From an uncultured Candidatus Saccharibacteria bacterium (GTDB lineage: Bacteria > Patescibacteriota > UBA1384 > XYA2-FULL-43-10 > 1-14-0-10-43-13), in contig CAYILA010000006.1 of assembly GCA_964364265.1 (NCBI GenBank), positions 1 through 61,563 on the forward strand: a DNA stretch of 61,563 bases, read 5' to 3'. Position 1 is the first letter of the stretch. Each line of letters begins with the position of its first letter. The notes below the pieces were generated by a model that had not been told where the DNA came from, ran no database searches, and saw nothing but the letters and a program-made list of their open reading frames with translations. Of this stretch, positions 1 through 61,563 are shown piece by piece. The translations under genes were made by a program, and so were the position numbers.

Positions 1-261
1 TGAAAGCGAACATTAATTTTTTCAAATTTCCCTGAAACTTATACTCAAGAACAAGAACGAAAAAATTTCTGCAAGCACGTTCAATGGGAAAGAAGTAGCG
101 TGCACCGGAAAGCATTGGATCGAATGTTTCGTTGAAAATATGAAATGTGTTGCTCGAAAAAGGTTTTTAGTATAACCCTATTTTCGAGGAATGAGGGAAT
201 GACTCTGTTGAAAAAATTTCAATGAAATCTGAAAAGAGCGAACTCACAAAAGAAAAATCAG

Positions 262-849
262 CTATCTTGCTGAGACTATATAGAATCCCCTCTGAATTCC
301 GTCAATTTTATCAGAGATCGAGCAAATTACCTGGTCAAGCGATGCTTTTTTGAAATGCGGGATCTCCGGATCGCCGATAACCACCTTATCGGTTTTATCA
401 TCAAATTCAGTTATCACTGCAAAATGCCCGCAGCTCTTTTGACTTTCTCTTTTCAAGAATGCGTCATTGTACCGCATAATAACATCATACCCTTTTGACA
501 TGTTATTGATTAGAAAAGCCCTTAATTTTTCTTCGCTGTCGAAGCGGTACATTTCTGAGATAGTTAGAGGGATTTTTAATTTATCGAAAAACTTCTGTAT
601 CGAATGCCGTACTTTTTCTATCTGCGTTCCGAACCCTTCTGTGGGCTCTTTTTGTAAATACTTAATCTTTTTATTCATAAAAAAATTCCTGCCCTTGAGA
701 GGCAACCTTAATCCAAGTTCAACACCGATGGTCTCCTGATTGAGGATGTCGAGTCCATGCCGGTAGAGAATCCATTGCAGTGTTGCCGGAACACAACAAT
801 AAGGCAATTGGTAGAACGGTCTATAATTTGGAGTTTGAACATATCTCAT
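262..849 (-). CDS. C39-like papain-fold cysteine peptidase (putative double-glycine leader peptidase)
   Basis: ORF track 262..936(-). Start moved to ATG 849-847 (MRYVQTPNY...) because a minus-strand terminator hairpin occupies 864-893. Q-x5-C (YQLPYCCVPATLQWILYRHG), then CGHFAVI and IGDP, resemble the Gln/Cys/His/Asp layout of C39-type peptidases. Family call from motif recall only. Confidence 0.5.
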   Translation of the reverse strand: MRYVQTPNYRPFYQLPYCCVPATLQWILYRHGLDILNQETIGVELGLRLPLKGRNFFMNKKIKYLQKEPTEGFGTQIEKVRHSIQKFFDKLKIPLTISEMYRFDSEEKLRAFLINNMSKGYDVIMRYNDAFLKRESQKSCGHFAVITEFDDKTDKVVIGDPEIPHFKKASLDQVICSISDKIDGIQRGFYIVSAR

Positions 850-863
850 TGACTCAAGTGTAT

Positions 864-893
864 AAAAAAAGGGGCGCCTTGTACAGGCGCCCC
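864..893 (-). terminator. Rho-independent terminator (minus strand)
   Basis: Perfect 8-bp GC stem ggggcgcc(871-878)/ggcgcccc(886-893) with a 7-nt loop. On the minus strand it is followed by T7 (A-run 864-870). Confidence 0.7.
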
Positions 894-981
894 TCTGTGT
901 GGGCATTACCCCGCACTGTTCTGGTCGTTGGAACACACTATTGCTCTTAAAGGCGGCAAATCTGGTGTTCCTTTGGGCTGC

Positions 982-1092
982 CTAGCCCATGTCGCCTTCG
1001 CCACCACCCTCGCACGATACGCGAGCGGTCTCGGCGCTTTCGGCCAGCGCCTCCAGCTCTTCCTGAGTCAGACCGAAGTCCAGCTCTTTCAT
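982..1092 (-). CDS. hidden 36-aa acidic Cys/Gly peptide MKELDFGLTQEELEALAESAETARVSCEGGGEGDMG (candidate precursor peptide)
   Basis: Hand translation of the minus strand: ATG 1092-1090, TAG 984-982. It begins 7 nt after the rSAM stop (TGA 1102-1100). GGGGGTGA lies 8 nt upstream of the ATG. Too short for the 60-aa ORF track. Confidence 0.5.
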   Translation of the reverse strand: MKELDFGLTQEELEALAESAETARVSCEGGGEGDMG

Positions 1093-1099
1093 GGCTATT

Positions 1100-2344
1100 T
1101 CACCCCCTTTCCCCGTGCCAGAACTGCTTGAGGTAGAGCAGAAAGCCTCTCCTCTCAGAGACGGTCAGACTGCACAGCAACTCCAGAACAAGACTGAAAA
1201 GACGTCGTCGATAGATGCACTCTCGCGGAACTGCGGCAAACTCGCTTCCCGCAACGGAAAACGCATGATGATAGCAGACTCCGCCGCAGAGATACCGGAA
1301 AGGGCACTCCGAACAACCCAATGTCCGGCTTTCCGATCCCTGCTTCAAGGAAACCCTGAATCGCTCAACTGTTGAGTCAACCTCACTTTCGGGAGTTTGC
1401 TCAATGGATCCGAGCGAAAAGAGCATGTTTCCTGTGAAACGAGGGCAGCGGTAGAGCTTGCCTTCCGCAGAGACGGACAGATACGATACGCCTGCGTTGC
1501 AATGCGACCTCTTCCTTTTCTTAAGGACGATTGCGGTAACCGGCTCGGTGACATTCGTGACGTCGAAGTAATCGCCTTGAGCAATAGCCGCATGGTAATC
1601 TCTGAAAAGCTTCCCAATGGATTGCATGAAGCAGTCGAATCCCGCATTGCTCAGATTGTAGTCGAGCGCGTAGGTGATGCGTCTAATGCCGAGCGTTAGA
1701 ATATGCGCCACCGCCTTATTGATCGCTGTGTTTTTGTCAGCGATGGTAATTCGGGCTTGTATGGGTACGCTACCCAGTAGCATCTCTGCTGCTCTGACAG
1801 TATCGGCATACGATCCCTCTCCTCCGGGATACACCCTGTAGGTGTTATGCGCTGCCGGATCGCCATCGATGCTCAACATCACATGGAACGCGTTTTGTCT
1901 CATGAGGTCGACGTGGTTTTGCTCCAAACGAGTTCCGTTAGTCGTGAGTAGATACCGAACCGAGACGCCGTTAGGAACCTTGGCGTTGGCGTAAGCAACA
2001 ACCTCCTCGATCAGATCGAACGCGAGGAGCGGCTCGCCGCCGAAGAAGCCAATCGTTGCGCTCTTTCCGCCGTGCTTGGCAACGGAATTGATGACCAGGT
2101 CGACGCTCCGGTGTGCCGTTTCAGAGCTCATTACGGCCCCAGGGTTGTCGTACCTTCCCTGGCTGGCATAGCAATAACTGCAAGCCAAGTTGCAGTTGTT
2201 GATAAGGTTAAGTGCCAGACTTCTAAGATATGTCCCGCGACTTGAGTCGAAGTCGCTCCCGTTGGAGGGAGCTTTGGCGGTTTTGCCGCCATTTTCGATC
2301 TCGTAGATAGCGAGGGGGAGGGTAAGGGGACGACATTCTATTTT
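1100..2344 (-). CDS. radical SAM enzyme with C-terminal SPASM domain (peptide-maturase / anSME-like)
   Basis: The ORF track (1100..2188) starts at a TTG that lies inside the CX3CX2C motif. The frame is open upstream to 2344 (..LINNCNLACSYCY). Motifs: GGEPLL, TTNG, SIDG. SPASM cysteines C-x12-G-x4-C (CNAGVSYLSVSAEGKLYRC) and CX2CX5CX3C (CSECPFRYLCGGVC). The nearest ATG (2348-2346) is out of frame by one A in an A5 run. Confidence 0.8.
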   Translation of the reverse strand, partial: KIECRPLTLPLAIYEIENGGKTAKAPSNGSDFDSSRGTYLRSLALNLINNCNLACSYCYASQGRYDNPGAVMSSETAHRSVDLVINSVAKHGGKSATIGFFGGEPLLAFDLIEEVVAYANAKVPNGVSVRYLLTTNGTRLEQNHVDLMRQNAFHVMLSIDGDPAAHNTYRVYPGGEGSYADTVRAAEMLLGSVPIQARITIADKNTAINKAVAHILTLGIRRITYALDYNLSNAGFDCFMQSIGKLFRDYHAAIAQGDYFDVTNVTEPVTAIVLKKRKRSHCNAGVSYLSVSAEGKLYRCPRFTGNMLFSLGSIEQTPESEVDSTVERFRVSLKQGSESRTLGCSECPFRYLCGGVCYHHAFSVAGSEFAAVPRECIYRRRLFSLVLELLCSLTVSERRGFLLYLKQFWHGERG

Positions 2345-2347
2345 TCA

Positions 2348-2635
2348 TTGCCTTTATTAAAACAAAAGCCGGTTGACGAACACGAAGGCGAGGGGGCGGT
2401 TATCCAGATGACCAATACAAAGGGCGGAAGCGAGGGAACACCAGGGACGGAAGGGGGAACTAAAGAAATGAAGAACGAAGGAACTAAAGGACAGGAAGAA
2501 CCGAAGGCGCAGGAGATTGTACCTAGTGTCCAGGATTCAGGTAAAACAAATGTCATCCCGACCAAGGCGGAGGGATCTCTCGACTCGAAAGATTCACTCG
2601 CTCGAGATGACGGTAAAAAGGAAGAGAAGAAATAG
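2348..2635 (+). CDS. low-complexity Gly/Glu/Lys/Thr-rich ORF (doubtful)
   Basis: ORF track only. TTG start, no SD, purine-rich low-complexity sequence. It may instead be the non-coding leader of the divergent rSAM gene. Confidence 0.2.
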   Translation: MPLLKQKPVDEHEGEGAVIQMTNTKGGSEGTPGTEGGTKEMKNEGTKGQEEPKAQEIVPSVQDSGKTNVIPTKAEGSLDSKDSLARDDGKKEEKK

Positions 2636-2695
2636 AACTATCGGATATTGACATCGATTAATTGGTTGGTGGTATGATTTGGATACGGAGAAAAA

Positions 2696-3028
2696 ATGAG
2701 TAAAATTACACTAGATGAACTGGCGGCAATGATCGCCAAACAATTTAACGCGATAGATAAGCGATTCGATATTATTGAGAGTGATATCACGGGAATCAAG
2801 GGTGATGTAAGAGATCTTAAGACCGGTCAAAAACGGTTGGAGGATTCGATTTGGGAAATGAGATCCGAATTAAATGACATTAAAAAGCGAATAGAACGCA
2901 TTGAAAAAAGAACTCTGGAAAGCTTGCCCCCGACCCGATCGGGGGACGATGATGTTATGGTCTCGGAAATCGTAGCTCTTAAAAAGCGTGTACTAATTTT
3001 AGAGACTAAGCTTAACAAATCGCCTTAG
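2696..3028 (+). CDS. small coiled-coil protein, function unknown
   Basis: ORF track. GGAG 7 nt upstream of the ATG. TTGACA(2648-2653)-N19-TGgTATGAT upstream. Heptad-like charged sequence. Confidence 0.6.
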   Translation: MSKITLDELAAMIAKQFNAIDKRFDIIESDITGIKGDVRDLKTGQKRLEDSIWEMRSELNDIKKRIERIEKRTLESLPPTRSGDDDVMVSEIVALKKRVLILETKLNKSP

Positions 3029-3062
3029 AAGATTTCATTCGCTATCTTCTATCTTTTATCTT

Positions 3063-3845
3063 CTATTCTTTGTTCCAGTCTTGGGCTGAATTTTTAGAGG
3101 TTACGAGACGAAGTTTCTCGTCGGAGCTTTCAATTAATTGCGGGGTCTTTGCCACGACGGCGCTACCGCAGATTAGTCCGGTTGGAGATTTAGTAAAAAT
3201 GCGCAGTGAACGACCGCGGAAGATTGAGTTAAAAATCTTTTCCTGCGGTTTTTTTGATCCGAAAAACGAACTGATCCGGTTTACAAATTGGGATTCGGTT
3301 GGGTTGGCGGAGGAGATAGTAACGTCGAGATAATCGTCACCGATTTTTTTTATTTTTGGGTCAAACATCGAGACCGTCAAAGTAGTTGCCCGTGTTTGGA
3401 TGATGAAATCCTTAAATTCCAAAGTTATCTCGGTTGAGCCGTTGATAGCCAGCGAGGTTTTGGTTAAGAAAGCGTAGCCGCTGGCGGTTTGGCCGAGTCG
3501 GATTTCGGAGATTTTACGAAATCGCAGGGACTCGCAGGCCTCCCGCCAATGGTTGACACCGATTAACCGATATAATTCCGGCGTCGCTTCAAGCGGGATG
3601 ACGCCAAATGCTTCTTTCCGGCCGACAAGCCGACCGGCAACCGCATTGGCGATTTCATCTCCTCCGACTGCCACAAAAGTGCTGTATTGTTTGGACAAAC
3701 CGATACTGACCAGCTCATTGGCATTTTGAGCGGCAGTCGGATAAGTATATTCGCCGGCAATCCCAAGGGAACCTAGATAATCTTTTATTTCTTGAACTTG
3801 GGAACGCTTTTTGCATTTTTTTATATCAAAAATGTAGTAGTACAT
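3063..3845 (-). CDS. diacylglycerol/lipid kinase family protein (YegS/BmrU-like)
   Basis: ORF track. Degenerate GGDG-type motif (VAVGGDEIANAV) and overall DAGK catalytic-domain-like layout. Recall-based. Confidence 0.5.
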   Translation of the reverse strand: MYYYIFDIKKCKKRSQVQEIKDYLGSLGIAGEYTYPTAAQNANELVSIGLSKQYSTFVAVGGDEIANAVAGRLVGRKEAFGVIPLEATPELYRLIGVNHWREACESLRFRKISEIRLGQTASGYAFLTKTSLAINGSTEITLEFKDFIIQTRATTLTVSMFDPKIKKIGDDYLDVTISSANPTESQFVNRISSFFGSKKPQEKIFNSIFRGRSLRIFTKSPTGLICGSAVVAKTPQLIESSDEKLRLVTSKNSAQDWNKE

Positions 3846-3883
3846 TAAATAAACACGGTTAATCGGTGGGCGTTAATCGGTGA

Positions 3884-4084
3884 CGAAGCCCGACCCAAAG
3901 GGTCCCCTTCGGGGTTTCGGTTCCGCCAGCTGGCGAATGTTTAGGGGTTACGGCCGTCCGCCTTGGCTTGTGCTGGGCGAGACAGGTTACCGCTTGCCCT
4001 TTGACGATACTCTTCGAATCCCGAGCCACATCCCTCAGAGTCGAGGGACGGGTCTCGTTACCGTACTCCGAATACCGTGTCCCG
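3884..4084. repeat. GC-rich structured repeat element E1
   Basis: Contains hairpins gaccc-aaa-gggtc, cccc-ttcg-gggg and cgccagctggcg. The 49-nt core 4004-4052 is the exact reverse complement of 7836-7884. Confidence 0.8.
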
Positions 4085-4086
4085 TA

Positions 4087-4557
4087 TTATTTTCTAAAAA
4101 ATCCGAGGGGATCGCGTTCTTTTGGTTTTTCCTCTCCGCCAGCTGGCGGATTGTCCTTGTCGTCTTCTTCTTTTTGATCCTTCTCATCGGCCGTTTCCTC
4201 TTTTTTATCCTCGGTCGTTTCGCCGACCTTGGTTTCGCTTGGCATCAAGCTCTTGCCGACAAAGGTAGCGCCCTGTTGGATAATCAAGCTCTTGGCATTA
4301 ATATCGCCGACAACATTACCGGTTGGATGAATTTCCAGTTTTTCGGTCGCCTCAATAATACCGTGAACTTCACCGGCGATTTCAATCGTTTTGGCGGTAA
4401 CCGGTCCTTTGACTTTGGCGGTCTCGCCAATATTGATATGTTCGTCGCTCCTCACCTCCCCTTCAACATTGCCGTTAACCTGAATTGAGCCCTTGTTTTT
4501 CAGGTTGCCCTTCAAGGTTACATTCAAACCGATGATGGTATCGATCGTGTTCTCCAT
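4087..4557 (-). CDS. bactofilin (polymer-forming cytoskeletal protein) with acidic C-terminal tail
   Basis: ORF track. Repetitive beta-helix pattern (VTLKGNLKNKGSIQVNGNVEGEV...IAGEVHGIIEA...VVGDINAKSLIIQQGATFVG) typical of the bactofilin/DUF583 family. Confidence 0.85.
   Translation of the reverse strand: MENTIDTIIGLNVTLKGNLKNKGSIQVNGNVEGEVRSDEHINIGETAKVKGPVTAKTIEIAGEVHGIIEATEKLEIHPTGNVVGDINAKSLIIQQGATFVGKSLMPSETKVGETTEDKKEETADEKDQKEEDDKDNPPAGGEEKPKERDPLGFFRK
4135..4150. repeat. 16-bp perfect palindrome TCCGCCAGCTGGCGGA (encodes PPAGG) inside the bactofilin tail
   Basis: Read directly. Same core at 35584-35599. Variants at 36990-37005, 56888-56903 and 3922-3936. Confidence 0.9.
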
Positions 4558-4707
4558 ATTTCTCCTCTAGTTAATATTTTCGATAATCATACAAAGTATG
4601 AAAAAAGAAGGATTGATTTCCCCTTCTTTTGGTTTCATTAATATTTGTATCATAGCATAATTCCACATTGCAAGGGGTGGGGATAACCAGCCGAAGGCTG
4701 GTAATGT

Positions 4708-4818
4708 TAAATTTCTAATTTCTTATTTCTAAATAATATCAAAAATTAAATCATCAAATAAAAAGACTAGAAACAACTTTCGGTCTTATTAGGATTTAGG
4801 GTTTAGATATTAGGATTT
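4708..4818. repeat. family A palindromic element (AT-rich long hairpin), intergenic copy upstream of uvrA
   Basis: Left arm aaatttctaatttcttatttctaaataatatcaaaaatt, right arm attaggatttagggtttagatattaggattt. Shares these words with 8277-8387, 8614-8725 and 26558-26660. Confidence 0.7.
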
Positions 4819-4915
4819 GTTCTGGATGTGATGGCTCCACTCCTTGATTGGACTTGACAAAGGTGGTAAAATGGTGCGGCTTTGGACCTTATTCAACAAA
4901 TCAAAAAGTCTCAAT

Positions 4916-7822
4916 ATGGATAATATAAAAATAAGCGGCGCCAGAGAACATAATTTAAAGAACATTTCCCTCGAAATTCCAAGGGATAAGTTGGTGGTCA
5001 TCACCGGTTTGTCCGGCTCGGGAAAGTCCTCCCTGGCTTTCGACACCATTTATGCCGAGGGGCAGCGCCGCTATGTCGAATCCCTGTCCTCTTACGCCAG
5101 ACAGTTTTTGGGTCTAATGGAAAAACCGGATGTCGATTACATCGAGGGTTTATCGCCGGCGATATCGATCGACCAAAAATCAGCTTCCCGCAATCCCCGC
5201 TCGACGGTTGGCACCGTGACCGAAATCTATGATTATATGAGAGTCCTCTTCGCCAGAGCGGGGGAAGCCCACTGTCCTAATTGCCGCAAAAAAGTAACCC
5301 GCCAAACTGTCGGCCAGATTGTCGACCAGGTAATTTATTTTGCCAAGAAAACGGAACGGATTGCGGTTCTGGCGCCGGAAGTGGAGGACAAAAAGGGCGG
5401 GCATCAGGACATTTTCCAAAAAATTGCCAAAATGGGTTACTCCCGGGTTCGGCTTGACGGTGTAATTATGGAAATCGAAGAGGCAAGCGCCAAAGAATTG
5501 GATAAGAACAAAAATCACAACATTGAAATTGTGGTTGACCGTCTGATTTTGGAAAAAGAGGGGATCGATGAATCAACTAAAAAACGGCTCTACGATTCAA
5601 TTGAAAAAGCGCTTCTTGCCGGCAAGGGCCGGGTTTTAATCTATAACCTGCCTACCGGTCAGGCAGGTTTCGAAACGGAAAAAACTGAAAACTATTCGGA
5701 ACTGTTTGCCTGTCCGGACTGCAAAATTTCCCTGCCGGAGATTTTGCCCCGTTCCTTTTCTTTCAATTCGCCGCACGGCGCTTGTCCGGTCTGTCAGGGT
5801 TTAGGCGTCCGGCAGGAGATTGAGCCAAGGTTGGTATTACCCAATGCCAGATTGACTATTAACGAGGGGGCGATAAGACCGTGGTCCCGAAGTTCGGCTA
5901 ATCTGGGTTGGTATTTTTCAATCCTCTCGGCGGCTGCCAAAAAACATCAGATCGATATGGATACGCCGATCTCCCAGTTATCGAAAGAGAATCTGAAAAT
6001 AATTCTCTATGGCAGCGGCGAAGAGATTTTAAATGTCCGGGGATATGAAACAAAATATGAGGGCATTATTCCAAATTTGCTCCGCCGATATAAAGAAACG
6101 CAATCGGAGTATATAAAGAAAGAAATCGAAAGATATATGGTCATCCGCCCCTGTCCCTCTTGCGGCGGAAAAAGATTGAAAAAAGAGGTATTGGGAGTTT
6201 TAATTGCCGACAAGAATATTGTCGAGGTTTCCGATTTGACAATTGAAAAATGTTTAGAATTTTTTATCAAACTTCCGAAAAAACTAAACTCGGAACAAAA
6301 CGCTATCGCTGTTCAACTGATTAAAGAAATTAAAGAACGGCTTAAATTTTTAATCGATGTCGGACTTTCTTACCTTACCTTAAATAGAAATGCCGCCACT
6401 TTGGCCGGCGGGGAAGCCCAGCGGATCCGCCTGGCAACCCAGATCGGCTCCGGCCTGATGGGCGTTTTATATATTTTAGATGAGCCCTCAATCGGTCTTC
6501 ATCAGAGAGATAACGCCAGATTAATTGAGACGATCAAAAATCTGCGCGACCTTGGCAACTCGATCATCGTGGTTGAACATGATCAGGAAATGATAATGAA
6601 TTCCGACTGGCTGATTGATATCGGACCGGGCGCCGGCGAACACGGCGGGGAAGTTATCTGTCAGGGAAAACCGGAGGATATCTTGAATTGCGAGGATTCA
6701 ATCACCGCCAAATATCTAAAAGGCGTCGAGGAAATCCCGATTCCGAAATTCAGACGGCCGGGAAACGGCAGCGTTCTTGAAATCGTCGGCGCGACTGAAA
6801 ATAATTTGAAGGGCATTTCGGTAAAAATTCCGCTTAAGACTTTTTCTTGTGTTACCGGTGTTTCCGGATCGGGAAAATCGACTTTAATCAACGATATTTT
6901 GGCCAAGGCCCTTTCAAAAGAGTTCCACCGGGCCAAGACGGAGCCGGGCGAGCACAAAGAAATATTGGGGACAAAAAATCTTGATAAAGTGATCGACATC
7001 GACCAATCGCCGATCGGCAAGTCGCCCCGATCGAATTCGGCAACATATACCGGCATATTTACAACAATCAGAGAACTTTTCGCCCAAACATCGGAGTCTA
7101 AGATGCGCGGATATAAAGCGGGTCGGTTTTCATTTAATGTGAAGGGCGGTCGTTGTGAGAAATGTCGCGGCGAAGGCGTTTTGAAAATCGAGATGCACTT
7201 TTTGCCTGATGTTTATATTACCTGCGAGGAGTGCAAGGGCAAAAGATACAACAAAGAAGCCCTTGAAATCCGATATAAAGGAAAGAATATTGCCGATATT
7301 TTGGAGATGACGGTTGAGGAAGCGGCGTCATTGTTCCAAAATATCCCTCCGATTGTCGAAAAGATGCGGGTTTTGGTTGATGTCGGCTTGGGCTATATTC
7401 GTCTCGGTCAGCCGGCCACGACACTCTCCGGCGGCGAAGCCCAAAGAATAAAACTGGCGACCGAACTTTCGCACCGCAGCACCGGTAAAACTTTATATAT
7501 TTTAGACGAACCGACGACCGGACTTCATTTTGAAGACATCCGCCGGCTTTTGGGGGTTCTGGCGGCGCTGGTGGATAAGGGCAATACCGTTTTGGTAATC
7601 GAGCACAATCTTGATGTGATCAAATCGGCTGATTACCTTATCGATCTGGGACCGGACGGTGGCGATAAGGGGGGAGAGGTACTGGCTACCGGCACGCCGG
7701 AGGAGGTAGCTAAAGTTAAAAAGTCATATACGGGACAGTATTTAAATAAATTACTCAATGGTTCAATTGTTAAATTGTCCAATCCCAAAAACGGTAAACG
7801 GTATACGGCCTGCCTGCGGTAG
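4916..7822 (+). CDS. uvrA: excinuclease ABC subunit A
   Basis: ORF track 4844..7822. Likely start [17 protein letters not shown] at 4916. Two ABC ATPase modules ([24 protein letters not shown]), LSGGEAQR signatures and zinc-finger Cys pairs. Confidence 0.95.
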
Positions 7823-7891
7823 GCAGGTAACGAAGCCCGTCCCTCGACTCTGAGGGATGTGGCTCGGGATTCGAAGAGTATCGTGAGGCGA
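7813..7891. repeat. repeat element E2 (hairpin plus 49-nt core), flanked by a 17/18-nt direct repeat
   Basis: Core 7836-7884 is the reverse complement of 4004-4052 (49/49). Hairpin cctgcct-gcggt-aggcagg at 7809-7827 contains the uvrA stop codon. Flanks are taaacggtatacggcctg (7795-7812) and taaacggtaacggcctg (7892-7908). Confidence 0.8.
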
Positions 7892-7935
7892 TAAACGGTA
7901 ACGGCCTGATACCGGAAAACCACGACAGATTGGTG

Positions 7936-7964
7936 TTGCGATATGACTTAATTTAGGTTATAAT
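7936..7964 (+). promoter_or_regulatory. sigma70-type promoter of the RNase P RNA gene
   Basis: TTGCGA(7936-7941)-N17-TATAAT(7959-7964). The predicted start is about 7970, at the first base pairs of helix P1. Confidence 0.6.
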
Positions 7965-8014
7965 AGATCAGCTTCAAAGTAATCTAGATGACTACTGCCG
8001 TGCTTCGCACTTTT

Positions 8015-8152
8015 CCTACGAAAGTACAAATTCATCGAAAATACGAAACTACGAATAGATTTCATTAAATAATTCGTAATTTAGAACTTTAGTAATTTCG
8101 TTTGATTCGTCCGCCTCGGCTCGTGCCGACGCGAGACGGGTAATTTGGTAGG
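8015..8152. repeat. family B palindromic element inserted at the apex of RNase P helix P3
   Basis: Runs cctacgaaagtac...taatttggtagg and carries the 30-nt module ccgcctcggctcgtgccgacgcgagacggg (8111-8140). It is flanked by ccgtgcttcgcac / gtgcgcagcgcgg, which can form the P3 base stem. Confidence 0.8.
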
Positions 8153-8263
8153 TAGAGTGCGCAGCGCGGTGGAGGAAAGTCCGAGCACTATAGAGCAGGG
8201 CGCTTGTGAAAACAAGAGGGCCGTAAGGTCCTAGAACAGCGCAACAGAAAATAAACCGCCAAA

Positions 8264-8400
8264 CCGTGCGAAGCACGGAAATCCGAAATCCTAATTTCTA
8301 AATCCGAAACAATATCAAAATTCAAGTATTTAAATGTTTGAAAATTGGAATTTGTTTAGGATTTAGGGTTTCGATATTAGAATTTCCGCGCTCCGCGCGG
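8264..8400. repeat. family A palindromic element at the RNase P P12 position
   Basis: Lies between AAACCGCC and GGTAAGGGTGAAA. Layout: ccgtgc-gaa-gcacgg, then the long AT-rich hairpin ggaaatccgaaatcc...gatattagaatttcc, then ccgcgc-tc-... gcgcgg. Confidence 0.8.
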
Positions 8401-8600
8401 CGGTAAGGGTGAAATCGTGTCCCGATGTTACAATCGGGATCCCAATATCGCAAGATCGTCGGGAAGGTAAGAGCTCACGCGTTCGTATGGCGACATACGT
8501 CTGTGGCAAGCCTCGTTTAGTGCAAGTGAAGTGGACTAGATATATCAACTTTTGCTCGAAGGGTATATTTGGTCTTCACGCGTAGATAGATTGTCATCGG

Positions 8601-8739
8601 CCGTGCACAGCACGGAAATCCAAAATCCTAATTTCTAAATCCGAAATAATATCAAAATTCAAATAATAAAATATTTGAAAAATAGAATTTGTTTAGGGTT
8701 TAGGATTTCGATATTAGAATTTCCGCGCTATGCGCGGCC
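8601..8739. repeat. family A palindromic element between the P2 3' strand and the P4 3' strand of RNase P RNA
   Basis: Same three-part architecture as 8264-8400 (ccgtgc-aca-gcacgg, long hairpin, ccgcgc-tat-gcgcgg). It sits right before CCTACAGAACTCGGC. Confidence 0.8.
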
Positions 8740-8840
8740 TACAGAACTCGGCTTATTGATTACTTTGAAGCTGTTTGACCAAATAAATATTTTGTGTTAG
8801 ATTGAGAGCAATCTTTCATAAATTGCAAGAAGGAGTATCG

Positions 8841-9404
8841 ATAGCAAATAATAAGTTTTATCGGGTTAATGAGCGAATTCGATTTTCGCCCATTGTTGTT
8901 ATTGACGAAGAAGGTGAAAATTTAGGCGAAATGTCGACTTTTGAGGCTAGAAAATTGGCCGAGAATGCCGGTCTTGACCTTGTCGAGATTAATCCGACCA
9001 ACCGTCCGCCGATTTGCAAGATCATGGATTACGGAAAATTCAAATACGACCAGGCCAAGAAAGATAAAGAATCCCGTTCCAAACAGAAGGAAACGGAGTT
9101 GAAGGAAATCCGATTGACTCACAAGATTTCCGACCACGACATTGACTACAAGGCGAAACAGGCCAGAGAATTCTTTAACCACGGCAACAAGGTTAAGGTC
9201 TCGATGCGGCTTCGAGGACGGGAAAACGCCTTCGTCAACCAAGCATTCGCCGTTTTTGAAAAATTTGCCGAGAAGTCGGGTATCTATTATGAAAGTCGGC
9301 CGGTCAAAAGCGGAAATTCAATAATTGGAAATTTCGGGAAGTTAAGAGAGAAAGAAAAATCAGATGAAGTTAAAATCCCACAAAGCGACAGTCAAGAGAA
9401 TTAA
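8841..9404 (+). CDS. infC: translation initiation factor IF-3 (probable non-AUG ATA start)
   Basis: ORF track 8802..9404 (TTG). GAAGGAG (8829-8835) lies 5 nt before the in-frame ATA 8841. Typical IF-3 sequence (INERIR-like RVNERIRFSPIVVIDEEGENLG, MDYGKFKY). Confidence 0.85.
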   Translation: MANNKFYRVNERIRFSPIVVIDEEGENLGEMSTFEARKLAENAGLDLVEINPTNRPPICKIMDYGKFKYDQAKKDKESRSKQKETELKEIRLTHKISDHDIDYKAKQAREFFNHGNKVKVSMRLRGRENAFVNQAFAVFEKFAEKSGIYYESRPVKSGNSIIGNFGKLREKEKSDEVKIPQSDSQEN

Positions 9405-9546
9405 AAGAACCGGTTCGGGAAAGTTGGTTCACGTTAAAGCGGCCAAAAGCCATCTTTTGACACACAAAAGCGATCCGACCAAAGTTTTGATTGAGGTCAA
9501 GAAACCTGACAGAGCGGGTGTTAAAAGAATGGCACCATACCTATAA
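9364..9546 (+). CDS. rpmI: 50S ribosomal protein L35
   Basis: ORF track: MKLKSHKATVKRIKRTGSGKL. Overlaps the infC 3' end by 41 nt. Confidence 0.85.
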   Translation: MKLKSHKATVKRIKRTGSGKLVHVKAAKSHLLTHKSDPTKVLIEVKKPDRAGVKRMAPYL

Positions 9547-9556
9547 ATAACCAAAT

Positions 9557-9649
9557 CCTTACGAAACTACGGATTGATCGAAAATACGAAACTACTAATC
9601 AATAAATATTCGTACTCTAGTAATTTCGTTCGATTCGTAATTTAGTAGG
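9557..9649. repeat. family B palindromic element (rpmI-rplT spacer)
   Basis: Runs ccttacgaaactacgg...cgaaaatacgaaactac...gtaatttcgtt...taatttagtagg. Same TACGAAA/TTTCGTA word hairpin as 8015-8152 and 57013-57149. Confidence 0.7.
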
Positions 9650-9664
9650 AAGTTAGGATATTCA

Positions 9665-10006
9665 ATGAGAGTAAAGCGCGGAACGGTCAGACATGCCAAG
9701 CACAAGAAAATCATCAAATTAGCCAAGGGCTATGTCGGACGCAAAAAATCGGTATTCAAATTAGCCAAGCAGGCGGTCTATAAAGCCGGACAGCACGCTT
9801 TTCGCGACCGACGCAATAAAAAGCGAACCTTCCGGGCACTCTGGATTATCAAGATTAATGCCGGTGTCAGACAATTCGGCATGAGCTACTCGACATTTAT
9901 GAAGAAATTGACTGATGCCAAAATTGAATTGGATCGAAAGATGCTTTCAGACCTGGCCGAAAATGAGCCGAAGGCCTTTGAAGCAGTCGTCGACAGGGTC
10001 AAGTAA
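9665..10006 (+). CDS. rplT: 50S ribosomal protein L20
   Basis: ORF track: [23 protein letters not shown]. Confidence 0.95.
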
Positions 10007-10026
10007 TTATATTAACAGATCTAAAA

Positions 10027-10365
10027 ATGTTACACACAATGAATATTGGTTCTGTTCCGTTTGATAAAATTATTGACGGTAGCAAAACAATTGAAAGCCG
10101 ACTTTATGATGAAAAGAGACAAAAGATAGAGATTGGTGACGAAATTGAATTTCATGAGAATGGGTTGAAGCGCCGTACTGTCCGAACCAAAGTTATATCA
10201 TTACATAATTTTGACACTTTTGCCGATATGGTTAATGAAATGGGTTCATCTAAATTTGGTTGGATTGATGAAATTCAAATGCTCAACGAAATCTACAAAT
10301 ATTATACCAAAGATGATGAGAAAAAGTACTCCGTTTTGGGAATCGAAATAAAAAAAATAAGTTAG
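10027..10365 (+). CDS. ASCH domain protein (PUA-like fold)
   Basis: ORF track. F..I..G.KTIE.R......I..GD.I.F pattern (FDKIIDGSKTIESRLYDEKRQKIEIGDEIEF). AT-rich like the backbone. Confidence 0.65.
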   Translation: MLHTMNIGSVPFDKIIDGSKTIESRLYDEKRQKIEIGDEIEFHENGLKRRTVRTKVISLHNFDTFADMVNEMGSSKFGWIDEIQMLNEIYKYYTKDDEKKYSVLGIEIKKIS

Positions 10366-10489
10366 AAATTCTCAAAGAAAACACTATACAAAATAAGTAT
10401 ATTGTGTTATAAATATTATGACTGGACTCAGCTGCTTAGGACTGCAAGCATAGGGTTTGTTTTTCAGCAGCGATTAAGGAGGTAATCCA

Positions 10490-11821
10490 GTGGAAGACCT
10501 GTCGATCAGAGAGGCTCTAGAGAGAGACCGTAATTTTGTGGTTTGGTGCATGAAGGAAGCGTTATCTCCCTACTACGGTGGGGATCATGGCGCTCACGCT
10601 GAGAGAATATTCTCGACGCACATTTCTGGTGGTGTGGACCAAATCGGACATTTTTCATTCGAACAGAAGATGTTCATCGGAGAGATAAACGAAACACCGG
10701 TGGGGATGATTCATGTAGTAGGGAAGCGTCAAGGGACATATAAAATCAGTCCCCTGATAGTCTCACCTGAATACAGGAATCGTGGAGGTATAGGTAGTCG
10801 ACTACTAAAGTCGGCGGAAGAGTATGCACAGCAACGGGGGGCGCGACAGATGTACTGCACCGTGGCTTTGTCGAATGAACAAGCACTTGGTTTTTTTATC
10901 CGGAAAGGATATGTCAGAGCCGGGAGCTCAGATAGTCACTATAAAGCCGGAGTTCGAGAGGTCATGCTCTACAAACTGTTCGTGGATCCTTCTCAAGAGG
11001 AACGCTTGGATGCACCGAACATCTCAGTTGTTCCGATGTCTGAACGACACGAATCGCAGGCCAGGGAGCTCATTCTATCTACTTTACCCGATGTCTTTCG
11101 GGGGGTGGACGACGTATGGGTAACCGCTTTGTTCGAGGGGTACAAACGGAGCAGTTGTCGAGACATCAACACCAAATACAAGCTGGTATGGGTTGCTGTT
11201 GATAGAAATGACAATGTTTTGGGTGTAACGGGTGCAACGCCGAAAAAGGGCGAACCGATAAAGGTGATGCCCCTGGTGGCGTCTTCGCAGAACGCCTTCA
11301 TCGCGCTTCTACGAGACATACCTCATACGCTTGCACAGTTTGGCCACAAGCTCTATGTCCATATTGTTCCGACGGTCGAGGAGACAATTGTTCTCCAAAG
11401 GCTAGGTTGGGATTTGGATGCAGCAATGCCGGCCGCGTATCACCCAAAGGCTGTCACTCAGCAGTGGAGCTTTAGTACCGGAGGAAATCTGATGAGAAAC
11501 TTGAGAGTGAAGCAACACTTTCTCGCCGAAATAGCTGAAGGAAAAAAAACGCTTGAAGTTCGAGTTGGTTACGATAATATCAAAACCATCCGAACGGGCG
11601 AACGGGTTCTCTTGGCTTCTAATTCTAGCCAGCTTGTCGTACGGATCAGGGGCGTGCGGCAGTACCCGACATTTGATGCAATGTTGAATGTCGAGGAAGC
11701 TGCCAAAATCGTACCCGGCAAGAACGACCTCCAGGTTCTTTGGCTTCTTCGAGAGATCTACGGCGAGGACCGAGAGAGACTTGGTGTGTATGTTCTGGAC
11801 ATTGAGGTTGAACAAAGATAA
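10490..11821 (+). CDS. GNAT acetyltransferase - second GNAT-like domain - ASCH domain fusion protein
   Basis: GTG start with AAGGAGG 7 nt upstream. Acetyl-CoA motif IVSPEYRNRGGIGSRLL. The C-terminal ~105 aa (FLAEIAEGKKTLEVRVGYDNIKTIRTGERVLL...) parallel the upstream ASCH protein. GC-rich. Confidence 0.7.
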   Translation: MEDLSIREALERDRNFVVWCMKEALSPYYGGDHGAHAERIFSTHISGGVDQIGHFSFEQKMFIGEINETPVGMIHVVGKRQGTYKISPLIVSPEYRNRGGIGSRLLKSAEEYAQQRGARQMYCTVALSNEQALGFFIRKGYVRAGSSDSHYKAGVREVMLYKLFVDPSQEERLDAPNISVVPMSERHESQARELILSTLPDVFRGVDDVWVTALFEGYKRSSCRDINTKYKLVWVAVDRNDNVLGVTGATPKKGEPIKVMPLVASSQNAFIALLRDIPHTLAQFGHKLYVHIVPTVEETIVLQRLGWDLDAAMPAAYHPKAVTQQWSFSTGGNLMRNLRVKQHFLAEIAEGKKTLEVRVGYDNIKTIRTGERVLLASNSSQLVVRIRGVRQYPTFDAMLNVEEAAKIVPGKNDLQVLWLLREIYGEDRERLGVYVLDIEVEQR

Positions 11822-11905
11822 ACCTCGTGTCATTTCAGAAATAGGAGGGTGTTCACCTGTGGAGAGCCCAAAGGGCTCTACACAGTAATTAACATAATAA
11901 ATCGG

Positions 11906-11925
11906 TCACCTGACAGGTGATTTTT
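11906..11925 (+). terminator. Rho-independent terminator after the GNAT-ASCH cassette
   Basis: tcacct-gac-aggtga followed by ttttt. A second 12-bp hairpin lies at 11858-11884. Confidence 0.5.
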
Positions 11926-11996
11926 GTTTATCAACAGTCTTTACTAAAAATAATTTACTGTTAAGATGGTTATACCGAAGAAAGAAAAGGAGAGGT

Positions 11997-12245
11997 ATGG
12001 CTTTAAATCAAAAAGATCTTACAGATATCAAAGACATCGTTGAGTTTGTTATTGAAAAATCAGAGTTGCGTATGGAAAAAATGATGGACGAGAAACTCAC
12101 GAAAGTTGCAGATCGGCTGGAGAAGAAAATAGATCGGGAAATTGGAGATATCGCTGAGACCAACCGAGCATTTTTGGATAAGCTTGATAATCATGAAACC
12201 AGAATCGGAAAATTAGAAGAAAACAACAAACTAAAACTTGCCTAA
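11997..12245 (+). CDS. small coiled-coil protein, function unknown
   Basis: ORF track. AAGGAGAGG just upstream of the ATG. Charged heptad-like sequence. Confidence 0.55.
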   Translation: MALNQKDLTDIKDIVEFVIEKSELRMEKMMDEKLTKVADRLEKKIDREIGDIAETNRAFLDKLDNHETRIGKLEENNKLKLA

Positions 12246-12359
12246 TATGATTTTAACTAAAAAACTCTCAACCTGGTCAAGTTTCATTAAATAGTTCTCC
12301 ACTAGTTATTTTGCGATTTCTATAAATCGCTTTTTTGTTATTTAAAAAAAGGAGAATAA

Positions 12360-13025
12360 ATGTTCAAGATCAAAAAGCTGGATTTATTGGTATCGATGTA
12401 TACATTTTGCATTGTCGCTTCAGAGTTGATGGGTGGAAAAACCTTTTATCTATTTAATATTGGCAGTTTTAAACTGAATGCAAGCGTGGCGATATTCTTA
12501 TTGCCAATAATCTTTACCATTAACGATATAATCGTGGAAGTCTATGGCAGGGAGCGGGCAAAAAGCTTGATTAGATCCAGCTTGATAGTTATCGTGATGA
12601 TCATTATATTTGCGTTGGTAGCTACAACTTTGCCGGCGTCAACGAGATTTTCCGGTACGGAGAAGGCATATGATACGATTTTTAATATTTCGATAAGGTT
12701 TTCACTCGCCAGTTTAACCGCATTCTCACTGGCGGAGTTCTTGGATGTCTTGGTTTTCCATCGATTGCGGGAAAAATTCGGGAAGAAGCGTCTATGGTTC
12801 CGAAATAATCTTTCCAATTTCATTGCTCAATTCGTCGACACCTCGACTTTCATGATCCTGGCTTTCTATGTCTTCGATAGATCGGTGACCGAAAACCTCA
12901 TATTCATTTTCGGGTTAATATTGCCATACTGGTTATTAAAATGCAGTATGTCGATACTTGAAACACCCTTTGCCTACTTAGGAGTTAGTTGGTTGGGCAG
13001 AGAAAGGAGATCGATTGAGAATTAA
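12360..13025 (+). CDS. queuosine-precursor transporter family membrane protein (YhhQ/VUT, DUF165)
   Basis: ORF track. Multi-pass membrane protein with IIFTINDIIVEVYG, a motif characteristic of this family (recall). Confidence 0.65.
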   Translation: MFKIKKLDLLVSMYTFCIVASELMGGKTFYLFNIGSFKLNASVAIFLLPIIFTINDIIVEVYGRERAKSLIRSSLIVIVMIIIFALVATTLPASTRFSGTEKAYDTIFNISIRFSLASLTAFSLAEFLDVLVFHRLREKFGKKRLWFRNNLSNFIAQFVDTSTFMILAFYVFDRSVTENLIFIFGLILPYWLLKCSMSILETPFAYLGVSWLGRERRSIEN

Positions 13026-13752
13026 AAGTATCCGAACCAAGAAAATACAACCGAATGAGAAAATTACAGAAGTCCTCGACGAATACCTAAAAAAATTCGC
13101 CGATAGCTCGATACTGGCGATTACTTCCAAACTGGTTTCTACTTGCGAAAATAATATTATTCCGAAGAAAGATGTTGAAAAGGAGGAGTTGATTTACCGT
13201 GAGGCCGATTATTATCTGCCGATAAAAAATGATTACGGCATGACATTGACGGTGAAGAATAATATTTTAATCCCGACTGCAGGAATTGATGAATCGAATG
13301 TCTCGGGGGGATATATTCTTTGGCCGGAGAATCCGCAAAAAAGCGCGAATGAAATACGAAAGTATCTAATTAAGCGCTTTGGTGTCGGGCGGGTAGGGGT
13401 AATCATCACGGACAGCCGGACATCACCGATGCGTACCGGTGTGACCGGGGTGGCAATCGCGCACAGCGGTTTCAAGGCATTGAAAGATTACATCGGCAAG
13501 CCTGATATGTATGGGGTGAAACTCGGGTTTACAAAATCAAATATCATCGATGGACTGGCTGGTGTCTCTGTCCTTGTAATGGGCGAGGGAAACGAACAAA
13601 CTCCATTGGTGGTCATTGATGAGATAGACTGTGTTCAGTTTACGAAAGGAAATCCATCAAAAAAAGAACTGGAAGAGCTGAAGATCGACATAAAAAACGA
13701 CATCTACGGAGAACTATTGCAAAATGATAAATGGTGCAAAGGCGGCTGCTAA
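13015..13752 (+). CDS. F420-0:gamma-glutamyl ligase (CofE)-like protein
   Basis: ORF track: ITSKLVS..E, GIDESN, VGVIITDSRTSPMRTGVTGVAIAHSG. Recall-based family call. Confidence 0.6.
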   Translation: MRIKSIRTKKIQPNEKITEVLDEYLKKFADSSILAITSKLVSTCENNIIPKKDVEKEELIYREADYYLPIKNDYGMTLTVKNNILIPTAGIDESNVSGGYILWPENPQKSANEIRKYLIKRFGVGRVGVIITDSRTSPMRTGVTGVAIAHSGFKALKDYIGKPDMYGVKLGFTKSNIIDGLAGVSVLVMGEGNEQTPLVVIDEIDCVQFTKGNPSKKELEELKIDIKNDIYGELLQNDKWCKGGC

Positions 13753-14160
13753 CTACCTCTTGGCAATTTTTAGACTGGTCCAAACGATACACAGTAGTCC
13801 GATTGTGATAAAAACATCGGCTAGATTGAAAATTGGAAAACTAAGAATTTTAATATAGTCGACGACTCCACCATAAACGAGACGATCGAGAACATTAGAA
13901 GCGGTTCCGGCGAATACCAAGCTAAAAATAATGCGAGTTTTTTTGTCCTTGAAAAAAAGATAATAGAGAATTATTAGAAACAATAAAGACAATAAACCGG
14001 ATAAAAAATTATTACCGTAAAGTCCAAAGATCATATGGTCGTTGATGGTGGCGAAACCGTTATTGGTTATCCAAAAACTCGTAAGTTGCAGAAAGGAAAG
14101 ACCGAGACAAAAATAGGCAAAGAAACACACAAATTCTTTTGATGTAAAATACTTTTTCAT
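13753..14160 (-). CDS. lspA: lipoprotein signal peptidase (signal peptidase II)
   Basis: ORF track: SNVLDRLVYGGVVDY...FNLADVFI. Confidence 0.85.
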   Translation of the reverse strand: MKKYFTSKEFVCFFAYFCLGLSFLQLTSFWITNNGFATINDHMIFGLYGNNFLSGLLSLLFLIILYYLFFKDKKTRIIFSLVFAGTASNVLDRLVYGGVVDYIKILSFPIFNLADVFITIGLLCIVWTSLKIAKR

Positions 14161-14162
14161 AT

Positions 14163-14912
14163 TTATAGAACTTCTCTTCTTTTCGGGCGATACTGACTGA
14201 ATAAAGTTACTAAAGCTATAACAAAAAGTAATAAACTGACGACTTGACCCAGAGAAAGAATCGAAAGTAAGTCTTTCTCAACGCGCCAGAAATCAATGAC
14301 AAAACGTCCGGCGGAATAAAAAAGAACCGATAAAGCAAAAATAAATCCCGGTTTAATCCGATTTTTCAGCTTCGTATAAATTATAAAAAGAATAATACTG
14401 ATCGCAAGGCATAAAAAAGCTTCATAGAGATTAATCGGTACCTGTTTATTAACCGCGCCTAAAACGGTGGTTCCGACGCCGAAGTTTTCGCCGGAAACAT
14501 ATTCGCCAAGCCGGCCCATAAAAAGTCCGAGGGGAAACGATATACCCAAGAGATCAAACCAATTTAGTATGTTTTGACCTTGTTTTTTCAAGAGAAGCAA
14601 AAAAGCGATTCCGCCGAAAACAAACCCGCCGTAAGAAACCAATCCTCCCTCCCAAAAGTAGAATATATGGACGAAGCTTGGGAGTTGATTGTAATAGAGA
14701 ATTGAAAAGGTCAATCTGGCCCCGATAATACCGGCCAATACGGAGTAGATGACATTGTCAAAAACATATGAACTGTCCAGATTTCGGCTCTGGGCCAGGA
14801 AATAGAGCAGTACGGCCGATAAAATTATTCCAATGACGGCAAAAACACCATGGGTATAAAAACTCAAAGACCCGATCGTAAACAAAATCGTATGCATATA
14901 TTCTCCCTTCAA
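14163..14912 (-). CDS. lgt: prolipoprotein diacylglyceryl transferase
   Basis: ORF track: GARL, GGLVSYGGF, GRLGEYVSGENFG, LYEA, GRFVIDFWR. The start may be MHTILF at 14897. Confidence 0.85.
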   Translation of the reverse strand: MKGEYMHTILFTIGSLSFYTHGVFAVIGIILSAVLLYFLAQSRNLDSSYVFDNVIYSVLAGIIGARLTFSILYYNQLPSFVHIFYFWEGGLVSYGGFVFGGIAFLLLLKKQGQNILNWFDLLGISFPLGLFMGRLGEYVSGENFGVGTTVLGAVNKQVPINLYEAFLCLAISIILFIIYTKLKNRIKPGFIFALSVLFYSAGRFVIDFWRVEKDLLSILSLGQVVSLLLFVIALVTLFSQYRPKRREVL

Positions 14913-14981
14913 TCGTATTATCCATTTGTTTGACTGTTGTTGTCAATAATTGATAAAATTATTCCAATAGTTTAAACTGAA

Positions 14982-15665
14982 ATGGTAATGGACGAATATA
15001 AAGAAGAGAATAGCAACGCTGAAGACCTAAATCGGATGGAGGCGACAGCCAACCCAGCTAGTGATTTTTTGTACTTTCTTTTTGATCTTTTAAAAACCGG
15101 TTTGATAGTTTTTCTTTTGGCTTTGTCGTTGCGATATTTTGCGATTCAGCCCTTTATTGTCGACGGCGAATCGATGATGCCAAGTTTTGTTAACAATGAA
15201 TACCTTCTGGCTGAAAAGGTTAATTATCTGATCAAAGAGCCCAAAAGAGGCGACGCGGTCGTTTTCCGATATCCCGGCAATCCGAACATTAACTACATAA
15301 AAAGAATAATCGGCTTGCCCGGAGAGACGATAAAAATTTCCAAGAATCAAGTCACGGTTGTGAATAATCAACATCCGGACGGTGTTGTCTTGCAGGAGGT
15401 TTATCTTTCCCCCAACACGAAAACTTATGTCAATGAAAGTGATGAGTTCAAGAAGGAAGTCGGAGACGGCGAGTACTTTGTGATGGGGGATAACCGCCAG
15501 CATTCCTCTGATTCGAGAGAGTGGGGGGTCTTGCCCCGTAAAAATATAATAGGTAGAGCTTGGCTGACGATTCTGCCGGTTGACCGATTTCAATTGCAAA
15601 GAAGGCTAAATTATTCTCAATTTGGTTTTATTCAACTTTTGCCGAAAATACTGGCTGGAAATTAG
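14982..15665 (+). CDS. lepB: signal peptidase I
   Basis: ORF track: GESMMPSF, RGDAVVFRYP, IKRIIGLPGE, GDNRQHSSDSREWG. Confidence 0.9.
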   Translation: MVMDEYKEENSNAEDLNRMEATANPASDFLYFLFDLLKTGLIVFLLALSLRYFAIQPFIVDGESMMPSFVNNEYLLAEKVNYLIKEPKRGDAVVFRYPGNPNINYIKRIIGLPGETIKISKNQVTVVNNQHPDGVVLQEVYLSPNTKTYVNESDEFKKEVGDGEYFVMGDNRQHSSDSREWGVLPRKNIIGRAWLTILPVDRFQLQRRLNYSQFGFIQLLPKILAGN

Positions 15666-16966
15666 ATCTTTTTTTGATCGATAAAGAACGGTACTCCCGA
15701 TAAGGGATACGCATCCCTTATTTTATTTTCCAACGATCTGATCTGGGAGAGATGAGGCGGTTTCTTGCCCTGGAATAATAGTTCGAAGACGATCGGTTTG
15801 GATCTCTTTTGCTTTAATTTAATAATATCTTTCAGCTGCGAATTGGTATTTTTAGCATCTTCCAATATCAGATCGAGATCTTTTTGGTCAATCTCGTAAT
15901 GCAGATTTTCATTTACTTTGATGATCTGGTTTAGGAGGGGGGTAATATTTGTTTTTTCGGAGGCCGAGATAAAGACGACCGGAAGCCAGGGGGCGAAATT
16001 GAGGCGAACCGAGAGGTTGGAGAGCATTTTGGCGATGTTTTCCTCCGGATTTTGCCATTTATCGATTTTGTTAATGACCAAGATAACGCCTTTGCCCGAT
16101 TCCTTGGTCTCGCCGATTAAATGGGTATCGGAGGCGACAAAACCCTCGCTCCCATCGGATAGAACCAAAACGATATTAGATTCGTGAAAAGCCCGCCAGG
16201 AACGCAGAACCGAGAAACTCTCGATGGTGTCTTTTTTGATTTTTCCCGGGCGCCGAATGCCGGCGGTATCGATAATTCTAATCGTTTTGCCTTTGTGATT
16301 AAAAAGAAAATCGCCAGCATCTCTGGTTGTGCCCGGTTCGGCGGAAACAATTGCGCGTTTTTGGCCGACGATAGTGTTTAGAAGTGTTGATTTACCGACA
16401 TTGGGCCGGCCCAGAATCGCCAAATTGATATCGAAGTTTGGGTTCGAAGATTTCTTTGATTTGCCCAATAATTTTGCAATTCGCTCCAAAAGGGCGCCGG
16501 AATTTTTACCGGAAATCGATGAGACGGTGATTATTTCAAAATTTCCCAATCGTACAAACTCTTTGATATCTTTTTCCCGTTCTAAATTATCGACTTTATT
16601 GACGATCATCAAAACCGGAGTTTTGGAGTTTCGAAGAGATCGAGCAATATTCTTATCTTCCTGATTGTCTTTTTCCTGCCAGTCAACCACAAAAAGAATC
16701 AGATTGGCTTCCTCTTTGGCGGTCTCAATTCCGGCCTGCATCTCTTTATTTAACGGAGTTTTTGATTTTGATTCGATTCCGGCCATATCGATCAGCGAAA
16801 AAGAGATGCCGCCAAAAGAGATGTCGGCGTAAAGGCGGTCTCTGGTGGTGCCGGCGGTGGGAGTTTCAATAGCGATCCGTTTGCCGACTAATCTATTGAA
16901 TAGAGTTGATTTGCCGACATTCGGCCGGCCGATAATAGCGACCGTTTTAAACAAGGGATTGCTCAT
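15662..16966 (-). CDS. der: ribosome-associated GTPase Der/EngA
   Basis: ORF track. Two tandem GTPase domains (GRPNVGKSTLFN, GRPNVGKSTLLN; DTAG twice; NKVD/NKID) plus a C-terminal KH-like region. Confidence 0.9.
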   Translation of the reverse strand: MSNPLFKTVAIIGRPNVGKSTLFNRLVGKRIAIETPTAGTTRDRLYADISFGGISFSLIDMAGIESKSKTPLNKEMQAGIETAKEEANLILFVVDWQEKDNQEDKNIARSLRNSKTPVLMIVNKVDNLEREKDIKEFVRLGNFEIITVSSISGKNSGALLERIAKLLGKSKKSSNPNFDINLAILGRPNVGKSTLLNTIVGQKRAIVSAEPGTTRDAGDFLFNHKGKTIRIIDTAGIRRPGKIKKDTIESFSVLRSWRAFHESNIVLVLSDGSEGFVASDTHLIGETKESGKGVILVINKIDKWQNPEENIAKMLSNLSVRLNFAPWLPVVFISASEKTNITPLLNQIIKVNENLHYEIDQKDLDLILEDAKNTNSQLKDIIKLKQKRSKPIVFELLFQGKKPPHLSQIRSLENKIRDAYPLSGVPFFIDQKKI

Positions 16967-16988
16967 ATATATGTTTATTAAAAAATTA

Positions 16989-17060
16989 GCCCCACGCCGC
17001 GGGCTTTGTTGCGAATAATTATATAATAAAGTATGGCAACATTGGCTGGCGGCGTGGGGC
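16989..17060. other. long GC-clamped hairpin immediately upstream of der
   Basis: gccccacgccgc (16989-17000) pairs perfectly with gcggcgtggggc (17049-17060). An inner tgttgc/gcaaca stem encloses an AT-rich loop. Confidence 0.6.
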
Positions 17061-17242
17061 GGGCAGGAGATCGCCTAGTGTGCGCTAACGAAAGGCGTAC
17101 TCCGATTAAAAATGATTATATCATAGAAAAAGGGATTGTCAATAAATTTTTATGCAAAATATCGGAACAGCGTCATTGTTTTTTCGGGTGTGAATAAATC
17201 AAGCAATAAATCACCTTGTGAACTTGTGAATAATAAAGTTTA

Positions 17243-17337
17243 GAGGGTCGCCGTTTCCGCTGACGGCGACCCTCCGGAACAACCCCAACAGCAAAAGGGG
17301 TCGGACAAGAGATGTGAGGAGAATCACCTCTCTTGTC
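17243..17337. other. cluster of GC-rich hairpins (candidate small structured RNA or leader)
   Basis: 11-bp stem gagggtcgccg/cggcgaccctc (17243-17274), cccc..gggg (17283-17300), and gacaagagatgtga/tcacctctcttgtc (17304-17337). Confidence 0.3.
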
Positions 17338-17436
17338 TACCAATACACTAACACAAAAGAAATAATCTGTCAAAGGAAAAAATTGTCGCAAATTACTCTC
17401 TGGCGCAATAATATCGATTAGGTTAAGATTGGCTTG

Positions 17437-19380
17437 ATGATTGCAAACATTATCCCCCACAAAAGAACCGGCCGTGAAACCGAGATTTATTCTTATCTCG
17501 TTCCGAATGATTTTCAGGACGATGTCAAAATCGGCTCAATCGCCGCCGTCTCTTTCGGGCGCAAGAAGATTATGGGAGTTGTTGAATCAATCCAGACCGA
17601 GAACCCCGGTGATATTAAACTAAAGGAATTATCGGAATTGACAGGTATTGAAATCCCGGCCCATTACATTGAAATTACCAGATGGGTAGCCGATTATTAC
17701 CTTTGTTCCTTAGGCGAAGCAATCGGACTTTTTATGCCGCCGGAGATGCGGCGTCCGAGGGTGCAAGATATAAGATATACGATACAAGATAAAAGAATTA
17801 AACAACTCAACGACGAACAGCAGAAGGTATTTGAAATATTAAAAGAAAGATTGAAGAAACCCGAAAAGCCGGCCTTGATCCATGGCGTGACATCTTCGGG
17901 AAAGACCGAAATTTATTTGAAATTGGCGGCTGAAACACTAAATTCCGGCAAGCAGGTAGTCGTTTTAGTGCCGGAAATTATTTTAACTCTCCAGATTGTA
18001 GAAAGATTCGAGGAGACTTTTGGAGACAATGTAGCTTTGTATCATTCCGATTTATCAAAATCGGAAAAGTTAAATGCCTATCTTGATTTTCAAACCGGAG
18101 TTAAAAAAATAATTGTCGGTCCCCGCTCGGCATTGACCGTCCCTTCTGAAAATATCGGCTTGGTCATTATTGATGAAGAAGGGGAGAGCTCATACAAACA
18201 GGAGAAAAATCCCAAGTACCACGCTGTAGAATTGGCGGAACAAATCGCCAAAAACCGGGCTTTGCTTATTTTAGGAAGCGCCACGCCAACCCTGGATTCA
18301 TATTACAAGACCAAAACCGGTCAATATGAATTATTCGAATTAAAGAATCGTTATAAAAATCCGATGCCCAAAGTAGAGATTGTCGATTTACGGGAAGAAA
18401 TTAAAAACCGGAATTTTTCCTCAATCTCCGAAAAATTAAGGGCGGCGATTGAAGAAACCTTGAAAGCCAAGAAACAAACATTTTTGTTTCTCAATCGCCG
18501 CGGCGCTTCGACTTTCGTTTCCTGCCGCGACTGCGGGAAGGTGATTCTTTGCCCGAACTGTTCGGTGCCCCTGATTTATCATATTTTGGATAAGCGGAAT
18601 TTCTTAAACTGCCATCATTGCGATTATGAAACTTATGTTCCCTCGCAGTGTCCGGTCTGCAAAGGATTTCGAATAAAATATTTCGGCGCCGGGGTTGAAA
18701 AAATTGAAATAGAGATAAAAAAGTTGTTTCCGGAAGCTCGAATCAGAAGAATTGATTCGGGGACGATGAATTCAAAAAAAGATTACCAGAATCTTTACGA
18801 TGATCTGAAAAACCACAAGATAGACATCTTAATCGGTACCCAAATAATCGCCAAGGGACTGGATATTCCCAATGTCGATCTAGTCGGGATCGTCTCAGCC
18901 GATGTCGGACTTCACCTCCCGTATTACAAAGCGGCTGAGAGAACTTTCCAATTAATTACCCAAGTTATCGGCCGGGGCGGCAGGGGCGACAACCATGGCA
19001 AAGCTATTTTGCAGACCTATTGGCCGGAATCGCTTTCGATCCTTTCAGCTGGCGCCCAAAACTTCGAATCATTTTATAATCGGGAGATAGGGGAACGCAA
19101 AAAATATGACCTGCCGCCTTTCGTCCACTTGGTTCGTGTCATTGCCGAAGAAAAAGAGGCCGAAAAAGCCAAAGAAGCGGTAGGAAAAGTGGCTGTAGAG
19201 TGTCGAAAGAGGGGAATCGAATATCTTGGTCCGGCCAAAGCGTTTTTCTCAAGAATCAGGGGAAACTACCGATATCATCTAATCATCAAAGTTAAAAAAT
19301 TGCCGGATAAAAAATTGGAGGAAATATTTTCAACGAATCCCTATCTGTTTTGGGATGTCGATCCGGAGAACCTGCTTTAA
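17437..19380 (+). CDS. priA: primosomal protein N' (replication restart helicase PriA)
   Basis: ORF track 17434.. (TTG), with ATG at 17437. Motifs: GVTSSGKTE, DEEGESSYKQ, Cys-rich zinc region CRDCGKVILCPNC...CHHCDY...CPVC. Confidence 0.9.
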   Translation: MIANIIPHKRTGRETEIYSYLVPNDFQDDVKIGSIAAVSFGRKKIMGVVESIQTENPGDIKLKELSELTGIEIPAHYIEITRWVADYYLCSLGEAIGLFMPPEMRRPRVQDIRYTIQDKRIKQLNDEQQKVFEILKERLKKPEKPALIHGVTSSGKTEIYLKLAAETLNSGKQVVVLVPEIILTLQIVERFEETFGDNVALYHSDLSKSEKLNAYLDFQTGVKKIIVGPRSALTVPSENIGLVIIDEEGESSYKQEKNPKYHAVELAEQIAKNRALLILGSATPTLDSYYKTKTGQYELFELKNRYKNPMPKVEIVDLREEIKNRNFSSISEKLRAAIEETLKAKKQTFLFLNRRGASTFVSCRDCGKVILCPNCSVPLIYHILDKRNFLNCHHCDYETYVPSQCPVCKGFRIKYFGAGVEKIEIEIKKLFPEARIRRIDSGTMNSKKDYQNLYDDLKNHKIDILIGTQIIAKGLDIPNVDLVGIVSADVGLHLPYYKAAERTFQLITQVIGRGGRGDNHGKAILQTYWPESLSILSAGAQNFESFYNREIGERKKYDLPPFVHLVRVIAEEKEAEKAKEAVGKVAVECRKRGIEYLGPAKAFFSRIRGNYRYHLIIKVKKLPDKKLEEIFSTNPYLFWDVDPENLL

Positions 19381-19463
19381 CCATTCAATTTGTTAAGAAA
19401 AAACACTAGAAATACGACACGAGGTAGAGTTTAGTGAATATATAATAGTTCCATATGCGACGC

Positions 19464-19492
19464 TTGACTATATGCTTCATTTGTGATAGAAT
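19464..19492 (+). promoter_or_regulatory. near-consensus sigma70 promoter of the GC-rich orphan cassette
   Basis: TTGACT(19464-19469)-N17-TAGAAT(19487-19492) with TG at the extended -10 position. Confidence 0.6.
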
Positions 19493-19628
19493 AATTTACA
19501 AATATTTAGCTTTGTAAACAATCCTGGAGCAAGCGCGTTGTTAACCATATAATATGGTTGATGGTGTGCTTGTTCCAAACAAGGAACGGCCTGCTGAGGC
19601 AGATCTCGCACGAAGGGAGAGGATGACG

Positions 19629-20507
19629 ATGACATCGATCACCTCGCAATTCACAGAAGGACAGAAAAAGCAGTACGGACGTTTCGTTCAGGATGCCGGC
19701 GATAGGGCGTTTGCAGAAACCGGGTTCGACAAGGATAGCCTGCAAAGGCTCATCGAGAACGGCGACGGGTTTCAGGCCGATATCATTGCCTCAATCGCGA
19801 GGCTGTCGGTCACCAACCAGTATGCCAACGAGGAAACCGAATCGAATTACGGTTACCTCTCTGGCTACCGGAACCCCGTTTCGATACCGGATCAGATCGC
19901 GCGCTTGCGCGAACTCTTTACAGGCATCGAGCTGGGGACCGCCGATCTGTTGCTGGCCGAACAGCCTAAGAACCCGAACGCCGACGGACCGTTCGCCATT
20001 CCCGACTGGCATCTGATCGCTTCGACCTATCCGGAAGCGGTACTGAAGGTTTTCGACCTGATCAAGAAAACTCGCGGTAAGTTTTACAACTACGGCGACG
20101 GCCAGATCGACTCCGCGCACCTGCGCGAAAACAAACGGAGCGAAAAAGCATGGGCGACGATTCGTGAAACCCAATCGGGTAACACAATTCTGATTGTTCA
20201 GGCACAGTTCGGGCTACGGCATCGCGGCCGCTCCGTCCGACGCGCGCTGGAAGTGATGAGCTCCAGTGAGTTCGGCCTAGGGGCATATGCCACCGGCATC
20301 ATGCTTCTTACAAATCCGATCCGGCTTCAGCACTACGGCGATCTTTGGATCGACTGCGCCGGAGATGAGTGGAGTTGGAGCGCCGATGGCGTCTTCGGCT
20401 ACGCTCCGTTCTTCTCCTTCCGCGACGGCGAGGTCAGGTTCGACACCTACGAGGTCGAGTGCGTGTCTCGGTTCTATGGCTCCGTGTCTGCGTTTCTTTC
20501 GCAGTAA
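19629..20507 (+). CDS. orphan protein (~292 aa), GC-rich, no recognisable domain
   Basis: ORF track 19554..20507. AGGGAGAGG precedes ATG 19623/19629 (MTMTSITSQF...). GC-rich codons. I recognise no family motif. Confidence 0.6.
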   Translation: MTSITSQFTEGQKKQYGRFVQDAGDRAFAETGFDKDSLQRLIENGDGFQADIIASIARLSVTNQYANEETESNYGYLSGYRNPVSIPDQIARLRELFTGIELGTADLLLAEQPKNPNADGPFAIPDWHLIASTYPEAVLKVFDLIKKTRGKFYNYGDGQIDSAHLRENKRSEKAWATIRETQSGNTILIVQAQFGLRHRGRSVRRALEVMSSSEFGLGAYATGIMLLTNPIRLQHYGDLWIDCAGDEWSWSADGVFGYAPFFSFRDGEVRFDTYEVECVSRFYGSVSAFLSQ

Positions 20508-20591
20508 CTGTTCCTTGTATCTTGAATCCTTGAATCTTTTGACTCTTTGTCTCTTGATTCTTGGATTCTCGCCTCTGGCGAGTCGACATAT

Positions 20592-20626
20592 CCGGGCTAT
20601 CCTTAATTGGGTAGCCCGGCTTTTTT
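20592..20626 (+). terminator. Rho-independent terminator of the orphan cassette
   Basis: ccgggctat / gtagcccgg stem (one G-U pair) with a 10-nt loop, then c + T6. Confidence 0.7.
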
Positions 20627-20891
20627 ATTGCTGAAATTTCTTTTCAAACAAAACAGCCGGAATCTTACTGGATAAGGCTTTTAAAGGTGCGCTGTGTTTG
20701 AGGAGATACTGCTTGCTCTTAAATAAATTTTGGTTTTGGCTTAACGAATGAACATATTAAAAGACATAAATCTCACTTTCAGGAACATTATGGTTTCGGG
20801 AAAAAGTAGATTACTCAGCGCTTCAATTACCGGTATTGTTAGATGTTAATTATTGTTATAATAGATAAGGAATTTTTAATTTTGGAAAATT

Positions 20892-22061
20892 ATGAAACAG
20901 AAGATATTGGTGACCGGCGGTGCCGGTTATATAGGCAGTATTACGGTAAAAGAATTGTTGGATAACGGTTTCGATGTGGTGGTTTTGGATTCGCTGGAAA
21001 ACGGTCACAGGGAAGCGGTTGACCGGCGGGCGAGACTGGAGGTAGTTAATCTATCTGACAAAAAGGGCGTAAATGAAGTATTTAGGAAACATAAATTTGA
21101 TGCTGTGATTGACTTTGCCGCCTATCTTTCGGTGGGGGAGTCGATGGAGAACCCTAAAAAGTATCTGGATAATAATGTCGGCAATTTTATTAAACTTCTT
21201 GATGTTATGGTTGAAAATGATTGCCGCTACATTATCAAATCTTCCACCGCTGCGACTTACGGCAATCCCCCGTCCGACGATTATTTTCCCCTTAAAGAGG
21301 AGAGCCAGAAAGAGTACCGACTCGAAAAATCGGCTCTTCTCTCCGGAAAGTGGGACGGGGCGGATCTGAATGGCGAAGAATTTTTCAAAAAAGCTTTAGA
21401 TTATTATGGGAATATTGCAAACGGCCGAACCGAACTAATATTAAGCGATGAAGATATTAAAGTGCTTCGGACACCGACCTCAATTTACGGTCTCTCCAAA
21501 TTGATTGACGAAATTTTGCTTTCAAAGTATAATCAAAAATCGGATTTGAAGTATGTGGCTCTTCGTTACTTTAATGTTTCAGGTGCGACTCTGGATGGTT
21601 TGATGGGTGAAGATAAGCCGAATCCGATCACACTGATGACGGTCTGTTACTGGTCGCTTTTAGGAAAGTATCCCCCGGTTCCAATTTTTGGGACGGATTA
21701 TCCGACGCCGGACGGGACCGGAATCAGGGACTACATCCATCCGGTTGATATTGCGACAGGGCACCTAAAGGCGCTCCAGTATTTGCAAAAAACCAATCAA
21801 AGCGAGGTCATTAATCTTGGAACCGGCAAAGGCAACACTGTTTTTGAAGTGATAAAAACGGTCGAAAAGGCGAGCGGAAAAAAAGTAAATTACAAAATAG
21901 TCCCCCGCCGTCGCGGCGATCCGGTCAAGTCCTGGGCAGATCCGGCCAAGGCCAAAGAATTGCTTGGTTGGGAGGCGAAATACAGTTTGGATGAAATGGC
22001 GGAGTCCGCCTGGAAATGGCATTCGACCCATCCGGACGGTTACCAAATCAAAAACGGATAA
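20892..22061 (+). CDS. galE: UDP-glucose 4-epimerase / NAD-dependent epimerase (with internal insertion)
   Basis: ORF track. VTGGAGYIGS Rossmann motif, YGLSK (YxxxK). About 60 aa longer than the GalE sizes I recall. Confidence 0.8.
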   Translation: MKQKILVTGGAGYIGSITVKELLDNGFDVVVLDSLENGHREAVDRRARLEVVNLSDKKGVNEVFRKHKFDAVIDFAAYLSVGESMENPKKYLDNNVGNFIKLLDVMVENDCRYIIKSSTAATYGNPPSDDYFPLKEESQKEYRLEKSALLSGKWDGADLNGEEFFKKALDYYGNIANGRTELILSDEDIKVLRTPTSIYGLSKLIDEILLSKYNQKSDLKYVALRYFNVSGATLDGLMGEDKPNPITLMTVCYWSLLGKYPPVPIFGTDYPTPDGTGIRDYIHPVDIATGHLKALQYLQKTNQSEVINLGTGKGNTVFEVIKTVEKASGKKVNYKIVPRRRGDPVKSWADPAKAKELLGWEAKYSLDEMAESAWKWHSTHPDGYQIKNG

Positions 22062-22129
22062 CTAATCATAAGGATAACTAATAACGAATATCTGTTATTC
22101 GTCATCCTAACCATCCGTTATCCGTATTT
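22054..22129. repeat. family C palindromic element (GGATAAC/GTTATCC words)
   Basis: Runs acggataactaatcataaggataactaataacgaatatctgttattcgtcatcc...gttatccgtattt. Supplies the galE stop codon. Related copies at 28183-28272 and 61524-61563. Confidence 0.7.
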
Positions 22130-22141
22130 ATTCGAGGATTT

Positions 22142-23467
22142 ATGGAGTTAGAGATAAAAAAAGATAATGACCCGGTATTAAGGGAACCGACCGAAGAAGT
22201 CACCGACTTCGGTTTTGAATTTCAAAAATTAGTCGATGATATAACCGAAACGATGCGGGCAAAGGAAGGCGTCGGTTTGGCCGCCCCGCAGGTCGGTGTT
22301 TCAAAAAAAATGTTTATCTGTGAATTCGCCGGCGACAAAGAGACGAAACTGGACGCATTTCCTCTGACCGTTTTGTGCAATCCGAAGATCGAAAAACTTT
22401 CAAAACAGAAAAAAAATATGGTTGAGGGTTGTTTATCTGTTCCTGATCGGGAAATTATCGTCAAACGGCCGAAGACCGCCACAGTTTCGGGCAAAGACAG
22501 GTACGGCAAGGATCTCACGATCGAAGCGGAATCGCTTTACGCCAGAGTTTTGCAACACGAGGTTGATCACCTAAACGCCACTTTAATTGTCGACCATATC
22601 AAACAGAGTAAAGTAATATTTATCGGCACCGGTTCGCTTGGTGTTGGCGCCTTAAAATCTCTGGTTGCGGACAACCAATATGAAATAGTTTTGGTCGTAA
22701 CCGGTGCGGCTTCGGGAAAAGTTCGGGGCGCGGAGGTTGAAAAAAATCAGATCTATAAAATCGCCGAGGAGGCGAAGCTTCCAATTATCCGAACAGAGAA
22801 AATTAGAGACGAAGCGATTATTAAAAAGATCAAGAAGGCAAAACCGGAGTTGGGAATTATGGCTGATTTCGGCCAGATAATTCCGCAAGAGGTTTTGAAC
22901 ATCCCCAGACACGGCATTATCAATATCCACCCCTCGCTTTTGCCGAAGCACCGCGGAGCTTCGCCGATTCAACAAACAATTCTAGACGGCGACAAAGAAA
23001 CAGGCCTTACCCTGATACTGGCCAACGCCGAATGCGATGCCGGCGATATCATTTCCCAAGCGGTGGTGGAACTCTCTGGATCGGAGACGACCTCGATTTT
23101 GAAAAAATATTTCTCCGAAATCAGCGGCAGTTATCTTCTAAGCATTCTGCCCTACTATCTATCGAAAGAACTCAAACCGCATCCGCAGCCGGAAAAAGAT
23201 ATCACAATGACAAGAATGTTTACGAAGGAGGACGGATTTGTCGATGAAAAGACTCCCGCCGAAGCGGTAGAGAGAAAAATCAGGGCCTTTGATGAATGGC
23301 CGAAAGTTTATACCGAATTCAAAGGCAAAAAGATTCAGTTATTAGCCGCCCATTTTAATGAAGAAGGGCGTCTGATAATAGATCGGGTGAAGCCGGAGGG
23401 AAAGAAAGAAATGACTTACCATGATTTCCAAAATGGGTACCATTCAGATTTGACATTTGGAAGCTAA
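22142..23467 (+). CDS. def/fmt: peptide deformylase - methionyl-tRNA formyltransferase fusion protein
   Basis: Single ORF. N-terminal PDF motifs GVGLAAPQVG, EGCLSVP, QHEVDHL. C-terminal Fmt motifs (VIFIGTG, HPSLLPKHRGASPIQ). Confidence 0.85.
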   Translation: MELEIKKDNDPVLREPTEEVTDFGFEFQKLVDDITETMRAKEGVGLAAPQVGVSKKMFICEFAGDKETKLDAFPLTVLCNPKIEKLSKQKKNMVEGCLSVPDREIIVKRPKTATVSGKDRYGKDLTIEAESLYARVLQHEVDHLNATLIVDHIKQSKVIFIGTGSLGVGALKSLVADNQYEIVLVVTGAASGKVRGAEVEKNQIYKIAEEAKLPIIRTEKIRDEAIIKKIKKAKPELGIMADFGQIIPQEVLNIPRHGIINIHPSLLPKHRGASPIQQTILDGDKETGLTLILANAECDAGDIISQAVVELSGSETTSILKKYFSEISGSYLLSILPYYLSKELKPHPQPEKDITMTRMFTKEDGFVDEKTPAEAVERKIRAFDEWPKVYTEFKGKKIQLLAAHFNEEGRLIIDRVKPEGKKEMTYHDFQNGYHSDLTFGS

Positions 23468-23515
23468 TCTGTTAAATTAGAGCCACTGTTTTAAAGATTG
23501 TGATATAGGAGATGC

Positions 23516-23908
23516 ATGATAGTTATTCGACTGACCCGAGTTGGCAAGAAAAACAGTCCCGCTTATCGAGTAGTTGTGGCAGATAAGAGACGCGCTGTTA
23601 AAAGAAAATTTATTGAAATTTTAGGCAACTACAATCCTACGCGCAACCCGAAAGAACTTGTGATAAACAAGGAGCGGGCGTTTTTTTGGATGGAACGCGG
23701 CGCCCAACCGTCTCCTACGATCAGAAACTTGATGGCTGACGCCGGTGTTTTATCAAAGTCCGACAAAGTAAATATCGTTTACGGCAAAGAAAAATCAAAG
23801 AAAGCTATTAAAGAAGATGCAGGGAAGAAACCGGAAATAAAAACTGAAGAACCAACAGAACCAACAGAAACAACATCAGAGCAAACAGAGGAATCAAAAA
23901 CCGAATAG
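23516..23908 (+). CDS. rpsP: 30S ribosomal protein S16 with charged C-terminal extension
   Basis: ORF track: MIVIRLTRVGKKNSPAYRVVVAD. Confidence 0.9.
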   Translation: MIVIRLTRVGKKNSPAYRVVVADKRRAVKRKFIEILGNYNPTRNPKELVINKERAFFWMERGAQPSPTIRNLMADAGVLSKSDKVNIVYGKEKSKKAIKEDAGKKPEIKTEEPTEPTETTSEQTEESKTE

Positions 23909-23945
23909 TGCCGATTAAGCGGACCCTGGGTCCGGAAAGGAAAAA

Positions 23946-24317
23946 ATGGAGAAAGATCAGAAATTCGTAGAGGATGTCGTCAAAGCAATCGTCGACAATC
24001 CAGATAAGGTAAAAACTGAGAGAACAATTGACGAAATGGGTGTCCTGATTCAACTTACAGTTGATCCGGAAGATATGGGCAAGATCATCGGCAAAGAGGG
24101 CAAGACCGCTAAAGCGCTTCGAACACTGCTTCGAGTTCTGGGCGCCAAAAACAATGCCAGAGTTAACCTTAAAATTGTTGAGCCGGAAGGTTCGACCCGA
24201 CCCGAGAGAGTGCAGAGAGACGAAGAAAGCGATGAGGATATAGAAGAAGAGAAAGAAATCAAAAAAGTCAAAGAGGAGAAAGTTCTCGACGACATTCCAA
24301 ATGATGTTCTAGCCTAG
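23946..24317 (+). CDS. KH-domain RNA-binding protein (YlqC/KhpA-like) with acidic tail
   Basis: ORF track: GKIIGKEGKTAKALRTLL. Occupies the conserved position after rpsP. Confidence 0.8.
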   Translation: MEKDQKFVEDVVKAIVDNPDKVKTERTIDEMGVLIQLTVDPEDMGKIIGKEGKTAKALRTLLRVLGAKNNARVNLKIVEPEGSTRPERVQRDEESDEDIEEEKEIKKVKEEKVLDDIPNDVLA

Positions 24318-24387
24318 TTTCCAAACCAGAAACGGATAGCGAATTATTCTAATAATGAATAAACGAATAATTTATGCAAATTAAAAG

Positions 24388-24423
24388 AAGCCGCCACAAC
24401 TTTTATTGCTAGCGGCTTTTTTG
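24388..24423 (+). terminator. Rho-independent terminator after the rpsP-KH pair
   Basis: aagccgc / gcggctt stem with a 17-nt loop, followed by a T-run. Confidence 0.5.
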
Positions 24424-24482
24424 TTTTAAGATTACAATTAGCATAATTGCGCTTGAAGCATTCATTTTTCTTTCGACCACCT

Positions 24483-24512
24483 CCGCCTCGGCTTCGCCAT
24501 AGGCGAGACGGG
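24483..24512. repeat. variant of the 30-nt GC module (ccgcctcggcttcgccataggcgagacggg)
   Basis: Same arms as 8111-8140 and 57108-57137. Followed by the hairpin ggtcgcc-ac-ggcgacc. Confidence 0.7.
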
Positions 24513-24598
24513 CTCACCTGCCATTCGGTCGCCACGGCGACCTCACCGGTCTTCGAAAAACGAACACTTCGTGTGCTGGAAAGTAAACAGGAAAATAT

Positions 24599-25309
24599 AT
24601 GAATAAAATTAGATTTCACATTCTGACACTGTTTCCGGAGATGTTTGAAAGCGTTTTTGCCTCAAGTATCCTTTCCCGTGCCCAGAAAAAGGGAATTATG
24701 GAGATAAAATATTATAATTTACGCGATTTTGCCGCCGACAAGCACAAAACTGTAGACGACACGCCGTATGGCGGCGGTCCGGGGATGGTACTGAAAATTG
24801 ATGTTATGGACAAAGCCATAACATCAATAAAATCCGAAATCCGAAATCCGAAATCCGAAAAATCAAAAGTCATATTGATGACGCCGCAGGGGAAGAGGTT
24901 TGATCAGAAAAAAGCGGCCGAATTATCAAATTTGGAGGATATCATCTTAATCTGTGGCCACTACGAAGGATTTGACGAAAGAATCAGAGAGCACTTGGTT
25001 GATGAGGAAATTTCGATTGGTGATTTTGTACTTTCGGGTGGAGAAATTCCGGCTATGGCCGTCGTGGACGCCGTAGCCCGGCTCGTACCGGGAGTGCTGG
25101 GCAAGGATGAGTCCTCGAATGAGGAGAGTTTTTCATTGACCGATGATGACGGCAAGATTTTACTGGAATACCCAATCTATACCCGTCCGGTCGAGTACAA
25201 GGGTTGGAAAGTGCCGGAGGTGCTCCAAAACGGAAATCATGCCGAGATTAAAAAATGGCGTCTAGAAGAAGCCAAGAATAGAACTAAAGATAAACGAACT
25301 GACAGGTAA
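24599..25309 (+). CDS. trmD: tRNA (guanine37-N1)-methyltransferase
   Basis: ORF track: YGGGPGMVLK, ICGHYEGFDERI, SIGDFVLSGGE. Confidence 0.9.
   Translation: MNKIRFHILTLFPEMFESVFASSILSRAQKKGIMEIKYYNLRDFAADKHKTVDDTPYGGGPGMVLKIDVMDKAITSIKSEIRNPKSEKSKVILMTPQGKRFDQKKAAELSNLEDIILICGHYEGFDERIREHLVDEEISIGDFVLSGGEIPAMAVVDAVARLVPGVLGKDESSNEESFSLTDDDGKILLEYPIYTRPVEYKGWKVPEVLQNGNHAEIKKWRLEEAKNRTKDKRTDR
24831..24858. repeat. (AATCCGA)x4 heptamer repeat, in frame inside trmD
   Basis: Read directly. Encodes part of IKSEIRNPKSEKSK in a variable TrmD loop. It is the same word as the left arm of family A elements. Confidence 0.9.
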
Positions 25310-25327
25310 GCAGTAAGCTAATAAGCA

Positions 25328-27418
25328 ATGAGCAATTTTGTACTGAAATCAAAATTTGAACCCAAGGGGGATCAGCCGGAAGCGATCGAGAGATTATCCG
25401 CCAATCTTGAGAGTGGAGTTAAGGATCAGGTCCTTTGGGGGGTAACCGGATCGGGCAAGACCTTCACCATGGCTAATGTGGTTCAAAATATCCAAAAACC
25501 GACTTTGGTAATCGCCCACAACAAAACTCTGGCCGCCCAGTTGGCCGATGAATTCCGCCAGTATTTTCCAAACAACGCGGTCCATTATTTCGTTTCCTAC
25601 TACGATTATTATCAACCGGAGGCCTATATCGCCTCGACCGATACATACATTGAGAAGGACTCCTCAATCAACGATGAGATTGACCGCCTTCGCCACGCCG
25701 CCACCCACGCTCTTCTTACCAGAAAAGATGTTTTAATCGTCGCCTCGGTTTCCTGTATTTATGGCATCGGTTCGCCGGAGTTCTACCAGTCAGAAAATGT
25801 AATATTAAAAGTTGGCGAAGATATTAAACGCGATCAATTGTTAAAATCTCTGACCAATCAACAATATCAACGAAACGATTTGGAGTTGCGGCGCGGGACT
25901 TTTCGGCTGAAGGGTGACACTCTGGAGATTTTACCGGCTTACGCCGAAAATTATTTTAGAATTGAATTTTTTGGTGACAACATCGAAAAGATTACAGAAA
26001 TGGCCTGGCCGGACAACAATGTCTTGAAAAATTATCAAGAGATTGAGATCTATCCGGCAAAACATTTTATTACCCCGGAGCCAATCCTAAAACTTGCAAT
26101 ATCGGAGATCAGAAAAGATCTCGAGATTAGACTAAAAGAATTGAAATCAGAAAATAAGCTTTTAGAATACCAACGCTTGGAACAGCGAACCAATTACGAT
26201 TTGGAGATAATGGAGCAGACCGGTACCTGCTCCGGAATTGAGAACTATTCAAGATATTTTGACCAAAGATCTCCGGGCGAACCGCCGACCACACTTTTGG
26301 ACTACTTTCCCCATTCGACAAGCTCAGGGCAGGCTGATTTCCTGTTGTTCATCGACGAATCCCACATGACTGTGCCCCAGATAAGGGGAATGCATGCCGG
26401 TGACCATTCGCGGAAGAACTCTTTAATCGAAAACGGTTTTCGCCTTCCATCGGCTTTTGATAACCGGCCGCTCCAGTACGAAGAGTTCCAAGATAAGATC
26501 GGTCGAACAATATTTGTGTCGGCGACACCGGGGGAGTACGAGCTCCAAAAGAGCTCAAGAAATCCGAAATCCGAAATCCGAAATCCTAAAGAAATTAAAA
26601 ATTCGAATTTTGAAAATTCAAAAATTGTTTCGGATTTAGATATTAGAGATTCGAATTTCCACGCCAGCGTGGTAAAGCAGTTCATCCGGCCAACCGGATT
26701 GATTGATCCGGAAATCGAGGTCCGAAAAACCGCTGGCCAGATTAAAGATTTGATTACCGAAATAGACAGCCGAATATTGAAGAAACAACGAGTTTTAGTA
26801 ACAACCCTGACCAAACGGATGGCTGAGGAACTAACCGAATATTTAGCAGAGAGAAAAATCAAAGTTGCCTACATTCACTCCGATGTCGAAACGCTGGAGC
26901 GAAGCGAGATACTTCATTCTTTGCGGTTGGGAGAATATGATGTGCTGGTCGGCATAAACTTGCTTCGGGAAGGTTTGGATCTGCCGGAAGTATCGATGGT
27001 AGCGATACTGGATGCCGACAAGGAAGGGTTTTTGCGGAGCAAGACATCTTTAGTTCAGACAATCGGGCGGGCGGCACGCCACTCGGAGGGCAAGGTTATA
27101 ATGTATGCCGACCGGATAACCGATTCGATGAAAGCAGCCATATCTGAAACCGAAAATCGGCGCAAACTGCAGGAACGCTATAACACGGAACACGGCATCA
27201 TTCCAACAACAATTCAAAAATCGGTAAAGCCAAAGGAGATAAAGGAAGAAGAGGAGCTGAAAAAGATCAATAAAGAATTCAAAGTTCTACCAAAGATCGA
27301 GAAAAAACGGGTGATTAGAGATTTGGAACAGTTGATGGAAGAGGCGGCCAAAAATTTGGAATTCGAACGGGCGGCCGAACTCCGAGATCAGATCATCAAG
27401 TTGGAATCGCTGATTTGA
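25328..27418 (+). CDS. uvrB: excinuclease ABC subunit B (with in-frame repeat insertion)
   Basis: ORF track: GVTGSGKTFTMA, FVSYYDYYQPEAY, DESH, C-terminal UVR motif (FERAAELRDQI). Confidence 0.95.
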   Translation: MSNFVLKSKFEPKGDQPEAIERLSANLESGVKDQVLWGVTGSGKTFTMANVVQNIQKPTLVIAHNKTLAAQLADEFRQYFPNNAVHYFVSYYDYYQPEAYIASTDTYIEKDSSINDEIDRLRHAATHALLTRKDVLIVASVSCIYGIGSPEFYQSENVILKVGEDIKRDQLLKSLTNQQYQRNDLELRRGTFRLKGDTLEILPAYAENYFRIEFFGDNIEKITEMAWPDNNVLKNYQEIEIYPAKHFITPEPILKLAISEIRKDLEIRLKELKSENKLLEYQRLEQRTNYDLEIMEQTGTCSGIENYSRYFDQRSPGEPPTTLLDYFPHSTSSGQADFLLFIDESHMTVPQIRGMHAGDHSRKNSLIENGFRLPSAFDNRPLQYEEFQDKIGRTIFVSATPGEYELQKSSRNPKSEIRNPKEIKNSNFENSKIVSDLDIRDSNFHASVVKQFIRPTGLIDPEIEVRKTAGQIKDLITEIDSRILKKQRVLVTTLTKRMAEELTEYLAERKIKVAYIHSDVETLERSEILHSLRLGEYDVLVGINLLREGLDLPEVSMVAILDADKEGFLRSKTSLVQTIGRAARHSEGKVIMYADRITDSMKAAISETENRRKLQERYNTEHGIIPTTIQKSVKPKEIKEEEELKKINKEFKVLPKIEKKRVIRDLEQLMEEAAKNLEFERAAELRDQIIKLESLI
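26557..26674. repeat. family A palindromic element inserted in frame in uvrB
   Basis: Runs agaaatccgaaatccgaaatccgaaatcc...gtttcggatttagatattagagattcgaatttcc, then ccacgc-ca-gcgtgg. Translated as SRNPKSEIRNPKEIKNSNFENSKIVSDLDIRDSNFHAS, between YELQKS and VVKQFIRPTGL. Confidence 0.85.
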
Positions 27419-27489
27419 TTTTGACTTTTGTTTAGCTTAGATATAGTATTTGTAAGCATAGAAAACAAAGCCAATAACGAAGGGAAAGT

Positions 27490-28002
27490 ATGAAACAAAG
27501 CGTCGGAATATTTATTGTTATCGTTGTTGCGATCTTGGCGATTGGCGGCGGGCTGATCTATTACAACAAAAGTAAAAATTCGGCCGATTCAAACCGAGTT
27601 GCCGACCAAAACGGAGATGTTAAGGGAGCGAGCGATAGTGGTGAAAGCGCTGATTATAAGGTTAAACTAGCTAAATTTTTAAGCCAGAAGGGGATGGTCA
27701 TGTACGGCGCTTATTGGTGCGTTCACTGCAAGGGACAAAAGGAACTGTTCGGCGACGCCTTCCAATATGTTGACTATGTCGAGTGTGATGCCGCAGGCGA
27801 AAATGGAAATCCGGAGGAATGCAAAGCAAAAGGGGTAACCGGATATCCGACCTGGATATATCAGGGCAAGGAGTATGAAGGGCTTCTATCGCTTTCAAAA
27901 TTAGCCGGTATTGTCGGATTCTCCGATAGCGGTGCTTCCAATGCCGATTCATCCACAAATAGCACCGATTCGACAACGAGCACTGGGGATAACCAGCCGT
28001 AA
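27490..28002 (+). CDS. membrane-anchored thioredoxin-fold protein (CxxC; VKOR-partner-like Trx domain)
   Basis: ORF track. N-terminal TM helix. YGAYWCVHCKGQKELFG resembles the Trx-like domain fused to bacterial VKOR homologues (recall). Confidence 0.6.
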   Translation: MKQSVGIFIVIVVAILAIGGGLIYYNKSKNSADSNRVADQNGDVKGASDSGESADYKVKLAKFLSQKGMVMYGAYWCVHCKGQKELFGDAFQYVDYVECDAAGENGNPEECKAKGVTGYPTWIYQGKEYEGLLSLSKLAGIVGFSDSGASNADSSTNSTDSTTSTGDNQP

Positions 28003-28011
28003 ACTACCGAT

Positions 28012-28039
28012 AAATCCTAAATCCTAAATCCTAAATCCT
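28012..28039. repeat. (AAATCCT)x4 heptamer repeat
   Basis: Read directly. Begins 10 nt after the stop codon of the Trx-fold gene. Confidence 0.9.
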
Positions 28040-28131
28040 AAACTGACATTAAATAAATATTGTCCAAGACGGGATATTTAACAAGGTGATTCTGGGAGAT
28101 CATTGAATAGCAAGATTATGTCTCCGTACGC

Positions 28132-28161
28132 TTGACACGGGAGTGGGTTCAAAAATACAAT
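28132..28161 (+). promoter_or_regulatory. sigma70-type promoter upstream of the small zinc-ribbon gene
   Basis: TTGACA(28132-28137)-N18-TACAAT(28156-28161). Confidence 0.5.
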
Positions 28162-28182
28162 GGTGAATGTAATATCAAAAAT

Positions 28183-28272
28183 GGATAACGGATTATAAGG
28201 ATAACTGATGACAAATATTGGTTATTCGTTATCCAAACAATTCGTTATCCAAACAATTCGTTATCCGTATTT
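28183..28272. repeat. family C palindromic element with 2.7 tandem copies of a 16-mer
   Basis: Runs ggataacggattataaggataactgatgacaaatattggttattcgttatcc.... attcgttatccaaaca is repeated at 28224, 28240 and 28256 (partial). Ends gttatccgtattt as in 22117-22129. Confidence 0.75.
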
Positions 28273-28303
28273 AATTGAGGAATTTAGAGAGGAGGTGAAT
28301 TAA

Positions 28304-28447
28304 ATGGAAGCATATTGCGTAAAATGTCGATCCAAAGTCGAAATGGCAAACGCCGAAGAGATTACAATGAAGAATGGAAAGCCAGCGACTAAGGGTTCAT
28401 GCCCAAAGTGTGGCACAAAGGTTTTTAGAATCGGAAAAGCCGCCTAA
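28304..28447 (+). CDS. hidden 47-aa zinc-ribbon protein MEAYCVKCRSKVEMANAEEITMKNGKPATKGSCPKCGTKVFRIGKAA (DUF5679-like, from memory)
   Basis: Hand translation. GAGGAGGTG lies 8 nt upstream of the ATG. Two CxxC pairs. A hairpin cccacc-caa-ggtggg follows. Confidence 0.7.
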   Translation: MEAYCVKCRSKVEMANAEEITMKNGKPATKGSCPKCGTKVFRIGKAA

Positions 28448-28601
28448 ATTTTTGTTTTTGCCCACCCAAGGTGGGTTTAATTAAGATATAGCAAAAATGC
28501 CCGGTCCGTCCCGTCTCATTTTATGAGCCGAGGCCGAGACTGAGGCATTTTTGTGTTGAACTGATTGTAAAATTGAGGCAAAAAGGGTATAATAAACTTT
28601 A

Positions 28602-30020
28602 GTGAAAAGATCAGAACTTATTTTAGGTTTTGCAAAAGTACCGGTCGATATCGCAATGATTTTGGCTGCTTTTGCTTTGGCTTATTTTCTTAGAGTTGAC
28701 ATTGGGGTGGTCCCGGCTTTTTCCGATGTCGGGTTAATGTCATATCTTTGGTACTCATTTTATTTGATACCGGTTTGGATGCTTCTTCTTGCCCTAAACG
28801 GTCTCTACAATTTTAAGCGTAATTTTATCTTGCGACAGGATTTATACCATATTTTAAACGCCTCATCGACCGCAATGCTTTTCTTGATCGTCGGCATATT
28901 TTTCTCCAGAACTTTCTTCTTCTCCCGTCTTATCTTGGCCTTTACCTGGGTTCTAAGCATAATTACATTATTGGCGGGTAGATTGTTATTAAACAAAATC
29001 GAAACTATCTTTTACCAATATGGGATTGGCATTCATCGGGTTTTGTTAATCGGCAAGAACGAATCAGCTCTTAAAATAAATAGTTATTACGCCAGTAAAC
29101 AAAAATTGGGTTATCGGGTTTTGGGAACCCTGACCACTGATGGCGAGGGCAATGGTAACGGAATCCCGGTTCTCGGCCCAGTTTCAAATCTCTCGACAAT
29201 CATTAAATCGAAAAACATTGATGAGATCATTTTGACCGAGACAAAACTTTCAAAGGAAAAGATTTTGGAGATAATACAAATTGCAACAGATCAAAGTATA
29301 ACATTTCGTTATGTTCCGGATATTTTAGCCATTCTAACATCAAATGTTACCACCGGATTAATCGGATCTATGCCAGTGATGGAACTGCACTCGATACCGC
29401 TTGACGGCTGGGGTAGAATTGTTAAAAGGATTTTAGATATTATACTCTCGTCTTTTGCAGTAATTGTTGCCTTTCCGATCATGTTCTTGGTGGCAATCGG
29501 AATCAAATCAACATCTAGGGGGCCGTTAATTTATAGGCATCTTAGAGTTGGACGAGATGGAAAGGAATTCTATTTCTTTAAATTCCGTTCAATGTATCAG
29601 GAAAAATGTGACTACAAAAAGGGCGGCAGCAAATGGACGACAGAGTGCGATAACTCAAGAAGAGTAACCCCCTTTGGAAAATTCATCAGAAAGACATCTT
29701 TAGATGAACTTCCTCAATTTTTCAATGTCCTAAAGGGTGATATGAGCTTTGTCGGACCTCGTCCGGAGCAGCCAAAATTTGTTCAGAAATTCGAAAAAGA
29801 CATTCCGGAATATTCAAAAAGACATCGCGTCCGATCGGGAATTACCGGTTGGGCTCAAGTCAACGGTCTCAAAGGCGATACTTCAATTCGGGAACGGGTA
29901 AGGTATGATATTTACTATATTGAGAACTGGTCTATTTGGTTCGACCTTTATATTATTTTAAAAACTGTCAAACTGATTATTAAAGAAGCCCTATTCGGTA
30001 AAGTTGAGTACAAAAATTAG
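28602..30020 (+). CDS. polyprenyl-phosphate sugar phosphotransferase (WbaP/exopolysaccharide priming enzyme family)
   Basis: ORF track. N-terminal TM segments. LDELPQFFNVLKGDMSFVGPRP bacterial sugar transferase signature. Confidence 0.85.
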   Translation: MKRSELILGFAKVPVDIAMILAAFALAYFLRVDIGVVPAFSDVGLMSYLWYSFYLIPVWMLLLALNGLYNFKRNFILRQDLYHILNASSTAMLFLIVGIFFSRTFFFSRLILAFTWVLSIITLLAGRLLLNKIETIFYQYGIGIHRVLLIGKNESALKINSYYASKQKLGYRVLGTLTTDGEGNGNGIPVLGPVSNLSTIIKSKNIDEIILTETKLSKEKILEIIQIATDQSITFRYVPDILAILTSNVTTGLIGSMPVMELHSIPLDGWGRIVKRILDIILSSFAVIVAFPIMFLVAIGIKSTSRGPLIYRHLRVGRDGKEFYFFKFRSMYQEKCDYKKGGSKWTTECDNSRRVTPFGKFIRKTSLDELPQFFNVLKGDMSFVGPRPEQPKFVQKFEKDIPEYSKRHRVRSGITGWAQVNGLKGDTSIRERVRYDIYYIENWSIWFDLYIILKTVKLIIKEALFGKVEYKN

Positions 30021-30027
30021 GACACTT

Positions 30028-31122
30028 ATGAAAATCGCAGTCATACATGAATGGCTTTTGAATGTCGCCGGATCGGAAAGAGTACTCTTGGAGATTATGA
30101 AAGTTTTTCCTGAAGCGGTAATTTACACCTCGGTTTTTGATCAAAAAAAAGCGGCTCCTTTTACAAAATTTGATGTCAGAACCTCATTTCTACAAAAAGT
30201 GCCTTTGGCAAAATCAAAAAGGGAAGTATTGGTCCCCCTGACGCCGCTGGCCTTCGAGCAGTTTGACTTATCGGAATACGACCTTGTTTTGTCGAACTCT
30301 CATATGGCGGCTAAAGGGGTTTTAACCAAGCCGAAGACAATATCTATCTCTTATTGCCATACTCCGCCGAGATACCTTTGGGAGCCGGATGTCGATCCGC
30401 GAGCCAAGAGTGGCAGATTTGCTTGGCTAAAAAATAAAATAGCACATGAGATGCGGATTTGGGATCGTGTTGCCGCCGATCGTGTTGATTATTTTTGGGG
30501 AAATTCAAAATATATATGCAAGCGAATAAAGAAATATTACGGCCGGGAATCGGAGGTCCTCTATCCGCCGGTCGATATTGAGCGTTTTGAAATCGGACCG
30601 GACAAAGATATTAAAGAATATTTTTTATTTGTCAGTCGTCTGGTTCTATACAAAAAATGTGATTTGGTGATAGAGGCCTTTAATGAATTGGGATTGCCTC
30701 TCAAAATTATCGGCCGAGGGCCTGAAGAAAAAAGACTAAAGAAATTGGCCAAAAGCAACATTGAATTCTTGGGATATGTCAGCGACAAGGAACAATCCAA
30801 ATTTTACGGCGAAGCGAAGGCATTTATCTTTCCGGCCGAAGAGGATTTTGGGATCGTGCCGGTAGAAGCAATGGCCTGTGGCCGGCCGGTAATCGCTTAC
30901 GGCGCCGCCGGCGCCGCCGAAACGGTCATCTCCGGAAAGACGGGAGTGTTGTTTCCGGAACAAACAGCGATAAGTTTGGTCGAGACAATTAAGAATTTCA
31001 ATCATAGAATATATAACACCAAAGAAATCAGGGGTTGGGCTGAAAAATTCTCCGGAGAAAGATTTAGGGCCGAACTTAAAGACAAAGTCGACAAGATTCT
31101 GAAAAAAGAGGGAAAATATTAA
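30028..31122 (+). CDS. glycosyltransferase family 4 (GT-B fold)
   Basis: ORF track 30004... Probable start MKIAVIHEW at 30028. EDFGIVPVEAMACGRPVIA motif. Confidence 0.85.
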   Translation: MKIAVIHEWLLNVAGSERVLLEIMKVFPEAVIYTSVFDQKKAAPFTKFDVRTSFLQKVPLAKSKREVLVPLTPLAFEQFDLSEYDLVLSNSHMAAKGVLTKPKTISISYCHTPPRYLWEPDVDPRAKSGRFAWLKNKIAHEMRIWDRVAADRVDYFWGNSKYICKRIKKYYGRESEVLYPPVDIERFEIGPDKDIKEYFLFVSRLVLYKKCDLVIEAFNELGLPLKIIGRGPEEKRLKKLAKSNIEFLGYVSDKEQSKFYGEAKAFIFPAEEDFGIVPVEAMACGRPVIAYGAAGAAETVISGKTGVLFPEQTAISLVETIKNFNHRIYNTKEIRGWAEKFSGERFRAELKDKVDKILKKEGKY

Positions 31123-31234
31123 TTTCTGATAAACTTTTTTTCAGGTGTGGTAAAATTAAAACAGGGATCGCACGGTCTTGTTTTTCTGGTGTTTGAATAT
31201 CGAATATAATTTGGAACTTTGAATCGGAGGGAAA

Positions 31235-33460
31235 TTGTCGGACGAGAGGAAAATAAAAAATGACTTCTGGAACAACCGATCATCGCACGGCGACAGTTTT
31301 GGAGTCTTTGTTGAAAAAGACCTGACATTGCCCGATGACAAAGTTCTGGAAAACACGGAAGGGTTCTCTGAAAATCTCTCCCGCGCCGGCTTGAAACACA
31401 AAAGTAAATATGCCGCTAAACTGGCTTTGGAGAAAAGCCGGGAGATCCAGAAAAAAATTGAGCAAAAATCAAAAAAAGAAAGAAAAAAACTGAGTTTGAA
31501 AAAATTCGGCAACGGTATTTTGTCTGTTGCCGCCTTCCTGATATCGCCATTCATTCTTTTCAAAAAACAATTGGCTGTTTCCTTTCTCTTAATTCTTTTT
31601 ATAACAGCGGCGATCCAAAGCTCCAAGGCAAAAGCGGAACTAAATCGGAATTCGGAGGAAGCCAAAAACCATATCAATGCTTCGTTTGAAGATATGAACA
31701 ACGGAGATATCGCCGGCGCGGTTTTAGAAGCAAACAAGGCAAAGGAAAATATCGGAAAACTAAAACTTCTCTCGCAGGCCTGGGGCCAGGATATCCAATA
31801 TCTATCATTTATACCAAGCAAGCCCTCCAAACTGGTTGCCTATGAGAAATTTCTAGATAGCGCTTATGTAATATTAAATTCGATAAGCTCCTTAAATCAG
31901 GAGGCGAAATCGGTCTTTTCCAACCGGGCCGTCGCCTCGGGCGAGAGTGTCTCCTCAATCGATCTATTGGTTTTTAGCAAGGCGTTTTCGGAGGGGTTGG
32001 ATAAGATGGAAAAGAATCTCCTCATCAGTTCCGCTAACCTGTCTTCGGCCAGCGCCTCTCTTCCTGATGATTTGAAAACTTCCTTGGACGATGCGTCCGA
32101 AATCGTTAAAAATACGACCGAATCGATCGCCACCCTCCGCGGTTTTTTAAACGATGGCTTCCCCTGGATTGCCGGCGAGGAGAGTGAGCGGAATTTCTTG
32201 ATAGTTTTCCAAAATAACACCGAAATGCGGGGAAGCGGCGGCTTTATCGGTTCATTCGCTTCGGCGCGGATCGATAAGGGAAAATTCTCGGCTCTTGACT
32301 TCGAGGCCAATATCTACAAACTAGACAAGGTATTTACGGCCAAGGAAACGGTAAAGCCGCCGGAGGAACTGGCTTATTTGTCTAACGGAAAATGGGCGAT
32401 GCGCGATTCAAACTTCGCCCTTGACTTTCCGGAGAGCGCCGGTAAAATGCTAGAGTTCTATGGCAAGGAAACGGGAAAAGAGGCCGATGGCGCGATAGTT
32501 CTGGATACGACGCTATTCACCGATTTATTGAAAGTAACCGGACCGATCGAGATGCCGGAGTATGGAAAAACCGTCACGGCTGATAATTTTGTCAAAGAAA
32601 TTCAATACGAAGTCGAGGTCGGTTATTTCCAACGAGAGAACGGCGCGGTTGAAAACGAGCCAAAAAAGATTTTGGCCGATATGATGCCGAAGTTTATGGA
32701 TAGATTATCCAGCGCCATGGTTGATGAAAAACAATCTGTCGAAGTGATGGGGGCAATATACTCCGCTTTGAAGAAGAAACATCTCTTATTTAATTTCCAG
32801 AATCAATCAGTCCAGGAAACCGTTTTGAAATTAAATTACGGCGGCAAGATCGAACACAAATTTTCCGATTATCTTTATGTCGCAAACACCAACATCGGCG
32901 GTAAAAAAAGCAGTTTGAATATCAAGGAGACGATCAACCATAAGGTGGCGATCAATAATGACGGTACTTTGGACGAGGTGGTCGACCTGACCAGAAAGCA
33001 CAACGGAACCGGAGAGTGGCCGGACGGCGACAATATTAATTTGGTTAGAATATTGGTTCCGGATCAATCAACTATTACGGATATGAAAAGCACCGGCGGC
33101 AATTTCTGGCCGAACGGCTTGGAGCGGCAAAAAATTTCACCGGTTTATAAAATTGGGACTGAAGCGGGAAAGACCAAAGTTTCTTTCTGGCAGAACACCT
33201 CTGTTGGCGGGGAAACCAAATCAATCACCAGCTATAAAAGCAATTATCGGGTTGATTTAGCGGGCGGCGGTTTCTCCTATTGGCTTTACCTGCAAAAACA
33301 GCCGGGAAATACCGGCGACGACTATCGACTTGATATTACTTATCCAAAGGGTTATGAACCGACAAATGTCAAAAATTACGATTTCATCAACCGTAAAATC
33401 TTAATCAAAAAAATTTTGGATTCAGATGAGGAGATTATAGTAAGATTTAGGAAAATCTAA
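31235..33460 (+). CDS. large membrane-anchored protein, DUF4012-like
   Basis: ORF track. TTG start after GGAGGG. TM segment, then QNNTEMRGSGGFIGSFA, which I recall as the DUF4012 signature. Sits in a polysaccharide gene context. Confidence 0.6.
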   Translation: MSDERKIKNDFWNNRSSHGDSFGVFVEKDLTLPDDKVLENTEGFSENLSRAGLKHKSKYAAKLALEKSREIQKKIEQKSKKERKKLSLKKFGNGILSVAAFLISPFILFKKQLAVSFLLILFITAAIQSSKAKAELNRNSEEAKNHINASFEDMNNGDIAGAVLEANKAKENIGKLKLLSQAWGQDIQYLSFIPSKPSKLVAYEKFLDSAYVILNSISSLNQEAKSVFSNRAVASGESVSSIDLLVFSKAFSEGLDKMEKNLLISSANLSSASASLPDDLKTSLDDASEIVKNTTESIATLRGFLNDGFPWIAGEESERNFLIVFQNNTEMRGSGGFIGSFASARIDKGKFSALDFEANIYKLDKVFTAKETVKPPEELAYLSNGKWAMRDSNFALDFPESAGKMLEFYGKETGKEADGAIVLDTTLFTDLLKVTGPIEMPEYGKTVTADNFVKEIQYEVEVGYFQRENGAVENEPKKILADMMPKFMDRLSSAMVDEKQSVEVMGAIYSALKKKHLLFNFQNQSVQETVLKLNYGGKIEHKFSDYLYVANTNIGGKKSSLNIKETINHKVAINNDGTLDEVVDLTRKHNGTGEWPDGDNINLVRILVPDQSTITDMKSTGGNFWPNGLERQKISPVYKIGTEAGKTKVSFWQNTSVGGETKSITSYKSNYRVDLAGGGFSYWLYLQKQPGNTGDDYRLDITYPKGYEPTNVKNYDFINRKILIKKILDSDEEIIVRFRKI

Positions 33461-33519
33461 TAAAAGTATTTTAAATAAGTAAATATAGCACTCAACTATT
33501 GCTTTACCGATTTTGGGTG

Positions 33520-33548
33520 TGGACATTTTTTATTTGTTATGGTATTAT
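33520..33548 (+). promoter_or_regulatory. candidate promoter of the small Cys-rich protein gene
   Basis: TGGACA(33520-33525)-N17-TATTAT(33543-33548) with an extended -10 TG. Confidence 0.45.
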
Positions 33549-33606
33549 TTTTCCGCATATCGCTTCATCTATACGTATTTAGATTTTTATGGAAGGGAGG
33601 TGGAGC

Positions 33607-33843
33607 ATGAGCGATCCGTGTGCAATTTGTCCAATCTGCTCAAACAGAATTGGGCAAAATCCGGATTGTGCCGTCGTGTCAGTTTCTGACGTTGCGGCAA
33701 CCGAGCGGGAGCTCCGAAAGCGCTTCGAAGAAGCGTTGCATGAGCTCCACGAGCTCGACCCGCGAGGCGTTATTGTCGAGTGGGCCGATGACAGAAATGC
33801 CCGGCAAGTTCTAATCTCCCAGCGGGAGATTGTCGTCGATTAA
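33607..33843 (+). CDS. orphan 78-aa protein with N-terminal CxxCxxC cluster
   Basis: ORF track 33589... GGAAGGGAGGTGGAGC immediately precedes ATG 33607 (MSDPCAICPICSNRIGQNPDC...). GC-rich. Confidence 0.55.
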   Translation: MSDPCAICPICSNRIGQNPDCAVVSVSDVAATERELRKRFEEALHELHELDPRGVIVEWADDRNARQVLISQREIVVD

Positions 33844-34076
33844 CACCCGATCTTTCGGCCCTCTACGGGCCTGACAATAACCGAAGGCGTTTTTGGTCCC
33901 CAAACCACGAGCGCCTCTTTTTATATTAAAAGCAAACCAATTGTTAAATTGATCTTATGAAGTTTCAGGCATCACCCCAAGAAGCTAGAACTAACTTATT
34001 GAGGGATACCCGAGAGAATGACGATGATGGCGTAGGGTATGTGTCATTCTCTCGGCGGGTTGTCCCCCAGAGGGGA

Positions 34077-34541
34077 CTATACAGGATCGCGATACAATGT
34101 CTTAGGCAGGATCTTGCGTCCCGTGTCCCTAGACAACCGGGGACTGCCTTGAGAAAGAAAAGACTCGTCGTTTCCGTCACCGAAACATTCGACGGAGGCA
34201 TCGATGGTGAAACTGCCTCGCGCCGTCTCTACATTTTCGCCCTTAATAAGAAGGGCGTGAGAAATCTGAATTTGGGCCTTCTGACATCCTCTGGGGATGA
34301 CATGAGCTCCGGACGGGGTGTACAGATTGAGCTCATACGCGGTATGAGCTTTGTCGCAGGTCGTGATTTCGACCCTGACTCGGCTATCGCGAGACTTCGC
34401 CTCAAAGCGAATCTCGTACTCGCCGGGCTCTCCCTTGTCGAGTAAGCCAAATAGTTTTGGCTCTACTGTAGGACCCAATTCGATGGGATTCCCGGAGTTA
34501 TAGAGAGCGAACTCGACTCCTCCAAAATACACGGTATTCAT
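34077..34541 (-). CDS. orphan 154-aa protein, GC-rich, no recognisable domain
   Basis: ORF track 34077..34691(-). GGGAGGAG lies 9 nt upstream of ATG 34541 (MNTVYFGGVEFALYNSG...). Consensus promoter further upstream. The overlapping (+) ORF 33957..34445 is judged a shadow. Confidence 0.55.
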   Translation of the reverse strand: MNTVYFGGVEFALYNSGNPIELGPTVEPKLFGLLDKGEPGEYEIRFEAKSRDSRVRVEITTCDKAHTAYELNLYTPSGAHVIPRGCQKAQIQISHALLIKGENVETARGSFTIDASVECFGDGNDESFLSQGSPRLSRDTGRKILPKTLYRDPV

Positions 34542-34677
34542 TGAAACATTCTCCTCCCAGTGCTCGGCAGGGGACAAAGCGGCTAGCGGAAAGCGGAACC
34601 GCAAAATCACAACTGACGGCTGGATGAAAACAAAAACTGCATTCATCCAGCTGCCAGCAAAAAGAGAAATTAGTATG

Positions 34678-34705
34678 ATTATACGCCACAAATTGCATTT
34701 GTCAA
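34678..34705 (-). promoter_or_regulatory. consensus sigma70 promoter (minus strand)
   Basis: Minus strand reads TTGACA(34705-34700)-N16-TATAAT(34683-34678). A ~120-nt leader follows, containing the 9-bp hairpin ctggatgaa/ttcatccag. Confidence 0.6.
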
Positions 34706-34858
34706 TGAATTAATAATCGGCAAATTATCGGCTTGAAGAATAGCTTCCGAGCTGATACAATGTAAGGGTTAGGAAGACTAATCTTCCTGTTTTTCTTTTG
34801 ATGTATTGACTAACAAAATGCGAAACGGCTAAATTGGATAAGTGAAATAAATAGGTGA

Positions 34859-36952
<2,094 letters not shown>

Positions 36953-36960
36953 TTTTAGGA

Positions 36961-39900
36961 ATGATGATGGAAGAGAACGAAGACAAAAATCCGCCAGCCG
37001 GCGGAGAAGAGGATAAAGAAGAAGTGATGCCGCAACCGATTTATGACGAAGAGACCGAAAGGGAAAATTCGGATGGTTTTGTCGTGCAAGAAGATGAAAA
37101 AGATGATAAAGAAACGGAGGAATCAGGCGAAGCGGAGATATTCGAAGAAATCCATGATCCCAATATCGGAACCTTAAAACCGCGCGATTTGGTAACGGAG
37201 ATGGAAACCTCATATCTTGATTACGCAATGAGCGTAATTGTTTCGCGGGCTTTGCCGGATGTTCGGGACGGCTTGAAACCGGTCCACCGCCGCGTCGTTT
37301 ATGCCATGCATGATACCGGTCTTAAACACAGCGCTCACTATCGAAAATCAGCCAAAGTTGTCGGCGAGGTTATCGGCAACTACCACCCGCACGGCGATAT
37401 TGCGGTTTACGATACATTGGTTAGAATGGCACAGGATTTTTCGATGCGCTACCAATTAGTCGACGGCCAGGGAAACTTCGGTTCGATGGACGGCGACTCG
37501 GCGGCGGCGATGCGATACACCGAATGCCGAATGACTTCGATTGCCGAAGAGATGGTGGCTGATATTGAAAAGGACACTGTTGATTGGCAGGAAAACTACG
37601 ATGGCTCAACCAAGGAACCGAAAGTCCTGCCGGCCAGAGTGCCGCAGTTGCTATTAAATGGCGCTATGGGTATTGCCGTCGGTATGGCCACAAATATTCC
37701 ACCGCACAATCTAAAAGAATTGTGTGACGGTATCATACATTTAATTGAAAATCCCGATGCGACTATCGACGAGATGATGAAGTTTGTCAAAGGTCCCGAT
37801 TTTCCGACCGGCGCCAATATTTATAATAACGAAGACATCAAAATCGCTTACGCCACCGGCAAGGGAAAAATTATGATGCGGGCAAAAGCCGATATTGAGG
37901 AAACGAAACGGGGTTTTAGAATCATCATCACTGAAATTCCTTATCAGGTGAACAAGGCCTCTTTGATTGAAAAAACGGCCGAATTGGTTAAGACCAAAAA
38001 GATAGACGGCATCTCCGATATCCGCGATGAATCCGACCGCCATGGCATTCGGGTGGTGATTGAACTTCGCGGTAACTCTTACCCGAAAAAAGTTCTAAAC
38101 CGTCTGTACGAATTAACCCAGATGCAGACCGCTTTTCATGTCAATATGCTGGCCTTGACCCCCGATCTTGAGCCTCGGATCATGACTTTGATCGATGTCT
38201 GCAAATACTATATTGTCCACCGCCAAGAGGTGATTGAACGCCGCACCAAATATGATCTGAAAAAGGCCGAAGAGCGGGCTCACATATTGGAAGGTTTGAA
38301 AATCGCTCTTGATAATATTGACGAAGTAATTGCCATCATTAAAAAATCTGAAAGCCGGGATTCGGCCCAAAAGAATTTAATGAGCAAATTCAGTTTATCG
38401 GTAGCCCAATCGAACGCCATCTTGGATATGCGATTATCCCAATTAGCGGCTCTGGAGCGAAAGAAAATTGAAGACGAATATGACGAAGTTCTAAAAATGA
38501 TCGCCTACCTAAAAGATCTATTGGACCACCCTGAAAAAATACTGGATCTTATTAAAGACGACCTCAAAGATGTCTCAAAGAAATACGGCGATCCGCGCCG
38601 GACCGAGATTATCCCGCACGCTCTCGGCGAGTTCCGGGCTGAGGATTTAATTCCCGATGAGCAGGTAATCGTGGCTGTTTCTCGCGGGAACTATATCAAG
38701 CGTCAGGATATCGGCACTTACCGCAAACAAACCAGAGGCGGGGTTGGAATTACCGGCATGACAACTAAGGAGGAAGATATTGTCGACCACTTGGTTTGCG
38801 CCAACACCCACGACGATGTATATTTCTTTACCGACCGCGGTCGCGTTTTCAAGAGTAAAGTTTATGAAATCCCCTCTACCTCCCGATTATCCAAAGGTAC
38901 CCCGGTTGTCAATGTGATTTTGCTCGGACAATCCGAAAAAGTAACCGCCATGCTGATGGTTCCAAAAGACCAAGGCGGCTCGGGTTACTTTGTGATGGGA
39001 ACAGACGGTGGCCAGATTAAGAAAACCGAAATCAAACAATACGAAAATATCCGTAAAACTGGCATCATCGCGATGGGACTTAAAAATAACGACCAATTAA
39101 AATGGGTCAAAATCTCAAGCGGTAGCGATGTTGTTATTGAAGTTACAGAGGAAGGACAGGCGATCTGTTATCACGAAAACGATGTCCGGCCGATGGGGCG
39201 AAGCGCGTCGGGGGTAACCGGAATGCGCCTCAAGGGCAACGACAAAGTGATGGTCATGGATATCATCTCGGAGAAATATTTTAAAGAAAAAGCGGCCGAT
39301 ATGGCCGATATGCTGGTTGTCCTTCAAAATGGGTTCGGCAAACGAACAAAAGTCAATATGTTCCACATCCAAAAAAGGGGCGGTTACGGAATGCGGGCGG
39401 CCAGTTGTACCACTCGAACCGGCCATATTATCGGAATGCATATAACTTATTCCGAAGACCCCGATGTGGTAATTGCCTCCCAAAAAGGCCAATTTATACG
39501 ACTGGAACTTTCTAAAATCAAAAGATTAGGCCGTGACACCCAGGGGGTTACTTTGATGAGATTGCGCCAGGGAGACAAGGTCTCTTCCGTCGCTCTGATA
39601 CGAAAGAATGACAACGACATAACTGAAAACGGAGAGAGTAATTTGCCTCCAATATCGAGTAACGGTGAAAATCCGGAAGAAAAAGAGAGGGTCAAAGAGG
39701 GGGACGCAGTCGAGGACAAAGAATCGGAAGCGGAGCAGCAAAGTTTAAAAGTAATAGGCGCAGATAAGAATGGCGATGATTCTTACGCTGTGCCGGAATT
39801 TACAATCCATACGTACACAAAAAATAGTAATAAGGAAAAAGAGATGGAAGACGAAGGTGGTTTTAAACACAAGAAAATTAATTTATCCGATACAAAATTA

Positions 39901-40140
39901 AACGGGCACTCGCTTTTGAAAAAGCCGGATAATTTGCCTGCGGCAAAAATTGAAGATGAGCTGATGATCTCTCCAAATGACGAGCCGATACTAAAAAGTG
40001 ATTTAAATGTTAAACCCTACAGCGACAAAGTAATTGTTTCTAAAGAAGAGAAAGCGGATCAATCTGTCGATAAGAACGGACGAAAAAATTCGCCGATCCA
40101 AAAGGATAAAGTCAATTACTGGGGAAAAAAAGTAATCTAA
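36961..40140 (+). CDS. gyrA: DNA gyrase subunit A (with ~65-aa acidic N-terminal and ~190-aa C-terminal extensions)
   Basis: ORF track: [40 protein letters not shown], then beta-pinwheel repeats and a low-complexity tail. Confidence 0.95.
36990..37005. repeat. palindrome variant TCCGCCAGCCGGCGGA (PPAGG) in the GyrA N-terminal extension
   Basis: Read directly. One base differs from the 16-mer at 4135-4150. Confidence 0.85.
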
Positions 40141-40208
40141 TAGCCGTGAACTTAAGAGCTTAGGTTTGCTATTTTTGGCGAATTATTGTATCATAATCCT
40201 TGTTAAAT

Positions 40209-42095
40209 ATGGCAAGATTTCAAAAACGAAAATTGAGTAAGAAAGAGGAAAAGGCGGCTTCAAAAGAGCAGCCGGTTTTTGTTCCTAAGGGTTCGGATAC
40301 CGAAACTTTGACTCAAGAAAAAGAAAAAAGAGATCTAATTATTCCGGAAGTTATAACAGTCAAAGATTTTTCAGACCGGGCCGACCTGCCGGTTACGGAG
40401 GTTATTTCGGTTTTAATCAAGAATGGTGTTTTGGCAACCATCAATGAAACAATTGATTTTGATACTGCTTCAATTATTGGTGACGACCTTGGGTTAAATA
40501 TTATTTTAGAAAAAGAGGAAGCCAAGGAAGCGATTAAAAAAGAAGAGGTGACCGGCAACAAAAAAGATATGGTCACCCGCGCTCCGGTCGTTACTATTAT
40601 GGGCCATGTCGATCATGGTAAAACCTCGCTTTTGGATAAAATACGGGAAACCAATGTAGCCGGCGGGGAGTCAGGTGGTATTACCCAGCATATTTCGGCT
40701 TATCAGGTTGTCTTGGATCAAACCAAGCATAAAGAACTAAAGGGCCGCAAAATTACCTTTATTGATACTCCGGGTCACGCCGCATTTTCGGCTATGCGTC
40801 AACACGGCACTGCCATCACCGATATTGTGGTTTTGATTGTGGCGGCCAACGATGGCGTAATGCCCCAAACTGCCGAAGTAATCGAACATGCCAAGGAAAA
40901 CCATGTTCCGGTAATTGTTGCTATCAATAAAATCGATCTGCCAGATGCCGATATTATGAAAGTAAAGCAACAGCTATCAGAATATGAACTGATTCCGGAG
41001 GACTGGGGAGGAAAAACAGTAATAGTTCCGGTTTCGGCGAAAACCGGAGAGGGGATTTCCGATCTTCTTGAAATGGTCCTTCTTCAGGCCGATATGATGG
41101 AGTTAAAAGCGAACCCGAAAGAGGAAGCGATCGGTGTGGTAATCGAATCGCGTTTTATGAAGGGATTGGGTCCGATTGCCATGGTCTTAATAGATAACGG
41201 TACTTTGAAGATGGGTGATTTCGTGGCGATCGGTTCGGCTTACGGGCGGATTAGAATTATGGAAGATTTTTCCGGAAAGAGGATAGGGGAAGCCGGCCCC
41301 TCCGTTCCGGTTAGGATCGCCGGACTTAGATCGCTTCCGAGTTTTGGCGACCGATTGGTTGCCTTTGCATCTGAAAAAGAAGCCAAGGAGTCATCGCTTA
41401 AATCAGACAATCGAGTCAAATCTACCCTTCATATCGCCACCGCCAAACGGTTGGAAAATAACAGCAATGAAGCGAAAATAATCGAATTCAACATTATCGC
41501 CAAAAGCGATGTCGTCGGTTCCCTGCAGGCGCTCAAGAAATTATTGTCCGAAATTATTCATCCGGAACTTTCAATCAAGATCGTTTCAGAGGGCGTCGGT
41601 CCGATTTCGGAATCGGATGTAACTTTGGCGGAGGCCACTAAATCGATTATCTATGGATTCAGGGTGCCGGTTTTGATGGCGGCTAAAAAGATTGCTGAAA
41701 AAGAGGGGATTATCATTAAAAATTACGATGTCATATATAAACTGATTGATGATGTTAAGGCCGAGGCCTCAAAACTCCTTCCGCCCGAAATTATTGAGGA
41801 TGAGCTTGGAAAGTTAAATGTTCTGGCAATTTTCCGTGACGATAGAAAAGGTTTCGTGGCCGGCGGAAGATTGGAAACCGGCGAATTAAAGATCGGCAAT
41901 GAAGTCAAAGTTTTGCAAGATAACAACGACAAATATCATGACAAGATTATTTCCTTGCGCCAAGGAAAAAACGAGGTCAAGGAGTGCTCGTCCGGCGTCG
42001 AATGCGGAATCGGCTTAAATTCCGGTGCCAAGGTGGCAGTCGGCGACACGATTATCGCCTACAAAACAACCCAAAAAGAACGAACTATTGAATAA
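40209..42095 (+). CDS. infB: translation initiation factor IF-2
   Basis: ORF track 40200.. (TTG), with ATG at 40209. Motifs: GHVDHGKTSLLD, DTPGH, NKID. Confidence 0.95.
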   Translation: MARFQKRKLSKKEEKAASKEQPVFVPKGSDTETLTQEKEKRDLIIPEVITVKDFSDRADLPVTEVISVLIKNGVLATINETIDFDTASIIGDDLGLNIILEKEEAKEAIKKEEVTGNKKDMVTRAPVVTIMGHVDHGKTSLLDKIRETNVAGGESGGITQHISAYQVVLDQTKHKELKGRKITFIDTPGHAAFSAMRQHGTAITDIVVLIVAANDGVMPQTAEVIEHAKENHVPVIVAINKIDLPDADIMKVKQQLSEYELIPEDWGGKTVIVPVSAKTGEGISDLLEMVLLQADMMELKANPKEEAIGVVIESRFMKGLGPIAMVLIDNGTLKMGDFVAIGSAYGRIRIMEDFSGKRIGEAGPSVPVRIAGLRSLPSFGDRLVAFASEKEAKESSLKSDNRVKSTLHIATAKRLENNSNEAKIIEFNIIAKSDVVGSLQALKKLLSEIIHPELSIKIVSEGVGPISESDVTLAEATKSIIYGFRVPVLMAAKKIAEKEGIIIKNYDVIYKLIDDVKAEASKLLPPEIIEDELGKLNVLAIFRDDRKGFVAGGRLETGELKIGNEVKVLQDNNDKYHDKIISLRQGKNEVKECSSGVECGIGLNSGAKVAVGDTIIAYKTTQKERTIE

Positions 42096-42204
42096 TTATT
42101 TGCTCCTCTTCCGTATAAAGTGTTGAGTTCATTTTTTCGAACCAATTCGGTATATTGCCGGGTCAAGGAGAGTGTTTGACAAAGCGAGGTTGAATGCGGT
42201 ATTT

Positions 42205-42231
42205 TATACCAGTACCCAAGGTACCGGTATA
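42205..42231. promoter_or_regulatory. candidate CsoR operator overlapping the csoR promoter
   Basis: Palindrome TATACCAGTACC-caa-GGTACCGGTATA (one mismatch), just downstream of TTGACA (42176-42181). Confidence 0.5.
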
Positions 42232-42250
42232 AAATAGAGGAAAGATTACA

Positions 42251-42520
42251 ATGAATGATAATAAAAAAACCTTGATAAATTTCAAAAAGGCGCAGAGCCA
42301 TATTGAAAAGATTCAACAAATGATTGAAGAAGGAGAGTATTGCATCAATATTATGCAGCAAAATCTGGCCGTGATCGGGCTTTTGAAATCCGCCCACCAG
42401 ATGTTGATGGAGAGCCATCTGAATTCTTGTTTTGCCAACGCCATGAAATCAAATAATGAAAAACGGAAGCAAGATATGGTTTCCGAGATTTTAAAAGTCT
42501 CAAAACTCGCCAATAAATGA
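42251..42520 (+). CDS. csoR: CsoR/RcnR-family metal-sensing transcriptional repressor
   Basis: ORF track. Helical bundle pattern with the conserved Cys/His positions (EGEYCINIMQQ...ESHLNSC). Confidence 0.8.
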   Translation: MNDNKKTLINFKKAQSHIEKIQQMIEEGEYCINIMQQNLAVIGLLKSAHQMLMESHLNSCFANAMKSNNEKRKQDMVSEILKVSKLANK

Positions 42521-42542
42521 TCTAGAACGAGGGGAAATTACG

Positions 42543-44273
42543 ATGAATAAAATAATTCTTCCAATAAAAGGAATGCATTGCCGTTCTTGCGAAGAGTTGG
42601 TTGCGGAAAAACTGAAAGAGATTCCCGAAATCAAAAATGTCCAAGTCAGCTTTAATAAGAAACAAGCATTAATTTACTCCAGAACTCCCTTATCCGATGC
42701 CGTTTTAGCCCAAGCGGTTCGGGAAGCGGGCTATGATGTCGGCAGCGATAACAAACCCTACATCAGTTCAAACTGGGCCGATTATCGCGATTTAATCATT
42801 GCTTTGATTTTATTGCTCACTATTTATTTTATTGCAAGAAAGTTTGGACTTTTCAGAATCAATGTCGGCGGTTCCGGCAACCCTTCTGGCTTGTTGGTCG
42901 TATTGGTTGTCGGTTTGACGGCCGGAATCTCTACCTGTATGGCCATAGTCGGCGGTCTGGTTTTAGGTCTTGCGGCCAGACATTCAGAGAAACATCCCGA
43001 GGCGACACCCCTGCAAAAATTTCGACCTCACTTGTATTTCAATCTTGGCCGTATTTCCTCCTATTTCCTCCTCGGCGGCTTGATCGGTTTAATCGGTTCG
43101 GCTTTTCAGTTCTCCGGAACGACTCTTGGTTTGCTCACAATCATTGTCGGAATGGTTATGATGACCTTAGGCCTTCAATTAACCGAAATATTTCCCCGGC
43201 TCTCCAGCGGCGGCTTGACTTTACCCGCAAGTATCGGCCGAATGCTGGGCATAAAAAAGCATCATGAGAAAGAATACAGTCACAATAATTCCGTTCTGGT
43301 CGGGGCGCTAACATTTTTTTTACCTTGCGGTTTTACTCAAGCGATGCAACTCTATGCTATGAGCACGGGAAAGTTTTGGGACGGCGCTTTAATTATGGGC
43401 ACGTTTGCCCTCGGGACCGCGCCCGGTTTGCTGGGCATCGGTGGCCTGACATCGGTTATCAAAGGAGTGTTTGCTAAGCGTTTTTTCAAATTCGCCGGCC
43501 TTCTGGTTATTTTTTTGGCGTTTTTCAATATTTCAAACGGGTTTAATTTGACCGGTTGGAAACTGCCCTCTGGCAGCGCCGGATCGGCAAGCCCCGACCT
43601 GTCGGCAGTCGAAGCCGGCTATCAGATTGTAAAGATGACCCAGTCAGCATCCGGGTACTCCCCGAATAATTTTAGCGTCGTGATAGACACTCCGGTCAAA
43701 TGGATAATTAACTCAACCGACAGCCGGTCCTGCGCCAGCAGTATTATTTCTTCCGATTTAGGTGTCCGAAAAGCCTTGAAAAGCGGTGAAAACATTATTG
43801 AGTTTACCCCGACCAAATTCGGGGAGATGAGATTTTCCTGCTCAATGGGAATGTATCGAGGCACATTTAAGGTTATTGGAAAAAGCGGAACAAGCGAAAG
43901 CGAAACAAGGGAAAAAATAGCCGAAAATCCCGCTCCGGCCAATTCATACAATAATCCCTCTCCTTCTCCCGCCGGCGGAACCGATATCCAAGTTATCAAG
44001 ACCACTTTTTATGAGGCATCTTATCCTGATAAAACCGACATAAAGCCAAACGATTTCACGGTGAAAGCCGGCCAACCGGTTCGTTTTGAGATTAGCGCCG
44101 AAGCCGACGGCACCGGTTGTATGAGCACTATTATGATTCCGGGTTTAGTCAATGATCCGGAGCTTTTGGAAAAAGGGAAGAAAATCACCTTTAACTTCAC
44201 TCCAACTAAGAGGGGTAGTTACGATATTACCTGCGCTATGGGTGTGCCTCGCGGAATATTAAAGGTGATATAA
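42543..44273 (+). CDS. HMA domain - TauE/SafE-like membrane domain - two cupredoxin-like domains fusion protein
   Basis: ORF track. N-terminal GMHCRSC. About 6-8 TM helices. Two C-terminal repeats ending FSCSMGMYRGTFKV and ITCAMGVPRGILKV. Confidence 0.6.
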   Translation: MNKIILPIKGMHCRSCEELVAEKLKEIPEIKNVQVSFNKKQALIYSRTPLSDAVLAQAVREAGYDVGSDNKPYISSNWADYRDLIIALILLLTIYFIARKFGLFRINVGGSGNPSGLLVVLVVGLTAGISTCMAIVGGLVLGLAARHSEKHPEATPLQKFRPHLYFNLGRISSYFLLGGLIGLIGSAFQFSGTTLGLLTIIVGMVMMTLGLQLTEIFPRLSSGGLTLPASIGRMLGIKKHHEKEYSHNNSVLVGALTFFLPCGFTQAMQLYAMSTGKFWDGALIMGTFALGTAPGLLGIGGLTSVIKGVFAKRFFKFAGLLVIFLAFFNISNGFNLTGWKLPSGSAGSASPDLSAVEAGYQIVKMTQSASGYSPNNFSVVIDTPVKWIINSTDSRSCASSIISSDLGVRKALKSGENIIEFTPTKFGEMRFSCSMGMYRGTFKVIGKSGTSESETREKIAENPAPANSYNNPSPSPAGGTDIQVIKTTFYEASYPDKTDIKPNDFTVKAGQPVRFEISAEADGTGCMSTIMIPGLVNDPELLEKGKKITFNFTPTKRGSYDITCAMGVPRGILKVI

Positions 44274-44316
44274 ATAACTCCAGTGGACCAATCCGGGTAT
44301 TGACAAGGGATAATAT

Positions 44317-44339
44317 TACCTATACCCTAGGTACAGGTA
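44317..44339. promoter_or_regulatory. second candidate CsoR operator (upstream of copZ-copA)
   Basis: Imperfect palindrome TACCTATACCCTAGGTACAGGTA following TTGACA (44300-44305). Shares the TACC...GGTA arms with 42205-42231. Confidence 0.45.
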
Positions 44340-44354
44340 ATAAAAAGGAGCGGT

Positions 44355-44558
44355 ATGAACAGTATCTTCCATCTCAAAGGTTTATCCTGCCAATCTTGCG
44401 CTAAACTGGCGACGATGAAAATAGAAAAAGTCCCGGGCGTTAAGGGGGTGAGAGTTGATTTGGAAAGCGGTCGGACCGAAATTGACTCCGATCGAGAGAT
44501 CGAAGCGAAGGAAATAGAGTCCGCTTTAAACGGAACCGATTACCAGGTAGTTCTATGA
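44355..44558 (+). CDS. copZ: copper chaperone (HMA domain)
   Basis: ORF track. GLSCQSC metal-binding motif. 67 aa. Confidence 0.8.
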
Positions 44559-44565
44559 GGACAAA

Positions 44566-46917
44566 ATGAAAAAAGTTAAGTTAATAATCACCGGTATGCA
44601 TTGCTCCTCCTGCGCCGGAATCATTGAGCAGTCTCTGAAAAAAATTCCCGGTGTTGACTCTGCCAATGTCAATTTTGCCGCCGAGAAAGCGATTGTTGAT
44701 ATCAATGAAAAGCAGACAAAAGTTCCTGACCTCATTGGAGCGATTGAGAAAGCCGGTTACAAGGCGGAGGAAATAAACCAAGAAGATGCCGAATATGAGA
44801 CGGCGAAAAGGGAGCGGGAAATTAACTCCCTCTGGAGAAAATTCCGTTTCAGTTTTATCTTAAGTTTTCCGATGCTCTACTTTATGTTGCTTGATTTTTT
44901 CAAGTGGCTACCCGGCGCCGGTTCGTTCCCGCCATATTTCGGTATTGTTTCATTGGTTTTGGCCACTCCGGTTCAATTTATTGCCGGCGCCGGTTTTTAC
45001 AAAGGACTCTGGTCGGCTTTGCGGATGAAGACTTTTAATATGGATAGTTTAATCGCTATCGGGACAACCACGGCCTATGTATATAGTTTAATAAACTTCA
45101 TACTTTATATGACAAAGAACGGAACCTTCATCGGTTTGGAAGGGATGAAAATTCCGGAACTTTATTTCGAAACGGCCGCTTTTCTGATTACTTTTGTTGT
45201 TTTGGGTAAATGGCTGGAAGCGAGAGCGAAGGGCAGAACAAGCGAAGCAATCAAAAAATTAATGGGTCTGCAGGCCAAAACTGCTCGGGTAATCCGCGGG
45301 GGAAAAACAGTGGATATCCCGATTGATGAAGTGGTAAGCGGCGATATCATTTTGGTGCGCCCGGGCGAGAAAATTCCGGTCGACGGGAAAATCATCAAGG
45401 GATCATCAGCTGTTGACGAATCGATGATTACGGGTGAATCTTTGCCGGTCGAGAAAAATGTCGGCGATGCGGTTGTCGGCGCCACTATCAATAAAACCGG
45501 ATCTTTCGAGTTTGAGGCGACTCGTGTCGGCAGTGAGACGACACTGGCCCAAATTATCCGCTTGATTGAGGAAGCGCAGGGCTCAAAAGCGCCGATCCAG
45601 GCCTTTGCCGATCGGATCTCGGCCTATTTTGTTCCGATTGTTATTGCCGTCGCTATTCTTTCGTTTATTATTTGGTATTTGGCCTTGGGCGCCACTCTCT
45701 CATTCGCCCTGATGGCCTTTACCGCCGTTATCGTAATTGCTTGTCCCTGCGCCTTGGGCTTGGCGACGCCGACCGCCATTATGGTCGGCACCGGCAAGGG
45801 GGCGGAACATGGAATTTTAATCAAAGGCGGCGAGCCGCTCGAAAAGGCCTGCAAAGTAAATACGATGATTTTTGACAAAACCGGAACATTGACCAACGGC
45901 AAACCGGTTGTGACCGACCTGATTCCAATTTCTGATAAAAAATCCAATTTTTCGATTCTGCAAATAGCCGCCTCATTGGAAAAGCAGTCGGAACACTCGC
46001 TGGCGGAAGCGATTGTAAATAAGGCGGAAGAAGAAAATATCAATCTAAATGAAGTTACCGGATTTAGAGCAGTCCCCGGCCACGGCGTTGAGGGGGAAAT
46101 TGGCAAAACAGTATATTATCTCGGCAACAGAAAACTTATTACAGAGATCGTTAAATTGGATTTGGGCAAGATGGATCAAAAACTGGAACGACTGGAAAAA
46201 CAAGGCAAAACCGCCATGATTTTAGCGACAAAGGAAAAAATCCTCGGCATCATCGCGGTGGCCGATACGGTCAAAGAAACTTCAAAAGAGGCCGTCGGGC
46301 GTCTTTTGAAGATGGGCATAGAAGTATATATGATTACCGGCGACAACCAACGGACGGCAAAGGCGATCGCCGAGGAAGTCGGCATTACCAATGTTTTAGC
46401 CGAGGTTTTGCCGGAGGATAAAGCGAACGAAGTTAAAAAATTACAAAATTCCGGCAAGATCGTAGCAATGGTCGGAGACGGTATCAATGATGCGCCGGCG
46501 CTGGCCCAAGCCGACCTTGGTATCGCGATGGGTTCCGGCACCGATGTGGCGATGGAAACGGGCGGCATTGTCATAATCAAAAATGATTTAAACGATGTCG
46601 TAACCGCCATTAATTTATCCAAAGAGACATTTGCCAAGATCAAGCAAAATATGTTTTTTGCTCTGTTTTATAATATTATCGGTATTCCAATTGCCGCGCG
46701 CATTTTTATAGGATTAGGATTGGTTCTAAAGCCGGAGCTTGCCGGGCTGGCGATGGCCTTAAGCTCGATTTCAGTCGTTTCCAATTCTCTGCTATTGCGA
46801 AAATTCCATCCCAAAAAGCGAAACTATTTATCAATCATAGCGCCGGTTATTATGGTAATAATCTTTTCCTTAATATTTTTTGAATTCGCTCGTGTCAGTT
46901 CGGGAATGGCGAAGTAG
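44566..46917 (+). CDS. copA: copper-translocating P1B-type ATPase
   Basis: ORF track: [29 protein letters not shown]. Confidence 0.95.
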
Positions 46918-46923
46918 GGCAAT

Positions 46924-47595
46924 ATGAGAAATTTAATTATTATTATTTCAACAATCATTCTATTTATTTTGATCGGTTTTTGGGTCTATGGTTCTAAAAA
47001 CAAGACGGAATCAAAAACAACAGCAAGCACAACCGGTTCTGCCTCGAACGATATTAAGATAACGATCAGCGAAACGGATCATATCAAGGGCGACTCTAAT
47101 GCGACCCTGACTCTGGTTGAGTATTCCGATTTTCAGTGTCCTTACTGCGTCAGTTTTCAGACGGTGATGGAGAGGATAGTGAATGAATATTCCGGCAAAG
47201 TTCGCTGGGTCTATCGTTATTTTCCTCTTCCCTCTCACCCTGCGGCCAAGGACGCCGCCATCGCCGCCGAGGCGGCCGGTCGACAGGGAAAATTTTGGGA
47301 GTTCAGCCAGAAAATCATCGAAAAATCACAGCCTGACGGAACAGGATTAAAGAGCGCTGATTTATCAAAATATGCCGAAGAGTCGGGGCTTGATATGGCG
47401 AAATTCAAAGACGATATTATCGATCGGGGCACGGTTGCCAGAGTTGAATCTGATATTGCCTCCGGGAATGAATTAGGTGTCAGAGGCACTCCGGCGACAT
47501 ATCTGATCGATAAAAACGGTAAAATCGAGCCGCTCTCCGGAGCGTTATCTTTCAAAGAATTAAAAGCCAAAGTTGAGGCGGCCTTGGCAAAATAG
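46924..47595 (+). CDS. DsbA-like thiol:disulfide oxidoreductase (membrane-anchored)
   Basis: ORF track. TM helix. EYSDFQCPYC active-site motif. Confidence 0.8.
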   Translation: MRNLIIIISTIILFILIGFWVYGSKNKTESKTTASTTGSASNDIKITISETDHIKGDSNATLTLVEYSDFQCPYCVSFQTVMERIVNEYSGKVRWVYRYFPLPSHPAAKDAAIAAEAAGRQGKFWEFSQKIIEKSQPDGTGLKSADLSKYAEESGLDMAKFKDDIIDRGTVARVESDIASGNELGVRGTPATYLIDKNGKIEPLSGALSFKELKAKVEAALAK

Positions 47596-47641
47596 CCGTG
47601 TGTTAAAACCATTACCCCTCGGCGATGACAGCGGGAGAGCG

Positions 47642-48280
47642 ATGAATAGAATACACAATCAATTGATGATACCGCCCGCGCTTTTTTTATTGATTAATGC
47701 CGCCAAAGCCCGGGCGGCTTGTCCGGTTTGCACCGTGGCGGTTGGCGGCATGATGGTGCTTCTTGAAAAATACGGCGTCGACAATACGATCAGCGGGGTT
47801 TGGATCGGCGGTTTTATTCTCTCGACCACGCTCTGGGCAATTAATATTTTAAACAAAAGGAGCTATAAGTTCTTTGGCATGAAGATGGTATTGTTGCTAT
47901 TTTTCTACCTCTCGTTGATTGTGCCGCTTCAATATAAAGGCATCATCGGAATTCCTAGCAAAATGATTTGGGGCATGGATAAGGCGCTTCTGGGAATGCT
48001 TCTCGGTGGTGTTTTCTTTCAGGCCGCCCACCTGGCATATCTAAAAATTAAAATTAAGAATAACAATAAGCCGTGGTTTCCCTTTCAGCGCGTGGTGATG
48101 CCGGTTCTCTCGCTGGCCTTTTTGAGTTTAATATTTTACTTGATTTCCAGTCCTAAATACCTTTGGCATGATATCAGGGGCTACGCTGAAACACCGTTGT
48201 TTTGGATAGTTGTTCCGGTTGTGCTGATCGGCCATTTATTGCTATTTCGATCAATGGACCGTCTTCCGGCTTGCCACTAA
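47642..48280 (+). CDS. polytopic membrane protein with N-terminal CPVC motif, function unknown
   Basis: ORF track 47573... Probable start MNRIHNQ at 47642. ARAACPVCTVAVGG at the start of TM1. Several further TM helices. Confidence 0.55.
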   Translation: MNRIHNQLMIPPALFLLINAAKARAACPVCTVAVGGMMVLLEKYGVDNTISGVWIGGFILSTTLWAINILNKRSYKFFGMKMVLLLFFYLSLIVPLQYKGIIGIPSKMIWGMDKALLGMLLGGVFFQAAHLAYLKIKIKNNNKPWFPFQRVVMPVLSLAFLSLIFYLISSPKYLWHDIRGYAETPLFWIVVPVVLIGHLLLFRSMDRLPACH

Positions 48281-48324
48281 AGCGGTATTTATGGTAAAAT
48301 AAATACAGATAACAGGGAGCCGAT

Positions 48325-48459
48325 ATGATGGATTATAATATGATGGGCGGGGTGGGCGGATCGAATATGATGTTTTTTGCCTGGGTTGCCTATGTTTTGT
48401 TCGTTGTCCTGCTTATTTTGGGCATAGTAGCGCTTTGGAAATATATCAACAGGCAGTAG
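48325..48459 (+). CDS. hidden 44-aa Met-rich membrane peptide MMDYNMMGGVGGSNMMFFAWVAYVLFVVLLILGIVALWKYINRQ
   Basis: Hand translation. AGGGAG lies 5 nt upstream of the ATG. Met-rich N-terminus plus one TM helix. Lies inside the copper island. Confidence 0.5.
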   Translation: MMDYNMMGGVGGSNMMFFAWVAYVLFVVLLILGIVALWKYINRQ

Positions 48460-48472
48460 ATTAGGAGACAAC

Positions 48473-48721
48473 ATGGATGCAGAGAGAGTGACAAAAGCGG
48501 CGGTCATCTGGATGACTGTCGTCTACATTATTTGCGCGCTTGGAGTGGCTTTGTTTCCGGGACTGGCCGAAACGGTAATGCGGTCGGTGTTTCATGGGCT
48601 AGCCGTTACTTCAAATCCCGAAGTTTCTTTGGCGGGGGCGATCACCGGTCTTATATATCTCGATATCATGACCGCAATCGGCGCCTACCTTTTCGCCGTT
48701 CTTTACGGCAAAGGGAAATGA
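48473..48721 (+). CDS. small two-TM membrane protein, function unknown
   Basis: ORF track. GGAGAC upstream of the ATG. Hydrophobic. Confidence 0.5.
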   Translation: MDAERVTKAAVIWMTVVYIICALGVALFPGLAETVMRSVFHGLAVTSNPEVSLAGAITGLIYLDIMTAIGAYLFAVLYGKGK

Positions 48722-48767
48722 TTCAAACTACTAATCGTAATTTTTAGCTTTTAAATTGCGTTACAAA

Positions 48768-48790
48768 AAGAACTCGCCCGAGTTCTTTTT
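48768..48790 (+). terminator. Rho-independent terminator at the end of the copper island
   Basis: aagaactcg-cc-cgagttctt followed by ttt. Confidence 0.7.
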
Positions 48791-48865
48791 AATTTCTCCG
48801 CTTATTCCATAAGTATTTATACTAGAAAATACATATTCCGGCCATGAAAACGATTCATTTATTCG

Positions 48866-49792
48866 ATGAATATTGATATAATGATATTGAAATTAACGGG
48901 AGGGTATCTATTGATCGAGCCGTTGGCCGGAAAAGTATTGGGCGCCTCGGAGCAGGCAAAGTTCTTTCTGGAAAATTTGAGATTTACCTCCAGCCCTCTT
49001 TTTGTGATTGATATTTTAATCGTCTCATTTCTTTTTTATTATGTCTTTGTTTTTCTAAAAGAAACTCGGGCGATGCGGATTTTATATGGTCTCATCTTTT
49101 TAATCATTCTGATGGCGCTAGGTAGTTTGCTTAATCTAGTATTATTAAATTGGATATTAAAAAGCTTGATGGCAATGCTGCTGGTGGCAATCCCGGTCGT
49201 CTTCCAACCAGAGCTTCGGGCCGTTCTGGAAAAAGTCGGCCGCTCCCGGCTTTTGAGCGAGCGGGTTTTTTCAAAAGAGGATTACGGCGAGGTGGTTTCG
49301 GATGTGATTTTTGCCGCCAAATATTTATCTGAAAAAAAGATTGGCGGTTTGATCATATTCCAGCGGTCGGACAGTTTATCCGATTATATTGAAAGCGGGG
49401 TGGCAATCGACGCCAAGGTTTCGACCCAGCTGCTTCTCTCAATTTTTTACCCCAAATCACCGCTTCACGACGGAGCGGTCGTTATTGTAGGAGACCGGAT
49501 TATTTCGGCCCGCTCGATTCTGCCGGTTTCGGAGGAGCGTTTAAGTCCGGATCTTGGAATGCGCCATAAATCTGCTGTCGGAGTAACTGAAAACTCCGAT
49601 GCGGTAGCCCTTATTATTTCGGAAGAATCAGGTTTCATTTCTTTGTCGACATACGGGAAACTGGAGCGGAGAATCTCGGAGGAGCGGTTACGCAACCGTT
49701 TGATCGGGTTGCTTCGTCATGGTAAAAACGACCAGAATAATAACCGTACCATCCAAAAAGGTGAAAACGGATCGGATGGCGAATCAAAATAA
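48866..49792 (+). CDS. cdaA: diadenylate cyclase CdaA (DisA_N domain)
   Basis: ORF track. Three N-terminal TM helices. Motifs: HDGAVVI, GMRHKSAVGVTENSDAVALIISEESG. Confidence 0.9.
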   Translation: MNIDIMILKLTGGYLLIEPLAGKVLGASEQAKFFLENLRFTSSPLFVIDILIVSFLFYYVFVFLKETRAMRILYGLIFLIILMALGSLLNLVLLNWILKSLMAMLLVAIPVVFQPELRAVLEKVGRSRLLSERVFSKEDYGEVVSDVIFAAKYLSEKKIGGLIIFQRSDSLSDYIESGVAIDAKVSTQLLLSIFYPKSPLHDGAVVIVGDRIISARSILPVSEERLSPDLGMRHKSAVGVTENSDAVALIISEESGFISLSTYGKLERRISEERLRNRLIGLLRHGKNDQNNNRTIQKGENGSDGESK

Positions 49793-51005
49793 AATGATTC
49801 AAAAATTAACCCACAATTTTGCCATAAAAATAATCTGCTTTCTGGCGGCGGCCTCTCTTTGGGTTTATGTTTCGGCAAGCCAAAACGCGGTTGCAAAATT
49901 TCCAAGCAGTATTCCGATAAAAGTGATTAATGCGCCAAGCGGTTTGGTGGCGGTCTATGACCAAAAAACGGTTGATTTAAAAATCATGGCCGAGCCATCG
50001 GTCTGGCGCCAACTTTCCAATAAATCATTTTCGGCCTACATCGATCTTTCCGGAGCGACGGAGGGCACTTTTGAATTGCCGCTCAATGTGGTTTGTTCGG
50101 TTCCAAATGTAACGATAGCCGAGAAAACTCCGAGCTCCATTATTGTAAGCTTGGAGCCGATTATTACCAAAGATGTCACAATTAATAAAAAAATCGAGGG
50201 AAACGCCGGCGAGGGTTTGGTGGCTGGAAATATCGATCTGACTCCGGACAAGGTGTCGGCAAAGGGAGCCAAAAGTTTGATTGACAATTTAAATGAAGCA
50301 ACTGTGATTATTGGTCTGAACGGTGAAACGGAGGATTTTTCCAGAAATGTGCCGGTGGTAGCCATTGACGAAAAGGGGGAGATAATCTCCGACATCAGTT
50401 TCAATCCGGAGCAGGTCAAAGCGGAGGTACCGATCGTCCGAGCTTCGAACAATAAAACGGTCGGGATTAAAGTTGTGGTTTCGGGCGTGCCCAAAAACGG
50501 ATCGTATCTCTCTTCGATCGTCGCTACTCCTTCGACGGTGGATATCACCGGGCCAAGTTCGGTCCTATCTTCAATCAACTATATTGAGACATATGGAATT
50601 GATCTGTCCACTATCGATTCGACAGACACAAAAGATGTCAATCTGAATCTGCCAGATGGCATTGCCCTTCAGGCGGGATTGGTAAATTCTGTCAAGGTCA
50701 AAATTATCCTTTCGAACGAAGCGACTTCCCGCGAGATGACAGCCAGCGTATTGTTTCAAAATTTGGCTTCCAATCTGCGTGTTTCATCCCAGAACCCTAG
50801 CCAGATTAAAGTGGTTGTGACAGGGGATATTTCAAAAATAAATGATTTAGGGACCTCGGACGTGGTGGCCCAGATCGATCTTTCCGGGAAAAGTAGCGGG
50901 AACTACAGCGTTAGTTTAAGTCCCCTAAATATTAAAGTGCCGGACGGGATATTTGTAGCTTCAATTACTCCCTCGGCTTTAATAGTCGTACTCGAAAACC
51001 AATAA
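49776..51005 (+). CDS. cdaR: YbbR-domain protein (CdaA regulator CdaR)
   Basis: ORF track 49719... ATG at 49776 or 49794. N-terminal TM helix then repeated YbbR-like beta-rich modules. Conserved position after cdaA. Confidence 0.75.
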   Translation: MANQNKMIQKLTHNFAIKIICFLAAASLWVYVSASQNAVAKFPSSIPIKVINAPSGLVAVYDQKTVDLKIMAEPSVWRQLSNKSFSAYIDLSGATEGTFELPLNVVCSVPNVTIAEKTPSSIIVSLEPIITKDVTINKKIEGNAGEGLVAGNIDLTPDKVSAKGAKSLIDNLNEATVIIGLNGETEDFSRNVPVVAIDEKGEIISDISFNPEQVKAEVPIVRASNNKTVGIKVVVSGVPKNGSYLSSIVATPSTVDITGPSSVLSSINYIETYGIDLSTIDSTDTKDVNLNLPDGIALQAGLVNSVKVKIILSNEATSREMTASVLFQNLASNLRVSSQNPSQIKVVVTGDISKINDLGTSDVVAQIDLSGKSSGNYSVSLSPLNIKVPDGIFVASITPSALIVVLENQ

Positions 51006-51125
51006 GTTGCAAAATACAAAAACAAAAAAAGGGTCTTGACAAGGAAAATGGGTCTGATAAACTGTCAAATGTGTTGTCAAAACCCCGATCAAACGGTCGG
51101 GGCTTAAAGCAACATATTGAAAATT

Positions 51126-52286
51126 ATGGCGATCATACCAGAAGATCCTTCACCTATTTATAAACAGGTGAAGCAAACAAAAATCTCGCTTCGGTTATCC
51201 AAAATCAAAAATTACATTTATACGATAAAAGAGAGGTTCTTGGCTGTTACTGGCCAGTTTTTAAGAAATAAAAATATCGATGTTACCAATGTAACCGATA
51301 CGATCTTAGAAAAAGCCAGTCCAAAGTATCACTTTGGCAACGCCAAGAATTTTTTAGTTGGCAAACTGCCGCATATCCTGATTGTCTTCTTGGCTGTTAT
51401 TGTCGGTTTTGCCAATCTCTCCGAAAAGATTACAGCTTCAAATTATTTTAAAGATTTCATCTATGTCGATCCTGATTCGGAACGGCAAATTGCCAAAAGC
51501 ATCGATGCTTTCACGCCTTCAATTCGGGCCGATGACGAAAGCGTGGCAAAATCGGTCTCAACCGTGATCTCTCCAGAGGGCTTTGCCTCCTCTGTCGGAA
51601 GTGTTGAGACCCAAATTACAGCTCGAGAGGAGCCGTTGCCGGACAACACAAACGCCACAGTCAGTTATCGGGTCAGAAATGGCGACACCATGACTAAAAT
51701 CGGATGGAAGTTCAATGTAAAGTTGGCAACCATAAAGTATATCAATGATCTTGAAAATTTAAATACAATCCGACCGGGCGTTCTTTTGAAAATTCCGCCG
51801 AAGGGATACGAAGTTTCTGCGGCGGCTATTGCTAAAAAGGAACAGGATAAGCAAAGGAAAATAGCCCTGAAGCGTTCGACTGTGACCCGAGGCACTTCTG
51901 TCGCCAGAGCGGCCGCCGACGGTTCGATTTACAGCGGTAAATTTATTGTTCCGATCACATATAAATATATTTCCCAATACTTTACTTACCGTCATCCGGG
52001 CATTGATTATGTTGCCTCGGTTGGCACGCCGGTAATGGCGGCCGGAAGCGGAACAGTCGTAGCCATCAGTTCGGGCTGGTCCGGCGGCTACGGATTTGTG
52101 GTTTTGGTCAATCACGGCAACGGCGTAGTGACTCGTTATGCCCATTTAAGCGGTGTCAATGTTTCGGCCGGCCAGCGAGTTGAGCAGGGGCAGATAATCG
52201 CTCGTTCGGGAAATTCCGGACGATCAACCGGTCCTCACCTTCACTTCGAGAAGATTATTAACGGCCGACAGACAAGCCCGTTCTAA
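51126..52286 (+). CDS. LysM domain - M23 family metallopeptidase
   Basis: ORF track 51117... LysM (YRVRNGDTMTKIGWKFNVKLATIKYINDL). M23 (HPGIDY, GNGVVTRYAHLS, GNSGRSTGPHLHFE). Confidence 0.85.
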   Translation: MAIIPEDPSPIYKQVKQTKISLRLSKIKNYIYTIKERFLAVTGQFLRNKNIDVTNVTDTILEKASPKYHFGNAKNFLVGKLPHILIVFLAVIVGFANLSEKITASNYFKDFIYVDPDSERQIAKSIDAFTPSIRADDESVAKSVSTVISPEGFASSVGSVETQITAREEPLPDNTNATVSYRVRNGDTMTKIGWKFNVKLATIKYINDLENLNTIRPGVLLKIPPKGYEVSAAAIAKKEQDKQRKIALKRSTVTRGTSVARAAADGSIYSGKFIVPITYKYISQYFTYRHPGIDYVASVGTPVMAAGSGTVVAISSGWSGGYGFVVLVNHGNGVVTRYAHLSGVNVSAGQRVEQGQIIARSGNSGRSTGPHLHFEKIINGRQTSPF

Positions 52287-52290
52287 AGTT

Positions 52291-53262
52291 ATGTTTATCG
52301 ATGAAGCAGAAATTTATCTAAAAGCGGGAAACGGCGGCGATGGCGCCGTTTCTTTTCGGCGCGAGAAATACATCCCGCACGGCGGGCCGGATGGCGGGGA
52401 CGGCGGAAACGGCGGCGACATTATTATCGAAGTGGATGAGAACTCTCACGCGTTAGCAGAATTTAATTATAAAAAAAGATTTTTAGCCGAAAACGGTCGC
52501 AATGGAATGGGCAGCAACAAAGCCGGCAAAGCCGGGCAGGATTTGGTGATCAAGATGCCGCCAGGAACCCAGATTTATAAGAAAAACGAGCTTGTCGCCG
52601 ATTTGGTCAAGAAAGGGGAGCAATTCTTGTTTTTAAAGGGCGGAAGAGGCGGTTGGGGAAACCAGCATTTTGCTTCCTCCATCAAACAGGCACCGGCTTG
52701 GTCAAAAAAGGGCGAGAAGGGTGAATCAATCAAAATCAGATTGGAACTAAAAACAATCGCCGACATCGGTTTGGTCGGAATGCCCAATGCTGGAAAATCG
52801 ACACTTCTTTCGGTTTTGTCAGACGCCAAACCAAGAATTGCCGATTATCCTTTCACTACACTTGAGCCGAATCTTGGTGTATTGAAAGGTGTCAAAAGCA
52901 GGAACATCATCATCGCCGATATCCCGGGGTTAATTGAGGGCGCCTCGCACGGCAAAGGTTTAGGGGACAAATTCCTGCGCCACATTGAGCGGACCAAAGC
53001 AATCGTTCACATTCTCTCCGCTTTTTCAGAGGATATTATTAAAGATTACAAAGTTATCAGAAAAGAGCTGAAAGATTTTTCACCGAAACTGGCCAGAAAG
53101 AAAGAGATTGTGGTTTTGAATAAAAGCGATCTTTTGAATGACAAAGAGCTTAACCAAAAAATCGTTGAGCTTTCAGCGTTAGGCGTTAAGCCCTTAATGA
53201 TTTCCGCCGCCACCCATCTGGGATTAGAGGATCTAACTGCCGCCATATTTAAATCCCTATAA
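52291..53262 (+). CDS. obg: GTPase Obg/CgtA
   Basis: ORF track. Gly-rich Obg fold (GGNGGDGAVSFRREKY..GGPDGGDGGNGGD), GMPNAGKST, DIPGLIEGA, NKSD. Confidence 0.9.
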   Translation: MFIDEAEIYLKAGNGGDGAVSFRREKYIPHGGPDGGDGGNGGDIIIEVDENSHALAEFNYKKRFLAENGRNGMGSNKAGKAGQDLVIKMPPGTQIYKKNELVADLVKKGEQFLFLKGGRGGWGNQHFASSIKQAPAWSKKGEKGESIKIRLELKTIADIGLVGMPNAGKSTLLSVLSDAKPRIADYPFTTLEPNLGVLKGVKSRNIIIADIPGLIEGASHGKGLGDKFLRHIERTKAIVHILSAFSEDIIKDYKVIRKELKDFSPKLARKKEIVVLNKSDLLNDKELNQKIVELSALGVKPLMISAATHLGLEDLTAAIFKSL

Positions 53263-53292
53263 GATATATTCATACATATCAACATCGGGATA

Positions 53293-53320
53293 TTGACAGG
53301 CGGATTGCTTGGAATATAAT
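53293..53320 (+). promoter_or_regulatory. consensus sigma70 promoter (distal, upstream of rpoB)
   Basis: TTGACA(53293-53298)-N16-TATAAT(53315-53320). Confidence 0.55.
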
Positions 53321-53363
53321 AGGTAGCGAGATGGTTCTCAAAACAATTTTTGCTTATTAAGTG

Positions 53364-53392
53364 TTGACAAGCGCAATTTTTTGTGATAGATT
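53364..53392 (+). promoter_or_regulatory. second sigma70-type promoter upstream of rpoB
   Basis: TTGACA(53364-53369)-N17-TAGATT(53387-53392) with an extended -10 TG. Confidence 0.5.
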
Positions 53393-53633
53393 TTGTTTGT
53401 TATCAGTTAAAGGCAAACTGACTTGGCAAAATATTTGATCTCAACAAATTAATGCCGCTATCAACCCACACACGATGGGGATTTTTTCGTGTCTAAAATC
53501 AAAAATTATCCCGAAAATAGGGTGGAAAACAAATACACAACTTGAGAAATAACTAAAATAGCAAGTCGCAAAGCAGTAATTTTCACTTTGCGTTTTACCA
53601 TTTTAATTTAATTTCATATCTCAAAGGAGCGCA

Positions 53634-56600
53634 ATGGCACCAACAACCAAGTCGGCCGATCGAGTCATGCCCAGAAGCGAAGCGCACTGGGAGAATCTCC
53701 CAAACCTCATTGAAATTCAGACGAAATCCTATGACTGGTTTTTCAAGGAGGGCCTGCGCGAACTCCTTGACGAAGTTTCTCCGATTGAAGACTTCACCGG
53801 CGAACTCTACTCACTTACTTTCGGCGATTATTTTTTGGAACAGCCGAAGGTTGATGAAAAAACAGCCAGAGAGAAGAATCTAACCTACAAGGCGCCGCTT
53901 CGGGTCAAAGCCCAGCTCCTGATCAAACAGACCGGCGAAATCAAAGAGGGCGAAGTCTTCTTTGGCGATTTCCCGCTAATGACCAACCGCGGCACATTCA
54001 TCATTAACGGTGTTGAGCGAGTGGTCGTTTCCCAGATTGTCCGATCTTTTGGTGTTCTGTTTACAGCCGAAAAAATCAGCGGTCAGAATTATTTCGGTGC
54101 CAAAATCATTCCTTCCCGCGGCGCCTGGTTGGAGATTGAAACGAACTCAAAAGGTATTATTTCGGTCAAAGTTGACCGCAAACGAAGAATCCCGATTACC
54201 ACTTTCCTGCGCGCTCTTGGAATCGGCGATGACGAAGAGATTAAATCACTATTTTCCGATGTTGATGACGGTGAACTGAAATTTGTCGAGGCCACCCTGG
54301 CCCGCGATCCGGCCAAGAACTACGAAGAGGGTTTGGTTGAGACCTACAAGAGAATTCGACCGGGCGATCTTGCCACCGCCGAATCGGCAAAATCTTTTAT
54401 CGAAGCGATGTTTTACAACAGCAAACGCTACGATTTGGGACGGGTCGGCCGTTACAAGATGAACCGAAGATTGAATGTCGAGATTCCAAACACGGTCGAA
54501 AACAGAATTTTACGAAGAGATGATGTTATCGGCATTATCAAAGAGATCATCAGATTAAACAACACCCCGATGGCCGAGCCGGATGATACCGACCATCTCA
54601 AAAACCGCCGGATCCGAGCCGTCGGCGAATCGATTCAGGGACGGGTTCGAGTCGGAATGCTTCGGGTTGAGAGAATCGTTAAAGACCGAATGAGCATCAC
54701 CGATCCTAATGATATCACTGCTTCCTCATTGGTAAACTCCCGTCCGATTGTGGCCGCCCTCCAAGAGTTTTTTGCCAGCTCCCAGCTTTCACAGTTTATG
54801 AATCAGACAAATCCGTTGGCCGAACTTGAACATAAGAGAACCCTGTCGGCGACCGGTCCGGGCGGTCTTTCGCGCGAGCGAGCCGGATTCGAGGTTCGCG
54901 ATGTTCACACCTCGCACTACGGCCGAATCTGTCCGATCGAATCGCCGGAAGGTCCCAACATTGGTTTGGTTTCATATCTTGCTAGCTACGCTCGGATCAA
55001 TGAATACGGATTTTTGGAGACACCATATCGAAAAGTCCACATGGAAGGCGGTAAAGCCAAAGTAACTGATGAAATCTTGTATCTGGATGCCGGTAAAGAG
55101 GAAAAAGCGGTTATCGCCCCTGCCTCGGTTGAAGTTGACGAAAATGACTATATTAAAGGCAAAACAGCCATTGTCCGGGAATACGGCGACCCGGAAATCT
55201 CTCCGGTCTCAAAAATCGAATATATGGATGTTTCGCCCCGACAGATTGTTTCGATTGCCACCTCCCTGATTCCGTTCGTCGAACATGACGACGGCGCCAG
55301 AGCGATGATGGGTTCAAACATGCAACGCCAGGCCGTGCCTTTGGTAAAGCCGGATTCTCCGATTGTCGGAACCGGTGTCGAACGGGCGGCCGCCCTTGAC
55401 TCCGGCCAGATTATTATCGCCAAAGAGGACGGGGTTGTTACAAAAGTAACTTCAGAGATGATTAAACTTACGAACAAAAAGGGTGAGGAAGTAGAATACA
55501 TTTTAGACAAATTCTCCCGTTCGAATCAGGGAACTTCAATTAACCAGCGTCCGATCGTCCATGTCGACGACAAGGTAAAAAGCGGCGATGTCATCGCCGA
55601 CTCTTCAGCCACTCATCAGGGTGAATTGGCGCTGGGCCAAAACCTCTTGGTCGGCTTTATGTCATGGGGCGGCTGCAACTACGAGGACGCTATTATCATT
55701 TCAAACCGCCTGGTCAAAGATCATACATTATCATCAATTCATATCGAACAATACTCGATCGAGGTTCGCGACACCAAACTCGGTCCGGAACTTCTGACTC
55801 GCGACATCCCGAATGTTTCCGAGGAAGCGCTTTCAAACCTTGATGAAGACGGCATTATCCGAATCGGCGCCGAAGTAATTTCGGGCGATATTTTAGTCGG
55901 CAAGATTTTGCCAAAGGGCGAAACAGAGCTATCCTCCGAAGAAAAACTGCTTCGGGCGATCTTCGGTGAAAAAGCCAAGGATGTCCGCGACTCATCCCTT
56001 CGATTGCCGCACGGCGAACAGGGAAAGGTTGTCGAAGTCAAAATATTTTCAAAGGAAAACGGCGATGAACTGCCATCAGGTGTTTACCAGATGGTTGAAG
56101 TTTCAGTGGCGCAACTTAGAAAGATTTCGATTGGTGATAAATTGGCCGGACGCCATGGAAATAAAGGCGTTATCTCGGTTATTCTTCCGGAAGAGGATAT
56201 GCCGTTTTTGCCGGACGGTCGAGCTGTTGATCTTGTCCTAAACCCATTGGGTGTCGTATCCCGAATGAATGTCGGCCAGATTTTGGAGGTTCACCTTGGG
56301 TTGGCCGCATCGACCGGCGGTTATAAAGTCGCCACTCCGGCCTTTGAGGGTATTAAATTAAATGAAATTACAGACCGATTAGCCGAGCAAAATCTGCCGC
56401 AGGACGGTAAAATCCAGTTATTTGACGGTAAGACCGGCGAGCCGTTTGACAGGAAAACGACTGTTGGTATTATGTATATTTTGAAGCTTCACCATTTGGT
56501 TGACGACAAGATGCACACCCGTTCGGTCGGACCATATTCCATGATTACTCAACAGCCCCTAGGGGGCAAGGCCCAGTTCGGCGGCCAGAGATTCGGTGAA

Positions 56601-57005
56601 ATGGAGGTCTGGGCGCTTGAGGCCTACGGCGCCGCCCACACTCTTCAGGAGATGTTAACCATCAAATCAGATGATATTGTAGGTCGCGGCAAGACCTACG
56701 AATCAATCATCAAAGGCGAGGAAATTCAGAAACCGCTTATTCCGGAGGCCTTTAATGTCATTATCAAAGAGATGCAAAGCTTGGGTCTGAATGTCGAACT
56801 GATGTCGGCTCAGGGTGTTAAAGATGAAGAGGATGAGATTGCCGAAACGGCGCCGGTAGCTGTCGCGGAAGAAGCGCCAATTGAGAATCCGCCAACTGGC
56901 GGAGATGATGAAACTGAAGAGGATATTGATGAAAAATTAACCGAAATCGCGGCTGAACAGACCGATCCGGAAGAGGATATCGTTTCAGAAGAAATCACAG
57001 AATAA
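53634..57005 (+). CDS. rpoB: DNA-directed RNA polymerase subunit beta (with acidic C-terminal tail)
   Basis: ORF track: [62 protein letters not shown]. Confidence 0.97.
56888..56903. repeat. palindrome variant TCCGCCAACTGGCGGA (PPTGG) in the RpoB C-terminal tail
   Basis: Read directly. One base differs from the 16-mer at 4135-4150. Confidence 0.85.
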
Positions 57006-57012
57006 CCAAAAC

Positions 57013-57149
57013 CCTACGAAAGTACGAATATAACCTGCCTACCGGCAGGCAGGCGAAAATACTAAAATACCAATCAATTCGTAATTTCGTACTTTAGAAA
57101 AATTCGTCCGCCTCGGCTCGTGCCGACGCGAGACGGGTAATTTTGTAGG
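57013..57149. repeat. family B palindromic element (rpoB-rpoC spacer) with nested modules
   Basis: Runs cctacgaaagtacgaa...ttcgtactttag...ttttgtagg. Encloses cctgcct-accggc-aggcagg (57034-57053) and the 30-nt module 57108-57137, which is identical to 8111-8140. Confidence 0.8.
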
Positions 57150-57174
57150 ATGTTAGGAAACTTAAGGAGATTTT

Positions 57175-60100
57175 ATGGCAAATATAGAGGTCAAAGACCA
57201 GATCAATGTAACGGACTTTGAAGCGATCAAAATTTCGGTCGCTTCGCCGGAACATATATTGGAGTGGTCGCACGGCGAGGTTTTAAAACCCGAAACCATC
57301 AATTACCGCACCCAGAAACCGGAACGCGACGGTCTTTTCGATGAAAAGATTTTCGGTCCGACCAAGGACTGGGAGTGTTACTGCGGAAAATATCGAAAGA
57401 TCCGATACAAGGGTGTTGTCTGCGACAAATGCGGCGTCGAAGTGACCCGCTCCCAGGTCCGGCGCGTCCGAATGGGGCACATCGATCTTGCGGTTCCGGT
57501 AGCCCACATCTGGTATGTCAAGGGCGCCTCCAACACCGTTTCAACAGTCTTAAATATGACCTTTTCCGACCTCGAAAAGGTTACCTATTTTGCCAGTTTC
57601 GTGATCTTATCGGTCAATGAAGATCTTCGCGCTTCGAGTCTTGTAAGTCTGGAAGAGGAATATAAAGAATATCTGGAAGAGTTAAAATCAAATAAAACCG
57701 AGGGAAATTCCGAAGAGATGAAAATCGAAGTGGAGCAGGCCTACAAACAGGCCAAAATCGAGCTAAATTCGCTCTATGTCGGACGGATCATTTCCGAACT
57801 TGAATACCACGAATTAAATATGAAATACGGCCAGATTATCCGAGTCGGAATCGGCGCCGAAGCTATTTTGGAGTTATTGAAAGAGACCGATATCGATAAA
57901 GAGATTGCCGATACAGAGGAACAGGTTGCAAAACAACAGGGACTGGGTCGGGTAAAAATTCTAAAGCGGCTTCGGGTATTAAAAAATTTAAAAAGCGCCC
58001 GAATCTCGCCTTCTTGGCTGATTTTAACCCGCCTGCCGGTTATTCCGCCTGATCTTCGACCGATGGTCCAGTTGGACGGCGGCCGTTTTGCCGCCTCCGA
58101 CCTTAACGACCTTTACCGAAGAGTCATCAACCGAAACAATCGATTAAAAAGATTAATTTCGCAGGGCGCTCCGGAAGTAATTTGTAGGAACGAAAAAAGA
58201 ATGTTGCAGGAAGCAGTTGACGCTCTTATCGACAACTCGGCCAGAAAAGGCAAGGTCGCCTCATCGGCCGCCGGAAAAAGAAAACTGCGGTCGCTTTCCG
58301 ATATGCTTCGGGGCAAGCAAGGCCGTTTTCGACAGAATTTGCTTGGTAAACGAGTCGACTACTCCGGCCGATCGGTTATTGTCGTCGGCCCGAATTTGAA
58401 ATTAAACCAGTGCGGTCTGCCAAAGATTATGGCGCTGGAATTATTTAAACCGTTTATTATCGGCCGTTTGATTTCTGACGGCTATGTTCACAATGTTAAA
58501 AACGCCACTCGTTTGATTGAACGGGGCGAACCCTTTGTCTGGGACATCCTGGAGGAGATCACCAAGAATAAATTGGTGATGCTAAACCGCGCTCCGACCT
58601 TGCACCGCTTGGGCATCCAGGCCTTCCAGCCGGTTCTGATCGAGGGTAAAGCGATCCAGATCCACCCGCTTGTTTGTTCCGCTTTCAACGCCGACTTCGA
58701 CGGAGATCAGATGGCGGTCCACCTTCCGCTTTCAGACAAGGCGCAGGCGGAAGCGGCCAATATTATGCTCTCATCAAAAAACCTCTTGAAGCCCGCCTCC
58801 GGCGACCCTGTTGTTACCCCTTCGCAGGATATTATCTTAGGTGTTTACTATATTACGACTCAATACGACGGCGCCAAGGGAGAGGGTATGAATTTTTCAA
58901 GCGAGGATGAGGCTGTTTCGGCTTATGACAGCGGCGCTCTGGCTTTAGGAGCCCGGATCAAAGTCAGAATCAAAGGCGAAACAGTTGAAACCACCGTTGG
59001 AAGAATTATTTTTAACGATATCATTCCTGAAGAGATGAGATTTACCAACGAAGTTTTCGCCAAAAAGCAGATTTCAAAATTGGTTGATCAGATTTATCGA
59101 AAATACGGAACCGAGAGAACGGCTCGGTTTGTGGACGATCTGAAAGATCTAGGATTTAAATATTCCCAGAAATCCGGTCTGACCTTTTCGATTGACGATA
59201 TCAAAATACCGGCTACTAAAGAAACGATTTTGAAGAAGTCGGAGGAACAGGTTACGATTGTGAACCAACAGTATGATCAAGGTTTTATCTCTGACGAGGA
59301 ACGGCATCTAAAGACGGTTGAAATTTGGATGGATGCCCAGAGCCAGATTGAAAAAGATATGCTGGCCAACTACGCCAAGGTCAACGACCTCTTCGTGGTT
59401 ATGACCTCCGGAGCCCGCGGTAATGTCGGCCAGATGGTTCAGGTTTCGGGCATGAAAGGTTTGGTTGCCGATACGACCGGCGATATTATCGAAATCCCTA
59501 TCAAATCAAACTTCAAAGAAGGACTTTCAGTATTTGAATACTTCGTGTCGACTCACGGTTCCAGAAAGGGACGCGCCGATACCGCTCTTCGAACTTCCGA
59601 GGCAGGTTATCTTACCCGCCGATTGGTTGATGTGGCGCAGGATACGGTCATTACCGAGCCGGATTGCGGAACCAAAGCAACCAGAACAATTTCTCGAAAA
59701 TTCTATGAAGATTTAGGCGAGACCTGGGATAAATACATTCATGGCCGGGTTTTGGGCAAGAATGTCTTGAACATCAAGACCGGCACCATTTTGGAGTATC
59801 CTGAAATTGAAAAATTAAATGACGCCAATATTGATGAAATTGAGATTTACTCGCTTTTGACCTGCAAAACCAGGCGCGGCGCCTGCCAGAAATGTTACGG
59901 CATCGATTTGGCAACCGGCAAATTGGTTGAGATTGGGGCGACAGTTGGAATTGTGGCGGCGCAGGCGATTGGTGAACCGGGAACTCAGCTGACGATGAGA
60001 ACATTCCACACCGGCGGCGCGGCCGGCGAGGACATTACCTCCGGTCTGCCCCGTGTAGAGGAGATATTTGAAGCCAGAATGCCAAAATCGCCGGCAATTC

Positions 60101-60924
60101 TTTCCGAAGTGCAGGGCAAGGTTTCGATTCGCGAAGGGGAGAACCAGAACACGATTGTTGTTGCCGGTAAGGGGGAAAGGTCGACCGCTCTTGAGCTTCC
60201 AGGCGGTCATTCCTGGGTGGTTTTGAACAATTCAGAGATTAAAGCAAAACAGATCGTAGCCGAAGGAAAAGACAAGGCGCCGGTACGATCCGGAATTTCC
60301 GGAACAATTAAAATTAAAGGCGGTAAGGCGATAGTTTCCGGAGTCGGCAATGTTTCGGTTGATTACACCGTACCGCGCGTTATGCAACTACGGGTTAAGT
60401 CCGGAGACGAGGTTGTCCGCGGCGACGCATTGACTGAAGGCCACTTTGATCTTTCAGCCAGCTTGAAATTGGCCGGAAAGAACAAGACAGAATCCTATAT
60501 CATCAAACAGGTCCAAACAATTTACGAATCGCAGGGTCAGGATATTAACGACAAACATGTCGAGGTCATCGTTAAAATGATGATGAGTAAAGTTCGAATT
60601 ATGGCCTCCGGTGATTCCGAACTTTTGGCCGGGCAGGTGGTTGACCGTTCGGAAGTTGAAATTCTAAATGAAGGCCTAAAGACCGAAGGCAAAAAAACAA
60701 TTGAGATTGAGGATATTGTCATGGGTATCACCCGAGTTGCCCTAAAGACGAATAGCTGGCTATCGGCCGCTTCCTTCCAGGAAACCACCTCGGTTTTGAT
60801 TGAAGCCGCCACCGCCGGCAAGATGGATCATCTTCGGGGTTTGAAGGAAAATGTCATTATCGGCAAACTAATTCCAGCCGGCACCGGTTTGAAAGGAAGT
60901 GAAATCTCAAAAATCGCCGGCTAA
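57175..60924 (+). CDS. rpoC: DNA-directed RNA polymerase subunit beta'
   Basis: ORF track. Zinc motif [32 protein letters not shown] active site, [16 protein letters not shown]. Confidence 0.97.
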
Positions 60925-61042
60925 ATTCAATTGCTCAATTGCTTTCGCCAGTACATAAATAATTATGACTGGCGAATGGCTCGATTGTTAAACGGTTGCG
61001 CAACAATTGAACAATAGAGCAATCGAACAATTGTCGCTCCCT

Positions 61043-61071
61043 TTGACACACGACTAGAAATATGTTAGACT
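61043..61071 (+). promoter_or_regulatory. sigma70-type promoter upstream of rpsL
   Basis: TTGACA(61043-61048)-N17-TAGACT(61066-61071). Confidence 0.5.
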
Positions 61072-61104
61072 TTACCTTGTTAATTAAATATAACTCAAGA
61101 AAAC

Positions 61105-61518
61105 ATGCCGACAATAAATCAGTTGATTCGAAAACCTAGACAGAAGACGATCAAAAAGTCAAAAACAACCGCCATCAAGACGACATTTAATTATCTTAAG
61201 AACAGGCCGGTTTCCTTGGACTGCCCGCAAAAGCGGGGCGTTTGTGTTAAGGTCGGCACCATGACCCCGAAGAAACCGAACTCGGCCCTTCGAAAATTCG
61301 CCAGAGTCCGCTTGACTAACGGTATGGAAGTTAACGCCTATATCGGCGGTGAAGGCCACACCTTGCAGGAACACTCGGTCGTCTTGGTCCGCGGCGGACG
61401 GGTTAAGGACCTTCCGGGTATGCGGTACCATATCATTCGAGGCAAACTTGATTTGTCGGGTGTAAAGGACCGTAAAAAGGGCCGCAGTAAGTACGGCACC
61501 AAGAAACCAAAGGAATAA
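61105..61518 (+). CDS. rpsL: 30S ribosomal protein S12
   Basis: ORF track: [33 protein letters not shown]. Confidence 0.97.
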
Positions 61519-61523
61519 CCAAA

Positions 61524-61563
61524 CCAAATACGGATAACAAATAGTTGGGATAACTAATCACAG
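61524..61563. repeat. left arm of a family C palindromic element, truncated by the window end
   Basis: ccaaatacggataacaaatagttgggataactaatcacag parallels 22054-22085 (acggataactaatcataaggataactaataacg). Confidence 0.6.

Follow-up and report, generated by a model that had tools for sequence, protein, structure and literature searches.

Palindromic repeat elements at three peripheral helices double the length of a Patescibacteria (CPR) RNase P RNA gene

The RNase P RNA gene (rnpB) described here is 805 nt long, about twice the normal length, and consists of an intact catalytic core and three inserts. Our preferred reading, to which we assign a probability of roughly 0.6, is that this is a working rnpB of a Patescibacteria (CPR) bacterium in which two families of palindromic, noncoding repeats have landed three times, and whose mature RNA would keep the resulting hairpins; the mature ribozyme would then most likely work as an RNA of ~800 nt. 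The gene is flanked by uvrA and infC within a window (that is, the whole stretch of DNA that was analyzed) of 61,563 nucleotides, on a contig from an uncultured bacterium of Hainich groundwater. Two replicate assemblies agree over 1301 nt, so that the sequence is real rather than an artefact.

That positions 7969-8773 constitute a class A RNase P RNA gene, as originally predicted from the DNA alone, is confirmed by comparison with the Rfam model RF00010 (367 positions) and with compact relatives. The model aligns the core on both sides of the large insertions, matching 8154-8770 to model positions 1-367 with 90.5 bits (E = 7.4e-28). This score does not reach the curated gathering threshold of 100 bits because the P3 insert blocks alignment of the true P1-P3; for the same reason (namely, that block 1 lies within P3) the true 5' end is lost from the alignment, in which blocks 2 and 3 appear as large insertions at P12 and J2/4. 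The gene and its principal core features are:

7936..7964, + strand: promoter-like site TTGCGA-17 nt-TATAAT (10/12 hexamer positions match), ending 5 nt before P1
7969..8773, + strand: rnpB, class A RNase P RNA gene (RF00010 match, homology to compact relatives, 77/78 consensus pairs)
7969..7984, + strand: P1 5' strand, CAGCTTCAAAGTAATC, the exact reverse complement of 8758-8773 (16 bp)
7987..7992, + strand: P2 5' strand GAUGAC, pairing with GUCAUC at 8593-8598 (minimum-free-energy fold; aligned with the relatives' P2)
7995..8004, + strand: 5' strand of the P3 basal stem, CUGCCGUGCU, pairing with AGCGCGGUGG at 8163-8172 (10 bp)
8177..8184, + strand: P4 5' strand AAG-U-CCGA, pairing with 8748-8754
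8421..8465, + strand: native P13-loop expansion of 45 nt comprising two hairpins (comparison with relatives)
8741..8756, + strand: J2/4 and P4 3' strand, ACAGAACUCGGCUUAU, conserved core (RF00010 alignment, invariant columns)

Both the perfect 16-bp P1 and the canonical order of the type A landmarks bear out the original prediction: the four landmark motifs lie at 8173-8187 (the conserved motif GAGGAAAGUCCGAGC), 8241-8260, 8402-8414 and 8741-8756. The promoter-like site upstream is suggestive at most, three matches as good as this one having been found in the AT-rich region where 3.0 are expected, which is chance level. No terminator-like site was found inside rnpB.

A metagenome scan with TCTGTGGCAAGCCTCGTT returned 20 loci, 11 of them real rnpB genes; the other nine showed no RNase P similarity. 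(A scan of contigs with IF3 peptide patterns gave 600 matches from many phyla, the best 55% identical, and no close relative.) The rnpB genes of ten relatives are 331-483 nt long and score 122.7-178.3 bits against RF00010; L086 (346 nt, 174.8 bits) and L098 (331 nt, 178.3 bits) are among the compact ones. The order uvrA-rnpB-infC is common to the window, to L086 and to L087/L088; it is not kept around the UvrA relatives P0008, P0009, P0010, P0007 and P0012, for three of which DNA was available. In relatives of 331-378 nt, short P3, P12 and P19 hairpins stand exactly at the insert sites (a comparison with insert-free alleles had been proposed as a check), and these compact genes objectively place the insertion points where alignment by eye had put them: at the P3 apex, at the P12 apex and at a P19 hairpin between the P2 and P4 3' strands. 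The arithmetic of the original prediction also holds, in that three blocks of ~138 nt roughly double the gene and their removal leaves 391 nt. As a measure of the core, however, 391 nt is too long, because this remainder still contains the P13 expansion, which had been overlooked, and a P3 clamp portion of ~22 nt; without these, the ancestral core comes to about 324-346 nt. The P13 expansion does not belong to the dispersed repeats: its architecture recurs in L090 with another sequence, and L109 has a shorter version.

Some relatives carry inserts of their own, namely a 147-nt GC-clamped hairpin at P19 (L087/L088/L101) and a 121-nt GC-clamped hairpin at P12 (L095), the sequences of which are unrelated to the inserts of the window. 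Hairpin inserts of similar build were acquired independently in two related lineages, at P12 in one and at P19 in the other. No further copies of the L087 and L095 inserts occur in their ~10-kb loci, which is too little sequence to judge whether these elements are dispersed as well.

The three inserts of the window are:

8015..8152, + strand: insert 1, at the P3 apex, a family-1 palindromic element CCTACGAAAGTAC...GGGTAATTTGGTAGG with a nested GC-rich module at 8109-8139
8264..8400, + strand: insert 2, at the P12 apex, a family-2 element of 137 nt with GC clamps at 8264-8278 and 8386-8400
8601..8737, + strand: insert 3, at the P19 site (flanked by the 3' strands of P2 and P4), a family-2 element of 137 nt

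Over 137 nt, inserts 2 and 3 share 90% identity, and at the base of insert 3 G8599/G8600 pair with C8738/C8739. Insert 1 belongs to a different, modular family found otherwise in intergenic spacers. Hence the proposal that every insert is bounded by similar GC clamps applies to blocks 2 and 3; block 1 has half-clamps only, and these (7998-8010 and 8157-8169) lie outside the repeat proper, as part of the P3 basal stem. Four exact copies of the clamp CCGYGCNNNGCRCGG are present in the window against 0.37 expected by chance, and all of them lie in blocks 2 and 3; this restriction to rnpB is left unexplained by the view that one element has many copies.

By prediction, each insert forms its own long AU-rich hairpin with a GC-rich closing base and so, at the RNA level, would merely extend an existing helix. 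The minimum-free-energy fold of the 805-nt RNA (z = -12.8) recovers P1, P2 and P3 and makes each insert a separate hairpin; the inserts do not lower the pair probabilities of the core helices. The inserts miss all five conserved regions, the P4 pseudoknot and all core helices. Insert 3, located in J2/4, adjoins the catalytic P4, where added bulk could be more consequential than at P3 or P12. Many weak Rfam matches of inserts 2 and 3 to plant and animal microRNA precursor families were dismissed, as they only reflect long AU-rich hairpins.

As the original prediction held, the inserts are copies of dispersed repeats, block 1 representing another family than blocks 2 and 3. Copies elsewhere in the window include:

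4709..4818, + strand: degenerate family-2 copy upstream of uvrA
9557..9649, + strand: family-1 element between rpmI and rplT, its end 16 nt upstream of the rplT start codon
26555..26665, + strand: family-2 element in frame in uvrB, adding 37 residues after residue 409
57013..57149, + strand: family-1 element between rpoB and rpoC, its end 25 nt upstream of the rpoC start codon

Within ~71 kb, family 1 is present in at least six copies and family 2 in three to four copies or fragments, and neither has coding capacity. Besides insert 1 there are five near-identical family-1 copies, all of them in intergenic spacers, and the nested module is 100% identical in four copies. Both families have terminal inverted repeats: CCTACGAAA... 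and ...TTTGGTAGG in family 1, and in family 2 CCGTGCGAAGCACGGAAATCC, which matches the reverse complement of the 3' end CCGCGCGGAGCGCGGAAATTC at 17/21 positions (hand count), the two ends being paired in the predicted fold. The family-1 stems are invariant and hence show no covariation, which is evidence neither for nor against a function at the RNA level. The uvrB insert keeps the reading frame (37 codons) and lies between two halves that can be aligned to solved UvrB structures. A suspected repeat insert in uvrA (982 aa versus ~941-953 aa) was rejected, the difference being due to an upstream start codon and a 7-residue indel; likewise, the one match in a viral contig scan for clamp plus arm lies in GC-rich coding DNA and was dismissed as chance. 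No transposase domain was found among the ~45 ORFs of the window and, by inspection, neither inserts 1-3 nor the intergenic copies are flanked by direct repeats; these ORFs and flanks bear no other mark of mobilization. Target-site duplications may have faded with the age of the copies, or the mechanism may not generate them.

Under the preferred reading, elements of two families would have inserted three times into rnpB. Each copy sits at the tip of a peripheral helix that is free to vary among bacteria: P3, P12 and the optional P19. (P3, P12, P15-17 and P19 are described as unalignable variable helices of class A RNAs in PMC4264200.) Only insertions at such tips would survive selection, and this would account for the similar build of inserts seen at the same helices in related lineages. 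The GC clamp would insulate the core during folding against invasion by the AU-rich arms. Long AU-rich duplexes are plausible RNase III substrates, so that retention of the hairpins is something we infer.

It is possible, though distinctly less probable than retention, that the gene is functional and the hairpins are excised by RNase III in the manner of rRNA intervening sequences. The RNase P RNA would then consist of as many as four pieces, joined through P1, P2 and P4 and through the GC clamps of P3, P12 and P19. The architecture is that of rRNA intervening sequences, a near-continuous stem-loop of ~137 nt replacing a helix tip; the GC-rich clamps would stay at the base and hold the pieces together; P1 has 16 bp and the P3 base 10 bp; and the family-1 elements elsewhere, lying between cistrons just upstream of start codons, are compatible with RNA-processing sites. 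Insertions in CPR rRNA genes are, moreover, reportedly absent from the mature rRNA. Against excision, the stems have bulges and mismatches, the window ORFs include no RNase III gene, and no bacterial RNase P RNA is known to us to be fragmented in nature. A longer P1 was considered as a signal of fragmentation and ruled out: a P1 of 14-16 bp is usual in this clade, insert-free relatives included, so that the 16 bp seen here give no sign of compensatory strengthening.

Far less probable is that the blocks are not mobile insertions but lineage-specific helices grown by slippage of heptamer repeats, block 3 having arisen from block 2 by intragenic duplication or gene conversion. The arms are indeed degenerate arrays of GAAATCC heptamers (which we take to differ in sequence from the cyanobacterial STRR types), the exact clamp is confined to rnpB, the left clamp resembles the native P12 hairpin of L087 (GUCGUGC-UAU-GCACGAC), and neither target-site duplication nor transposase was found. 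However, further copies of the family-2 body lie within uvrB and ahead of uvrA; five spacer copies nearly identical to the family-1 element of P3 exist, with a nested module identical in four copies; and the corresponding helices of the closest relatives are short.

Equally improbable is a decaying pseudogene that serves as a landing pad for repeats while the work is done, elsewhere in the genome, by a compact rnpB or a protein-only enzyme. This would fit a score below the gathering threshold and the unusual circumstance of three insertions in one essential gene, and the search for a second rnpB covered ~71 kb of genome. RF00010 matches nothing else in that DNA, which comprises the 61.5-kb window and another 9.4 kb of the contig; CPR genomes are small and a single rnpB is expected. 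The core itself argues against decay. The gene forms 77 of the 78 base pairs of the RNAalifold consensus, at least as many as each of the ten insert-free or single-insert relatives, and this consensus includes P12, P13 and P14, helices that mark class A. All of the clade's invariant alignment columns are kept, and the inserts avoid every conserved region. The P3 basal stem covaries among relatives (alignment columns 27-31 pair with 200-204). In P4, seven pairs are formed with U8180 bulged, and the pair A8184-U8748 (column pair 216/823) is GC in seven sequences, GU in three and AU in one, the window; judged from this alignment, it is a compensatory double change relative to the G-C or G-U of the relatives.

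The gene provides a natural tolerance map, in which ~410 foreign nt are carried at P3, P12 and P19 and two of these sites have been hit independently in related lineages. It also bears on annotation: with rnpB scoring below cut-off, standard annotation would list a genome as devoid of RNase P RNA and completeness checks that rely on rnpB would fail, a situation already encountered in CPR genomes (PMC8172020). More generally, it illustrates that very small CPR genomes can host active-looking, modular palindromic repeats in a ribozyme gene, in frame in uvrB and in the spacers of core operons. If the hairpins were excised, the RNase P RNA would be a non-covalent assembly of up to four pieces--the first naturally fragmented bacterial RNase P ribozyme--and the family-1 hairpins in ribosomal-protein and RNA polymerase operons would be genome-wide processing sites.

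Compared with known systems, the gene shares with RF00010 class A RNAs the conserved regions, the P4 pseudoknot, P1-P3, P5-P14 and P15-17 in canonical order; it differs in its length (805 nt versus 331-483 nt in ten relatives) and in its score below cut-off, and P18 is missing from the whole clade. Bacterial 23S and 16S rRNA intervening sequences are removed by RNase III. As in these, a stem-loop of 100-200 nt replaces a helix tip in an essential structured RNA gene; here, however, the host is a ribozyme of ~350 nt rather than an rRNA, and excision is hypothetical. REP/BIME mosaic elements and bacterial MITEs are short, noncoding, hairpin-forming and multi-copy, and often lie between cistrons; the elements of the window are likewise modular mosaics with optional nested modules, whereas no cognate transposase was seen among the ~45 window ORFs and no target-site duplication; the likeness drawn here is one of architecture. 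Rickettsia palindromic elements (PMC1779305) are dispersed palindromic repeats of 100-150 bp that are intergenic or in frame in protein genes, to which the in-frame uvrB insert is an analogy and not a homology; the host phylum is unrelated, sequence similarity is not expected, and here an element also sits inside a catalytic RNA gene.

The original prediction held that neither tolerance nor excision had been described for this repeat type, and this is softened by two precedents, repeats in the P12 of cyanobacteria and extended helices in CPR bacteria; neither source reports three sites occupied together by dispersed palindromic elements. For CPR genomes, RNase P RNAs that score under the Rfam thresholds and are missed have been seen before; they have 'large extensions of helices' (Lui, Nielsen and Arkin 2021, PMC8172020). 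The present gene resembles these in both respects; in that paper the extensions are not ascribed to dispersed repeats, and P15 is extended there rather than P3, P12 and P19. In cyanobacterial rnpB, repeats with a 7-nt period that occur genome-wide, the STRR heptamers, are found in P12 (Vioque 1997, Nucleic Acids Res 25:3471). In the present gene, period-7 arrays lie at 8278-8309 and 8616-8647 (76% matches) and form the arms of a palindromic element rather than a simple array. The cyanobacterial repeats occupy one site as simple tandem arrays, whereas in the present gene, from another phylum and with other sequences, GC-clamped palindromic elements of ~137 nt occupy three sites, P3 and P19/J2-4 among them.

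Comparison with relatives shows rnpB to be a class A RNase P RNA gene with an intact core and with three repeat-element insertions, at the tips of the P3, P12 and P19 helices. The gene is flanked by uvrA and infC, the latter followed by rpmI and rplT, and the order uvrA-rnpB-infC-rpmI-rplT is kept in two relatives. (The start of rpmI overlaps the annotated end of infC, whose stop is at 9404, by 41 nt, at 9364-9404.)

Features of the rnpB locus and of the repeat elements (L114 is a sister assembly)
4709-4818: family-2 body, upstream of uvrA
4844-7822: uvrA
7969-8773, + strand: rnpB
7998-8010 and 8157-8169: half-clamps on either side of the family-1 element in P3, similar to the ends of family 2
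8015-8152, + strand: insert 1, a family-1 element, at the apex of the P3 hairpin
8264-8400, + strand: insert 2, at the apex of P12
8601-8737, + strand: insert 3, in place of the relatives' short hairpin, the optional helix P19
8823-9404: infC
9364-9546: rpmI
9665-10006: rplT
9557-9649 and 57013-57149; L114 15343-15443, 19048-19187 and 23011-23134: family-1 copies in spacers
8109-8139 and 57106-57136; L114 about 19146-19176 and about 23090-23120: 31-nt module of family 1
24830-24860: perfect (AAATCCG) x 4.4 heptamer array, within the coding region of trmD (24599-25309), tRNA (m1G37) methyltransferase
26555-26665: family-2 body, in frame within uvrB (25328-27418), adding 37 residues
28011-28042: (TAAATCC) x 4.6 heptamer array, directly past an ORF ending at 28002

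A whole-window Rfam scan at the gathering threshold returned no match; a permissive scan of 7700-9000 matched 8154-8770 to RF00010 (bacterial RNase P class A) with 90.5 bits (cut-off 100; E = 7.4e-28; model positions 1-367). This score is lowered because the model does not bridge the first insert and wrongly takes 8154-8172 as a substitute P1 strand. The P1 helix of the original prediction is exact--7969-7984 is the reverse complement of 8758-8773 over 16 nt--and its four landmark motifs all occur in canonical order. RF00010 models the second insert as an insertion within the P12 loop, and the third falls in the stretch that separates P15-17 from the 3' strand of P4. (Plant and animal microRNA precursor matches to the rnpB region in the permissive scan were rejected, being merely long AU-rich hairpins.)

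Scanning metagenomes for an 18-mer specific to the clade yielded 11 real rnpB loci, one of which lacks its 5' end; RF00010 matches in the relatives span 331, 340, 346, 347, 359, 369, 378, 412, 448 and 483 nt and score 122.7-178.3 bits. Alignment with short-helix relatives, a comparison that had been proposed from the outset, fixes the insert sites at P3, P12 and P19: the P3 hairpin is 178 nt long (7995-8172) as against about 16-25 nt in the relatives, and the relatives' P19 hairpin (CCCCUAUGCAAAUAGGGG in the locus L086) lies between the P2 3' strand (UGUCAUC) and ACAGAAC. The alignments also reveal, in the P13 loop (8421-8465), a previously unlisted 45-nt, two-hairpin expansion with co-varying stems, which has the same architecture and a different sequence in one relative (L090) and a shorter version in another (L109). 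No dispersed copies of this expansion were found, and it is therefore read as a native enlargement of the structure, separate from the repeat inserts. The 391-nt core proposed earlier thus comprises about 324-346 nt of ancestral RNA together with the P13 expansion and about 22 nt of P3 clamp.

The RNAalifold consensus of 11 sequences comprises 78 pairs over P3, P4, P5, P7-P14 and P15-17, with compensatory changes in 34 of them; the window gene forms 77 and the relatives 73-76. P4 is the helix of the catalytic centre, and in it A8184-U8748 takes the place of the G-C or G-U pair of the relatives, with both nucleotides altered. The covariance model aligns the core, and no second, compact rnpB turned up, the two points on which the original prediction had made its case depend: there is no further RF00010 match in the window (E up to 0.001) or in 9.4 kb of adjoining contig (E up to 0.0001). 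A promoter-like TTGCGA-17-TATAAT ends 5 nt upstream of P1 and no terminator-like site was found inside rnpB, both being weak evidence. Taken together, the pairing, the compensatory P4 pair, the lone RF00010 match in the sequence searched, the promoter-like site and the lack of an internal terminator weigh strongly against a decayed pseudogene. An assembly artefact is unlikely, because two replicate assemblies of groundwater from Hainich well H51 (0.1 µm fraction), which also encode the window's L20 protein, agree: over 1301 nt covering the entire rnpB, one replicate contig is 100% and the other 99.9% identical to the window.

The nearest UvrA homologues are 75-78% identical, the named ones being from Patescibacteria group bacterium, and Candidatus Berkelbacteria appears among the matches at about 70% identity. 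The second-best match (P0002; L085 1874-6520; JGI sample 3300005201) has 1548 aa, about 600 aa above normal, and its listed Pfam matches include UvrA_inter and UvrA_DNA-bind twice each; it may be fused, duplicated or intein-bearing.

Both repeat families recur elsewhere, as the original prediction held, but insert 1 belongs to a different family from inserts 2 and 3. The latter are 90% identical (14 differences over 137 nt); one difference, doubly compensatory, turns G7-C131 into A7-U131, and most others keep pairing. Their ends, CCGYGC-NNN-GCRCGG, can each form a small hairpin of their own; in the predicted fold the two ends pair together, closing a long AU-rich stem whose arms are degenerate GAAATCC heptamers. 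The window holds four exact occurrences of the clamp pattern, all within rnpB, as against 0.37 expected; such full clamps bound inserts 2 and 3, whereas insert 1, also said to be clamped, has half-clamps alone. The AU-rich body of family 2 is found at four more sites in the window: in uvrB, upstream of uvrA and, reduced to pure heptamer arrays, within trmD and at 28011-28042. In uvrB the extra residues (SRNPKSEIRNPKEIKNSNFENSKIVSDLDIRDSNFHAS) follow residue 409, between the two halves matched by solved UvrB structures.

Insert 1, of family 1, starts with CCTACGAAAGTAC and ends with GTAATTTGGTAGG. Five other copies occupy the rpmI-rplT, rpoB-rpoC, rpsG-fusA, tuf-rpsJ and rplB-rpsS spacers, each ending 3-25 nt upstream of a start codon and followed by TTAGGAA or TTAGGTAA, a placement that suggests either that they act in the processing, stability or translation of mRNA or that insertion strongly favours such sites. 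Nested in four copies, the one in rnpB among them, lies a 31-nt GC-rich module (GTCCGCCTCGGCTCGTGCCGACGCGAGACGG) that shows 100% identity between them while the rest of the element varies, and a second optional module (ATAACCTGCCTACCGGCAGGCAGG) occurs in two other copies--a mosaic organisation like that of BIME elements. Family-1 stems are invariant and give no covariation signal. Half-clamps are found at none of the intergenic copies; those in P3 could have arisen by nested insertion, by gene conversion between the three insert sites or from a clamp-only carrier element. No transposase or RNase III domain was found among the window ORFs. (In L114, an N run in the rpsL-rpsG spacer, 14520-14620, with duplicated flanking sequence, marks a scaffold gap, for which a further repeat is probably responsible.)

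Of the 12 distinct rnpB genes in which P12 and P19 could be examined, 3, the window's included, carry large GC-clamped hairpins at one or both of these sites. One lineage, seen in three independent assemblies (L087, L088 and L101), has a 147-nt P19 hairpin (L087 7220-7366) with GC hairpin ends CCCGATGCGAAGCATCGGG ... CCCGCCGCTTCGCGGCGGG; another relative, L095, has a 121-nt P12 hairpin (5497-5617; TCGCGCTATGCGCGA ... TCACGCGTAGCGTGA). Both inserts have AU-rich, roughly heptamer-periodic arms, and neither has sequence similarity to the window's inserts. About 2 kb upstream of uvrA, L088 encodes (1525-1881) a member of PF05635, the '23S rRNA intervening sequence protein' family; the gene is not in L087, where the locus is otherwise near-identical.

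At its predicted minimum free energy (-298 kcal/mol; z = -12.8 relative to shuffled sequences), the 805-nt RNA forms P1 (16 bp), P2 (6 bp) and the base of P3. Each insert is predicted to fold autonomously, as a separate hairpin prolonging P3, P12 or P19, and predicted pair probabilities of the core helices are no lower with the inserts than without them. Among class A RNAs, P3, P12, P15-17 and P19 are unalignable helices (PMC4264200). A self-folding element at such a variable tip would merely lengthen a peripheral helix, insertions elsewhere in rnpB would be removed by selection, and the GC clamp plausibly shields the core from the AU-rich arms. Cyanobacterial RNase P RNAs with P12 repeats stay active. 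For this reason, and because extended helices have been reported in CPR RNase P RNAs (PMC8172020), retention of the inserts in the mature RNA is tentatively favoured over their excision. That the hairpins are instead excised like rRNA intervening sequences is a serious, if somewhat unlikely, rival: the insert stems resemble RNase III substrates and family-1 elements lie where one would look for sites of mRNA processing, but P1 is not longer than that of the relatives and so gives no sign of compensation for fragmentation.

No published case was found in which dispersed palindromic elements occupy three sites of a single RNase P RNA gene, or in which one lies at the P19/J2-4 site. By every structural feature that could be tested the window gene is a class A RNase P RNA gene; it falls short of the curated RF00010 score cut-off alone, for reasons that are understood. 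Its inserts are like MITE or REP/BIME elements, but with no target-site duplication and no known transposase. Rickettsia palindromic elements insert in frame within coding genes (PMC1779305), as does the element in the window's uvrB. The inserts show some resemblance to the STRR repeats (short tandemly repeated repetitive heptamers) in cyanobacterial P12, and their likeness to rRNA intervening sequences is one of architecture.

Follow-up and report, generated by a model that had tools for sequence, protein, structure and literature searches.

An in-frame copy of a palindromic repeat family in the uvrB gene of a Candidatus Saccharibacteria bacterium

Palindromic repeats that have invaded housekeeping genes in frame are documented mostly in Rickettsia. 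As described in PMC10969869, the Rickettsia palindromic elements (RPEs; Ogata et al. 2000) are repeats of ~100-150 bp without a transposase that enter unrelated housekeeping protein genes in frame, and also RNA genes. The same text describes a single conserved reading frame, a recognisable peptide and insertion at sites tolerated by the protein fold (PMC10969869). In the intervening sequences (IVSs) of 23S rRNA in Leptospira and Coxiella, terminal inverted repeats form a long stem that encloses a small PF05635 (S23p) gene; these elements sit at helix tips in structured RNA and are regarded as selfish, possibly mobile (PMC4990558). Miniature elements (MITEs) of the Correia, ERIC and BOX types are short, multi-copy and hairpin-forming, sometimes create intragenic in-frame fusions, and can yield transcripts that are RNase III substrates (PMC10969869). 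According to PMC11270868 and PMC8172020, structural RNA genes of candidate-phyla-radiation (CPR) bacteria carry lineage-specific insertions and score below Rfam thresholds; in rRNA, most of these insertions are group I/II introns that encode homing endonucleases, and CPR RNase P RNA has extended helices. Neither paper ties the CPR RNA features to a palindromic repeat family or to protein insertions, and in a term search of PMC11270868 neither palindromes nor hairpins nor RNase P came up. Literature searches for the heptamers, or for any published repeat like the one reported here, returned nothing relevant.

The window, i.e. the whole analysed stretch of 61.5 kb, contains an intact uvrB gene at 25328..27418 on the forward strand, recorded in the ORF list with 696 aa. 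The product is an exact match to the UvrB sequence quoted in an earlier note on this DNA, which had claimed that the gene harbours an in-frame palindromic element. All Pfam UvrB domains are found, UvrBs in the PDB are matched with an E-value of 2e-242 (phmmer), and BLASTP ranks Patescibacteria UvrBs highest, at 71-72% identity. The PDB match is split, with residues 3-409 and 447-693 aligning to residues 4-404 and 406-655 of the B. caldotenax protein. Because the match breaks at 409/447, residues 410-446 are extra, and the solved UvrB structures contain no counterpart of them. The gap relative to these structures delimits an in-frame insert, SRNPKSEIRNPKEIKNSNFENSKIVSDLDIRDSNFHA, at 26555..26665 (+), corresponding to 111 nt or 37 codons and with a GC content of 0.30 compared with 0.45 for the uvrB gene. 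These boundaries, the DNA similarity and the open frame described below bear out the claim of an in-frame family copy. The span originally given for it, 26557-26674, is correct within a few bases.

A profile of the family, whose seed alignment includes the uvrB copy, matches the envelope 26553..26672 (+) with 99.4 bits (nhmmer). The left arm consists of four tandem GAAATCC heptamers (26559..26586, +), read from the sequence. This unit is stop-free in all six frames, with GAAATCC encoding EIRNPKS and GGATTTC encoding GFRISDF. An inner inverted repeat is formed by arms at 26599-26622 and 26635-26658 (+; 75% complementary in the inverted-repeat search). The element ends in a right-terminal GC hairpin, CCACGC-CA-GCGTGG (26659..26672, +), with the 3' arm entering the conserved VV codons. 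Since the equivalent hairpins differ among copies, reading CCGCGC-TCC/TAT-GCGCGG in the two rnpB copies and CCACCG-TTGTG-CGGTGG in a methyltransferase gene copy (L117), the right-terminal stem varies on both sides. The left end had also been described as common to the uvrB and rnpB copies. The left-end GC hairpin of the rnpB copies is, however, absent in uvrB, where GAGCTC-CAAAA-GAGCTC is conserved coding sequence (YELQKS) and only hairpin-like. The RNA of the insert folds with -18.6 kcal/mol (z -2.5), or -25 kcal/mol (z -1.9) when the flanks are included.

Four family copies of 111-138 nt, each an imperfect palindrome with terminal inverted repeats, are present in the 61.5 kb. Two are located inside the RNase P RNA gene, as the earlier note had proposed: RF00010 matches 8154-8770 with 90.5 bits (E 6e-28), short of the gathering score of 100 owing to a pair of ~137-nt inserts, one in P12 and one at the P18 site. 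The first (8264..8401, +; 112.9 bits) lies at the tip of P12 and has a minimum free energy of -50.8 kcal/mol (z -6.4), while the second (8601..8738, +; 105.6 bits) stands in place of P18 and is 90% identical to the first. The intergenic copy (4690..4822, +; 67.4 bits) ends 22 nt before uvrA begins and is matched by a profile built from other phyla with an E-value of 9e-9. The proposed DNA kinship between the uvrB insert and the rnpB copies proved significant by shuffling, blastn and an independent profile. The local alignment score is 49, compared with 11.5 +/- 2.2 for shuffles (z ~17), the global identity is 68-69%, and blastn gives 72-75% identity across 97-123 nt (E 6e-10). A profile built solely from copies in other phyla also finds the uvrB insert within the 61.5-kb window (minus strand, E 1.9e-4; plus strand, E 0.022). 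The sequence GAAATCCGAAATCC, with at most one mismatch, occurs 8 times where 0.11 occurrences are expected. Two further candidates were rejected. A heptamer run in trmD is not a third insertion, as the orthologue L119 is equally long at this position and there is no net insertion, and the AT-rich stretch at 6175-6354 is ordinary UvrA sequence.

The three forward frames of the uvrB insert contain 0, 1 and 4 stops, in agreement with the earlier observation that the host frame is open and that at least one other is closed. The chance that the used frame stays open in a shuffled insert is 0.038. The non-coding copies (two in rnpB, the intergenic one and an intergenic copy at L117) have 1-6 stops in each forward frame. 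Five further CPR proteins carry an in-frame copy in the same orientation and frame as uvrB, four of them (L117, L118, L122 and L123) found with queries that favoured the uvrB variant or frame. The hosts are a THUMP-type methyltransferase (L117), whose copy is 95% identical to that of uvrB over 103 nt (E 7e-41), RNase HII (L118), a metallophosphoesterase (L122), TsaD (L123) and a UvrD/PcrA helicase (L103), the last detected in a frame-blind scan for arms as a single uncurated ORF. The L117 contig stems from Hainich groundwater (ENA ERZ1292623), and 29 nt separate its in-frame copy from an assembly gap (a run of N). Four of the six host proteins share an identical peptide core, NSNFENSK(I/L)VSD(L/F)DI, which can still be recognised in L122 and L103. 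Two potential marks of coding copies were rejected. Erosion of the hairpin to escape RNase III does not hold, since the other coding copies fold as well as non-coding ones, even though the fold of the uvrB copy is weaker than those in rnpB. A TAG-to-TCG change in TTGTTTAGG does not distinguish coding copies either, as TCG is also common in arms flanking PF05635 genes (45 vs 56).

The AlphaFold model of UvrB (mean pLDDT 85.5, pTM 0.83) contains only one segment of at least three residues with pLDDT < 50. This segment, residues 415-441, is located between the helix 403-410 and the strand 448-450, where domains 1a and 3, the two RecA-like domains, are joined. The structural model that the earlier note had called for therefore places the insert in a low-confidence inter-domain loop. 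The inter-domain linker of UvrB is a hypervariable site in CPR. Among 119 CPR-type UvrBs, the linker measures 0-3 aa in 9, 12-16 aa in 72 and at least 17 aa in 29, with a maximum of ~63, and several of the long linkers hold GC-rich palindromic repeats from other families. The closest UvrBs found (P0002, P0003 and P0005; 71-73% identical) have 31-34 unrelated residues at the insert site. Because of this, and because most CPR UvrBs have a loop of ~13-15 aa there, the length of the insert is not unusual for the clade. The observation that the earlier note had named as refuting, a non-repeat segment of comparable length in close relatives, is thus partly borne out, but the DNA evidence leaves the repeat origin of the insert secure. 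An older loop may have been replaced by the element, so that fewer than 37 residues were gained.

We consider it probable that the uvrB insert is an ORF-less, MITE-like hairpin copy that is translated as a disordered loop and behaves as a neutral or near-neutral passenger. An AT-rich, heptamer-built hairpin copy would have landed in, or replaced, the linker between domain 1a and domain 3. Transcribed and translated together with uvrB, it would give a hydrophilic, disordered surface loop of 37 residues, and the copy could persist as a near-neutral passenger because UvrB tolerates such a loop. The open frame would be explained by the fact that a needed gene can keep only stop-free copies with a length that is a multiple of three. 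Similar short copies have probably entered permissive protein loops and peripheral RNase P RNA helices of CPR genomes repeatedly. The statement that the insert must be translated or removed holds at its core, and the evidence points to translation as the predicted outcome.

An alternative is that the element has been co-opted, either as an mRNA hairpin that tunes the expression or stability of uvrB or as a loop that gained a role in the protein. The in-frame copies keep significant hairpin potential, with z-scores of -1.65 to -5.3 compared with -1.6 to -4.7 for the non-coding copies. Since both groups fold alike, an effect on the mRNA, e.g. through RNase III cleavage, is conceivable. The identity of the peptide core in four of six hosts and the 95% identity of the uvrB and methyltransferase copies could also reflect a function, but DNA copies of recent common ancestry would be expected to encode similar peptides in any case. 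Furthermore, the model predicts a disordered loop, and the unrelated sequences found at the same site in relatives argue against a sequence-specific role in UvrB. Taken together, we regard co-option as improbable, and neutrality of the insert seems the better description.

We consider it still less probable that the element is removed or skipped, through RNA processing and re-joining, intein-like splicing or ribosomal bypassing, to give a mature UvrB without the insert. The family forms long RNA hairpins, and RNase III cuts comparable hairpins in 23S rRNA IVSs and Correia elements (PMC4990558, PMC10969869). For their part, the RNase P RNA copies must be either tolerated or trimmed. In uvrB, however, cleavage by RNase III without ligation would destroy the mRNA, and we know of no bacterial system that re-joins such cuts. 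Intein splicing blocks comprise ~130 aa or more; the 37 residues are far below this size and the terminal motifs of inteins are absent. At Rfam gathering thresholds, no family at all, and hence no intron or ribozyme, matches anywhere in the window, and a scan of ten related loci at the same thresholds gave tRNAs only. The element copies in rnpB matched RNase P RNA and, weakly and below gathering thresholds, microRNA-precursor hairpins, with no intron or other ribozyme among the matches. Finally, bypassing does not require an open in-phase frame, yet all six in-frame cases are open while the non-coding copies are closed. Translation of the insert is therefore favoured over its removal.

That uvrB is a pseudogene, or that the repeat produced an artefact of metagenome assembly, is very unlikely. 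Assemblers are confused by repeats, and a run of N adjoins the L117 copy. Nevertheless, both flanks of the uvrB insert are contiguous uvrB sequence in the right order and phase, and similar in-frame copies occur in independent assemblies from other samples. UvrB keeps all 238 of 238 invariant columns in a 106-sequence alignment. With uvrA also present in the window (4844-7822), there is no sign of decay of the repair pathway. The further idea that the segment is a native linker of low complexity, evolving fast and similar to the repeat in composition only, would fit the hypervariable CPR site, the unrelated 31-34 aa in the nearest relatives and the trmD run, in which repeat-like sequence sits in a loop without a change in length, but it is contradicted by the z-score of ~17 against same-composition shuffles, the 95% identity to a copy in an unrelated gene, the independent-profile match and the fall in GC, and can be dismissed as barely credible.

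The arms of the element also match inverted repeats around a gene of the PF05635 family ("23S rRNA IVS protein"), a gene that is conserved in >15 phyla with 62-88% identity. This longer relative is a cassette of ~520 nt, in which two complementary arms surround a gene for a four-helix-bundle PF05635 protein of 118-121 aa, with the ORF starting 10 nt within the arm. The element profile is found next to the ORF in 77 of 80 loci of this PF05635 subfamily, and on both sides in 48 of 73, while control loci gave no match in 593 kb. The ORF-flanking arms pair with a mean of -37.3 kcal/mol, compared with -21.3 for shuffles and -31.4 for arms combined from different loci; same-locus pairing is better in 52 of 70 cases (p 2e-4). 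Blastn of the 123 family loci against E. coli 16S and 23S placed none of them in rDNA, and a scan of viral contigs gave no match to the arm pattern. Between the arms of the longer relatives only the PF05635 protein is seen and no transposase, and PF05635 is, to our knowledge, not a known transposase. Arm similarity, the one feature that connects the short copies with the cassette, suggests that the former may derive from the latter and move likewise. A broader scenario, which we put forward tentatively and at somewhat below even chance, is that the uvrB insert exemplifies a general process: a mobile cassette spread across phyla gave rise to ORF-less derivatives, one stop-free sublineage of which colonises permissive loops of essential proteins (UvrB, TsaD, RNase HII, UvrD and a methyltransferase) and peripheral RNase P RNA helices in streamlined CPR genomes.

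If this scenario is true, it would constitute a second, independent RPE-like system, and mobility of IVS-type elements, together with their ability to seed new protein segments, would have its first concrete evidence. Conserved arms, an ORF conserved in many phyla and short derivatives at new sites form the pattern expected of a mobile element, and the connection to PF05635 makes the nature of rRNA intervening sequences and S23p genes testable. The CPR case offers one explanation for part of the odd protein and RNA insertions in these small genomes. In practice, such inserts lower the Rfam scores of RNase P RNA to below threshold and give marker proteins additional low-complexity loops. The UvrB linker, hosting different repeat families in different lineages, provides a natural map of insertion tolerance in a helicase.

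The family shares terminal inverted repeats and multiple copies with MITEs, but no related transposase-bearing IS was found, the product of the larger relative being a four-helix-bundle protein, and no direct repeat indicating a target-site duplication was apparent by eye in the flanks of the uvrB, L117, L118 and L123 copies. The rnpB gene resembles other CPR structural RNA genes with insertions in that it also scores below its Rfam threshold. Like 23S rRNA IVSs, the family forms a long stem through terminal inverted repeats, as in the rnpB copy with its fold of -50.8 kcal/mol. IVSs occupy helix 25 or 45 of 23S rRNA, whereas the window copies occupy rnpB, uvrB and an intergenic region; they also contain no ORF, although their arm-sharing relatives do carry the PF05635 ORF. 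With RPEs, the family shares the short, multi-copy palindrome without a transposase, the four window copies measuring 111-138 nt, and the use of one frame and orientation in unrelated protein hosts, namely UvrB and the five others, four of the five from biased queries. The relation, judged from described features, is one of analogy, and membership is not claimed. The host belongs to Patescibacteria/CPR and not to Rickettsia, and heptamers make up a sequence of very high AT content. We know of no partner ORF or cross-phylum spread of this kind for RPEs. The earlier view of an RPE-like element in an unrelated lineage thus holds as an analogy with a Patescibacteria host, while the arms are not lineage-specific and are instead common to the PF05635 gene cassette of many phyla.

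The uvrB gene of the window (25328-27418) is intact and encodes a protein of 696 aa, in which the UvrB sequence quoted in the earlier note is found unchanged. In a phmmer search against all PDB chains the match (E 2e-242) is broken into two stretches, residues 3-409 and 447-693, which correspond to residues 4-404 and 406-655 of the Bacillus caldotenax protein. Residues 410-446 are therefore extra. They are encoded by nt 26555-26665 (111 nt, 37 codons), with a GC content of 0.30 versus 0.45 across the gene. The insert DNA can be aligned with both RNase P RNA copies of the element and with one intergenic copy. Local alignment with the first rnpB copy scores 49, whereas shuffled inserts reach 11.5 +/- 2.2, and blastn finds 72-75% identity to the rnpB copies over 97-123 nt (E 6e-10). 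A profile made solely from copies of other phyla also detects the insert (E 1.9e-4). The in-frame palindromic insertion described in the earlier note is real, and it is the same element as in RNase P RNA.

The left arm of the uvrB copy consists of four GAAATCC heptamers (26559-26586), a unit that is stop-free in all six frames. The AT-rich centre contains an inner inverted repeat (arms 26599-26622 and 26635-26658), followed by the right-terminal GC hairpin CCACGC-CA-GCGTGG (26659-26672), whose 3' arm extends into the conserved VV codons. In the rnpB copies this hairpin reads CCGCGC-NNN-GCGCGG, and a copy from another gene has CCACCG-TTGTG-CGGTGG; both sides of the stem have therefore been altered. 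At its left end the uvrB copy lacks the GC hairpin that the rnpB copies have, and the hairpin-like GAGCTC-CAAAA-GAGCTC found there is uvrB coding sequence. The three forward frames of the insert contain 0, 1 and 4 stops, in agreement with the claim that the host frame is stop-free while another is closed; the used frame is open in 3.8% of shuffled inserts. In the intergenic copy and both rnpB copies, every forward frame is interrupted by 1 to 6 stops.

We measured the linker between YExxKS and VVxQFIRPTGL in 119 CPR-type UvrBs. It spans 0-3 aa in 9 proteins, 4-11 aa in 9, 12-16 aa in 72 and at least 17 aa, with a maximum of 63, in 29. Several of the long linkers are translations of other GC-rich palindromic repeats: the insert DNA of one UvrB (P0102) folds at -60.9 kcal/mol (z -4.7), and that of another (P0008) includes the hairpin CCCGC-GAAG-GCGGG. 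With its varied lengths and different repeats per lineage, the site is thus a hypervariable linker. The host is a member of the Patescibacteria (CPR), and the nearest UvrBs share only 71-72% identity in BLASTP and 73-74% when multiply aligned; the closest three (P0002, P0003, P0005) carry unrelated segments of 31-34 aa at this position. The expectation that relatives have no comparable-length, non-repeat segment is partly contradicted by these proteins, while the repeat identity of the insert stands. The element may have displaced an older loop. In an AlphaFold model built with 106 homologues (mean pLDDT 85.5, pTM 0.83), pLDDT drops below 50 for three or more consecutive residues only at 415-441, a stretch that follows helix 403-410 and precedes strand 448-450. 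We take this to be the junction between the two RecA-like domains, as in known UvrB structures.

An exhaustive phmmer search of 1.84 billion representatives with the 40-aa insert matched two proteins. P0121 is a THUMP-type methyltransferase with the insert (86% identity) directly before motif I, and P0124 is an RNase HII with the insert (70% identity) in the loop preceding DSKKL. At the DNA level, the copy in the methyltransferase gene (L117, Hainich groundwater) shares 95% identity with that of uvrB over 103 nt (E 7e-41); for the copy in the RNase HII gene (L118) the figure is 82%. L117 contains two additional copies, one intergenic and one encoding the final residues and stop codon of the methyltransferase. 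DNA pattern scans specific to the uvrB-copy variant gave one match each, both in frame: L122, from a Saccharibacteria MAG, has the copy in a metallophosphoesterase-like protein, and L123 has it in TsaD. In a frame-blind scan (L081-L116), one of 24 complete short copies continues the reading frame of a clear protein gene, which encodes a UvrD/PcrA-type helicase in a Saccharibacteria MAG (L103); another locus, L106, has two tandem copies within open frames of 176-189 codons. All six in-frame cases share orientation, frame and a related peptide core, which is NSNFENSK(I/L)VSD(L/F)DI in four and diverged yet recognisable in L122 and L103.

The insert in UvrB is likely translated. uvrB is intact and its partner uvrA is present. 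The length of the insert is divisible by three, only the host reading is open, and the site is a tolerant linker predicted to be disordered. The other in-frame copies are also open in the host frame, and the non-coding copies are closed. Removal of the insert is unlikely: it is much too small for an intein or self-splicing intron, no Rfam family matches the element in the rnpB copies or related loci, RNase III cleavage would leave the mRNA un-rejoined, and an open frame would be unnecessary for ribosomal bypassing. Loss of the hairpin in coding copies was tested and rejected, since these fold as well as the non-coding ones. With hairpin folding retained, an effect on mRNA stability is therefore possible.

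The identity of the RNase P RNA is borne out by a match to RF00010 at 8154-8770 (90.5 bits, E 6e-28). Two 137-nt element copies lie within it: one (8264-8401) sits at the P12 tip and the other (8601-8738) replaces P18. They bring the score under the Rfam gathering threshold of 100, and standard annotation would therefore overlook the gene. Extended helices and scores below Rfam thresholds have been reported for CPR RNase P RNAs without explanation (PMC8172020). The intergenic copy (4690-4822) ends 22 nt upstream of uvrA (4844-7822, start codon TTG). Of the three excision-repair genes, two therefore contain or adjoin a copy.

Further repeats were observed. In trmD, four in-frame GAAATCC heptamers (24829-24860) encode KSEIRNPKSE; a net insertion was rejected, as the corresponding stretch of the closest TrmD (L119), a similar IKGDVRTPDYE, is equally long; the run may have arisen by conversion, slippage or chance. 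ORF 27490-28002 is followed, about 10 nt after its stop codon, by a (TAAATCC)4 run (28011-28042). Just 5' of this run stands the 15-mer GGGGATAACCAGCCG (27986-28000), which is found again just 5' of the 4690 copy (4683-4697); this may be an extended element end providing the C-terminus of an ORF. A second extra segment of UvrB, of 7 residues, is HSTSSGQA (residues 329-336, ~26312-26335); at this place Bacillus and the CPR consensus have DYFP(D/K)DFL. Its DNA, GCTCAGGGCAGGC, recurs in the loop of the L122 copy, which hints at another tiny repeat. A second palindromic family with GGATAAC units has two intergenic window copies (22047-22141 and 28174-28284, 83-84% identical) and one in L117 (20176-20253, 87.5%). 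A third repeat with the GC hairpin TCCGCCTCGGCTCGTGCCGACGCGAGACGGG (8081-8152, 57078-57149, 24482-24512) closely precedes rnpB and rpoC and, in a 77% identical form, trmD; it may act as a common promoter-region or leader element, or be a further mobile hairpin. Other GC-rich palindromic families occur in frame in L117 (5368-9096 and 9242-10747), L123 (5941-7458), L120 and L121. Their peptides are found in CPR DnaE (VIPTEAEGSL...), the methyltransferase (CHSERNEKKPRNPSASSG...), TsaD (VILNISEESS...SAEPQDDN) and several UvrBs (VIPAKAGIQ..., PLRGEARWG...TPPLTPPQRGG).

A 30-nt degenerate pattern taken from the right arm matched 36 DNA stretches (L081-L116) from Planctomycetota, several CPR groups, Chloroflexota, Bacteroidota, Fibrobacteria, Verrucomicrobia, Syntrophorhabdaceae, Gammaproteobacteria and others, and none in viral contigs. 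In four of the 36, the arm adjoins the start codon of a 118-121-aa ORF matching Pfam PF05635 (E 6e-16 to 8e-10), the 23S rRNA intervening sequence protein. With the complementary arm located after the stop codon, the whole cassette measures about 520 nt. At least 537 relatives of the protein were confirmed; the best 80 of these (L124-L203) are 62-88% identical (one locus 53%) and span >15 phyla, including many CPR groups. Seven short CPR copies were used to make an element profile, which matches beside the ORF in 77 of these 80 loci, and nowhere in 593 kb of unrelated control loci. Where the ORF could be delimited (73 loci), the arm is upstream in 56, downstream in 61 and on both sides in 48. 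Arms from the same locus pair at -37.3 kcal/mol versus -31.4 for arms from different loci (52/70, Wilcoxon p 2e-4), both far stronger than shuffles (-21.3); arm complementarity is therefore maintained. The genes downstream of the cassette are near-identical (MSKAHVYKRDH...) in two MAGs of Planctomycetota (L100, L116), which points to one and the same position between genes.

Overall, the interpretation in the earlier note is supported with three refinements: the insertion site is a hypervariable linker, the element belongs to a cross-phylum hairpin family, and the insert is likely to be translated. The literature searched contains no account of this repeat family, its association with PF05635 through the arms, or in-frame repeats in CPR proteins. 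The element matters mainly through its recurrence in essential CPR genes and its link to the unexplained IVS/PF05635 elements. It resembles MITEs in inverted repeats and copy number, but no target-site duplications were seen and there is no transposase-bearing partner; to our knowledge, PF05635 is not a transposase. The stem-plus-PF05635 layout is that of 23S rRNA IVSs, which are excised by RNase III and long suspected to be mobile (PMC4990558). The window element differs from these in location and in having no ORF, and none of 123 family loci lies in 16S or 23S rDNA. Rickettsia palindromic elements (RPEs) insert in frame into many genes as well as RNA genes, with a conserved reading frame (PMC10969869). 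The element described here likewise sits in protein genes, in one conserved frame, and in an RNA gene, and RPEs are its closest analogue. It works like an RPE, but we do not class it as one: the host lineage differs, and the likeness is functional.
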